From: Hormiphora californensis
Taxonomy: Eukaryota; Animalia; Ctenophora
DNA: 64,000 bases
Direction: 5' to 3'
Assembly: GCA_020137815.1 (NCBI GenBank)
Contig: CM035357.1
Location: 2,046,001 to 2,110,000 of the forward strand
Each line of letters begins with the position of its first letter. Position 1 is the first letter of the stretch. A program made the position numbers and the translations under genes. A model generated the notes under the pieces. It worked only from the letters and a program-made list of their open reading frames with translations. It was not told the origin of the DNA and searched no databases. Below are positions 1-64,000 of the stretch, one piece after another.

Positions 1-867
1 AGTCTAGCGCTCTCATTGCTCTAAACATTAGTAGAGGGGGTTGAAGGCTTCAACTTGAAGCACAGAAGCACAACTTAGCGATCCCACTATATCTTGCCAG
101 TAACTCAGCCCTGTTATACCCCGCCGGTGATTAGCTAAATTGAGCCTGCACAATGTGTGTGTCTGTCTAAATACCTTCCACAGAGGGAAATAATAATTGC
201 ACTGTATTATTTATAACTATCTATTCTACTCTCACTAGGATCTATTTCCGAGTTGATCTGTTGAATACATTGACATGATGGCACTCAAACAGCCGGCACA
301 ATGACTAGTTAACCTGTCTCTCCCTCCCTCCCTCCCTCCCTCCGTCACAATGACTATCTAGCTAAATATATATCATTAGTATCTAGCACCTAGTGGATCA
401 TGCAAATGACCAATCGATCATCTAGCACCCCCCCCCCCCCGAATTAGAATAAAGCCCCGTCTGCTACCAGCTAAAGACTTTACCTCTCTCTCAATCCCAT
501 TTCAACTACTACAATATTCTACCTGTTGATATGAGGCAAGTTGGTGTACACAATTCACAAACCAGACAGTTTCTGGCAGACACCTGCTGTGCACTAGGGG
601 TTGCTAAGTCGGAATGAATCGCTATGAATCATATTTCCTGTTATTCATTGGGTAATTATCTACTGATATCCGGAGTTTCAGCCCAAACGGTTGAGCCGTT
701 TGGGATCGCAAGCCACTTTTGTGACCCTTGTTTTTGCTGTTTATTGCAGTGCGCATGGGTTGTATTCGTGTACATACGGTTGTATAGTATAAAATGGGGG
801 GGGGCCAACGCTCATTTTTTATATATTTTTATATATTTTATATACCTTTTTTTTGGAAAAAAAAAAC

Positions 868-906
<39 letters not shown>

Positions 907-1178
907 TGCGCTGGCAAGCGCAAAGGTGACCATCCCCTCCCCCCAGCCGCGCGTGCCAGTATGCAGTAATAACTTTTTTCAGTTTTTAGCCAAAAATGGC
1001 ATTTTGCGACGCCCATAGCGAGGCCCCCACTGCACCAATCAGTCTGAAATTTGGTATACAGTGTCACATAGTCTAGATCTACTTTAGTTTAAAAGGGCAA
1101 GTCTCTATCTCTTTTAGTTTTAGAGATATGGCATCGTGAAAAAAGCAATAAGTGTCCCGGGTCTATGTATCTATGTAT

Positions 1179-2663
1179 CAGGAAACGACCGAACCGGGTT
1201 TTTTTCCACCGAACCGAACCGAACCGAATTTGAAAAACTTTTTTACCGAACCGAACCGAACCGAACCGAATTTCGGTAACCGAACCGAACCGAACCATAC
1301 AAAACTTTTTCTGTATAAATGTTTCTCTAAAAAGTCATGGAGAGCACCGATCAATGTATTGAGAATCATTCTCTGAAATTTTGTTAAAAAATGTTTGAAA
1401 AAATTTCAAAGTCAATTTTGTGAAAAAATTTTCAAAGTCAATTTTATCGTAAATTTTCTATGTCAATTTTTGCGTACGAATCGTGTTTCGAATCGGCAAT
1501 GCTATACGGGAATGGTATTGCTAATTAGCAGGATTAAACGAACCATGAATCGTGTCTCTCTAAATTTCCTAATTAGATTTGATGGGGGATCACGTATCAG
1601 TACAATCCATCTCGGACCCACTAATTACCAACATCACTCCCGTTTAGCATTGCCGATTAGAAACACGATTCGTATACCATAATTTACTTAAAATATTTTT
1701 CACAAAAAAATTTCACAAAATTTCAGGTGATGATTCTCAATAAAGTCGGATTTTTTGAAGTTGTCACCCCCCTTTTCGTGCGCGGAATGTTTTTGCGCGT
1801 CACATCACATGTTAACGTGTGGTGTGCGCGTCAAAATTGATAAATTTCACATGCGCGGTCATTTTGGGGTGACAACTTCAAAAAATCCGACTTTACCTTG
1901 ATCGATGCTCTCCATGAATTTTTAGAGAAACATTTAATTTTGTGAAAAAACTTTGTAAAATATTTCAAAGTCAATTTCGGAAAAAAAATTATATGTCAAT
2001 TTTGCCGTACGAATCGCGTTGCGAATCGGTGATGCTATGCGGCAGTGCTCTCGCTAATTAGCAGGATTTATTGAAACATGAATCGTTTCCCCTAAACTTC
2101 CTAATTAGATTTGATGGGGGATCACGTATCAGCATAATCCATCTCGGACCCACTAATTAGCAACATCACTCCCGCTTAGCAATACCGATTCGAAACACGA
2201 TTCGTACGCAAAAATTGACATAGAAAATTTTCCATAAAATTTACTTTGAAATATTTTCCAAACTTTTTTACAAACTTTCAGAGAACCTTGATCGGTGCTC
2301 TCCATGAATTTTTTGGAAAAAAAGTTTCTGAATTTGTTGACCCTTTCATGAGGACACGATTCGACGGGAAGTCAGGTGTCAAATCAATCCATATCGAACC
2401 CGCTAACTAGCGAAATCATTTCCACATAGCACCACCGATTCGAAATAGGGTTAATACGGCGAAATTGACATTGAAATCCATACAATTTTCGTGAAATAAT
2501 TGAAAAATTTTGCATGAAAAGGCCCGATTTCTGGGCATTTTTTGACCAAAAAATTCGGTGGTTCGGCCAAAATTTCCTACCGAACCGAACCGAACCGAAC
2601 CGCCCAAAAAACACCGAATTTCCGAACCGAACCGAACCGAACCGAATATTCGGTCGCTTCCTG
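1179..2663. mobile_element. hAT-like MITE with (CCGAA)n subterminal repeats, nested in the 595-4680 element
   Basis: CAGGAAACGACCGAA...TTCGGTCGCTTCCTG termini; 8-bp TSD CTATGTAT at 1171-1178 and 2664-2671. Confidence 0.85.
1743..1893. mobile_element. Small TA-flanked MITE (Tc1/mariner-like), third nesting level
   Basis: TIR AAGTCGGATTTTTTGAAGTTGTCACCC and its reverse complement, flanked by TA on both sides. Confidence 0.75.
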
Positions 2664-5600
2664 CTATGTATCTATCTATCTATGGATAGACGCTATTTTA
2701 CCAAATTTATAATCGTTTTTGAGAGAAAACGACATAAGATAGACACTTCTCGTTTGTTGCATTCGAAAGATAATCGTTTGAATTGTGTAGACGAATAGTT
2801 GTCATGTTCTAGGTCCAATCAGAACGTCTTGACAAACTGTCATAAAGATAAGACATTTTTCAAACCAACCAAATTTCTTTGAGCTCAATTTACACCCTGA
2901 AGACGGTTTTTGATTGAAAAACGGAGACCACACTTATGAAAGATAATCGTCTAAACTTTCAGAAACTATATAGCGAATTTGTGAAACTTTATTTCTAAGG
3001 GTCTCAAATCGCGTCTGAAGTGTTAAGACTGTATGAAAATAGATATGACGATGGTGCGTTTTTCGCCATAGCAACCTCAAATCTTGTCCAATCGATCTCA
3101 AACTTGGTAAGCCTCTTTATATAGATGTGCCTGATAACAATACTTCCTTATCATGACGTTATAACGTCGTGACGTCACGCTATGACGTCAGAATGACGTC
3201 AAAATTGAAAGTTTCTTATTTTAGCGATTCCTGACGGTCTATACACGTTCTGCTACGTCCAGACATGTCTTACATTGTATTTCACATCAGAAAATACCAA
3301 AAATATACCCAATTATGCCAAAAACTAACAGAAATTAGTTGGCTGGAAAGGTGACCACTTTTGTTGTCAAACTGACACCTTTGCCCGGCCCGGGTTACGG
3401 ATATCATCGATGGGGTAAATCAGGGGGTAAATCAGGTAGTTTGAGAAGAGAGAAGGAGAGAGATAGGAAGAAAGAGAGATAGAGAGAGAGAAAAAGAGAG
3501 ATAGAGAGATAGAAATCAGAGAGGGAAAGATTATGATGAAACCCGGAGAGGGCAAAGGTGTCAGTTTGACAACAAAAGTGGTCACCTTTCCAGCCAACTA
3601 ATTTCTGTTAGTTTTTGGCATAATATATATATATATATATATATTTTATATATATAGTATATATAAAATATATAAAAATATATAAAAATACATATGAATA
3701 TATAAAAATATATAAAAATATATAAAAAATATATAAAAATATATAAAAAATTGTGCCGAAAGTGTGAAAACAGAAAGCTGTTTTTCGCCATAGCGGGATC
3801 AAATATCATTCAATTGATCTCAAACTTGGTCAGCATCTTCATCTAGATAATCCTGATGATTTTCCGTCATCAATGTGACGTTTGTAACATCGTGACGTCG
3901 CGTCAATAACGTCATGACGTCAAAATGACGTCAAAAATGATTTGTTTTTTTAGTTTCGCGATCCCAACCTCTCTTCACCAGTTCTAGTACATCTGCACGG
4001 ATCAACATACAAAAAATGATTGAAATCACACCAAAACTGGTAGATATTATTAGGCCGGAACCTCTCTTCACCAGTTCTACTTTTGACAGTGCATAATTCA
4101 CTTTTGAACACATTCTCAATTATGTAAAACAGCTATCACCCTCTCAAACACTTAAATTAACTCTATGAAACATATTCAAGTGAACAATAGATGGAAATAA
4201 TCCCCTTTTTTGAAAGTAAAAGGGGTGAAAAAGGGTTTATTTTATATATTTTTATATATTTTTATATATTTTTATATATTATTTATATAACTTTATATAT
4301 TTTTATATATTTTTATATATTTTTATATATTTTTATATATATATAAAAAATTCCAAAATTAAGGAAATATATAAAAAATTCGTTGGCCCCCCCCCTATAA
4401 AATTGGGTCTTTATAGTCAAATATCGATATGAATCATATTTCCTGTTATTTATTGGGTAATTATCTACAGATATCCGGAGTTTCAGCCCAAACGGTTGAG
4501 CCGTTTGGGATCGCAAGCCACTTTTGTGACCCTTGTTTTTGGTGAAAAATCGGGAAAAAATCGAAAAAAAATTTTTAAATTTTAAAATTTCAAAACACGG
4601 AAATTAGTTCATAGAACATCCCAATACATGTGCAAGACTTTAAAATTGAGTATTCAAAAATTTCAACTTAGCAACCCCTACTGTGCACCCTAGTAGATCT
4701 AGTAGATCTACCCCTTGATTACATACATATTGTGTTCATAACAGATCTACACTGTCCCCAAGGTAATTTTCCAGGGTGTAGAAAGTGAGAGGTTGATCAA
4801 GACTAGACTGGAGAAGGAATAGAAAGACTTGTCCCAGCTTCCCCCCGTTGTTTGAGGGCTTTGAAGCACCCAATCAAGATGGTTTCATTAATCAAGCGCT
4901 TAGCAGTACCTCTCTTCCCACAAACACTCCCTTGGCGTGGTCTTTATGGTCAAATTGTTGTCTCTCTTTCTCTCTCTCACTTTCTCTCTCTCACGTTTTC
5001 TCACTCTCTCTCACTCTCTCTCTTTTTTCTCTCTCTCTTTCTCTCTATCTAGCTCTCCCTGCAATCAGTGACACACGGTTAGATCAGACCAAACCACCCA
5101 GAGACAGAATGAAATGACCAAGACAAAGGAAATGCACAATTATGTCCGTTAAAATAGGCATCTGTAAATTATTCTACACCCCCATGAAATTATAATTACG
5201 TGGCAAATTCTTTATGTAACTTCAGAAAGATAATTATATTCCCCCAAAAAAAGAGAATTGTAAAAAGTATGCAGGGTTTTTTGTTGTGAAAACCGTCAAA
5301 ATGTGATCTCCTGTGCGTTTAGTCAGTCATTTAGTCAGTCATTTAATCATTAATTAGTCATTTGTTTTCAAACCTGGAGCCGACGTTTATAACACGAGGA
5401 AGTGTTCCACATCCGCTCTGAGTGGATGACAGGTCGCTTGCCATCAGTGAGCTATGAACAAGGAGATAGATCAGGGTTATGCGATGGAAGGAGACAATAA
5501 CAAATATATATATTCACTTGAAACAAAATCAATAAAATAATTCATTGCATGATACCCCAGCGCTCGTAAATTCTGAGAATGCAAAACGAGTGTTGATGAC

Positions 5601-5958
5601 ACGTCATAAAATCAGTAAAAGGAAAGAAAACAGGGAAAGAAAATAGGGTTCAGAGAGGCAGGATTTCTGGGAGGAAGGGATGAGCTAAGGATCGTGACCT
5701 GTAACCAAACACTGATCTTATTACCATTTTATGCAACGATTTCTGAAAGCTAAAACCCTGATCGTTAACATAAAGTGGCTGTAAGAAACTTTAAAGCGAA
5801 AGGTGGAAGATATATAACAAGGGCGTCGGCTGAATAAAGGTTAGGACAGGGCCATTGTTAAAATGTGCTTGGTGAAGGGGTGCTTACCTATTGTGGGGGT
5901 CACTAAACACTTGTAGTGTGCACGTGTCACAAAGAGTCGAGGAGAACAAGGGTATATA

Positions 5959-7064
5959 CCGCCTGGGCCAAAAAAAACGTGGGGTACGCCGAGCCTCATA
6001 TCTCCCAAATCTTAACTTCCATCACTCTGATATTTTGACACAATATTTGTATGGGTACTCATTCGAGGAATCCGGAGTTTCAGCCCTCTAGATAAAAGTT
6101 CATTTTTTTCGCCCGAATGAACATTGAATGAACATCAAAATGGGACCATATTTCGGTACCAAAGTTTCACAAATTTGTTTGGCTATCGATTTTCTTTCGA
6201 ACGCGACCAGTTTGAGCTTAATTGGATCACCACAAGAATCACAGTGACCAGTTTACCAGGCCTAGGTTGGGTCATGTGACCCCCATCAAATTTTGACGTG
6301 TTAGCAAGAGAACTTACATTCTAACGGACGCTGTATCGGTACACCGTCCTCATTAGCAGATGTGATACGTGATACTCGACCGTTACACCTGCTTATTGGC
6401 ACTTCGTAATGACACTAGCGTCTCAATGGGGGTCACATGACCAGACCTAGGGTTAGAAAACTAGCCACTGTGTCTCTTGTGGTGGGCCAATTGAGCTAAA
6501 ATTAGTCGCGTTTGAAAGGAAATCGATACCCAAAGACGACTGTGAAATTCCGGGTTGAAAAAGCATTCCTGTTTTCAAGTTCATTCAGGATTCATTCCAG
6601 TCGGAAAAATGAACTTTGAGATAGAGAGCTAAAATTCCGGCTTATATCAACATTGATCAAGTGCAATGGCCTTACCAATTTTTAGCGCCTGAAATTACCG
6701 ATTTCTCGTCAAAACGGGTCAAAATCGATTTTCGGTAAAAATGAACAGTTTTATATTGTTTATTTCACCCACTAAACTTGATTCAATTTTAATAAAAATG
6801 CAGATTGCCATTTGTTGTTAGTTGTTCTATTGCATAGCGGTCATTTTTAAGAATAAAATTGAATATAAACAAGAGAAAACCTCGAAAAACCCGAAAATTG
6901 AAAAATTGAGTTCATTAATGAATTTTGAAGTTTTAGGAATTGAAACTCCGGATTCCTCGAATGAGTAGGTATACAAAAATTGTGTCAAAATATCAGAGTG
7001 ATAGAAGTTACGATTTGGGAGATATGAGGCTCGGCGAACCCCACGTTTTTTTTGGCCCAGGCGG
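5959..7064. mobile_element. Tc1/mariner-like MITE
   Basis: TIR CCGCCTGGGCCAAAAAAAACGTGGGG...CCCCACGTTTTTTTTGGCCCAGGCGG with TA on both flanks; extended imperfect inverted arms. Confidence 0.8.
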
Positions 7065-7212
7065 TATTATCAGTAAAATATGCAATTCAGTCAATATAAA
7101 TAGTGATGTAGTGATGTTTTGATGGAAAAAGCAGCAGAATTAGTTTGCAGAGTTAAAATCTTGAGACCACCCACGCAAGTGAATGTGTGTAGCTGCGGAC
7201 AAGCAAGGGAAA

Positions 7213-7265
7213 AGAGAGAGAAAGAGAGAGAGAGTGAGAGAGAGAAAGAGAGAGAGAGAGAGAGT

Positions 7266-7338
<73 letters not shown>

Positions 7339-7370
7339 CATGAGAGAGCGTGAGAGAGAGAGGGAGAGAT
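7213..7370. repeat. (AG)n microsatellite
   Basis: Direct reading. Confidence 0.95.
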
Positions 7371-7548
7371 GTTTGGGTGTAAGTGTGTTCAGTAGAAACA
7401 GTACCATTACACTTAGATCTAACTCAACGCTCAAATCACTCCCCCTCTCTCTTCCTCCCTCTCTCTCTCTCTCTCCTTGTTTTCCCAACACTATTTACTT
7501 CTCAAACCAACCACCACAAGCACCAAAAAACGACTAAGAACCCATTTC

Positions 7549-8610
7549 TCAAACTAATGATACAGAAGTTACACTAACATAGCATCCCGTCCGGTCTGTT
7601 GTCATCTCGTTGAGCTCCAACTTCGCTAACACGCACTTCCCAAAATTTTTCACAGGAAATGATTCTGATAAAATGTCCGTAACATTCACTGTTTCCCGAT
7701 TTCCAGGAGCAGCAGTTGATTTCATCCACCTGGTATTTACTAGGGTACAATGGAGTTTGACATCTTTACAGTTTCGGTTCTGTTCATAACTCATCAGCCC
7801 TGCATTTACAAACTCCTCAAGACATTGGTCAGCTAGCTCCTGAAGTCGACTTGACTCATCTGAGAGGTTTACCTCGGCGTAGAGCACATTGGCCGCACTG
7901 GGATCATCGTTCATTATTTCCAATTTACCCATTTCAGCGCGAAGGGGTTTCCCTCTTTTTATGTAGGCTATTTTAGGAGCAAAGCCATTCAGAACCTCAG
8001 TCGCTTTCTTAATTTCGTCCGGTGAGAAACATTTCAGGACACCGATAGTAAGATGCAGTTTAGATTCAATCTGAATCATCCTGGGATCAAGTTTACAAGT
8101 TTCCTGAAATCGTTTTAGATTACTCCCAATCTCCTCTGAAGCCACAGGGATGCTCACAAAATGTGTAGGAGCTTCTTTCCGTCGGGCCGAGGAGATGACT
8201 CGCTCTAACCTCAGCTGAAGGGACGACAGAGAATCCTCGGTCCTGTACTTTACCCTGATGTAGTCCTTGTTATCACGAGGTCTGGGAACATCAATCATAG
8301 TGCCTGTTTCGTTTTCAAGTCGCTTTTTCACCGTACCAGATCGTCCAACAACGTATTTGTGCAGACCTCGCGGGCATGGCAGTTCTGTGAATTGGGCATT
8401 CTGCTGTTCTTTGGGTTGAGTAGTTTCACTCTTTTTAGAAAGTTTACAAGTGTTCGGTTCGTCATCGTAGACGTCTACTGCAGCAGCACAAGTGGACGAC
8501 TGTTTTGTGGGAAGAGAGTATATGTTAGTGTTGCAGAGGATCCTGTATCGGGCTCCGTTCACGACACGAATATCAGGACAGACAATGTCAATCCCTTCAT
8601 CGATTTGCAT
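7549..8610 (-). CDS. ASCC1: Activating signal cointegrator 1 complex subunit 1 (KH domain + 2H phosphoesterase/AKAP7-like domain), single exon
   Basis: 353-aa ORF; KH motif HKYVVGRSGTVKKRLENETGTMIDVP; PTHFVSIP; two HxT motifs (LHLTIG, KLHCTL); MNDDPSAANVLYA. Confidence 0.9.
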   Translation of the reverse strand: MQIDEGIDIVCPDIRVVNGARYRILCNTNIYSLPTKQSSTCAAAVDVYDDEPNTCKLSKKSETTQPKEQQNAQFTELPCPRGLHKYVVGRSGTVKKRLENETGTMIDVPRPRDNKDYIRVKYRTEDSLSSLQLRLERVISSARRKEAPTHFVSIPVASEEIGSNLKRFQETCKLDPRMIQIESKLHLTIGVLKCFSPDEIKKATEVLNGFAPKIAYIKRGKPLRAEMGKLEIMNDDPSAANVLYAEVNLSDESSRLQELADQCLEEFVNAGLMSYEQNRNCKDVKLHCTLVNTRWMKSTAAPGNRETVNVTDILSESFPVKNFGKCVLAKLELNEMTTDRTGCYVSVTSVSLV

Positions 8611-9965
8611 AGTTATGAAGCTAAAACGAGTAGAGTGTTATATTCAATTGAAATCAGCCATAATTTCGCTTGCCAGTTGCCAAAAGGGCCGAAAAATTTT
8701 TTTGCGAAGGCCGGGGTACCGGTTCAAATAGAAAATATGTCAGTACAATATTATTTACATGAATAGGTATAAAAATAAAATTTACTCTTACGGGTGTAAT
8801 AAGTTAAGTATACATAAATCAGATAATAAGGTGAAAATCGTTTGTTTTGCTACAAAAATGTGTCCATTTATTGCCCCTGTACCCCCTGATGGCGATGAGA
8901 ATGGTCTTCAACAGCGAGAAAGACAGACGGAGACGAAAGGGCCGAAAAATTTGGCATACGTTGCAGGCCCCTTATAATATAAGGGGGCATGAGGGGGCTG
9001 CAGCGCATTCCAACCGCAGCGCATTCCAACCGCAGCGCATTCCAACCGAAAAATCAAAATCAAAAAAGACAGATCAAAAAAAGCCACACCCAAAAAAGCC
9101 CGGCGTTGAGCGTCGTAATTAATGTAACGCGCGAAATAATTCCGCACACACGCTGCCGAACTTTTACTTTCTTAAGCCGCGCGCTGAAAATGTCATGTTG
9201 TCCGCTTTAAAATTTTTTTAAAAAAACTTTAAAATCCGGGTGTTTTTGAAAAGCGCTGCCTTATCCCGCGCGGGGGCCAGCAACGTTTGCCAACGGGTGT
9301 TTTGACTTTTGAGTGTCAACTGTCACCTCCACTCTCCAGGGACGGCGCTGGGCCTTGGCCTTCGGCCCAGCAAGTCCCTGGGTGTCGGGGGCCAGGGGCG
9401 GCAGCCTCGGTTAGGGGGCGTGGGGGTGAAACCCCCCACAAGCAGGGTCCAGGTGCGCAGCCCCGGCGGGGGCGGGGGCGTAGGGGGCCGTGCCCCCGCA
9501 TGCAGGGTCCAGGGGCTGCACCTCTCACGGTTTTCTAGGGCTAGGGACTAAAGTAGGCAGGGGCGGCTCTGCCATGCGGACGATGAGGACGCGTCCGCAT
9601 TTTTTACTTCGGACTAGAGAGCCCAGGCAAAAGAACCAAAACTACTCTCGCCCCCTACTGACTCCCCCCACCCCTATCGAATCCTCTCAATATCTACTGA
9701 CTGCTCTCGCCCCACATTATTGAATACTCATTCCTCAACACCCTCCTTCGCCCCGCCCCCGCTATGTTGACCAACTCACCCCATAACCCCCTTACAGCCA
9801 GTTGGAGTCCTATAACATCCCCCCCCCCCCCGTCTCCATGTCTCTCTCTCCCCCTCTCCATCTCCCTCTCTTTCCCTGTCCCCTCTCCAATGGATAGTCT
9901 CCATCTATCCCCTATCCCCCTCTCTCTCTATCCCTCTCACCCCATCATTCGATTCCCTCCCCCCT

Positions 9966-9968
<3 letters not shown>

Positions 9969-10047
<79 letters not shown>
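9969..10047. repeat. (CT)n microsatellite
   Basis: Direct reading. Confidence 0.95.
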
Positions 10048-10050
<3 letters not shown>

Positions 10051-13000
10051 CCCTCTCTCCCCCTCTTTCTCTCTATCGTCGTTTCTTCATATCGGGCTGG
10101 TGAATATAATGGAAGCTGGTACAGGGAAATCTTTAGAGTACTGCAGCTGAAGAACATACCGAATCAGGTGATAAAGATCCGTAGAACTGGAGCTGTGTAG
10201 AGTTATTAAAGCTGGGATACGTTGGTAGAAAAGCTGTGGCATTCATCGGGGCCGCAGCAGTAGATGGCAAAGCACCACAAAACACGACAGGAACACGCAA
10301 TAAAACACCCAACAACATGCACGTGCAGTATTGAAACTCTTGCCCACCATCATGGCAACTCCCCAAACCCCCCCACCAACCATCCCTAACAACATGCCAA
10401 TTTTCCACGTGCAAACCCTAAAAACCCCCTCCCCCAAATTTTGTCTTGCAAGGTTCTCTGCTTTATAATATAGACTAGAGAGCCCAGGCAAAAGAACAAA
10501 AAACTCTCACACCCTATTGACTCCTCTCAATCCCGATCCCTGGCTCATGCCTACTTTGCTCCCTACGGCGCCGCTTCGCGGCACCTCCGGTCGCGAGATC
10601 ATAATCCACGCCCCCTTCCCCCTATTGATTCTCCTCGACCCCTATTGAATCATATCGTCCCCTATTCACTCCATCTTACCCTCTATTCACTCCCCTATAA
10701 CGCCATAACAACTCTTCCCTGACCCCTCTCTCAATCTGTGATCTGAAGCAGTCCAGAACCCCAAATTTTCCCTCATTTTTCACCATTTTCCCCATTACTC
10801 AGTCATTTCTCAACCAATTTCAAAATACCAAGGCTCATTAGAAAGATAATCTCAAGCTCTTTCAAATCAGCTATTATCCCCCAAATTTATAAAACCTTTA
10901 CATTCACACGTGCACTCCCCAAACCCCACCATATAATAATTTCCAAAATGTTAGTCCGATAATTGTTTTCTCCCTACTCCTCCTACAGTTTTTGAGCTAG
11001 ACCCCTGAAAATTTGTACACTGGTACTTTGGACCAAGGCGGGTGTAAGTACGTGCTCAGATTTTTGATCCGATCTTTACAACAGTGACGTCACGGGGTGA
11101 CGTCATTGCGCAAAAAATACTTACATTTTTCAAACGCTTCTAAGACCCTGAAAACGGCTCTAAATCAAAAAACTAACGCAATAGTGGGGAAAGAGAATCG
11201 TTTGAACTTCATTTTACTTGATAGCGATTTCCCGTAACTCAATGTTTAAGGGTCGTAAATCGCGTCGGGAAAGTTAAAAATGCCAAAAATACGATATTTT
11301 TCACCGTAGCCACCCAAAATCTTATCCAATCGATATGAAACTTGGTCGTTATGTGAATTTTAATGTCCTTTGGCCAGGGGTTTCCGGAAAACGGATTGGC
11401 AAGATGAGAACTGACCGGAGTTCTTATAATTCTAAATTCACGAATTTGGAATTTTTCGTCGACTTTTTTTGGCGACATAAAACGCCAGGAAATTTTCAAT
11501 GAACTTTAAAATTTTACACTGCGCGTGTAATTTTAGGTTCCGCGCGCGGCGTAAAAAAGCACCGCTTTTTGGGAAAATTCGCGTGTTACAGTAAACGATT
11601 TACCCGCCTCGCCAAAATTGTAATGGCTGTTTTTTCAAAAACCCAAGGTGTATGATAGTAGGAGCGGTTAGATCACCACGTGGTTAAAGTCGCGTGCCAC
11701 CCCTTTTTTGCGCATTGTCATATTATTAGCTCCTCGAGGTCGCATCCAATCAAGAAATGTCCCTCAAGTTTTCGCCTCTCCTTGAGGAGATCTACAGGTT
11801 TGATGAAGGTCTCTCTTGGATTGGATGCGAAATGAAGCCGTGAGAGTAACCTGAGATTAGGGTGGCGCGCGACTAACCGCTCCTACTATGAGACTCATTG
11901 CTCTAAGGAACAAACAAATTATCTTTTAAAAATCAAACACAAATGGCATCGGTTATGAGGATAAATTACCATTTACCAGGTCACGGGTTCCCAGCAAACG
12001 GGTACTCTAGTGGAGAGAAAAAGGAAAAAGGTAAATTTTTCTCAAAATTTCATGTTTTGAATGCACGCAACACGGAACGTGCGCATATTGGCCAAAGCGG
12101 CTGAAAGCCGCGCACCACCCTTGAAGGTAGGGTTAGGTTTAGGGGTGGGTTAGGGATGAGCATCATCGGAAATGTTCAGGTAGCGCGCATTCAGGTCACG
12201 CCCACCGGCCACCAATCACAGCTCAGAACGCACGGATCACAAGAGCTGTTCTGTTCTGTGATTGGTCAAAACAGGTAAGCAGGGGCGGTGCGCGGCTTTC
12301 AGCCGCTCTGGTCAAAATGCGGCCGAAACATTTTTAACTCGCGTGTTCCGTCGAAATACCCAATGCGGACGGTCCGCATTGGCTATTTTGACGTAGCAAC
12401 TCCACCCCTGGAACCGTTGGGGGGTTGTGCCCCAAATCCCTCCATTGGGGTTGGAGTATGGCCTTGGGCCAAACTCCCCCTCCCAAGGTACCCATGTGCA
12501 CGGCATGAGTTCTGGTTTTGTGTGTGACTGTGACGAGGCGGTACCCGCCCTCCCTGCCGACGGCCCCTATATTCCGCCCTCCCTGCCGAATGGAGGGGTG
12601 ACTCGACGAGGCCAGATTGTGTCAATTTGAAAAGCGCATGGCAGAGGTGTCCGTCGGATTTTTCATCCGGATGCCTTTTGCATTACACAAACACAGGGGT
12701 TTAGAAATCTGTAACAAATTTATCTATCTGTAGGCTAACGCTACCTACATTTGGTCGCACTTTTCTGGTTGCCAATGCAACAAATCCAGTGTGGACGAGC
12801 TTTGCACGATTGAAAATGTGCGTTACTCTTTGCACGGTGGTAACAAAAACAGAAAGCACACACCTGCACGCATTGTGTGATGAGTGATGGACTATGTAGG
12901 TTTGATAGTGAGGTTATACTGGTCGAGATTTCAGTGAAACCTCGACCAGATATGAATTTATGAAACTGTTTCACAAGCTCATATTTTTCCATGATTTTAT

Positions 13001-13184
13001 GATGATTGATTGTTCATGTATTTCTTTCATGAGTGTAGTACACTAATTATTAATTTGTATGAAAAATACTGAATAATCTAATAAATCAAATGGGAATTCC
13101 AATACACCTGTACCTTCAGAAATATTGTTTTGTTGAGTCGCCTGACATTGTGTCCTTATGAAAAACTCAAATTTTTGAACTATC

Positions 13185-13907
13185 TCACTCAACCGAGTTC
13201 TTTATTCTCATGTACTTGAATCTCTCCAGATGTTTCGGGATGTTATAATTGGTTTTCCTCAGCTGCGGAGTCCGGCTTGGTATAACACTCGTGGTCTGTT
13301 GTGGTAGTTCAGGAAGTTTAGGGATAGTACTAGAGAACTCATTATACAAAAACTTGCCGTACGATAGCCCCGGTTCTGGGTCAAGATTGAATTGAGTTCG
13401 GTCAATTTTCGGCAGCGTCGCCCCTTTTGGTTTGGGAATGAGGGCGTTAGAAGTTTTGACAATTTGCGCTGCCCTTTTGAAGGACTTTTTGACTGGGAGT
13501 CCTAGTTCCTTTCGACGTTCCTCGGCCTTCTGTAGCTTTTCCCTGTGTTTCTTTCTCGCCAGAAAGTTCTTTATCAAGGTCATGGAAATTTTATTTCTCC
13601 CTCCCTTTTGGAAGCGTGCCAAAAACGCCATTTTCTTGGCATCTTCAATGGCCTTCGCCTCATCCGCAATCTGTCTGACTGTCTTTCTAATGACGGCACG
13701 GGATTGGGAATGGAAGGCTTCATCTCTTTCCCGTGATTTTCTATCCTGCTCTCTGATGAGAATCTCACCCAGACTGGCATGGGACATTGGGAGGTCCGCC
13801 ATTTTTCTCTCCGTGTCATCGTGTACGGCCAGGAAGAGATGACGCTCTGAAAACTGACTGGCCATCTCAGATTCTTCTTTCCGTTCTCCTCCATTGGAAG
13901 ATGACAT
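13185..13907 (-). CDS. Hypothetical basic/coiled-coil protein (probable start MSSSNGGERKEE)
   Basis: Long ORF 13185-13991 with protein-like composition; AG acceptor immediately before the ATG at 13907; no recognisable domain. Confidence 0.5.
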   Translation of the reverse strand: MSSSNGGERKEESEMASQFSERHLFLAVHDDTERKMADLPMSHASLGEILIREQDRKSRERDEAFHSQSRAVIRKTVRQIADEAKAIEDAKKMAFLARFQKGGRNKISMTLIKNFLARKKHREKLQKAEERRKELGLPVKKSFKRAAQIVKTSNALIPKPKGATLPKIDRTQFNLDPEPGLSYGKFLYNEFSSTIPKLPELPQQTTSVIPSRTPQLRKTNYNIPKHLERFKYMRIKNSVE

Positions 13908-14821
13908 TACTGTGTTCAGCAGGAACTGCAAGCTGATTGTTGTTAGAAGAGTTTTGGCATATAATAATTCAACAGCGATATAATTTAGCATATAATTGCT
14001 CGAAACAATTTCAACAAAAATAGTAGATTGAAAACATGTTGCCTAAACATTGGAAAACTATTGAAAATGGGAAAACGTAGTAAGTACTGGTAAGAATCGT
14101 TTGCATGCAGTGAGCTCCTAGACGGTCCCATGCATGAGAGAGAGAGAGGGAGAGAGAGGGAGGAAGAGAAAGATACTGAGAAAGATACTGAGAAAGAGAT
14201 GGAGTGAGAGAGATACGATGAATAAAGATAGAGTGAGAGAGATTCATGTGATCACAGTATAACTGTAAAGAGCGATATTGTAATTACGATAACACGTGAT
14301 GTAAACCTAACTGAATGGATTCTAACAATACCTTTAGAGGTACGAAAACAAAAGAAATTACTGTAGCGCTGTTTGTGATAAGAAGGTATTAACAGTTAAA
14401 TCTTCGTAAAATCTGCATTGGAAATGTTACAATATTTCCGGTATACGAAAAACTTTTGCGTGAGAGACAAAAGTCTGTGTCTCTCCTTTGTTACCTCTCT
14501 TTGTCTCTCTCCTTCAAATATTATCCCGTCTCCATCTTAGTAAAACATTCAATCGGTGTTAAAAGTATTTTTCCATATGAGTGGACTGTGGAACTGCGGG
14601 TTCATGGTGTCAGCGGCATGTGATTACAACAATGTGTTATATAATTCCATGCACTACTAAACATTACGGTATTATGGTGATCACCGGTGATCCGTAAAGA
14701 TTTGCATTTGGTCCTTCCTGATCGCATGTGATGCAAGTGCAAATCATTATGGTTTACCCTAATATGTATTTGGTTGGTATCAATTAAAACCTGAAACAAC
14801 TAAACTTCTAAACTAGGAAAG

Positions 14822-19412
<4,591 letters not shown>

Positions 19413-19939
19413 ACGAACAGACACAGTTGGAGAGACAAGTGTTGTAAGTTAGATGACACAGTTTGATCCTGTTTAGTAGCAAGTAGCCAGTGTTCATGAT
19501 AGACGATAGGGCAGCATCACACACCTTTTAATAATATTCCCCCAACATTATTAACGATATATGTGACCCCGATATACCGTGCACCCAGATTTACCGGCCA
19601 AAACCATTTCCCACGGGCAACCCAGTAAATCGGGGTCTGATTGGACATTGGCTTTGAGCAGCATAGGGTTTTGAGATCTTTTTAAGGTAGCAAGTTAAGT
19701 TATTAAGATTTGAGACATTCAAACTGTTTGGGAAGTGAATCTCAGAAAATTAAGGCCCTCAATAGAATGATTTTGTAATATGATAATTTATTAGATTTTG
19801 ATACATGTTTTAAGCATTGCTATATATCGAGTCTCTTTAGTTTCTCTCTGTTTTTAATCTCAGAAACTCTAACTTTAGCATGGTATGGCTGGCGTAGTGG
19901 GTCGATAAACGTGCTAAAAATGTGGTCAATATAACAGCT

Positions 19940-21818
19940 ATGGATAACTTTACTTCAATAACTGGCCAACCTTTCGAGCTTAAAGTCTGTGAGGAGCGGA
20001 ACCTTGGACATCGAGCAAAGTTTTTTGCTGTCTCCAAAGACGGCCAAACGGACTTTAGTAACCCATTTGGACTGTCGGTGGATCGAGATGACAACATTTA
20101 CATAGCAGATGCAGGGAATGGACGGGTCCAGGTGTTTCACAACTCAGGATACTACCTTCGCACAATCGGTGAGTCGTGATTCGGTATAAGAAAGAGGGAG
20201 AGAGAGAGTGAGATAGAAATATAGAGGTATGGAGAACTAATGGAAATTAGTTGGCGGGAAAGGTGGCCCACTTACACCTTTTCACACCACAATAACACAG
20301 TGTGATACCAGGTACAAGTGGAAGAGATAAAGGTGAGATGTTCTGTCCGCGGGATGTAGCTGTGTCTGAACTGGGGCGAGTATATGTGGCGGACAGTGGC
20401 AATCACCGTGTCCAGGTATATACTGAGAACAAGTTTGGTGGATAGCACAAAAATATTCCAAAGTTTTGATATGAACTTTTGGGGCTGGGGATAACCTATA
20501 ACTCTGGCTCATGCAACTCGGGCTCATAGAACTTACACTGTGTTCAAACCCGCTCTACGCCTTGCAGGTTTTTGACTCGGAAGGGACGTTTCAGCAGGTT
20601 ATTGGTAGATCAGGTATCATGGGTACCCTCTTTGGTTCTCAGGGTTCAGGCCAGGGAGCCTTTCATACACCCAGTGGAATCGCTCTGACAGCCGGTTAGT
20701 GCTACTATACTCACTTGCAATACCTTTTCTGCGGTAGATAAATATATGAATGACAGAAGTCTAATTTGGTCTGTTTTTACTACTTTTTGCACATTTAAAT
20801 CTTTTAACAGTGACGCGCCCCCCGTCCCCCAATAATTATCATGGTATTACTTTGCTATGTTCTAACCCTCCCTTTACATTTGTAAATACAGTCTAGCCAG
20901 GGAGCTGATCCCTCATGATATATTGTTTACAGATGGTCAGTACGTAGTAGTTTCAGATAGGGGAAATCACAGGATACAAGTTTTTAACTCTGATGGAACG
21001 TTCATACACTGCTTCGGTTGCCGAGGTCGAAGTCCAGGTGAATCTAATGTAGGATCGGAACACGAGTAACCTAACCCCTAATAATATTAGGGGTTAGGTC
21101 GGGTTAGGTTACATGTTATGTAGGGATTCAACTACCTGTGAAGCCCCTTAGATTACCAAACCAAACCAGTGACTCTTACTAAATCAATTAATTGCATAGT
21201 CTTGGTAATTGTTCCCATCCTCATTCCGCTTTTTAATCACTTCAAGTAAGATAGGGGTGGTAAAATTGTCAAATCAAACTGCAGTGACCCAATTACTGCA
21301 GGTCAGATGTCAGAACCATGGGGTGTGGCTGTTACTCCTGAGGGTTACATTGTGGTTGCAGACAATCAGAACAACAGGTTACAAGTGTTCACATTCGACG
21401 GTGATTTTATCCGGGTGATTGAGGGAGAGGGAGAGCTGATGTTGAACGGCCCATCAGGTATTTCATTAACTAGTGCACCCATTGGGTGTACCTCAGCCCT
21501 CAGGCATGACAGCCCCACCAGGCTCCGCCGAGTGGCCCTCTTTCTTGCCCATTTGACGCTAATTTAATGGTTGCTATAGTACACTAACTCTAGATGTCTA
21601 ATATATCAGGTGTGGCTACTAATAGTGACGGTAGTTACGTAGCAGTAACAGATACAGGCAATGATCGGGTTGTGGTGTTCACTATAGCGGGGGAGTTTGT
21701 TGACTGCTATGAGGGGGGCATGTCGCTGCCTCGAGGTGTCACCATTGATTCAATGAGCCGAGTTATTGTTAGTGATACAGTCAACAGTCAGATACAGTGC
21801 CTGTACTGGAAGGCTTGA
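19940..21818 (+). CDS. NHL-repeat beta-propeller protein (TRIM2/3/71-type NHL domain with no RING/B-box visible), multi-exon
   Basis: Repeated NHL motifs: FSNPFGLSVDRDDNIYIADAGNGRVQVF, FHTPSGIA, VSDRGNHRIQVF, SEPWGVAVTPEGYIVVADNQNNRLQVF, PRGVTIDSMSRVIVSD. Confidence 0.85.
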
Positions 21819-22126
21819 GAGTTTGTCGTACAACTTACAAGCGAAATACTTTTAAAGTCTAGGACATATATTTTATGTGTGTGTGAATAATTTCCTTTAA
21901 ATCAACTGGTGTGATTAGTTCATAGATTAATTAATGTTTTAGCAAGTTGTAAATTTTTAATTATTTTAGTTTTAGCGATCAAAGGGTTGTCTTGATCAAG
22001 CGATTTAAAAGAGTGTGAATATATTGTGTTATCTGTCTTATATAAATCATCATTTTCCAAATTAATTATCCGTTTGACTACATTCAATTAAAATTTTCCA
22101 ATTAACAAATTGTTAATTATAGTGCC

Positions 22127-23971
<1,845 letters not shown>

Positions 23972-24295
23972 GTTCAGACGGGAATACTGTAATACAGTGG
24001 TAACCATGGTAACCATGGCAATTGTCATGTGGTCATGGAAACAAAAGGGAGTGACAATACAGTCGGACCGGGATCCTCGGGGAAGCCGTTTTGCCTAGTA
24101 AATCGGGGTCCGACTGTACATAATATGGACTGTTTTTATTTGTGTTTTCATTTTTGATTGTAGCAACCTTTTAATTTTGTATCTGACTTTATCCTTTTTT
24201 AGAAACTTTTTTGTTTCATCGCGACGTTTTTTAATGTTTTTGTTTCAGACTTATACCCTTTCTATCATGGTAACCCCTTCTACTGTATTATAGTG

Positions 24296-26859
24296 ATGAC
24301 TCTCCTGAGTGGGGTCCAAATTGGGAAGAGAATTCTCTCCAGACGGCCCATTTACAGGCTCCTCACCTCCTCCCCCACTCCATCTGTGGTGGATCTAACG
24401 GAGCGACGTGCATTAGTTGAGGTTTCTGGGGAACAGAGCTTCAAGCTCCTTCAGGTATTTTGGGGCAAAGCTACCCTGATATACTCCGATTTACAGGGAC
24501 CCCGCACCGATTTACCGGGAGGATAAATTCCCCCAATTTAGGAAATTAAAAGTATTTGACCCCGACATACCGGACAAAACCCTTTCCCCCGAGGATCGGA
24601 GTTCGGGTCCGACTGTAATTTGTACATTGTTTTTTGCAGGGTTTGATAACGAACGATATGGCTCGTCTGGAAGAGACACCCTCTATTTACACGCACATAC
24701 TAAATGTTAAGGGACGGATCATGTTCGATAACCTTGTCTACAATGTTGGGTCAAACCGATATTTGATTGAGGTACATAATCATCATTCATCGGTCTAAAC
24801 GAAAACACAAACTAAAAAGGTCATTATATCTCCACTCAAACAGATATAATGGAGTTATCCGGAGCTTTTTAACAAAATTAACTGTTACAAACCATTCCAG
24901 GTAGATAAGAGTCTTCTGCCAATCTTCACTAAGACTCTGAAGATGTATAATATTAGAACGAGAGCTTCCATCTCGGCAGTAGAGGAACCAATATTTGCCT
25001 CTTTCGGGGGAACTCTGTAAGTTAATTAATTAAGTTAGTTAATTAAGTTAGTTAATTAATTTATTAAATTAATTAAGTTAATTAATCACTTGTCTATATT
25101 ATTTGTGTATTTTTCATACTTTCATACTCAATAGAAGAACATCATTGTTCTGAATGAGATCTGAGCAAGCAATTATATAATCAGTTGTTTCGCTATTTTA
25201 GTCCCTCTCTCTACAGAACGGAAGGGTACCAAGATCCAAGGTTGACCGACTTGGGTTGTAGGCACATTAGCTCTCCGCCTCCTTGCCTCCCAACTGTATC
25301 AATAGGTAAAACAGTATATACAATTGGGTTAATGGAATTTAACGGATAGTCGATTTGAAGTTTTGTACTTCTACACATATTATCATGTATCGTTGATACT
25401 TTCCAATACGATCCAGGTATCAAGTCACTGGGCTCAGCAACCCGGGAATTGGACCCAGTGACTGGTATAATTTGTTCCATTCCCCAGATCACTACGATAA
25501 GTGGCGAGTACAACTCGGTGTGGGAGAGGGATCACGAGACATAACCATTGACAAGGATTTTCCGTTTGAACATAACTTGGACTTTTTGAATGGGGTGTCT
25601 TTCAACAAGGGCTGCTACATAGGTAGGCTGATTAATTGTTAGCATAGTCGCATGGGCGATGATTGGTACTGAGCTGAACTGTTAGTCATATACTTAGATA
25701 ATGATATATTACATGGGTTACTGATAACATAGATGGATAACATATTTTATGAATCCTAATTCCTGACACGCATGGGCGCCCCATAAATTTCGGGGAATGT
25801 CGCCCCTTACTTTTTGGGAGATGGGGAGTGCAGTAGGCCATGCCCCCCACTTTTAATTTTTCAGGGTGGAAGCTATAAAATTTTGCCTCCTATTCTTATC
25901 TCTATCGAGGTACATAGAGATTGAGAGCGATTGATTGACCAGCCCATCGTTCCACTTGTACAGTTTCGGTATTTCTCCACTGAAACGGGTTATCTGTCGT
26001 CTCAATGTACAACTTTCGAAATTCAAAGCCAATCAAGAAGGCCTCCGCCTAGTTTATCACTGTGCATTGTACAAAGTCTGCTATGTAGTCTGATGCAAAT
26101 CGTTCACTTTTGATTTCGGAATTCGGTTACCCAACACTAGAACCAGCGCCAGCTCAGGTCGGTTGCATGTAAGTCATGAACGAAGATTAGGGACTCCTTT
26201 TACCCAAGATGGTTCCATCATGGTTTGGAGCAGCTAAATTTGGTCCCCAAAATAGTGAAAATTTGCGACCTTTACCTCGAAAATCTCGAAAATGATTAAC
26301 CACGGAATCCATTCATTTGTCACGTGATCGGTCACGTGATATTACACATAGGTTAAAATTTCGCCCCCCATACGTAAAATCTTCCACTACATGCCTGATT
26401 CCTGATCTATCCGAAATCCTGAAACCGTCCCAACTCCCTATCCCACTAATTTTACAGGCCAAGAGTTGACAGCCAGGACGCACCATGTTGGAGAGACAAG
26501 AAAGAGGGTAGTACCTGTCTCGATCACTGGACATCCACCTACCAACCTCCCTACACGCATATACTCTGGTAATAGTTCCTAACACGATCTACCTTTTTTG
26601 GCCCCTTTTTCAATTAATTGTCTTGTTGTTCAGCCCTTTTTTCTCAAGGGATCTCAATGTAATTTGAAAGATCATCTCTCTAGGTAAGCGTGCAGCAGGG
26701 AAACTCCTCTCGGTGTACGACAACATTGGTCTTGCAATAATCCGCCTACCCTACCTTGGCTCTCCTCTTACTATCGAGAGATCCTCTGCTTACCCTGGTG
26801 CCTATGGCATGAGGTCTTCCTACAAACTTGCCGACTGGTGTCAGAAATCTCTGCTCTAG
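24296..26859 (+). CDS. IBA57: Mitochondrial Fe-S assembly factor IBA57/CAF17 (YgfZ/GcvT family), multi-exon
   Basis: RALVEVSGEQSFKLLQ|GLITNDM, LNVKGR, FPFEHNLDFLNGVSFNKGCYI|GQELTARTHHVGETRKRVVP (KGCYxGQE signature), AAGKLLSVYDNIGLAIIRL. Confidence 0.92.
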
Positions 26860-29800
26860 ATTGTTGGGAGGCCGAACGAATGTGAGACCATCGACTGGGG
26901 TGGGTCGCTTCAGTAGAGTTTGTACCTCGTTCGCGTAGTTGATTAAATTACCGTTCATCAATACGAAGCCTTTCCCCGTCTAATCTAAGTTTAATTAGGA
27001 AGTCTAATTCATCTCATGTGTAATTAGCAATTGTAATCAAATCTAATTAGTAATTAGCTACAGTCGGACCCCGATTTAGGGCCCCCATTTGTGGCCACCC
27101 CGATTAGGGACAGGATTTTTTTCCCGCCCAGGCGCCGATATAGGAAATAACATTATTTGACCCCGATTAGTGGACACCCCGATTTAGTGGACAAGAGCCT
27201 TTCCCCCGAGGGTGTCCCTAAATCGGGGTCCGACTGTAATTAATTATATGCCCAACAGGTCCAGCAGGCCCGAGTGGGAGACATCTTCGTGGCAGTGAAA
27301 AAGTTCTCCCCCTCTGATCGGAACAGTTTCATCAACGAGCTGATGATCATGTCAGAGAAAAAGGATGTCTATGTGTTGTGTCTGTTAGGGTACCTGCATA
27401 ACGATTCAATTGGGCAACTGTGGATTATCTCCGAGTACTATGCCCTTAGGTATTGAACCTTATTTTCTTTTATCTTTTCTATTTATCTTTTCTCTCTCTA
27501 TCTCTCTATCTTTCTCTCCCCCCTCTCTCCCCTAGTGAGGCATACAAAGTTTCACCATCTTTCTCTCCTTTTTAGGAAACTTGAGTGACTATCTACGGCA
27601 GCACACCCTAACGGTTCGACAGTGTCTTCACATTCTTAGTACCTTCATCAGTGGACTGTGTTTCCTTCACAGTGAACCACAGGTAAGATTGTTACTTTAA
27701 CTAAGGAGTAAGGGAGAGAGAAGTGTGGTGAGATTGTTACTTTAACTAAGGGAGAGAGAAAGCACTGTAGTGAGATTGTTACTTTAACTATAAGGGAGAG
27801 CAGTTTATCCAATCTCACTTCTCACTCTCATTCAGCCGGTGGCCCATAGAGACATCAAATCGCGGAATATTCTGATGGCGGACCACAAGACTGCGAAACT
27901 GGCTGATTTCGGTCTGGCACTTCTCCTGGATTCAGGGCCAGGAGGGGCACTAAACGACAAGGCTGCCCCTCCAACACAAGTTGGCACTGCCCGATACATG
28001 GCACCCGAGGTAATGAAATTCCCTATTATATGGTGATGTTTCATTATGTCCAAATATGGTGTTTTGTAACATATCATGCCCAAATATGGTGTGCTGTAAC
28101 ATATTATGCCCAAATTAGGTTCTGGAGGGATCTATGTTTTACCGGGAGGCCGAGGCGCACATGAGGATTGATGTGTATGCCAGTAGTTTGGTAATGTGGG
28201 AGATCATGTGGAGAACTCAACTCAGTACTGCCGACCAGGTACTCTAGTACGACTCTTTTTTAGGCCACACACTTTCAATTTCCCCATTCCCCTCCTTAAC
28301 CCTTTAAGGGCGAGAAGGATTGGCTCGATAGATTTTTCTAATTTTTCGTTTATAAGTAGATATTATTACCACAAACTACCTCGAAAAAGAAATTTGAAGT
28401 TTCGACATGTAGTTTTTGCTGGGCCCACTGTGTCATATATGACTCTATCGTCCGTAAGGGAATTCTAGTAACAAATGTCATTTGTGCAAAAGTATGGGTC
28501 CAATAGTCAAATTTTATGCTTTGAGGCAGTCTATAGCTATAATTTCTACAATCTTGAACGGTTTTTACTAGAAAAATACCCCAAATTCTACATTTTGTAT
28601 CATATATGACTCTATCGTCCCAATTGGTAAATTCTCCAAAATCATCCATAACTCGGGCTAGAAAAGGAGCTAAGAGTCAAATCAGGGCACTAAACTGTGT
28701 AGAATCATCGCATTAGTGGGGGTAGAGCACATATTTAGGTCGCTATCTTGCCCCCTAATTGAGATAATTGGATAAATAGCCAATTATCTGTCCCGCGCAT
28801 GCTAATAAATGAAACTTTGCTTTGAGAAGGAGTTATGAGGCAAATGGGGGCACTAAAATGTGGAGAATCATCACATTAGTGGGGTTAGAGCACATATTTA
28901 GGTCTCTATCTGGACCCCTAATTGAGATAATTTGATAATTAGCTAATTAGTTGCCCTCCAGCGCTAAAAATTAAATTTGGCGGAGTATACAAGACAAATG
29001 GGGGCACTAAAATGTGTAAAATCGTCGCCTTAGTGGGGGCAGAGCACATAGCTGAGTTTCTATTCCCGCTCCTAATTGAGATAATTGGATAATTAGCTAA
29101 TTGACGGTTGCATAATGCCCCCTTTTCACCATATACCGTGGTTTCTGGCTAATCCTGAGCTCTTTTGTTCAATCTAAGGATCTTTTGGCATCCCTTTACC
29201 CCATTTGTATCACCTTTGACTCGTTTTACACAATAATATAGCACTCTATACTACCCTAGACGCCGACTTCAGCTCTGTACAACCCCCTTGCTTCATCCTA
29301 CCCCTAGCTAGACCTCTCATACACCATACTAAACGCCTTCTACAGATCTTCTTTATTTCCGATGGAGTTCATGAGAAGTTTTCTTAGTGGCAAATGAGAT
29401 TGTGAGAGTGATGAGGAGAAATTATGTAGGAGGAATCTAAACTGTGTGTCCAATAATAAAATGGGAAACTGTAGTACATTAGGGGTTGAACGTCTTGTAG
29501 GAGCAATAGGATATCCCAAAAAAAATCGGCTAGGAAGGTGTATGGATCTCGAAATTATGAGAGGTCTAGGATTAAGCAAGAGGGTTCTAAAGAGCTGAAG
29601 GCGGTGTCTAGGGTTGTATAGAGTGCTATATTAGTGTGTAAAACGAGTCAAAGGTGATACAAATGGGTAAAGGGATGCTAGAAGGGCCTTAGATTGAACA
29701 AAAGAGCTCAGGATTAGCCAGAAACCACGGTTTACGGTGAAAAGGGGGCATTATGCAACCGTCAATTAGCTAATTATCCAGTTATCTCAATTAGGAGCGG

Positions 29801-31059
29801 GAATAGAAACTCAGCTATGTGCTCTGCCTCTACTAAGGCGACGATTTTACACATTTTAGTGCCCCTATTTGTCTTGTATACTCCGCCAAATTTAATTTTT
29901 AGCGCTGGAGGGCAACTAATTAGCTAATTATCCAATTATCTCAATTAGGGGTCCAGATAGAGACCTAAATATGTGCTCTAACCCCACTAATGTGATGATT
30001 CTACACATTTTATTGCCCCCATTTGCCTCATAACTCCTTCTCAAAGCAAAGTTTCATTTATTAGCATGCGCGGGACAGATAATTGGCTAATTATCCAATT
30101 ATCTCAATTAGGGGGCAAGATAGCGACCTAAATATGTGCTCTACCCCCACTAATGCGATGATTCTACACAGTTTAGTGCCCTGATTTGACTCTTAGCTCC
30201 TTTTCTAGCCCGAGTTATGGATGTTTTTGGAGAATTTACCAGTTGGGACGATAGAGTCATATATGATACAAAATGTAGAATTTGGGGTATTTTTCTAGTA
30301 AAAACCGTTCAAGATTGTAGAAATTATAGCTATAGACTGCCTCAAAGCATAAAATTTGACTATTGGACCCATGCTTTTGCACAAATGACATTTGTTACTA
30401 GAATTCCCTTACGGACGATAGAGTCATATATGATACAACGACTAAAACGTTAATAACTCATTCAATTTTCAATATTTTTTGATGCGGTTTTTTGCATTCG
30501 ATTTGTTATGTCAAGTAGTTTTATCCCTTCAAAGGATTATTTGTGCCCCTCAAAAGCAAAAATTTGAGAGGGGTTTTTAAAAAAAGGCCTAAATTAGCCT
30601 CCCGAGAAGGGCCATAAAAAAATTTCTTTGATTTTCCGAGCAGATTTGGACGTGGTTTTGGGTTCAAAATCCCTAAAACTAGCTTGTGACAAAAAATTAG
30701 CCACCTAGACATCATGTAGCGCCTTCCAGACGGTCTAGAATGGACCGTGTCATATATGACCTATCGCCCTCAAAGGGTTAACCCCAACACCTGTCCCACA
30801 ACCCCGTCCCTCCCCTCACTCTCCCTCTAACCTCTCTCCACTCTCTCCCACCCTCACCCTCTCCCACCTCTCTCTCCCCCTCACCCCTCCCTCACAGGTG
30901 GAGCAGTACATGTTACCATTTGAGAGGCTGATCCCTGGCCACCCCACACCATGCGATATGCAGGGTATCGTTGTCACGGAAAAGAGGCGGCCCGAACTAA
31001 GGAAGGCATGGGTGAATGACCCCATCTTTAGTAAACTAGAGGTAATTTAAATACACTCA

Positions 31060-31135
<76 letters not shown>

Positions 31136-31283
31136 AAACAGAGTTCGTAATAATATCGTTGCCCAGGTGACACTGACAGAAAGTTGGGACAACGACGAGA
31201 ACGCCAGGTTATCTTCCAAAACCATCCAAGCCAGAGTTCTTCCTCTCCTTTCAACAGAAAATGACTCGGAAGTGTCGGTGTGA
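26860..31283 (+). CDS. TGF-beta/activin type II receptor-like Ser/Thr kinase domain; no ectodomain, TM or start codon found
   Basis: GVGRFSR|VQQARVGDIFVAVKKF, LWIISEYY, GNLSDYLRQHTL, GLCFLHSE, VAHRDIKSRNILM, ADFGLAL, QVGTARYMAPE|VLEG, RIDVYASSLVMWEIMWR, YMLPFE, VVTEKRRP, ESWDNDENARLS. Confidence 0.85.
27061..27236. mobile_element. TA-flanked CAGTCGGACCCCGATTTA-family MITE (high copy; other copies or fragments near 17344, 24060, 24480, 50592, 63938)
   Basis: TIR CAGTCGGACCCCGATTTAG...CTAAATCGGGGTCCGACTG with TA TSD. Confidence 0.85.
28300..30777. mobile_element. Non-autonomous piggyBac-like element with ~900-bp internal inverted repeat, in a kinase intron
   Basis: TTAA|CCCTTTAAGGGCGA...TCGCCCTCAAAGGG|TTAA; arms ~28430-29330 and ~29570-30435 are near-perfect reverse complements. 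Confidence 0.85.
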
Positions 31284-31616
31284 GGTGAACATGATTCAGA
31301 ATGAAGTGTCTGGGACGTCTGTGTGAAGATGAATACTGAAAAAACTCGAACTCCAAAATCCAAACGGGTATTCACAGGCTAACCGCAGACTCAATAAAAA
31401 GACAATTTTAACACCATTTTATCATCTTATATGTTTGTAAAATATGCCAAAACAATCTTTATTTTACTATTTTATTTTCTTTATCTCCTGGTACAAGCCT
31501 ATTTATTTTACCTGACCCTAACTTAATTCCTTGTGTATCTGTTTCCCTTCCTTAACTTGGTTCGATAACTATTTAATATTTGAATTATTAATACACATTC
31601 CCCATCCTCTACTAGA

Positions 31617-33176
31617 ATGTCTATTGAGGCTATGGTTCAGGGATGGGGTAGGAAGATTGTGGAAAACATTAACATCATAGTCCTCGCCCTCACCTGGCTG
31701 ACCTGTCTCTGTGAGTATTTCATATTCGCTATAGAAACTTTCCTTGTGGGTTTCGGACATGTTTTGTAACCTAGTGTTTTCTTTGCAGCCCTGATAGGAA
31801 TGTCCTGTGGGATCTTGTTCTCAAATTACAGGCACAATGACTGGAAGTTAGCTGTTTATTGCATGTAAGTTGCCTGATTAAAACATATCAGTTACCATGG
31901 TTACCTTTTTTACATTAGCCTGAATAGCTCTCAAATTTTTGAGTTTCTATTTCCTTGACTTCAAGTTCATCCCTCCCTATTTCCCCCGATTCACCCACAC
32001 TAACTATTGATTAATTCACATCACTCTCCTATCAGGTTTGTTGGACTGCTAATGTTTGCTATCGATGGGGCTGCTGACATTATAGTTAACCAGAACTGCA
32101 CTGAGGACAATGTTCGGTTGGCAACCATCCAACGGTACTGTCGAGCCTTCAAAAACTGGATATCACCTATGAAGAAATGGTTAGTTATGCTTCTTCTTTT
32201 GTACCGCGGGCCTTGCGAAGCCAAAACGTGTCGTTGTGTCGTTGAGTGGCGGCTGGTCCCTGGCTAGATGTTGATTGTTGGGTATAAAATGGAACAAAAT
32301 GGAATGTGTTTTCCACTTCCCCGTGAAAAATGATAATACTAATTTTTAGGTACGCACACACACACACACATACCCAGTAGCAACAAGCATAATTATCACA
32401 GCTCAAATTTCTCCCTGAATGTTCTCGCTTAACAATGGTTGATACTTTCTTGGGATTTTCTTTCTCCTAAATTAATCAGAAATTAGTTTTAGCCCTTTGG
32501 GGACGATAGTGAACCAGCAATTTAATTAATTTATTAGAAAATTTATTAATTGGTTTGCACTTGTACTTATACCCCCTCCCTTTCAGTGCGATATACATTG
32601 TATTGGCCCTTCCCCTGTTTCTCAACTTCACCCTAACTGCCATCGGTGGAATGCTCCTCTTCCTTACTGCCATTGCACTTGCCATCCAGGTGAAGGTGAA
32701 TTGTTATTTGTTTCCATATATGGTCATGTGATGACGTCACGTGGATTGTTATTTGTTTCCTTATATGGTCATGTGATGACGTCACGTGGATTGTTATATT
32801 TCCCATATATGGAATTAATCTATAACCGTCTCTCTCAATTTCCTCAGCACCAACCCCACTCCTACGATGAGTTAGATGAGGATGATGGTCCGATTTCGGG
32901 AATTAACTCCGGTGATATCGTCCGACCTGGAACTGGTGGAGGTGGGAAGTGTACCCGGTGTTGGAGCTAGAGATGTTGAGGTATGGTAAAATGAGTATTT
33001 ACCCTGGAAGAAGTTTGGATATTTATCTTGTGTCCTGCCAAGATCCGCAAACTCAAGTGTCAATATTTCCTAACATCTTCCCCCTTCTTCAGAGCCCGCC
33101 TGCCCCCGACTGGGATGTCGTGAGATCACCACCAAAAGAGATACCTACCAGTGATGATAACCTCCTACTGGGATGA
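31617..33176 (+). CDS. Small multi-pass membrane protein, TMEM72/Flower (CACFD1)-like, multi-exon
   Basis: Spliced translation ...LALTWLTCLSLIGMSCGILF...KLAVYCMFVGLLMFAIDGA...C...KNWISPMKKCAIYIVLALPLFLNFTLTAIGGMLLFLTAIALAIQ then an acidic tail; about 4 hydrophobic segments. Confidence 0.65.
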
Positions 33177-33897
33177 TACTAGGGTGATAACCTCCTCGCT
33201 CCTGGGGTGATAAGGGTGATAACCTCCTCCTGGGATGAAGGGTAATGAGGGTAATAATAAGCGCATACCCACAATATATGTTTACTACAGACAAATCAAG
33301 TAGGATGGAACTATAAAACTGTTGCACATAATTGGTGCATCAATACATGGTACCCGAGTACTTTTTGTAACTTGGTGCACTAACTAGATCGCTGCATTAA
33401 AACGAGGTTCAGGGACCCCTAGACCTCGTTTTACTGCAGATCTAGTTTTACCCACTTCTATGCTCCAGACCCTATTATAAATCTTTTAGATAAAAAGTTC
33501 CCTTCTATCAATCTGTACAATAAGTTCTCCGCTATCGATCTTTTAAAAGCAGCTTTACTCTCACTATATCCCATATATTTTTCCCTGTTCTCAGTTCATC
33601 CAGATTCCAGGGCTGTATTTGTGTGTAGACACCACGTGGTTGTAACGGCTACACATTTTATCATGTTTATATCTTTTATTTGAACATGAATTTAACACTT
33701 TTTATGTTAAAAAGAGCAATGTTTGATTTTAGAAATCACTGGCGGTGTGTGTGGTTTTAAAATTGCCTAATCTTGGAATTTTGTGCGTTAATTTGTAACA
33801 AAGATCGTTTCTCAAAAACGCTGTTTTCCTACACCCGAAATCCCTGGTAAAGAAGTTACCCCTCCCTTGCCAGCGCGAGGGATTATTTCGTAACCAA

Positions 33898-33960
33898 CCG
33901 AAATCCCTTGCCCTATAAATGCCCCTAGTATTTCTTATTTACAAAACACAACTCTTCTTC
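33898..33960 (+). promoter_or_regulatory. TATA-containing promoter block duplicated upstream of ParB-like paralogs 1 and 2
   Basis: CCGAAATCCCT.GCCCTATAAAT.CCCCTAGTA...TTTCTTAT.TACAAAACACAAC also present at ~40431-40490. Confidence 0.6.
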
Positions 33961-33988
33961 TAGCATTTTGTTTGATGGCCCAAAGATC

Positions 33989-36900
33989 ATGGTAACTTAC
34001 CTTGACCCCCTGGATATCAGATACACCCAAGACTCGATAGCATGCAGGTTAGTTAGCAGCCTATTTGGTGCACGTTTTACCAGGATGCTCGGGGGGGGGG
34101 GGGGGGGGGGGGGGGGTAAATCGGGGTTCCCAGTATATCGGGGTCAAATACCGTTAATTTCCTTTATCGAGGGAAATGCATCTCGTAAATCGAACTCTGA
34201 CTTTACAATCTATTGTAAAGTCAGAGTTCGATTTACGAGGTGCATTTCCCTCGATAAAGGAAATTAACGGTTATTATGGACAAATGGGGGGGGGGGGGGA
34301 CATGTTAATTGTTAATAAATCACCTCTTTTTTCCGATTTTGTTAATTAACGTTAATTAACAAAATTAACAAAATTAACAAATGCTAAAACATTGGTGTTA
34401 TCGGTTGATAATACGACTTTAACTGATTTAATTTTGTAGTTTAATAACTTATCTAACGTTTGTATACCCATGCAAGGCCTCCTCCCATAACCAAAGTCCA
34501 ACATACAAGTTTTTTGGCTCCAAATAGATCAAAATTTAAAGAGTACGAAATTTCAATTTAGCGTGTAAAATGTCACTTGAATGTAATTTTTTCATTGATA
34601 ATCCATTCTTCAGACGAAAGAAAGTGATGTACAACGTTTCTGTTTGAAAAATACGAAAAAATTCCCAAAATTGCTTTTTTTGGTCAAAAATTGAAAATTT
34701 GCTTCGCTACAAATCCTTGTGTTTTTTTAGAAAAAATTATTTTTGGGATATTTTTCGATTGAAGGTAAATTTATGAGTCTTATTAAGTTTTTAAAGTTGG
34801 AAAATGTGGATTAGTGTCATTTGACCTCAATTGCGGTTCAGGTTGGCTAGTTTTTGTTCGAATTTACAAAATGGAACAAATCGTTGTGGGAAGGCTGTAG
34901 TAGACGGCAGTAGTATAGTGTGGACCGCTCGCACCTGATTCTGTGACGTGGCGGGGCACCAAGTCACGTGACCAACACGTGACGTCACATGGTATCACGT
35001 GACCTGAATACTCTGCTGCTATTGGACGGTTGGTTGTCACGTGACACATCACATGACCAATCACGTACATCACGTGATTTATCATGTGCCAAGTCACGTG
35101 ACCAACACGTGACGTGACATGGTATCACGTGACTGTAGGCACGTGATGATCATGTGACCCATGTATGGTGAGCCATGTTATAACCATATATGGTCAATTT
35201 TTCCGTGCCATGTTATGTCCATATTTGGTCAATTTGTGATGGATGATCATTTGAAAATATCCAATATATCATTCGTGATTATCAATGATCATTCATGATT
35301 ATGAGTGATCATTCGATAGTCATTTTTATAAGACGCAAAAGGGAGACTCTATTGTAGGGGAAGTGAAATATTACAACAATAGCATTACACATCGGCCTCA
35401 CTTTCTTGTTCATCACCACTCTCATCCTCAGATGTCTCACTATCGAATTCCTGATCAGTCACATTTTCAATAGGGTCTTGAGATTTTCTCGGATTGTTAA
35501 AGACCAAACTAGGAAACCTATTTTTCGTAAACTTAACAATTAGTTTAATTGCTGATTCCAAGTTTTTGTCGTAAACATCAATGAGCTTCGTTTCGTTGTA
35601 GACAATTTCCCTTATACTATCCCTTGCTGGAAGAAGTTGTATCTTTTCTTCTGGGGTTAAAACTATCTCTCCATCAAGAACTGCTTTCATCATTAACTTT
35701 ATTAAACCTTGATTGTTAGCAAAATCTGATTTGTAATCAGAGCGGTGAAAGCGACTTTTATGCGTAGCTAAGCTATGCTTGGAAGAAAATGTTCGATCAC
35801 AATGAAAACACTCCATGGTTCATGATTGTGAGTGATCATAATGTCTATATATATATAGGGGGATAGAGAGATTCATTAAATCTCACAATAGCAAATATTA
35901 TAATCATGCGTGTCAGTTATACAGAAGCTACACCCGACCCTGAAGTTTATCGTCAAGCATTAGGAAGGGATCTCGGAGTTTATTCGAATCAAACGGGTGC
36001 GGGATTGGGCGGATTCTTAAAGAAAATTTTTAAATCGGTGATACCAATTGGAAAAACGATACTGAAACAGGGCTTTGAGTTAGCGAAACCTGGTCTCCAA
36101 GATGCTGGAAATCAACTTGTTGGCGCTGCAAGCAACTATGCAGTAAATAAAATTGAATCTGGAGCCAAAAGAATAATTGACAATGTTGGTAAAAGGAAAG
36201 TTGACCAACTCTCTTAAAACGTATCTCCTATAAAAGGGAATATGTTATCTCTGTAGCTAACCATGTCAAAGTACATCAAGTCTGCCGAAGGGTTTCCTTC
36301 GCAACTTCACCTTTGGGATCCCCAACCAACACAAGGAGTAATTGAGGAAACGAAATGGGTGGACATTTATCCTACTAACTCCCTCGAGAACTCTGATGAG
36401 ATTTCGTTTACCATTCCATCTATGGAGCGGTATATGCTGGAAAATGTTGAAATATTCACAGAACTGCGGGTACTTACAGAGAGTAGAGCTAATCCACCGG
36501 CCAAACAAAATGTTTCCACATCACCTCATCTTGCGGCCAGCTTGTGGAGAAATGTTGAGGTTTATGCTGGCGGGGTTTCTTTAACCCAATCTTATGACAA
36601 CTCCTACTCCATGTTCAAGTTTTGGGATGATGTAATTCATAATAATCATGATTCCCGAGCACTACTAAAGCGTCTTGAGGGATTAGATCTTGATTCTGTG
36701 GGTGATAAGACAGATAGTGAAAACTTGGAGTTTTATCCAGCTACAGGGAGTCCTAAAAATGTAAATGGTCAAGAAAGGGCAAAAGTTATTGAAAAGGTAA
36801 AACTGTCTATTTGAGGTCAGATCTAAACATTCCTCTATTCAAACAAGGAAAACTTCTTCCTACTGAAGTAACATTTCAAATTAAGCTGACGAAAAACTAC

Positions 36901-39900
36901 TCCGGGTTTATCCTTCTAGCTGCAGACACTAATACCGATGAAGTTTATTTTGACAAGGTATTCTTAAGATGTACTTTTCAAAGACCTCGGGATACTGTGC
37001 TTAGTATAATTGAAGAGCGACTTGCAAAAGAAAATGCCATCTATCATGCTGACAAAAAAGTTATGAATATTTTTCCAGTGACGGATCGTTCCACCACAAT
37101 ACAGCTCGAAAACCTTATCAATGGTCCTTTACCATACTTCTTCCTTGTATGTGTACAAGACAGAAGCGCCCTAGGAAGAAAGAGGAGTAAAAACCCGTTT
37201 TCACTGAATCTGGTAAAAACAGCTCAGCTGTATGTAAATGGAAAAGAACATTTCCCACGAGCTTTAGAAATTACAGATCATCTTGAGACCAACATGATGG
37301 CAGAGTTTGTAAACGGAACTGGTAGTAAGGGAGACTCTATGGTCATGCACCATTACAGGGTGTATCCAGCCTTGGCATTTGATCTCACGCAAGATAAAAC
37401 ACAAAATCAGCATGGCCTCAACTTGATGCAAAGTGGAACTGTTAGATTGTCCATGGAAATGTTGCGACAACCAACTGAGGATCTAGTAGTGATGGTACTC
37501 GCTTGGTACGAACAAGTTATTGAAGTGAATAAAAATAGACAATTTTTCATTATTTGAAAGTTTAGCATGTTCTTATTTTTAAAGTCACATGAAAACTGGT
37601 GTTTACCTTCGTTCTTTTGTCACCCTAAAATGATCACCAACGATCATTTTACTATAAAAACAATGCTCTCACTGGTAGTTTTAACCATGTACCTTATCGC
37701 TACTAGCCATAAACAAAACCCCAGTCAATTTGTCTTTCGTTCGGAGAATGCTTTAGACTTGAATGGCAACTATGAGGTGGCTGTAAAAAGTGTTAGTCAC
37801 GCTCCTTCATCTACATTTAATGTAACAGAGGGTAACAATCATTTTTTGGTATCCGAAAAGGGACATGATTATGAATCCAGAGATTACTCAATTCCACCTG
37901 GGTGTTATCGAAACGGAGCACAGTTGCTGCTAGCAATGCAACAGGCTATAAGCTCCAAAGAAACGGAAAATCTGGCGAATGGTTCTGATCATTGGCCTAT
38001 CCCAGAGTACTTTGCAGATGAAACAACACATGTATGTACACTGGCGTATCATCATTCCAGTAAAGGATTTGCAACGAGTGAAAATAGTGTTTTGAGGTTT
38101 TTTAAGATTTACATGGAAAACAGTCCATTGCACCTTTTACCATCAAAAATTGCGGCTAAAATAGAAGACTTTCCGAGGCATGCAAAACTTGGACATATAT
38201 ATTCAAACATTGTACCACAAGCACACACGGACTATAGACAAAGAAATGAACATGACTCGAGATTTTTCGCTATGTTCCCATTCGAACAAAAATTGGGATA
38301 CAATCATTATGAATTTGTAAACCCTTCTTATTTCAAAGTGAGATTTGTCTATTTGAGCGAAATACAGTTTGTGATTTGTGACAATATGGGTAATCTTTTT
38401 GAGTTTTCAGAAGATGATACGAGAGATTTCCCTACGTCGATGGTTTTGCATTTTCGTAAAGTTAGATGAACAGTTAATTCATAATTTTAGTTTCTTTTGG
38501 AATACATAAATTGGTTGTTATCCTTATGACTGTGTAGTGAAAACACCTGGTACACCTTAAACGCATTTAACACCTCTCTTGTCTAGTGTATCTCCCCCTC
38601 TCTCTCCCTCCCTTTTTCTCTCTCTCTCTCACCCATCAATAACGAATGATCATTGATAATCACGAATGATATATTGGATATTTTCAAATGATCATCCATC
38701 ACAAATTGCCCATATATGGTCATAACATGGCACGGACAAATTGACCATATATGGTCATAACATGGCTCACCATACATGGGTCACATGATCATCACGTGCC
38801 TACAGTCACGTGATACCATGTCACGTCACGTGTTGGTCACGTGACTTGGCACATGATAAATCACGTGATGCACGTGATTGGTCATGTGATGTGTCACGTG
38901 ACAACCAACCGTCCAATAGCAGCAGAGTATTCAGGTCACGTGATACCATGTGACGTCACGTGTTGGTCACGTGACTTGGTGCCCCGCCACGTCACAGAAT
39001 CAGGTGCGAGCGGTCCACACTATACTACTGACGGCTTGTGGGTATGCAAATCATGCAGAAGGAACATCTTTGTTCGCAGAACAACATGCAGCATGTGTAA
39101 TACCAAAAAACACATGCTAAAGGGACTTTAGATGGTATAAATGGCATTTGTTAATGTTTGTTAACTTTTGTTAATTATGTTAATAAATCACCTGTTTTTT
39201 CGATGTTAATATTAACAAAGTTAACAAAATTAACATGTCCCCCCCCCCCCGGACAAATGATTAATCATTTGTCCATAACTCGGTCACTATTTTCTCACCA
39301 GATTCCAGACTGGGGAGTTGTTGGAAGATGTTCTAAATGACTATATCAACAACTACAACAGAAGGAAACCTCGGAAAAAGTCACAGAAATGCCTACGTCG
39401 TCCAATGGGGGTATGTACAATTCCGTTTAAATGCCTCTAGCTCTTATAGGTAAAATCATTTTCCCCAATCATATTTCATGAGTCCTTTTTTTCCTCTCAT
39501 TTCCTAGATCTCATTTCCTAGATCTCATTTCCTAGATCTCATTTCCTAGATCTAATCTCCTAGTTCTTATTTTCTTATCGCCTGATTTTCTTCGTTGTTT
39601 AGGTAGTCTACAATAGTGACTACAACGCATGGTGCAGCTTAGACAACAGACGGCTTTATATTTGGAAAGAGCTGAAGGAAATGGGTTATGTAGATCGAGT
39701 GAAAGTAGAGGATCTCTCAGACAATGTCATGGTAAGTTTTTTAACATGAAGATCAATATGAAACCTTGTCAAGCCTTCCGAAGTATTTTCGCTGACAATA
39801 GTTTGACCTAGGGTCCTCAAGCTCAAAGTAGATCTCGGGCGCAACTTCCTAATAGTGGTCGGACCATCAGAGTTAGATCTGACTCGTATGTGGAACGCGA

Positions 39901-40150
39901 CTCGTCTGTAACTATAATTCCTGAAAGCATTGAGTATCGCTTTAGCGATGATGAGAATTATTCTGATGACGACTCTGAATATGAGTCTGAAGATATCGAA
40001 GAAGATGAAAGTGATGCTGAAAACGGCCAACAGTCATGGTGCTCATGGTTAGTAATGGCTACTCTAAAATCTATCGGAATTAGTATCGCGATCATGATTA
40101 TGGGGATTGGGATAAGTTTGAATACTGATAAAAGTCCTAAAGAATTATAA
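33989..40150 (+). CDS. ParB/sulfiredoxin-like domain protein, paralog 1 (exons 33989-34047, 39302-39410, 39603-39731, 39812-40150); acidic linker plus C-terminal TM anchor
   Basis: LDPLDIRYTQDSIACR|FQTGELLEDVL...P|VVYNSDYNAWCSLDNRRLYIWKEL...GRTIRVRSD; frames consistent across GT-AG junctions; intron 1 holds the MITE plus mini-Polinton. Confidence 0.75.
34149..34272. repeat. Near-perfect ~120-bp palindrome/hairpin (MITE-derived)
   Basis: CCGTTAATTTCCTTTATCGAGGGAAATGCA...TGCATTTCCCTCGATAAAGGAAATTAACGG. Confidence 0.8.
34909..35294 (+). repeat. Left terminal inverted repeat of the mini-Polinton (CACGTG-rich)
   Basis: Reverse complement of 38644-39029. Confidence 0.95.
35385..35816 (-). CDS. 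C2H2 zinc finger plus helical domain resembling a small conserved Polinton protein, acidic C-terminus
   Basis: CFHCDRTFSSKHSLATHKSRFH; LIKLMMKAVLDGEIVLTPEEKIQLLPARDSIREIV resembles the N-x-L-x-G-x-I/V-x-L-T-x-x-x-K motif recalled from Polinton small proteins; AACCATG start context. Confidence 0.7.
   Translation of the reverse strand: MECFHCDRTFSSKHSLATHKSRFHRSDYKSDFANNQGLIKLMMKAVLDGEIVLTPEEKIQLLPARDSIREIVYNETKLIDVYDKNLESAIKLIVKFTKNRFPSLVFNNPRKSQDPIENVTDQEFDSETSEDESGDEQESEADV
35906..36217 (+). CDS. Small Polinton/adintovirus-type virion protein (Gly-rich protease-site-like motif followed by an amphipathic helix)
   Basis: NQTGAGLGGFLKKIFKSVIPIGKTILKQG fits the QxGxGLGxxxxxxFxxxxP pattern recalled from Polinton core/membrane-active proteins; directly upstream of the MCP. 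Confidence 0.75.
   Translation: MRVSYTEATPDPEVYRQALGRDLGVYSNQTGAGLGGFLKKIFKSVIPIGKTILKQGFELAKPGLQDAGNQLVGAASNYAVNKIESGAKRIIDNVGKRKVDQLS
36263..37557 (+). CDS. Polinton-type double-jelly-roll major capsid protein (PY/hexon), ~431 aa, split by a 1-nt frameshift at ~36792-36795
   Basis: N-term SQLHLWDPQPTQGVIEETKWVDIYPTNSLENSDEISFTIP; ASLWRNVEVYAGG; SDLNIPLFKQGKLLP; NPFSL; LYVNGKEHFP; LAFDLTQD; SGTVRLSME; YEQVIEVNKNR. Adding one A joins the two ORFs as EKGKTVYLRSD. Confidence 0.88.
37687..38469 (+). CDS. Polinton-type minor capsid protein (penton/PX, single jelly roll); probable start MYLIATS at 37687
   Basis: NPSQFVFRSENALDLNGNYEVAVKSVSH, IPPGCY, IYSNIV, NPSYFKV...LSEIQFVICDNMGNLFEF...MVLHFRK fit the penton consensus as recalled; TATA box and AACCATG upstream. 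Confidence 0.85.
   Translation: MYLIATSHKQNPSQFVFRSENALDLNGNYEVAVKSVSHAPSSTFNVTEGNNHFLVSEKGHDYESRDYSIPPGCYRNGAQLLLAMQQAISSKETENLANGSDHWPIPEYFADETTHVCTLAYHHSSKGFATSENSVLRFFKIYMENSPLHLLPSKIAAKIEDFPRHAKLGHIYSNIVPQAHTDYRQRNEHDSRFFAMFPFEQKLGYNHYEFVNPSYFKVRFVYLSEIQFVICDNMGNLFEFSEDDTRDFPTSMVLHFRKVR
38644..39029 (-). repeat. Right terminal inverted repeat of the mini-Polinton
   Basis: Reverse complement of 34909-35294. Confidence 0.95.
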
Positions 40151-40508
40151 TCGTGATGTTCCGGGGTTGGTTTCCTAAGACCGGATGGAAGCAAAGCAGC
40201 AAATGCAGATCAACTGCATTGGATTGTTACATAATATGATTCTTTTAATTTTAATACACAGTATCTTTTTATTGGTTGGTCCAACTTTTAAATTATTTTT
40301 GTTCGCAATATAGTGTTTTTTAATGGTTCTTGTCCTTTTTGCAAAAATATAATGTTTAAATGTGTACATAATATGTGGTTATTTTTCTAAAATGCTTTGT
40401 AGTTTTTTGCCATAGACCCGAAATCCCTATCCGAAATCCCTGGCCCTATAAATCCCCCTAGTAGCATTTCTTATCTACAAAACACAACATATCTTCTAGC
40501 CTTGTTTC

Positions 40509-42364
40509 ATGGCTCAAGGGTCATGTCACCTCGACCCCCTGGATATTAGATACACCCAAGACTCGATAGCGTGCAGGTCAGTTTTGTTCTAACCCTCCTT
40601 TACAATTGTTCTCTCAGAAGTGACATCATTTAAGCCATTTGTTTTACAGATTCCAGACAGGGGAGTTGCTGGAGGATGTTCTGGCGGACTATACTGATAC
40701 TGGGTACTCTGCTAACAAGGCCCTGCGCTGTCCTATAAAGGTAAACACCCCACAAGGCCATAGCAACAGGGAGAGTCCTTAGATATACACAACTATAGTA
40801 CTCAAGATGATTCATTTATAGTTCATGTTGTAAGGGACAAAACAAGTTAACTAACTTGTTAACTTGTTAATTAATTTGTTGTTATTTCCTGACTCTGCTG
40901 TTTCAGGTGATCTATGATGAAGTATACAATATCTGGTGGAGTGTAGACAATCGAAGGTTGTTTGTTTTCAAGAGGTTGAGGGAGATGGGTTATGTAAATG
41001 ATATTTTCGTCAGGGACATCTCAGAAACACAGGTCAGAGATCAGGGGGTAGATCAGGGGGGGGGGGCACAGGTCAGCGAGGGAGGGGCTAATTGTAACGA
41101 GCTATCACTTTCACAGAGTCAATAAGTTGACCAATCGGCTGTTTTTGAGTCGCATAGAGACCAGGGGGTGGGACTTAGGTCGCGGAGGAGGGACAGGTCA
41201 GGGGATGGGACACAGGTCAGGAGCAGTGGGGAATGTAACCATCTGCATCTATCACTTTTGACTTGGTTAAATCCCGGCTAACAGTCCTCGACCCTGTCTG
41301 GCGGCGCCAGACCCCAATTTGATTCTCACGCGACAGTGTGCTCAGATGGGTCGCGGCGCCAGACAGCCTCGACCAGGCTGCTAAGAGATCCTGGATTCAA
41401 CTTCCTGAAGGTGGGCTGACCGTGAGAATTAGATCGGATGCCGGTCCACCACCGTCTGTTAATTTAAGTGGTTATCCACATCGCTGGACCGATTTACACT
41501 ATGATTCTATCAGGTACCTTGCTGGACAACACATCTTAGTTTCCAAGATATGAATACTATCAACATAGACAACCATCATCATGTTACAAAAGAAAACAAC
41601 GCATATTTTGGGGGTCTTAACTTTTTTCTCTCTTTTATTCTAGCGGTGAGGAAGATGGGTGGGATGATTATGATGGGTACAGCTCTGCTGATGAATGGGA
41701 GGAGTACGATTGGAGTGAATATTATGAAGAGGGAGATGAGGAATATTATAAAGAGGGAGGTGAAGAGGGAGGGGAATACTATGACGAAGGAGAAGGTGAA
41801 GAGGAATATTACGAGGATGGAGAAGGTGAGGAATGTTACGAGGATGAAGAAGAGGAAGAGGAATACTACGAAGGAGAATGTGAATGCTATGACGAAGGAT
41901 CGCAAGGGATTGCTTACTATGGGGGCGAAGAAGCTGAGGGGAATTATAGAGATGGAGAGGAAGATGACGAGTACTATTATGGAGAGGGAGACGAGTACTA
42001 TGGAGAGGGAGAGTATGAACAAGAAGCCGATTATCAATGTTATGATACCGAATATCGCGGTGATGAAGGAGGAGGGGATGAGGCAGATGTTGATGAACTT
42101 TTGGGAAGATTCAGCGTCGATTGGGCAGGACTTGGGAACGCTAACACCGGTTACTACGATTATGGTAACGGTTACCATGGTTACCACGATGATGGTAACG
42201 GCTACCATGGTTACCACGATGCTGGGCAAGGTTACCATGGTTACCATGGTGATCGTGAAAATGATACTGACCATGACAACTACTACGAACACTATGAAGA
42301 CTACGAACACTTTGAAGAGGACTACGTCGATTACTGTGATTATTTTGATGACGGGTATGATTGA
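40509..42364 (+). CDS. ParB/sulfiredoxin-like domain protein, paralog 2 (exons 40509-40576, 40650-40740, 40907-41032, 41377-41513, 41644-42364); ~240-aa Glu/Asp/Tyr/Gly-rich tail
   Basis: LDPLDIRYTQDSIACR|FQTGELLEDVL...CPIK|VIYDEVYNIWWSVDNRRLFVFKRL...GLTVRIRSD; exon phases consistent; last exon GEEDGWDDYDGY...FDDGYD*. Confidence 0.8.
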
Positions 42365-42816
42365 TGAGCGGCGTACTAGATAGCAGTGTCATAGTGGGGT
42401 AAATTTTTAATTCACACGTTTACTTTTCTTAATGTTAACACACTTTTTAAGTTATTAAATAACCAACTTCTATTTTTTATAACTCTAACCGACAATTGAT
42501 ATTTTTTAATCATTTGTAAGGGTTCAAATGTACCGAATTATTAATCGAATTCAATTTATATTAAACCTCGTAACTTCTCTGACTTTTGGCTCGAACCCTT
42601 TGCCCTGTACACCTTCTATATAATATCAGTATGTAGTAGGGTGAAATACCAGCGACCTGGTATTTGTACATACGAGTGTATGTCTTTATGTGTACAATTC
42701 AAGGTAGCCGGTATTTCACTCCACTATAACCCATAAGCGGCTCATTAACCGTTTGCCACTACAATCTCTCGTACCTTCTGTATCCCTAATATCCCACTAT
42801 CATTTTACAGCTACCA

Positions 42817-43455
42817 ATGTCCTATTACTCTATTATCGGTATACTAAACGAACCAGCCAATGAAGTCATCGATAACCTAGGAGGAGTACACGGTGAGTTT
42901 TCCGAGTTGGCAATTAATGGAACAGATAGTAATTTGGGAGAGGAGGCTTCGGGTAGTACTGCAGGAGAGGAGGCTTCGGGTAGTACTTTGGGAGAGGAGG
43001 CTTCGGGTAGTACTGCAGGAGAGGAGGCCTCGGGTAGTACTGCAGGAGAGGAGGCATTGGTTAATGCAGTAGGAGAGGATTCGTGTACTGAAGGAGACGA
43101 TTCGTGTACTGAAGGAGAAGATTCGGGTACCGAAGGAGAAGATTTGGGTTCTGAAGGAGAAGATTTGGGTTCTGAAGGAGATATTGATTCGGACACTGCT
43201 GCAAAAGGCACTGACGCCGGAAACGAATTTTGTGCTTGTGGAAATGATCATGATGCATGCGGATATTCTCCTTGTGCCTATTTGGGTCCTGAAGAGTGGG
43301 AAGGTCAGCACTGCTACGATGGCAGTGATATGGCATTTTACATTGGAGACTGCATTGACCATCAAACGAGTTATAATGATTTATATGATTATGGGTTTTT
43401 TGATGTTGAAGAACCAGAAGCTAGGGGTCATTTTGGTAATCTGAATTATTTGTAG
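42817..43455 (+). CDS. Acidic low-complexity orphan protein with GEEASGSTA and (D/E)SxTEGE repeats and a Cys-containing C-terminus
   Basis: 212-aa ORF; in-frame 27-bp and 21-bp tandem repeats; TTTTACAG acceptor 6 nt upstream of the ATG. Confidence 0.55.
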   Translation: MSYYSIIGILNEPANEVIDNLGGVHGEFSELAINGTDSNLGEEASGSTAGEEASGSTLGEEASGSTAGEEASGSTAGEEALVNAVGEDSCTEGDDSCTEGEDSGTEGEDLGSEGEDLGSEGDIDSDTAAKGTDAGNEFCACGNDHDACGYSPCAYLGPEEWEGQHCYDGSDMAFYIGDCIDHQTSYNDLYDYGFFDVEEPEARGHFGNLNYL

Positions 43456-43833
43456 GGTTGGGAGAGTTTTAAACTTATTTTCAATTTTGCAACTAATTAA
43501 CTAGTTACTAATTATTATTTTATTTATCGCCAACGCCATGAATTTTTAGTGATTTTCTATTTATACCGATTTATATGCATGATATGATATTTATACAAAT
43601 TAAAAACAACAGAAGTTGATATGATATTTATTATTTCTTTTAAAATTCTATGTAGACTGTAGCTTGTGATTTTCCTTTTATTTGTAAAATGTATTCTCTT
43701 AAAATAGATATAGTTTTCCTTTACCCCCGGACCCTTGATGAACCTTCTGGTACACCGTGTGACCACATCCGTATACACCTTCTTACAATAACCTTCTCTC
43801 TCTTTTATAGCCGTATGGCTTTGCAGAAGAATT

Positions 43834-46653
43834 ATGCTGATTCGTCTTAACCCTGCGGATATACGATACACGCAGGATTCTATCTCACGCAGGTAACGCT
43901 TTGTGTGGCTCACACTGTAATTCGTGAGGGTTCGGTAGATCAAAGTAGACTCTATTGAAAAGTGATTGAGTGGAATAAATTGTCTCATCAGGAGTATTGT
44001 AATGGGTGGGTTTCTAATAACCAACTAAAATGTTTCCCCGCAGGTTTCAAAATGGCGAATACCTGCACGATGTACTGGATAACCTAAGAGATGGGTATCT
44101 GAATGTGCACGATTTTCCACCAATATCGGTGAGTGAAAACAACCGTAGTAATCCTCCAACCATGACAACTCCTCCGTTAAAATTACATGACAACTCCTCC
44201 ATTACCATGACAACTCTTGACTCCATACTCAGGTAGTTTATGAGGAGGGGTCCTGGTGGAGCCTTGATAATCGGAGATTGTTTGTATTTAAAACCCTAGC
44301 AGAAGAGGGATTAGTTGATAAAATCCAAGTGAAAGATAAAGGGGTATGTGAGTACATTCAGTGTAGAACTTTTCATTTTGTTTGGAGTTTAAGACAGTAA
44401 AACTTTTCCTTTAAAAAAAGTTTTCTGACATGTTTAATTCGTGTTTTCATCTCCCAGACGAAAGGGTTGACATCCTGGAGGTCGAGCCGTTCCTCAAAGA
44501 TAGACGGATTCGACATCAGAGTCCGGGGAGGTGTCAAGAGACCTCGTGCTGATGAAGATGATGCGTATGAACCACTACCACCACCTCCGAAACGAACATG
44601 TCTTCAGCCACTCCTGTCGAAAAACAGGCCTGTTAACTATGATAACAGCAGGGGTAACTATGATAACATCAGGGGTAACCATGAGAACAGCCGGGGTAAC
44701 CATGATAATAGCTGGGGTAACCATGATAATAGCTGGGGTAACCATAAAAACAGCAAGGGTAACCATGGCAACAGCAGTAGGGGTTTGCAGGTGACAATTC
44801 GTACTGCTGCAGAGGAGGAAGGAATATCAGAAGGAGATAACATCAGGGTGGATGCGATCCTAAATTCAGTCAACAAAGCACTAAACCTGAAAGTCAGTAT
44901 TACAAATCCTGCTTCACTGGGAAGATTTGATCGTCTACATGATTCAAGAAATGGCAGTCACGAGACTAACCTTGGTAACCGGTCTAACATCCTCAGTCGT
45001 AACCTTGGCAACAAGTCTAACAACCTCAGCTGTAACCTTGGTAACAAATCTAACAACCAAGGGGACCCTTCTTCAAAGAATGGGAGTAACGACAGTGGGT
45101 ACGGTAGTTCAGATTTCATGGCACGTACAGGTTATTCAAAAGATAGCAGAACCTCTCTGAGAGACTCTGGATCGGCATACTTTAGACTTGGAGGTAGTAG
45201 GCCCGTGACAGGGTCCAATAACCCGAACACTAGAATGAGGAAAGATAGTTATGATCTCTTACTACCCCCAGACGATCAGAAGTCCAGTGAAAACCTTGAG
45301 AATGTCCCACCTCTTGAGGCTAATCAGAGAAACAATTCTGGCACTGCAACGAATAGGATAACTGCTGGAAACTCTCAGGCAACAGGAAAAGAAATTCTCC
45401 AAAAATACCAGAACTCTCAAAGGAATCGGGTCATCAGAGTTCAGAAAAAGATATTTACCGGCTCTAAACCAAAGAAAGAAAATGAAAATCCTATTCCAAC
45501 CAAAGCCACATGTACAGTAACCGTGCCTAAGGTATTACCTTGCTCGACCTTTAAGAAAAATAAAATCTCACCCCCTGTCGGTAATACACAAAAGGAAGGC
45601 TTGGTGTATGGAAAAGATGAATTCTACTCGGCTGAATTTGTTCCCCTGGTTACCAGTACTCCAGTAAAGTTACCGAGCAAGGTAGGACAACAACCGTTAT
45701 ACACACTGGACTACACTGGAATGGTTCCACAATCCTCAACTGCAGCAAAGCCAATAATACCGACCTTCAGCTCAATCGAAGCAACTCGCTCCAATTCCAT
45801 GGAAACAACTCCCTCACGTGGGACACGTGATAGTTCCCTCTCTTACAGGTCGCCCTGTCGTTTCCGTGGAAACAACCTTAGCTGTAACCTTGGAAACATG
45901 ACTGAAAACCTCAGCGATCTCTCGCCTCCCTTCTACTGGGCCTCAAAAGATCAGAATTCCCCGAAAACTGGCCGACCCCCGTGGAGAAGAGAGAATCACA
46001 GTGGCCGAGAGAATCACAGTGGGTTAAAGTTCAGGAGTAGGGTTGGAAGGAGCCCATTGCAGCCTAGTTATAGGACAAAGTCGTCCAATAGTTGGCAAGA
46101 AGAAGGTAAAAGGGAATCTTCCAAGAGTAGAACAGATGATCATGAGATAATAAACATCGATGACAGTTCGGATGAGGCAGATGTTTTGAGTTCTGACGAT
46201 GATTCTCACTGTAGTAGTAAATATGGTTGTCAGGGTACCTGTTGCTATAGGAACGGTGGTTACCATGGTAACAGGAGTTGGAAGCAAGATGATCAGAGAA
46301 CCCGTGAAACAAAGAAGGGGGACAGTTTGGCATCCAAATTGGATGATGTTTTGGAATCAGCTGCCTGGAAGGATATTGAGTTTGATGTTTTAGAGAATAC
46401 CTCAGGCGAATGCCGTGGGTCACCTCTTGAGGACCTGTACGTAGTTTCAACTCCAGTGAAACCACCACTGAACATGACAGCACAGGATACAGTTGCAACC
46501 CCAGTTAAAACACCTGCACTAAATACAACAACTGACATCGTTGTAATTAGCTCGCCTACTATAATTGATGAATATAAATGTAATGAGACGCCACTCTACG
46601 ATAACATTTCATCTGATGAGGAGGAGGGGAGCCGGGCCAATGGGTGGCGCTGA
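43834..46653 (+). CDS. ParB/sulfiredoxin-like domain protein, paralog 3 (exons 43834-43892, 44044-44128, 44233-44343, 44458-46653); ~730-aa disordered Ser/Asn-rich tail with NLS-like motifs
   Basis: LNPADIRYTQDSISRR|FQNGEYLHDVLDNLRDGYLNVHDFPPIS|VVYEEGSWWSLDNRRLFVFKTL...GFDIRVRG; KRPR and PPKR basic motifs. Confidence 0.85.
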
Positions 46654-47160
46654 ATTATTGGCCCCGGGCCAATGGGTGGCGCTGAATTATCGAGTCTCCA
46701 TTTAATCGAGTCTCCATTTAATTATCTAGTGTGTATCATTTTTTATCGGACGATTACTTTTTTAAATTTGTAGTGATGAATAAATTCTACTCACTATTTG
46801 TATTCTTTATTCAACTATATTACATCCCATTATCATGATTATTAGTCTAATTAACAATGTAATTTTGGCGCCATTTTAGTTCAGTCGACCAGTTTGACTC
46901 GAACCTCGATTTTCCAGACGAATAATTATGTGAAATGAAACCAAAGCCGTGTACCGTGTATTTATCCTTCCCCAAAGAGTCCAGTAAAACGAGGTTTAAT
47001 GTATTGTTTAACTTAACGGACTTTGATAATTATATTTAGTTAGTTTATGTTCATCGGGTTAGAGTTTAGACCCTTTTCTACTCATTGGCTTTTTTAACGA
47101 ATCAACTAATTTATTATACTTTTTTTACCATATACAATTAATTAAACTAATTTACTACTA

Positions 47161-48802
47161 CAGTCGGACCCCGATTTAGGGACACCCTCGGGGGAAAGGG
47201 TCTTGTCCACTAAATCGGGGTGTCCACTAAATCGGGGTGAGCCATATTTGGCCCATAAAAACCTATTTTATGCCCAAAATTCTATATTATTAAGACTAAA
47301 GACACCTCTAACTGTTATCTGCAATATTCATGTATTGATGACATCATCATTTCTGATTAGAAATAGAAAAATATAAGATAGTTTTTTTTTCAAAAAAATT
47401 TGAAAATTTTTCTAAGTTATACCGTGTGGGGCAATAAAAATGCCCCCCCCCCCCCCCCCCCCCCAAGTCTACCATAGTTCCAGACATCGTGGAGCGCTAA
47501 AATTTGGCACAGTAACTCTATGAGACAAATAAATAACTTGACGAAAATTTCATACCTCTAGCTCAAAATTCATTTTTTTGATAGGAATGAACATTGTCAT
47601 TCATTCCAAGAAAAATATATTTTCGGTCCAGAATTCAAGCAATTATCTTTGGCTATCGATTAGCTTTCCAATGTGACCAAGATCATCTAAATTGGACAAC
47701 CACAAGAGACACAGTGTCATGTTTCTTAAAGTTAGTCAGGTCATGTGATCCTCACCGAATCGTTGATTATCCGGGATTGCTAATCCAGCCAATGGGCAAA
47801 GGAATCTCGTATCACGGCCGCTAATGAGGTATGCGTATCAATACAGGGTAATGTGATTCGAGGAAAGAGGACATTTATCAAAGAGCTACAGATCTCATGA
47901 CCAATCAGCATCGTCATCCCTCATTAGTAGCCGTGATACGTGATTCTCTACCACTTAGACCGATTCGTAATACTGAATACTCAACGATTCGGTGAGGATC
48001 ACATGACCTGACTAACTTTAAGAAACATGACACTGTGTCTCTTGTGGTTGTCCAATTTAGATGATCTTGGTCACATTGGAAAGCTAATCGATAGCCAAAG
48101 ATAATTGCTTGAATTCTGGACCGAAAATATATTTTTCTTGGAATGAATGACATTCCTGGTAGACTTGGGGGGGGGGGGGCATTTTTATTGCCCCACACGG
48201 TACCAGCCCGGCCGATTTGTGTTTCGAGTCGGTGCAGCTTACTGGATGTCCTGTCTAATTAGCGGATTCGAAACGAACCGATACGTGATACCATGCCGAA
48301 TCGGGGCACCCTAAGCGGGTGAGAAAGTATCAAAATTTCAAAATAACTTTTTCTCTCAAAATTTATGGGGAGCACCGATCAAAGCATTGAGAATCGTACT
48401 GTAAAATTTTGCAAAAAAGTTTTAAATTTTTTTAAAGGTATACCAGCCACGTGCGAATCGTGTTTCGAATCGGTGCATCTTATCGCATGTCCTGCTGCTA
48501 ATTAGACGGTTCGGAACGAATCGAAACGTGATCCCCATCGAATCGAAATTTTGACACTTGGTGAACTTGTTATTCAATGGCCCCATGGGGATCACGTATC
48601 GGTTGGTTCCGAACCGTCTGATTAGCAGCAGGACATGCGATAAGATTCACTGATTCGAAACACGATTCGGACGTGGCTGGTATCTTTTTGAAAAATTTTC
48701 AAAAAAAATTCACAAAAAATTTCACAAAAAAAATTCAAAAAATGTTTGGGGGAAAAAAATCCTGTCCCTAAATCGGGGTGCCACTAAATCGGGGTCCGAC
48801 TG
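47161..48802. mobile_element. CAGTCGGACCCCG-family MITE with a nested TA-flanked foldback element (47422-48200)
   Basis: Outer TIR CAGTCGGACCCCGATTTAG with TA; inner TIR CCGTGTGGGGCAATAAAAATGCCCC with TA. Confidence 0.8.
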
Positions 48803-48874
48803 TACAATTAATTAAACTAACTAACTACTTAACTCTAGGCTAAATTCCAACCATAAATCGTTTTTGATTTAGCA

Positions 48875-50100
48875 ATGATCATGAGATAATAAACATCGAT
48901 GACAGTTCGGATGAGGCAGATGTTTTGAGTTCTGACGATGATTCTCACTGTAGTAGTAAATATGGTTGTCAGGGTACCTGTTGCTATAGGAACGGTGGTT
49001 ACCATGGTAACAGGAGTTGGAAGCAAGATGATCAGAGAACCCGTGAAACAAAGAAGGGGGACAGTTTGGCATCCAAATTGGATAATGTTTTGGAATCAGC
49101 TGCCTGGAAGGATATTGAGTTTGATGTTTCTGAGAATACCTCAGGCGAATGCCGTGGGTCACCTCTTGAGGACCTGAACACAGTTTCAACTCCAGTGAAA
49201 CCACCGCTGAACACAGCAAATGATACTGGTGCAACGCCAGTTAAAACACCTGCACTAAATACAACAACTGACATCGTTTCAATTAGCTCGCCTACTATAA
49301 TTGATGAATATACCAGCAATGAGACGCCATTCTACGATAACATTTCGTCTGATGAGGAGGAGGGGAGCCGGGCCAATGGGTGGCGCTGAATTATTGGAGC
49401 CGGGCCAATGGGTGGCGCTGAATTATTGGAGCCGGGCCAATGGGTGGCGCTGAATTATTGGAGCCGGGCCAATGGGTGGCGCTGAACTATTGGAGCCGGG
49501 CCAATGGGTGGCGCTAAAATGTTTTAATATGGACTGGGTCACATATCGCTGAGTTATATCGAGTCTCCATTATCTAGTGTGTATCCGTTTTTAACTTTTT
49601 TTGGTAGGACAATTATTTTTAAAAGTTTGTAGTGATGAGTGAATTCTACTCGCTATTGACTATTTGTATTCTTTATTCAACAATATTATATCTCATTATT
49701 AATATAATTATTATCGCTATGAATGACATTATTACATATATTTTGGCGCCATTTTAGTACAGTCGAACGGTGCGGTAAGAATCGAACCTCGATTTACCGG
49801 ACCCTCGATTTACCGGAAGGATAATTATTACCCTATTTAGAATTTTATGTGAAATGAAGCCACAACCATGTACCGTGATATGATAACGTATTGTATTTAG
49901 CCTTCCCCAGACGAGTCCGGTAAATCGAGGATTGAATGTATTTTTTAATTTAATGATCTGTAACTTAGTTAGTTAATGTTCATCGGGTTATATAATATAG
50001 TTTAGACCCTTTTTCTACTCAATGGCTTTTTAACGAATCAACTAATTTATTATACTTTTTACCATTATATACAATTAATTAAACTAATTTCTAATTTCTA
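48875..50100 (+). pseudogene. Partial tandem duplicate of the 3' end and 3' flank of paralog 3
   Basis: 48875-49389 closely matches 46136-46653 (SSDDDSHCSSKYGCQG...SRANGWR*); downstream flank also matches 46653-47160. Confidence 0.8.
49366..49515 (+). repeat. ~31-bp minisatellite (about 5 copies) spanning the stop codon
   Basis: GAGCCGGGCCAATGGGTGGCGCTGAATTATTG repeated; 2 copies at 46630-46690. Confidence 0.9.
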
Positions 50101-50473
50101 ACTACAATACTCCTAGCCTAAAATTCCCAATACCAGCGTTTTTATACCATTTTTTATCAAATGATAATCAAAGTGAATTAATTTATTTCAGCATAATTTA
50201 TAAGGAAGATCCGTCGTTTTTATTTCCTATTGCCCATTCTTCCTAAGTCGTCAACGAATTACGACCCCCCCACCCCCAGATGCGACCCCTCCCATCCTCC
50301 CCCCCCCCCCCCAGATGCGACCCCCTCCCATCCCCCCCCCCCCCCAGATGCGACCCCCTCCCATCCCCCATTGCGACCCCCCCCCCAATGTTCCCAGTTA
50401 TCTAAGCAATAACTTAATATCCCTATTTGAAGGCATGCTGGTGTGGTTTGTTGAGGGGTGAACTCAACAAGGT

Positions 50474-52470
50474 ATGGTTGGTTTGGGGTATGTGCCAAGA
50501 AACAGAAGAAAGCCATCTCTCCATATCGATCCATTTGAGATAGCATTCAGTCAAAACTCTATCGGTTTCAGGTGCGTCTACAAGCATGTTACAGTCGGAC
50601 CCTGATTTACCGGGATGCTCGGGGAAAGGGTTTGCCCAGAAAATTGGGGTGCCCGGTGAATCGGGGACCGACAATATGTGTGTGTCTGCTTGGATTGTCC
50701 ATTATGTAGCGAGGAAATTATAAGCGTCTGTTTCTAAAAAAGTTTCTAATATTTTCAGTTTTGCCAATGGAACATTGTTATCGACTGCGATTGCTAAAAT
50801 ACTGAAAGGCACCCTGAAGGTGGAGGACTTCCCCTTCATCCGAGTGTTTAGTCATGATGACACTTGGTAAGATAAATGTCTTCACTCTTCCTTATCTCAT
50901 TTTATCTCATTAACTCTCCCTTTATTATCTCTCTCTGATGATCTAATAGAATGCTCCCTAATCAGGCACTCTCTCGATAACCGAAGACTGCATGTGTTCA
51001 AGGAAGCGAGAAAGAATGGGATTTGTAAGACTGTTCCTGTTATAGTTGTTCCAAAGTCAGAGGTATAGTAGATTTTGGTCACCCCCCCTCCCCCCCCCCC
51101 CCCCCCTCCCCAGGAGAAAAGTCATTCCTCCACCCCTGCATTTCATATTCATTTACCACAGACTAAATTATTCCGATCATACAGATACCCTACGGAGAAA
51201 TGGATTCGAAACTGACGACAGTCAACTCTGGCACCAGTGTGGAAGTTAGAGGGGTGGCCAACAGGGCGCTGGGTGGTGCACTTCGCTGTCACCATTGCTG
51301 GAATGATCCCTGGCGATATCCAAACGGAGGGAAACTGTCAATTCATTTACAGGTAATTAAAACAAGTTGTGGTTTGAACAACACAACGATAAATTGAGTG
51401 GGAACTAACTCTTGGCCCTGCTCTTGCTCAACAAGGAAATCCTCAATTGAAAGTTGCCTCGACCACTTGCTAGTGGTATCTCCTCATTCTATCTTCTACC
51501 CCAACTCCTTGAGTCGCTTGATTATAAGTGATTACTGATTGGTGATACTGTCGCTACCAACTACTAACCACCATTATCCCCAAACAGCAAGAGCACATGA
51601 CTGAGTACAGGGCGGAAGCTCACCGCTGACTACGCATCAATAGATCAGTTTCTAACCACAAAGAACTTCTCCCTGGACTAAGACCCTTGAAATTGAACTC
51701 GTCTCCCTCAAGGTATGTAAAATCACTTTTTTAGGTCATTATTCAGTTTTACCTAAAAAAAGAAATTTATAATTTAAGGGAATCATTAGTTACTCATCAT
51801 TACTCCCGTTATCATTATAGTGGAAGAGCAAGTACACTGAGGTGCCTCTCAAACCCTCGGAGTCACTAAACGCTGCCTTTAGTATTAACCGACCTGGCCG
51901 ATATGGGGACTTGTCAACCATTCCACCACGAACCATTAAGGTGAGACTTGTCAACCAAAAAGGAGGGGTCAAAAAGAGAATAACGGGGTTTGTAGCCCTT
52001 CTTCTAAAATATTGTTTAGTGAGTACCTGACATGATCTATCTCATTAGCTTGATTATCTTATCCACTATATAAACCACCACCATGCCCATTGCCCAATAC
52101 CCATTGCCCATATAGCTGTATAGACGTCTGACATAGATCAGTCGAAAGCTCCTGTTCTTAATTGAATACTAGTACTGCAAAATCGTTGCCCAATGTCCTT
52201 CAGGTTGTTTCAAAAGACCATACCAATGGGAAACCAGGAACTGAGAAAAACGGGGTTAACTCTGAAGCAGCTGGATCAGACGACAAAGTGCCTTCCAAAA
52301 TCAGGTATGCAAGTAGGAAGGAGGAGGAGAGGACGATTTATTGGGCAAAAGAAGATATAAAGGAGGAAGAGGAGGGGGAGGACAGGAAATTTGAGGAGAG
52401 TGAGAGGTACTTTAATAGTTTGATCAGCACTGTTTTGCATTTTACCGACACTGACTATCCATTTTCTTAA
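50474..52470 (+). CDS. ParB/sulfiredoxin-like domain protein, paralog 4 (exons 50474-50571, 50759-50866, 50966-51062, 51185-51352, then 51588 onward, 3' end uncertain), followed by a C2H2-like finger
   Basis: IDPFEIAFSQNSIGFS|FANGTLLSTAIAKILKGTLKVEDFPFIRVFSHDDTW|HSLDNRRLHVFKEA...KLTTVNSGTSVEVRG; CHHC...HLQ|QEH; two apparent homopolymer indels in exon 5. Confidence 0.75.
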
Positions 52471-52579
52471 TTAACTAATTAATTAACGCATGTTTTAACT
52501 TATTTTAACCAATATTTTTGATTTATAACACACTTATCTACAATTATTTTTTTAAATTTATTTCAACGAATTCTGTTCT

Positions 52580-54388
52580 TTATTCCCCGTAATTCCCAAA
52601 CGACAAGCCTGCCTCCAAATTACAGCACAGGACTTGGCGGATCGCCAAATTAGTCTCACTAATGTTATAGTTCTTGACCTCCCCAGAAATAATCTTGTAC
52701 GCATTGACAATATTCACAAACTCTACATCACTTGTTTCACACGTGGCAGATTTAATTGAGTGAAGAAGATCGTATTCTCCAAACTGCCGTTTTCTTCGCG
52801 GTTTCACGGGACGGTCTTTCTTCTCTCTGCAGATCTTTCGGGCAAGTGTTAGTGCCCGGAACACCATGTCAAGTGCTTTGCAGGTCGTGGTAGTAGGGTC
52901 TCCTGCTGCAGTTGAACACTCTGTCATATCCCGAAAGTAGAGGTAGAAATGTTCCAAGATGTCATTGTCTTTCCAGCAGAGGATGTCGAGAATCAAATAC
53001 CGGGCTTCCTTCAAGTGTAAGGGTTTGTGGTGTTAGGGGGCATAATTCTTACGTGTGCGCGAAATTTACAGGTAATCCTGCGGTGTTAGGGCTATACTCA
53101 TTTTGTTGAATTAATCATCATTTTAGGGGTGCTATGGGATCCCATAACATTGTTTCACGATATCAATCACAGAAAACCCAAGTCACATGCTTCAACTTGA
53201 GAAAATCTCTTAATTATGGCCCAAATAAGGTGTCAGGTATCATCATGATCACATGGACACCCAAAAACTAGCCCGGAAACACGCTACTACACCTCTCTGG
53301 CATTGCAGAGCATAGGCCAAACAAAACCCAAAACTTTTCATGACTTTAGGGATGTTAGTTCCTGAATGAGTGGAATGAACTACCAAAAATGAAAAATGAA
53401 CTTTGAGTTTTGACCTTGATTTTTCTTGTGAGCAAAGATCTTTGTTTATCCAATGTTCTCCCAAATTTTGAAAAAGATTGAACAAAAGGGAGCCGTGATA
53501 CAGCTCATTGAAAGTCGCAGGAAGAGCCAAAATCATGCATGAGCATTTTCTCAACTGCAACGTGACCTGGTGCTTCAATTTCATTTTTATGGTGTTCATT
53601 GGAAAGATAAATTCAAGCCAAAGAAAAATAGCACCATGATGGAAAATTAGGATGCTCACATCATAAATGAACGAGAAATGAATGAGGGAATGAAAAATGA
53701 ATTTTCGAATTTTTGACAAAAAATTATGGAAAAAGTTACCAAGAAATTGATCCAGAGTGCTCCCATGATTTTTATTCTCGCAACTATCACCGTTTTGACG
53801 GGACAACTCGCTAACCCTTACCAACAATCCGTGGCCCACCTTGTATTAGCTAGTAGGTAGGGGCCTGACACTGTGTCCGTGTAAAACAAATGAAGTCAAA
53901 AACGCCATTTACCTTTAAGTAGCAGCTGTACAGGGTGTCTTTGATGCGCTTGTTTTCTGGTAGATCAAGCTGATCAGCCGTTTTACTTATTCCCCTAGCA
54001 ACGGCACTCGTGAATTCGGCTAGTTCCTCCTCGCTAGACGACTCCGTGCAAAGCTGAAATGGCGCAGTGTTACGCTCCAGTTTAACAAATTGGAAACTGA
54101 CATCAGGTTGGAAACAGACATTAGTTTCTAGCTGAGAGCCACACTTATTTCGTAACCAAAACTTACGCTTCGTTGATAGAAAGCCTTTACGACCCACAGC
54201 GCAGGATTTGAAGCAAACACCTTTTCATCGACATTAGTTGTCCACAGAAGATCTCCCGTACAGTAGTAGGCTCGAAACACTTTAACGAAAGTAAGAGCTT
54301 CTGTTGGTGTCAGGCGGACTCTTTTATGGTGTTTTGGTGACGTCATGGAAATGGAGCATGACAAGAGAAGGATTAACAAAGCTGCCAT
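52580..54388 (-). CDS. Possible secreted Cys-containing orphan protein, fragmented by indels and an intron
   Basis: Signal-peptide-like MAALLILLLSCSIS at 54388; overlapping ORFs 54128-54388 and 53850-54197, plus 52580-53014, have protein-like composition. Confidence 0.4.
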
Positions 54389-54608
54389 TACAGTAGTAGC
54401 TGCGAATGAACGCTCCTATCCCAGTATAACGGAATTTACTCTAACAGAATGGGGAAATGAATACTCTAATTTACTCTAGCAGCTGTTTTAAACTAACAGC
54501 TGCGACCTGGTCACTTTGGGTATAGGCTAATGTTATAGGCAGCTATACTATAGCTATAATTACCCTATAACATTAGCTGATTATTTAAAAGTACTATAAT
54601 GTTACCAA

Positions 54609-54980
54609 GGTAGGCGGTAAATGTTAACCAGATTTGTGAGAATTTCGAACGTTTTTGCCCGTAACTCAGCCATTTCTTGACCAATTTGCAAAATCTTTGG
54701 CTCATTGGAAAGAGGACATTAAGATCTCTCAAATGAGCTCAAGAAAATGAAAATTGGCGCAAATTGCGCGGCGTGGTGGCGAAAACGCGCATTTTGCGCC
54801 ATGACGCCGCGCATTTTGCGCCGATTTTAGTTTTATTGGGCTCATTTGAAAGAGCTCAATGTCCTCTTTCCGACGCGCCCAAGATTTTGCAAATTGGTCA
54901 AGAAATGACTGAGTTATGGACAAAAACGTGGTTTTGCACGTACGTTTTCTCTCAGATCTGGTTAACATTTACCGCCTACC
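54609..54980. mobile_element. Palindromic Mutator-like MITE
   Basis: TIR GGTAGGCGGTAAATGTTAACCAGAT; 9-bp TSD TGTTACCAA at 54600-54608 and 54981-54989. Confidence 0.85.
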
Positions 54981-55040
54981 TGTTACCAAGGTAGTTACCA
55001 AGGTAGTTACCAGTAGGTAGGTAATACATTGCATTACGTA

Positions 55041-55869
55041 GGGGGGGGGGGCGACATGTTAATTGTTAATAAATCACCTCTTTTTTTCGATTTTGTTAAT
55101 TAACGTTAATTAACAAAATTAACAAAGTTAACAAATCAGCAAAGACTGTTCTTATTGGTTGATAATGCGACTTTAACTGGTTTAATTTTATAGTTTAATG
55201 ACTTTTCTAATAAATATATACCCAAACAAGGCCTCTTCCGATAACCAAAGTCCGACATACAGGTTTTTTTGGCTCAAAATCGATAAAAATCCAAGTTACA
55301 AATATTTCAATTTAGCGTATAAAATCTCACTTTAACGTAATTTCTTCATTGATAATCGATTCTTTGGACGAAAGGAGATGATGTACAACGTTTCTGTTGG
55401 AAAAAGAACCAAAATATTACCAAAATCAATTTTTTGGTCAAAAATTGAAAATTTTCTTCGCTACAAATCCTTGTGTTTTTTTAGAAAAATTAATTTTTGG
55501 GATATTTTTTTGTTTTAAGGTAAATTCATGAGTTTTTTTTTTAGTTTTTAGGGTTGAAAATGTGGATTAGAGTCAATTGACTTCAATTGCGGTTTAGTTT
55601 GGCTAGTTTTTATTAAAATTTACATAATGGAATAAATCGCTGTAGAAAATCCGTAGTAGAGGTAGTAGGGATGTGCAAATCGTGCAGAAGGAACAGCTTT
55701 GCTCGCAGAACAAGTGTTTAATACAAACAACACGCGCTAAAGGTGATTTAGATGGCATAAATGGCATTTGTTAACGTTTGTTAACTTTTTGTTAATTTTG
55801 TTAATAAATCACCTGTTTTTTGGATGTTAATATTAACAAAGTTAACAAAATTAACATGTCGCACCCCCC
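55041..55869. mobile_element. Poly-G/poly-C-ended MITE, empty-site relative of 34286-39250
   Basis: Same termini and body; 8-bp TSD ATTACGTA. Confidence 0.88.
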
Positions 55870-55878
55870 ATTACGTAT

Positions 55879-55976
55879 CTATACTCCCCCTCCTTTAGTT
55901 CTGGCGGTGAGAGAAAGAAGAATCATACGTTATTCCTCTTTCTCTCACCGCCAGTTCTAAAGGAGGGGGAGTATAG
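55879..55976. repeat. ~45-bp-arm hairpin
   Basis: CTATACTCCCCCTCCTTTAG...CTAAAGGAGGGGGAGTATAG. Confidence 0.8.
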
Positions 55977-57405
55977 GTAGTCTTCCGTGTCTCAACTATT
56001 ATTTAACTACTTAGAAAACTTTCAAATTCAGTCCCAAAATGAAATTGACAGCCAGACGTACTCAAACCCCCTCTCTTTTGTCTGGAGAATTCAATGAATC
56101 AGACATTTTCCTAATGTAGTTACAACACAGGGGAGTGCACGACTCTGCTGGGATGTATGATACTTGGAGAAAACTCAATTTGATGGGAGCTGTCAAACTC
56201 CCAAACCGACGATGATCATGTATGGACATTGTCGATTTGTGTTGAGGTTTTAACTGGACTGTAGTAATCCTCTAAGCCAAGTTGAGGACTGGTCAAATTC
56301 CCAAAACAACTTTCAGTGCATTCTGAGTTTAGTTTACAATATGGTGAGTTCTGTTTACTCGATGATTGTTAATTGCTCTAACATCCAAAGGCATTCCATT
56401 GCACCTAACTGTCCAAATTCGGAATTTATGTCGGCATTCTGAGGTAAGAGTTCCAACAAACAGGTAGGTCTGTTTGCGTAAAACGAATTAATAATTAATT
56501 GTTCCACGGCATACAATAGTCTTCCATCGAACGGAGACTGAGGGGCATTTTTGTCCAGCCTCTGGTGAGGTACATAGTTCTATATAATTGATGAATAATT
56601 AATTATTAATTATTTTCCCCAGGCATAGACTACTCTCTCAAAAGAGCTGAGCCACGTGCAGTGACAGGGAATCATTCTATAAATTCCTGCCAGGGCTCCA
56701 TGCACTGTATTCTTACCCAGGCAGGTTGATATTCTCGTCAATGAGCGGAGGTAAACAGGGAATCCCTGTATAAATCTCGTAAGGGGATCGCATGGTGTAT
56801 GATCGGGCTTTGTATTTGCTGTATATAAGCGGCATAAATGAAAACGACTTAATTTCGCTTTTGATTTTCTTTTCTCTGTTATGACAACTCTCCTCCAATA
56901 GGAACGTATGATGCGATTAGTCTCTCCCCTACCTCAGCCACAGACCGGCAAACCTACAAAACCTCTGTTCGCACCCTCCTCTCTTCCTCCCCTTCTTCTC
57001 GATTCGTCCTGGCGTCTGTCAACTGGACTGTCCCAGAGCTGACAGAGTTTTTCGGGGACAGTTTTCATGTCGATGAGGTGTTGCCGAGTAGAGAATTTAC
57101 TTTTGGTGGGGTAACTGGGAAGGATGTCAGCATGGTGGTATTCAGACATAGAGATCAGGAGAATTGCTCAAATGGGGCGTGATATGTGTTTGGTTGAGTT
57201 TGAACCATTTCTCAACAATGCAATGTTTTTAGATAATTTATTGCCGTTTTTAAAACTAAATGCAGATTAAGTTGAGTTAATCATGTTTTGATTATCTAAC
57301 CCCGTCCCCTATTTCCTAGCATGTTACAGGGTAATAACATCATGATGACGTAATATCAAGGTTACTATAGTTCTAGCCCCATCTGGTCTATATTGAATCG
57401 TTGTC

Positions 57406-60400
57406 ATGGAGAAGATCCGGTCTCTCATAGCAACACATCAGCAGAAATCAATTGACTCAGTCGAGGATGAACCCATATTCCTGAATGAAAAACATATCTC
57501 GACCAAGGTACAGTTTATAGTCTTGTCCGACTGCACTCTCCCCGCTCCTCAGTTCGAACAAAATAAACTGTTTGCTGACAAGCACATTTAGCACAATTTT
57601 TTTCCTGCAACTAACTATTGTAATTTCTGTCTCTTTCTCAGAAAGACTGGGAAGACCACAAGGATGATCCGGAAGAGAGGGACGAGGTGATGAAGGGTAT
57701 TGCTGGACACCTGTTTACTGCTGAGAGTGATCCTAACCTGAAACTTCTCGAGGAGCTACCTGAGGTGAGTTTGGGCACGTCACGCCCCTCTGTACAGGCA
57801 AGAGGTGGGTGCACTAATTTACAAAACACACCTGAGATTTCAATTTTATGTCCATTTATCCGCCCGGTATGTATATCGAGGTTCCGATAAATCATGGTAT
57901 CTGACAGTTATTTACCCTCAGGATAAAGCGGATCTAATAGAACTAGAAGAGAAACGTCACCGAATGAGGCTGCAGCACTACTTTGTGGGCAGGAAACTAA
58001 CCTCCGAGCTCCTCTCCAAAAAGGACGAGTTTGGCCTGGAATTAGATCGGGTTATAGGGCTGGAACAGGATCTCCAGAAGACATTTGCCGTTACCATGGA
58101 TATCAGATTCTCGGTGAAACAGGCTAAGTTAGGGCTAACGGATGGAGCAATAACTCTGTTGGGGCATTATGCTCAGAGACAGAGGCTGATTTCGTTACTC
58201 AACACGCTAAAGACGATAAAGATACTTCACAAGACTGATGAGAGGTTGAAGGAGTTGATTGAGAAAGAGGATTTCCCTGGGGCTATCCAGCTGTGCAGGT
58301 AATGATATTTAGTTGATTAGTTAATTAGTTAGTTAATTAGTTAGTTAATTAACTAAAAACTCTACAGTATTTATTAAATTTGATCAAATCAATCCGCCCC
58401 ATTCTTACAACAATCACCCTTGAGGCTGGTGACACCCTGACACCAATGAGTACTAACTAATTGTCTAACCAATTACAGTCGGACCCCGATTTACCGGGCC
58501 CCGATTTACCGGAACCCCGATTTACCGGGAGGATTTCTTTCCCCCGATTTTTTTTTGGAAAATTTTCGAAGTTTTGCCGGTTGGTAAACTTGCATTTGCA
58601 ATTCGCTAGGTCTAATGGGGATCACGTATCGGTTCGTTTCAAACCTTCTAATTAGCGGCAGGACACGTGATAAGATGTACCGATTCGAAACACGATTCGA
58701 ACGTGTCTGGTATACCTTAGAAAAATTTCATAACTTTTTTGCAAAATTTTACAGAATGATTGTCAATGCTTTGATCGATGCTCCCCGTAAATTTTCAGAG
58801 AAAAAGTTATTTTGAAATTTTGATACTTCCTCACCCCGCTTAGGGTGCCCAGATTCGGCATGGTATCACGTATCGGTTCGTTTCGAACCATCTAATTAGC
58901 GGCAGGACACGTGATAAGATGCACCGATTCGAAACACGATTCGAGCGTGGCTGGTATACCTTAGAAAAATTTCATAACTTTTTTTGCAAAATTTTACAGA
59001 ATCATTGTCAATGCTTTGATCGCTGCTCCCCGTAAATTTTCAGAGAAAAAGTTATTTTGAAACTTTGATACTTCCTCACCCCGCTTAGGGTGCCCAGATT
59101 CGGCATGGTATCACGTATCGGTTCGTTTCGAACCGTCTAATTAGCGGCATGACATGCGATAACATGCACCGATTCGAAACACGATTCGGACTCGGTCGGG
59201 GTGGTTTACCTTAGAAAAAGTTTTTACAATTTTTCTTGAATTTTTTAAATTTTCTATTTCTAATGACAGAAGCAATGATCATATTGTCATCAATAAATGT
59301 ATACTATACAGTTAGAGGTGTCTTGGTATAGAATTTTGGACAAAAGTAGGATTTATGGGTATAGTAGGGTTTATGGGTCAAATATGCTCTACCCCGATAT
59401 ACCGGGCACCCCGATTTACCGGGCAAAATGGCTTCCCCCGAGGATCCCGGTAAATCGGGGTCCGACTGTAATTAACTTGACTCAACTTCAGAGATTGTCA
59501 GCACGCAGCGGTAACCTTCCGACAGTACAAGTGCATCCAGGATCTAAACTCGAAACTCAAGGATACTGCTGTGCTGATAGAGGAACGACTTGATGAGGTA
59601 CTATTAATAACCTACTAATTAGTAAATAAATTAGTAAATTGTACTGTTATTTTCCCACAGCAGCCTGGTTCCTTCATTCCTCATTCTACAAAAGAGGGGG
59701 GGGTGTCAGAACTCGTATCCCTTTTTTACCAATCTCAATAAATTTCTAACCTTGACTCCAAAAGTCCAACCCGGTCCAACCCCTCTCATGAATTTCTAAC
59801 CTCCAAGTTCCAGCCCCTCTGACCTCTCACATCTAATTCTTTACCAGGTGCTATCTGTGATGTGTGTTAGTTTTGATCATGAGAGATACAGTAAGATTAC
59901 CACGGCGTACCTTCTGCTGGGCAAGTTACAGAGTGCTATGGATCAACTTCACATGCACTTTACCTCTGCCATCCATTCTCGGGTCTACGAGACCGTTTAC
60001 AGGTGAGTCGAATTGGGTTTTAAACCGGTGGACAAATCTTCTTTTCTCCCCCCGTATTCTTTTCTCCCTCTGTCTCCCTCCCTAGTCCCTCCCTCTTCCT
60101 ACAATTTCCACTCTCCTACAATTCTCCTACCTCAGGTTTGCAAGTAACACCTCAGCGGACCAAAAGATCCGCTACGAACTACTCTGTAAGGGAGTTCCCC
60201 ACGAGCATTACATACCCTGTCTCTCTCATCTCCTAACTACCCTCTGGGCTATAATGGGGAGCTACCAAAAGATGCTGGCCTACCACGAAAAGGAGCAGCT
60301 GTGTGCCGATAAACTCTCCCAATTTGACCGGAACTATGTGCAACAAAAGCTCCAACTTGGCCTCGCTAGGATCTGGATGGATGTGCAGAACAAAGTGAAT

Positions 60401-62027
60401 CATTACCTTCTAGCCCAGGATCTCTCGATATTCCAGTTTGATGATTTCATCAAAGTCCTGGATCTGGTAAACCGGTTGATACACGTGGGACAAGAGTTTT
60501 GTGGCACGCCCAATATCCCATGTGACCTTCTCAGGGATCCCCTTCGAGCCCAATCCGTCCAGTACTTCCGGAGGTACCACCAGAGTCGGGCGGAGGAGGT
60601 GTCCATGTTCCTGAACTAATGAGCTCTGGGTCCTGCTCCCCGTTAAACCGACCTTCACAACCCTCCAGTTGAATGAATTTAGGTTCATGGCACAGCATGA
60701 CGAACGGAGTTCTAACAACGATAAGATGAGGCTGAATGAGAGCCACTGCGGGTACTTTCTCCCCTGACTCCCCATCTCCCTTTGTGTTCGCATGATGAAG
60801 AGACAGTTGAAGGAGAGCTTTCTTTGGGAGTTGCGAGTCTGATGAAGAGGAGGATAGTTGTGATGACGAGCTGAAACGTGACTTTGTGGAGGATGGTGAT
60901 AGTCAACCAGTGGTGGGAGGAGGAGGAAGGAGGAAGAGGCAATCAAGTAACGCCCCTAAAACCAACTTCCATAATAGTTCCAGGGATGGACCGATAGTAA
61001 CGAACACCACGCTCATTGTGCTCCGGTATTTCGGAAAGTACATGCTGATGATGGATAGTCTGAAGCCCGATCGCATTTGATGTTCTCGTCAGTATGTCCC
61101 AGTTGTTTGAGTACTACATGTACGCGGTGTATGTGTTCTTCGCGTCCGACCAATGTGGAGACCATCAACCCAAGACTGGCAGGGTTGTTGCTAAAAATAG
61201 AAAACTACCATTATTATGGGAGAGGAACCGAGACAGGATGGGGTCAACATACCCCCGCCCCAGGTTATGGAGGCTATTAATCTCCGAGATCCACATGACC
61301 TATTTGGGTTACGAGAGCGGCTTATAGCCACCGAATCCCTCGTCTTCCTCGCCTCACAATTCGATCTCTGGAAGGGATACCTAGACAACCAGATTACCAG
61401 AGGACAAACTCAGTTTCCTTAACAACTTCTACTCCCAAACCCTGCCCCTGGCCCGAGAACTCCGTGAGACGGTATACAACGGGGTAGGCGGCCAAGGCTA
61501 TGAGTTATAATGAGATCCAGAGTGTCATGGCAACCGTGCGATGGGATACCAAGGAACTTATGGACCAACCTAATGGTTATGTAAATAAAATGGTAGGGAG
61601 AAATGGAGAGCCTTCAACGGAAACTCAGCTCAGTCAGCCAGTGTGTTCCCATCCCAGTTGAGGTCTACAGAATGATCTGGTCACTGTGCCTCTCTCAGAT
61701 GTGTGTGGTGTTTCTTGAGGGGTTCGGGCTCTGCTAAAAAGTGTACACACTGAGGGCCGTGCTTGGATGCAGTTGGACTTTCAGCAGTTTATTGTGCAGA
61801 TTGACCGGTTCATCACGATTAAACCTGTACCCGGGAAGGGTCCAGTGGATAATTTTATCAAGGCGTACTATCTGACGGAGGGTGATCTAGAGCAGTGGAT
61901 TAGAGAGAATTATATGGATTATACGAGTAAGCAGTTGAATAGTCTGATCAACTGTACGACAACACAGATCAGTAAAATGATGCAAAGGAATAGGTTGAGT
62001 AACCTGGTTGATGAACTTATGAAGTAG
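57406..62027 (+). CDS. VPS50: Syndetin/VPS50 (CCDC132), EARP complex subunit; several 1-nt indels in the long last exon
   Basis: LKTIKILHKTDERLKELIEKEDFPGAIQLC, AMDQLHMHFTSAIH, YVQQKLQLGLARIWMDVQNKV, FDDFIKVLDLVNRLIHVGQEFCG, GPIVTNTTLIVLRYFGKYMLMM, LFGLRERLIATESLVFLA, EGRAWMQLDFQQF, FIKAYYL. Confidence 0.92.
58476..59468. mobile_element. CAGTCGGACCCCG-family MITE with an internal ~245-bp tandem duplication, in a VPS50 intron
   Basis: TIR with TA TSD; repeated ATCACGTATCGGTTCGTTTC blocks at ~58620, 58865, 59110. Confidence 0.85.
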
Positions 62028-62716
62028 AATTATACTGGGGAGGGGGAAGTTAATTAAAGTTAAAGAACACGTCCAGCTACAATCAATTGAATTTAATCGA
62101 CTGGTATACCACATGTTCTACTGTAGAAATTTACTGATATTGATACGCTTAGGAATCTGGAAGATATTTTAGGGCCTATGCTGTCAGGCATCTTGCTGAC
62201 CCTTTCTCGCGTCCATCGCTCGTATGAGCGGGGCGAGGAGAGTGACTAAGCATTGCACTGACAGGGGCCTAGAGGTCGTGGGTTAATTTGTACAGCTCCT
62301 TCATAGTAGTAGACGAATATATTTGCAAACTCTTTGTTTACTAAGATCTCAGTGCAGAGAACCTGCTCAATTACAAGTTTAGTCTAGTGATGATGTGTTT
62401 CAACGCTCTGATCATGATTTATTTGATGACCGTGACTCTATCTTTATATCGCAAGGATATTGAGTTTCTGTCACACTGTCATGTTGGTGAAAATCTCGTC
62501 GAGGGTAGAGAAATAATATTACTGCTTTCGAATTTGTACCATCTTTGGGCTTTGGCAATCGATATAATATTGTGTTTATAGTAACTGTTCAAATACCAAG
62601 ATTGAATACCCTGGTTGGTTTATTAATATTATGGAGAAGGACTCTGATCTGTGTTCGTGCTGTGTTAAATTTTGTTTGCTGGTGAATTTAATTGTTGAAG
62701 AGTGATTGTGTGTGTG

Positions 62717-62717
62717 C

Positions 62718-62779
<62 letters not shown>

Positions 62780-62805
62780 GAGAGAGAGAGAGAACGAGAG
62801 AGAGA
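62717..62805. repeat. (AG)n microsatellite
   Basis: Direct reading. Confidence 0.95.
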
Positions 62806-63150
62806 TACAATGGCTATGTGTGTGGTGTGATTTCGTTTGAGTACCTCACGTGCTTCTTTGTGTACTCAGATTCCCCCGAATCCTCATCTCCCTACCAAAC
62901 AATACCTTTCCTCTCTTTCTCCAGTACTGCTGCAGTCGACAATACTACTATTGCACCTGTCAGAGCATTGACAGTATTGCACAGAACAGATCTATGACCT
63001 GATTCATTGCTTTTAGTAGATACACAAAACAATAAAATATTAGGAAGTAAATCATGCTTAGAATGCATTCATGGGGGGGGGGGGTCATGTTAATGTTAAC
63101 GTTTCAATTCACGAATATTTCTAAAAGTTAACAAATTATTGAGGCCAATC

Positions 63151-63937
63151 GGGGGGGGCGACATGTTAATTGTTAATAAATCACCTCTTTTTTTCGATTT
63201 TGTTAATTAACGTTAATTAACAAAATTAACAAAGTTAACAAATCAGCAAAAACTGTTCTTATTGGTTGATAATACGACTTTAACTGGTTTAATTTTATAG
63301 TTTAATGACTTTTCTAACACATATAAACCCAAACAAGGCCTCTTCCGATAACCAAAGTCCGACATACATGTTTTTTGGCTCAAAATCGATAAAATCCAAA
63401 AGTTACAAATATTTCAATTTAGCGTATAAAATCTCACTTTAACGTGATTTTTTCATCGATAATCGATTCTTTGAACGAAAGAAGATGATGTACAACGTTT
63501 CTGTCGGAAAAAGAAACAAAATATTTCCAAAATCAATTTTTGGTCAAAAATTGAAATTTTGCTTCGCTACAAATCCTTGTGTTTTTTTAGAAAAATTGAT
63601 TTTTGGGATATTTTTGTTTTATGGTAAATTCATGAGTCTCAATTAGTTTTTAGGGTTTAAAAAAGGTGGATTAGGGTCAATTGACTTCGATTGCGGTTTA
63701 GTTTGGCTAGTTTTTATTAAAATTTACACAATGGAACAAATCGCTGTAGAAAAGCCGTAGTATAGGTTAGTAGGAGTGTGCAAATCGTGCAAAAGGAACA
63801 ACTTTGCTCGCAGAACAAGTGTTAAATACCAAAAACACGTGCTAAAGGTGATTTAGATGGCATAAATGGCATTTGTTAACGTTTGTTAACTTTTTGTTAA
63901 TTTTGTTAATAAATCACCTGTTTTCTCGATGTTAATA
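63151..63937. mobile_element. Third copy of the poly-G-ended MITE, interrupted near its right end by a CAGTCGGACCCCG MITE running off the window
   Basis: High similarity to 55041-55869; TA|CAGTCGGACCCCG begins at ~63938. Confidence 0.8.
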
Positions 63938-64000
63938 CAGTCGGACCCCGATTGAACGGCACCCTCGGGGGAAAGGGTTTTGTCCGTTAAATCGGGGTGT

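What the first reader, a model, noticed from the sequence alone, without database searches (positions are those of the whole stretch)
34909..39029. Capsid-only mini-Polinton: a 4.1-kb integrated virus-like element with virion genes but no replication or integration machinery
Seen: intact ends (AGTAGT...ACTACT), 386-bp TIRs about 98% identical, a perfect 6-bp TSD GACGGC, and four compact intronless ORFs filling the interior: a ZnF protein (-), a small Gly-motif protein, a major capsid and a penton (+). Empty sites are visible in sister MITEs at ~55650 and ~63760, so the 4.1-kb unit is a precise insertion. Established: Polintons/Mavericks are typically 15-20 kb or more, make 6-bp TSDs through a retroviral-like integrase, and encode protein-primed PolB, integrase, packaging ATPase and cysteine protease. 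All four are absent here, with no recognisable remnants. Inference: this is either a satellite that supplies its own capsid and borrows enzymes from a helper Polinton (conceptually like capsid-forming phage satellites), or the structural segment of a segmented/multipartite Polinton-like virus whose segments share TIRs. Clean retention of just the structural module with its promoters argues against random decay.
Basis: partly seen in the sequence, partly recalled or inferred. Interest (0 to 1): 0.95.

Follow-up and report, generated by a model that had tools for sequence, protein, structure and literature searches.

The report
Capsid-only satellite Polinton in comb jelly
A 4.1-kb virus-like insertion, in what is likely a sea-gooseberry (Pleurobrachia) genome, carries only capsid-module genes between inverted repeats and likely spreads by borrowing copying, integrating, packaging and maturation enzymes from a larger Polinton, which would make it a capsid-making satellite of an animal DNA virus.

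Summary
The element is real: 34909-39029, 392-nt TIRs (98%), 6-bp TSD, with empty target sites. Models fold as a double-jelly-roll capsid (an intact homologue, 94% identical to the window's C-terminal piece) and a penton. One correction: the window's capsid gene is frameshifted, though it is open in four other runs. The host is likely Pleurobrachia. It does not look like single-locus decay. The same gene order occurs in three samples under two organism labels at about 3-4 times flank depth. The penton sits where canonical relatives have the protease (15 of 16 loci). The capsid belongs to a subclade (64-89% identity) under strong purifying selection, whose 30 recorded contigs never exceed 4.9 kb. 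Segmentation with shared TIRs is disfavoured in run X1 (TIR:interior depth 2.1:1), but X5 has a large unexplained TIR excess. A sister capsid lineage (about 58%) likely travels with an ATPase, a candidate helper. Best reading: a helper-dependent, capsid-encoding Polinton satellite (0.55). Rivals: genome segment (0.2) and young deletion family (0.2). No genome was available, so the helper, particles and other insertion sites are unseen.

The parts
34903..34908 (+). left target-site duplication GACGGC
   Evidence: a single copy at empty sites in X3 and X5 contigs
34909..35300 (+). left TIR, 392 nt, starts AGTAGT; internal 45-nt repeat; 9 CACGTG boxes; the outer 255 nt folds strongly as ssDNA (z -5.3)
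35385..35816 (-). 143-aa ORF: N-terminal C2H2 zinc finger, a middle part weakly like the 107-aa protein between ATPase and penton in relatives, acidic tail
   Evidence: Pfam zf-C2H2 E 0.002-0.02, below the curated cut-offs; profile E 0.008; hhalign probability 12%
35906..36217 (+). 103-aa Gly-motif protein (QTGAGLGG), homologue of the gene just upstream of the capsid gene in canonical Polintons; likely a protease-processed internal virion protein (recalled: pX-like)
   Evidence: 40-49% identity to 12 relatives; hits in 19 of 27 loci
36263..37557 (+). double-jelly-roll major capsid gene; in this copy the frame shifts near 36790-36810 (pieces 36263-36814 and 36793-37557)
   Evidence: the intact homologue P0001 folds at pLDDT 87 and matches PBCV-1, iridovirus, Sputnik and mavirus capsids, E 1e-17 to 1e-13
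37567..38469 (+). penton (single jelly roll); likely start 37687, 34 nt after TATAAAA at 37653
   Evidence: model pLDDT 81; best matches mavirus penton E 8e-10, then adenovirus and Sputnik pentons; 26-30% identity to 13 canonical pentons
38638..39029 (-). right TIR, ends ACTACT
39030..39035 (+). right target-site duplication GACGGC
34287..34908 (.). left part of the host MITE into which the element inserted
   Evidence: 85% identity to 55041-55660 and 63151-63762
39030..39248 (.). right part of the host MITE
   Evidence: 85-87% identity to 55674-55869 and 63776-63937

Best explanation
The element is a 4.1-kb TIR-bounded insertion with a 6-bp TSD that encodes only Polinton capsid-module proteins, and it likely belongs to an old helper-dependent satellite lineage that would use the polymerase, integrase, packaging ATPase and protease of a larger co-resident Polinton while making its own capsid. 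Shown: ends, TSD, empty sites, both folds, absence of the enzymes, a rearranged gene order, and the same order in other samples. Untested: the helper's protein-primed PolB would copy the element from its TIRs, the helper's integrase would insert it with the 6-bp duplication, and its own capsid and penton would package it with the helper's ATPase and protease. The window copy is a decaying member with a frameshifted capsid gene.
For: (1) Contigs bridge ZnF-Gly (X1, X3, X7), Gly-capsid (X1, X7) and capsid-penton (X1, X3). Depth is about 3.4, 4.1 and 3.9 times unique flanks in X1, X3 and X7, with cover in 30 of 30 bins in all 4 runs; X1 and X3 are one sample. (2) Order differs from canonical: a protease follows the capsid gene in 15 of 16 relative loci holding its 3' end, and the penton lies before the Gly gene in 18 of 19 loci with that gene. 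The exception, L001, is a clade member with only 40 nt left and no ATG. P. bachei model P0078 joins capsid and penton in the window's order. (3) The capsid sits in a 10-row subclade (support 90; inner 8 rows 100) spanning 64-89% identity. Its 30 contig figures top out at 4,857; 0 of 16 over 3 kb exceed 5 kb, against 21 of 40 in control clusters. Six figures (2,833-4,436) recur in the penton cluster. (4) Window versus L001: pN 0.13, pS 0.73-0.79, dN/dS 0.05 or lower. (5) X1 terminal TIR contig depth is 545 against interior 256-262, a ratio of 2.1. (6) P. bachei has a Polinton ATPase (P0344). Its 92% relative P0341 and sister-clade capsid P0151 share the figure 5,548. The ATPase tree has one shallow Pleurobrachia clade (87-92%) matching the sister capsids (76-83% between clusters) and no branch matching the short subclade, in 108 of 174 hits.
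Against: No genome was held: the helper, its TIR, and other insertion sites with their TSDs were not seen. PolB and integrase in Pleurobrachia were not searched. The tool warns that contig depth is not copy number. No listed contig bridges TIR to interior by 31 letters on both sides, or penton to right TIR (tables cut, CT repeat). The contig-length contrast is biased: 5 of the 10 control clusters were picked for long representatives and members are not independent. At representative level it is 0 of 7 versus 21 of 63, p 0.07. Canonical elements also often break just after the protease. L001, used for dN/dS, is not shown to be a short element. In X5 the outer ~255 nt of the TIR is about 20-50 times deeper than the interior, and in X1 one contig of depth 302 touches the inner TIR and runs on unlike the window. 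No evidence of particles or expression.
Confidence: 0.55

Rival explanations
1. The unit is the capsid segment of a divided (multipartite) Polinton genome; PolB, integrase and the other enzymes lie on other small TIR-bounded segments.
For: 0 of 43 contig figures in the wider 16-row clade exceed 6 kb, and three cluster at 5,824-5,953; at representative level 0 of 12 versus 17 of 58, p 0.025. X5 has a large excess of outer TIR and 54 contigs running over the ends. Strong selection on the capsid is easy to explain if no other capsid exists. Segments with shared TIRs are known in PolB-bearing bidna-like viruses (PMC8363768 passages).
Against: In X1 the TIR:interior ratio of 2.1 leaves no room for equimolar partners with the same terminus. 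The sister lineage seems to carry its own capsid beside the ATPase. A 5.5-6 kb contig also fits the integrase-to-protease block of an ordinary element (L012 layout).
Confidence: 0.2
2. It is a young non-autonomous family made by deletion from an unseen, already rearranged full-length parent. The capsid genes hitchhike, and their conservation was accumulated in the parent.
For: The window copy is decaying (frameshift; 11 differences in 1,314 nt against X1). Non-autonomous Polinton derivatives are known (recalled). The contig-length evidence is indirect, and 54 ATPase hits were not listed.
Against: Ten contigs of the 94% cluster never exceed 4,436 nt, and capsid and penton likely share six of them. 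The TIR budget in X1 and the ATPase tree leave little room for a near-identical parent. The order is shared across two organism labels and the P. bachei model.
Confidence: 0.2
3. Single-locus decay of a full Polinton after insertion, or an assembly collapse.
For: The frameshift and private differences show decay of this copy; no single read across the element was seen.
Against: The same interior junctions appear in contigs of other samples at several-fold depth, and the gene order cannot arise by one deletion of the canonical order.
Confidence: 0.04

Closest known systems
Polintons/Mavericks (polintoviruses, adintoviruses)
   Same: TIRs, 6-bp TSD and AG...CT-type ends (ends and TSD length recalled); double-jelly-roll capsid, penton and the Gly-motif gene, at about 53%, 31% and 45% identity to canonical metagenome relatives.
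   Different: 4.1 kb instead of 15-25 kb (PMC6431247); no PolB, integrase, ATPase or protease; penton moved behind the capsid gene. The known loss runs the other way: nine elements lacking the capsid also lacked protease and ATPase (PMC4028283).
Non-autonomous Polinton derivatives (recalled from the Repbase literature)
   Same: Keep TIRs and TSD and are mobilised in trans.
   Different: As recalled they are non-coding or random deletion products; this one keeps a structural module under purifying selection in its own diverged lineage.
Ca_PLV1 / AHEV_PLV1 (PMC11296320)
   Same: A capsid-encoding element integrated without a detectable integrase, possibly relying on one in trans.
   Different: Their sizes and full gene sets were not read here. 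PLVs have a core of capsid, penton and ATPase (10.1101/2022.07.28.501842); the ATPase is missing here.
Capsid-forming phage satellites, cf-PICIs (recalled)
   Same: Analogy only: own capsid, borrowed helper functions.
   Different: Bacterial, HK97 fold, and they keep their own integrase and packaging genes; no homology.
Vesanto virus and segmented bidnaviruses (PMC8363768, PMC11071296)
   Same: Small TIR-bounded segments, some with structural genes only.
   Different: ssDNA with a parvovirus-type capsid; no 6-bp-TSD integration of segments in the passages read.

Membership tests
Polinton/adintovirus (autonomous) | protein-primed PolB gene | tested here: not met
   all interior ORFs accounted for; tblastn with a relative's PolB exon finds nothing
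Polinton/adintovirus (autonomous) | retroviral-like (rve) integrase gene | tested here: not met
   L012 integrase (rve E 2e-11) finds no remnant
Polinton/adintovirus (autonomous) | packaging ATPase and cysteine protease genes | tested here: not met
   four queries, no hit better than E 2
Polinton/adintovirus (autonomous) | double-jelly-roll capsid and penton | tested here: met
   (on homologue P0001)
Polinton/adintovirus (autonomous) | long TIRs and 6-bp TSD | tested here: met
Polinton-like virus (PLV) | core of capsid, penton and ATPase | tested here: not met
   ATPase absent; definition from the passage
Non-autonomous Polinton | several insertions with different TSDs | tested here: inconclusive
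   depth 3-4 times flanks and 54 contigs over the ends in X5 suggest it; no second flank was read
Non-autonomous Polinton | TIR shared with an autonomous partner | not testable with these tools
   no genome; related TIR variants exist in X1 at depth 145 and 53 with unknown interiors
Capsid-forming satellite | own capsid maintained under selection in the short form | tested here: inconclusive
   dN/dS 0.05 or lower against L001, whose full structure is unknown; contig ceiling 4.9 kb
Capsid-forming satellite | particles containing the short genome; helper dependence | not testable with these tools
   needs particles or long reads
Multipartite virus segment | complementary segments with shared termini | tested here: inconclusive
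   disfavoured in X1 (ratio 2.1), open in X5 (TIR excess)

The most novel reading that the evidence does not exclude
The Pleurobrachia Polinton lineage has split its genome: capsid genes travel on 4-6 kb TIR-bounded units that integrate on their own and are packaged in particles, and the TIR excess in X5 reflects partner segments. This would be a multipartite, integrating double-jelly-roll virus of animals.
Probability: 0.2. Interest if true: 0.9.

Novelty: new variant of a known kind. Interest (0 to 1): 0.68.

Why it matters
Whether animal Polintons make particles is mostly inferred from gene content. A unit that has dropped every enzyme but keeps capsid and penton under selection would be hard to explain unless particles matter for its spread. 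It would be a Polinton-on-Polinton parasite of a kind my ten literature searches did not find. It may have been overlooked because at least one survey removed elements under 10 kb as incomplete (PMC4028283). It also gives a compact, testable target in an early-branching animal: a 4-kb protected DNA in comb-jelly particles.

Tried and rejected
No own genome was held. Viral contigs gave no relative with P0001 or alignment A2 and no exact match to the 19-nt terminus; the phage collection gave nothing. Pfam found no family for the capsid pieces, penton or Gly protein. PDB sequence searches gave only a TnsC match (E 8e-4, 87 positions), rejected after the fold search, and nothing for the penton. 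The Atlas search for the ZnF ORF was below the recognition threshold and showed only zinc fingers; direct BLASTP to the 107-aa protein was not significant. The relatives' protease label rests on conserved H/D/Q/C motifs and position, not on a database hit. The careful capsid tree did not finish; the quick tree is used, leaving out P0032, P0038 and P0075-77 as short. The VIA wide search of the penton was not collected. Earlier-findings look-ups returned nothing. None is used as evidence of habitat or expression. Programmed frameshifting was rejected because other copies are simply open.
Full report
Observation. The element spans 34909-39029, starts AGTAGT and ends ACTACT, and is flanked by GACGGC on both sides. 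The TIRs are 392 nt with 8 mismatches. It sits in a MITE whose two sisters in the window are continuous across the site. Contigs of runs X3 and X5 skip the element exactly, with six letters fitting both sides. Six enzyme queries from relatives (integrase, two ATPases, two proteases, one PolB exon) found no remnant; the best E-value in the window was 0.77. One correction: the capsid gene is in two frames (36263-36814 and 36793-37557). Contigs of all 4 runs laid differ from the window at this point, and database proteins P0001 and P0078 are open through it. The window copy also has private substitutions (11 in 1,314 nt against X1). It is therefore a decaying copy, or less likely carries assembly errors.

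Proteins. P0001 is an intact 431-aa protein, 92% and 94% identical to the two window pieces. Folded with 61 sequences, it gave pLDDT 87 and matched PBCV-1, iridovirus, Sputnik, faustovirus and mavirus capsids (E 1e-17 to 1e-13). A profile search gave 4,302 relatives among 1.84 billion proteins, and the Atlas placed it near double-jelly-roll clusters. The window's penton model (pLDDT 81) matched mavirus, adenovirus and Sputnik pentons (best E 8e-10). The Gly-motif protein is 40-49% identical to the gene before the capsid in 12 relatives; its role as a processed internal protein is recalled, not tested. The ZnF ORF has sub-threshold C2H2 hits and a weak match to the 107-aa protein that follows the ATPase in relatives (E 0.008; probability 12%).

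Host. No genome was held. A Pleurobrachia bachei gene model (P0078) is 98%, 96% and 91% identical to the two capsid pieces and the penton, and joins capsid to penton in the window's order. Five more P. bachei capsid models, two penton models and one ATPase model turned up. The labels of P0012, P0015, P0139, P0140 and P0344 are 'sb/' numbers of the form that carries the P. bachei accession. The host is thus likely a Pleurobrachia comb jelly.

Not a one-locus deletion. The metagenome scan gave 27 loci. A protease-like gene follows the capsid in 15 of 16 loci that hold its 3' end. The penton precedes the Gly gene in 18 of 19 loci with that gene. L006 and L012 show integrase-ATPase-107aa-penton-Gly-capsid, and L010 adds PolB. 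The window has ZnF(-)-Gly-capsid-penton, which one deletion cannot produce. Contigs bridge ZnF-Gly in X1, X3 and X7, Gly-capsid in X1 and X7, and capsid-penton in X1 and X3. Interior depth is about 3.4, 4.1 and 3.9 times unique flanks. These runs cover three samples and two organism labels. Limits: depth is a rough guide only, and no listed contig bridges TIR to interior or penton to right TIR by the tool's 31-letter rule.

A lineage of its own. In a quick tree of 87 rows the window capsid falls in a 16-row clade (support 99, stem 0.44) that excludes all 13 canonical-order loci in the tree. It splits into a 10-row subclade (90) holding the window and a 6-row sister (100). Identity is 64-89% within the subclade and 55-61% to the sister. 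The window-type pentons form their own clade (100/100). Against L001, pN is 0.13 and pS 0.73-0.79 over 174 and 248 codons, giving dN/dS of 0.05 or lower; L001's full structure is unknown. The 30 contig figures of the subclade's seven clusters top out at 4,857 nt; 0 of 16 over 3 kb exceed 5 kb, against 21 of 40 in controls. That control is biased: five of ten clusters were picked for long representatives and members are not independent. The unbiased count is 0 of 7 versus 21 of 63 (p 0.07). Six figures recur between the closest capsid cluster and the penton cluster (15 of 21 members listed).

Helper or partner. In X1 the terminal TIR contig has depth 545 against 256-262 for capsid contigs, a ratio of 2.1: nearly all identical termini belong to capsid elements. 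ATPase P0341, 92% identical to the P. bachei model, shares the contig figure 5,548 with sister capsid P0151. Six other such figure pairs behave consistently, and one corresponds to L006, which holds both genes. The ATPase tree (108 of 174 hits; 54 unlisted, 12 near-duplicates dropped) has one shallow Pleurobrachia clade with stem 0.45 and no branch matching the short subclade. This points to a sister Polinton with its own capsid and ATPase as candidate helper; PolB and integrase in the host were not searched. Against this reading: no contig of the wider clade exceeds 6 kb (0 of 43). In X5 the outer TIR is about 20-50 times deeper than the interior, with 54 contigs over the ends. In X1 a contig of depth 302 leaves the inner TIR for unknown sequence. 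Segmentation therefore stays open.

Mechanism. The TIR ends and TSD are the cis signals for Polinton integrase and protein-primed PolB (recalled), and both enzymes must come in trans (inference from absence). Retention of capsid, penton and Gly genes under selection is best explained if the element makes its own shell and borrows ATPase and protease (inferred; no particle or expression data). Odds: satellite 0.55, segment 0.2, young deletion family 0.2, single-locus decay or artefact 0.04.

Literature. Ten searches of an open-access library found no capsid-only, segmented or ctenophore Polinton paper; subscription papers, Repbase Reports and supplements were not seen and may list such elements. 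I read term-matched passages only of PMC4028283, PMC6431247, PMC8502044, PMC11071296, PMC11296320, PMC8363768, 10.1101/2022.07.28.501842 (94), 10.1101/2025.02.07.637071 (41) and PMC12859917. They give: Polintons at 15-25 kb; loss of the capsid module as the described reduction; elements under 10 kb discarded in one survey; an integrated PLV without integrase; and segmented bidna-like viruses with shared TIRs. Non-autonomous Polintons and cf-PICIs are recalled.

Verdict. A real, probably multi-copy, rearranged capsid-only Polinton derivative that fails membership as an autonomous Polinton or PLV but works like a non-autonomous one with its own virion genes. New variant of a known kind; interest 0.68.

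Noticed in passing
window 34909-35163 in run X5: The outer ~255 nt of the TIR has summed depth of about 53,000-159,000 against 1,400-2,900 for the inner TIR; X1 shows no such step. Possibly a burst of TIR-only elements, other interiors, or free DNA.
   Followed up: partly
window 35284-35314 in run X1: One contig of depth 302 touches the inner TIR and runs on unlike the window except for two short matches; TIR variants at depth 145 and 53 also occur.
   Followed up: no
window ~35294 and ~35822: A ~20-nt motif at the inner TIR end recurs just upstream of the ZnF ORF; TATA-like boxes precede each ORF (35846/35857, 36229, 37653).
   Followed up: no
L010 2702-5740 (-): PolB-like motifs are spread over several short frames, apparently an intron-interrupted polymerase in a canonical relative.
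   Followed up: no
L007 454-2078: Two tandem penton genes upstream of the Gly gene.
   Followed up: no
P0054 cluster: Mnemiopsis leidyi has many annotated copies of a related capsid (51% to P0001); models P0113 and P0117 fuse other sequence upstream of it.
   Followed up: no
window 28429-30437, 15100-16210, 47595-48152: Other TIR-bounded elements (773-nt, 183-nt and 191-nt arms) without AGTAGT ends.
   Followed up: no
window 44401-46690 and 48868-49426: A 750-aa low-complexity ORF whose 3' part is duplicated 2.7 kb downstream at 91-99%.
   Followed up: no
window 34206-39263 in run X5: One contig seems to skip the whole MITE plus element (side 23 letters, weak), hinting that this locus is polymorphic.
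   Followed up: no
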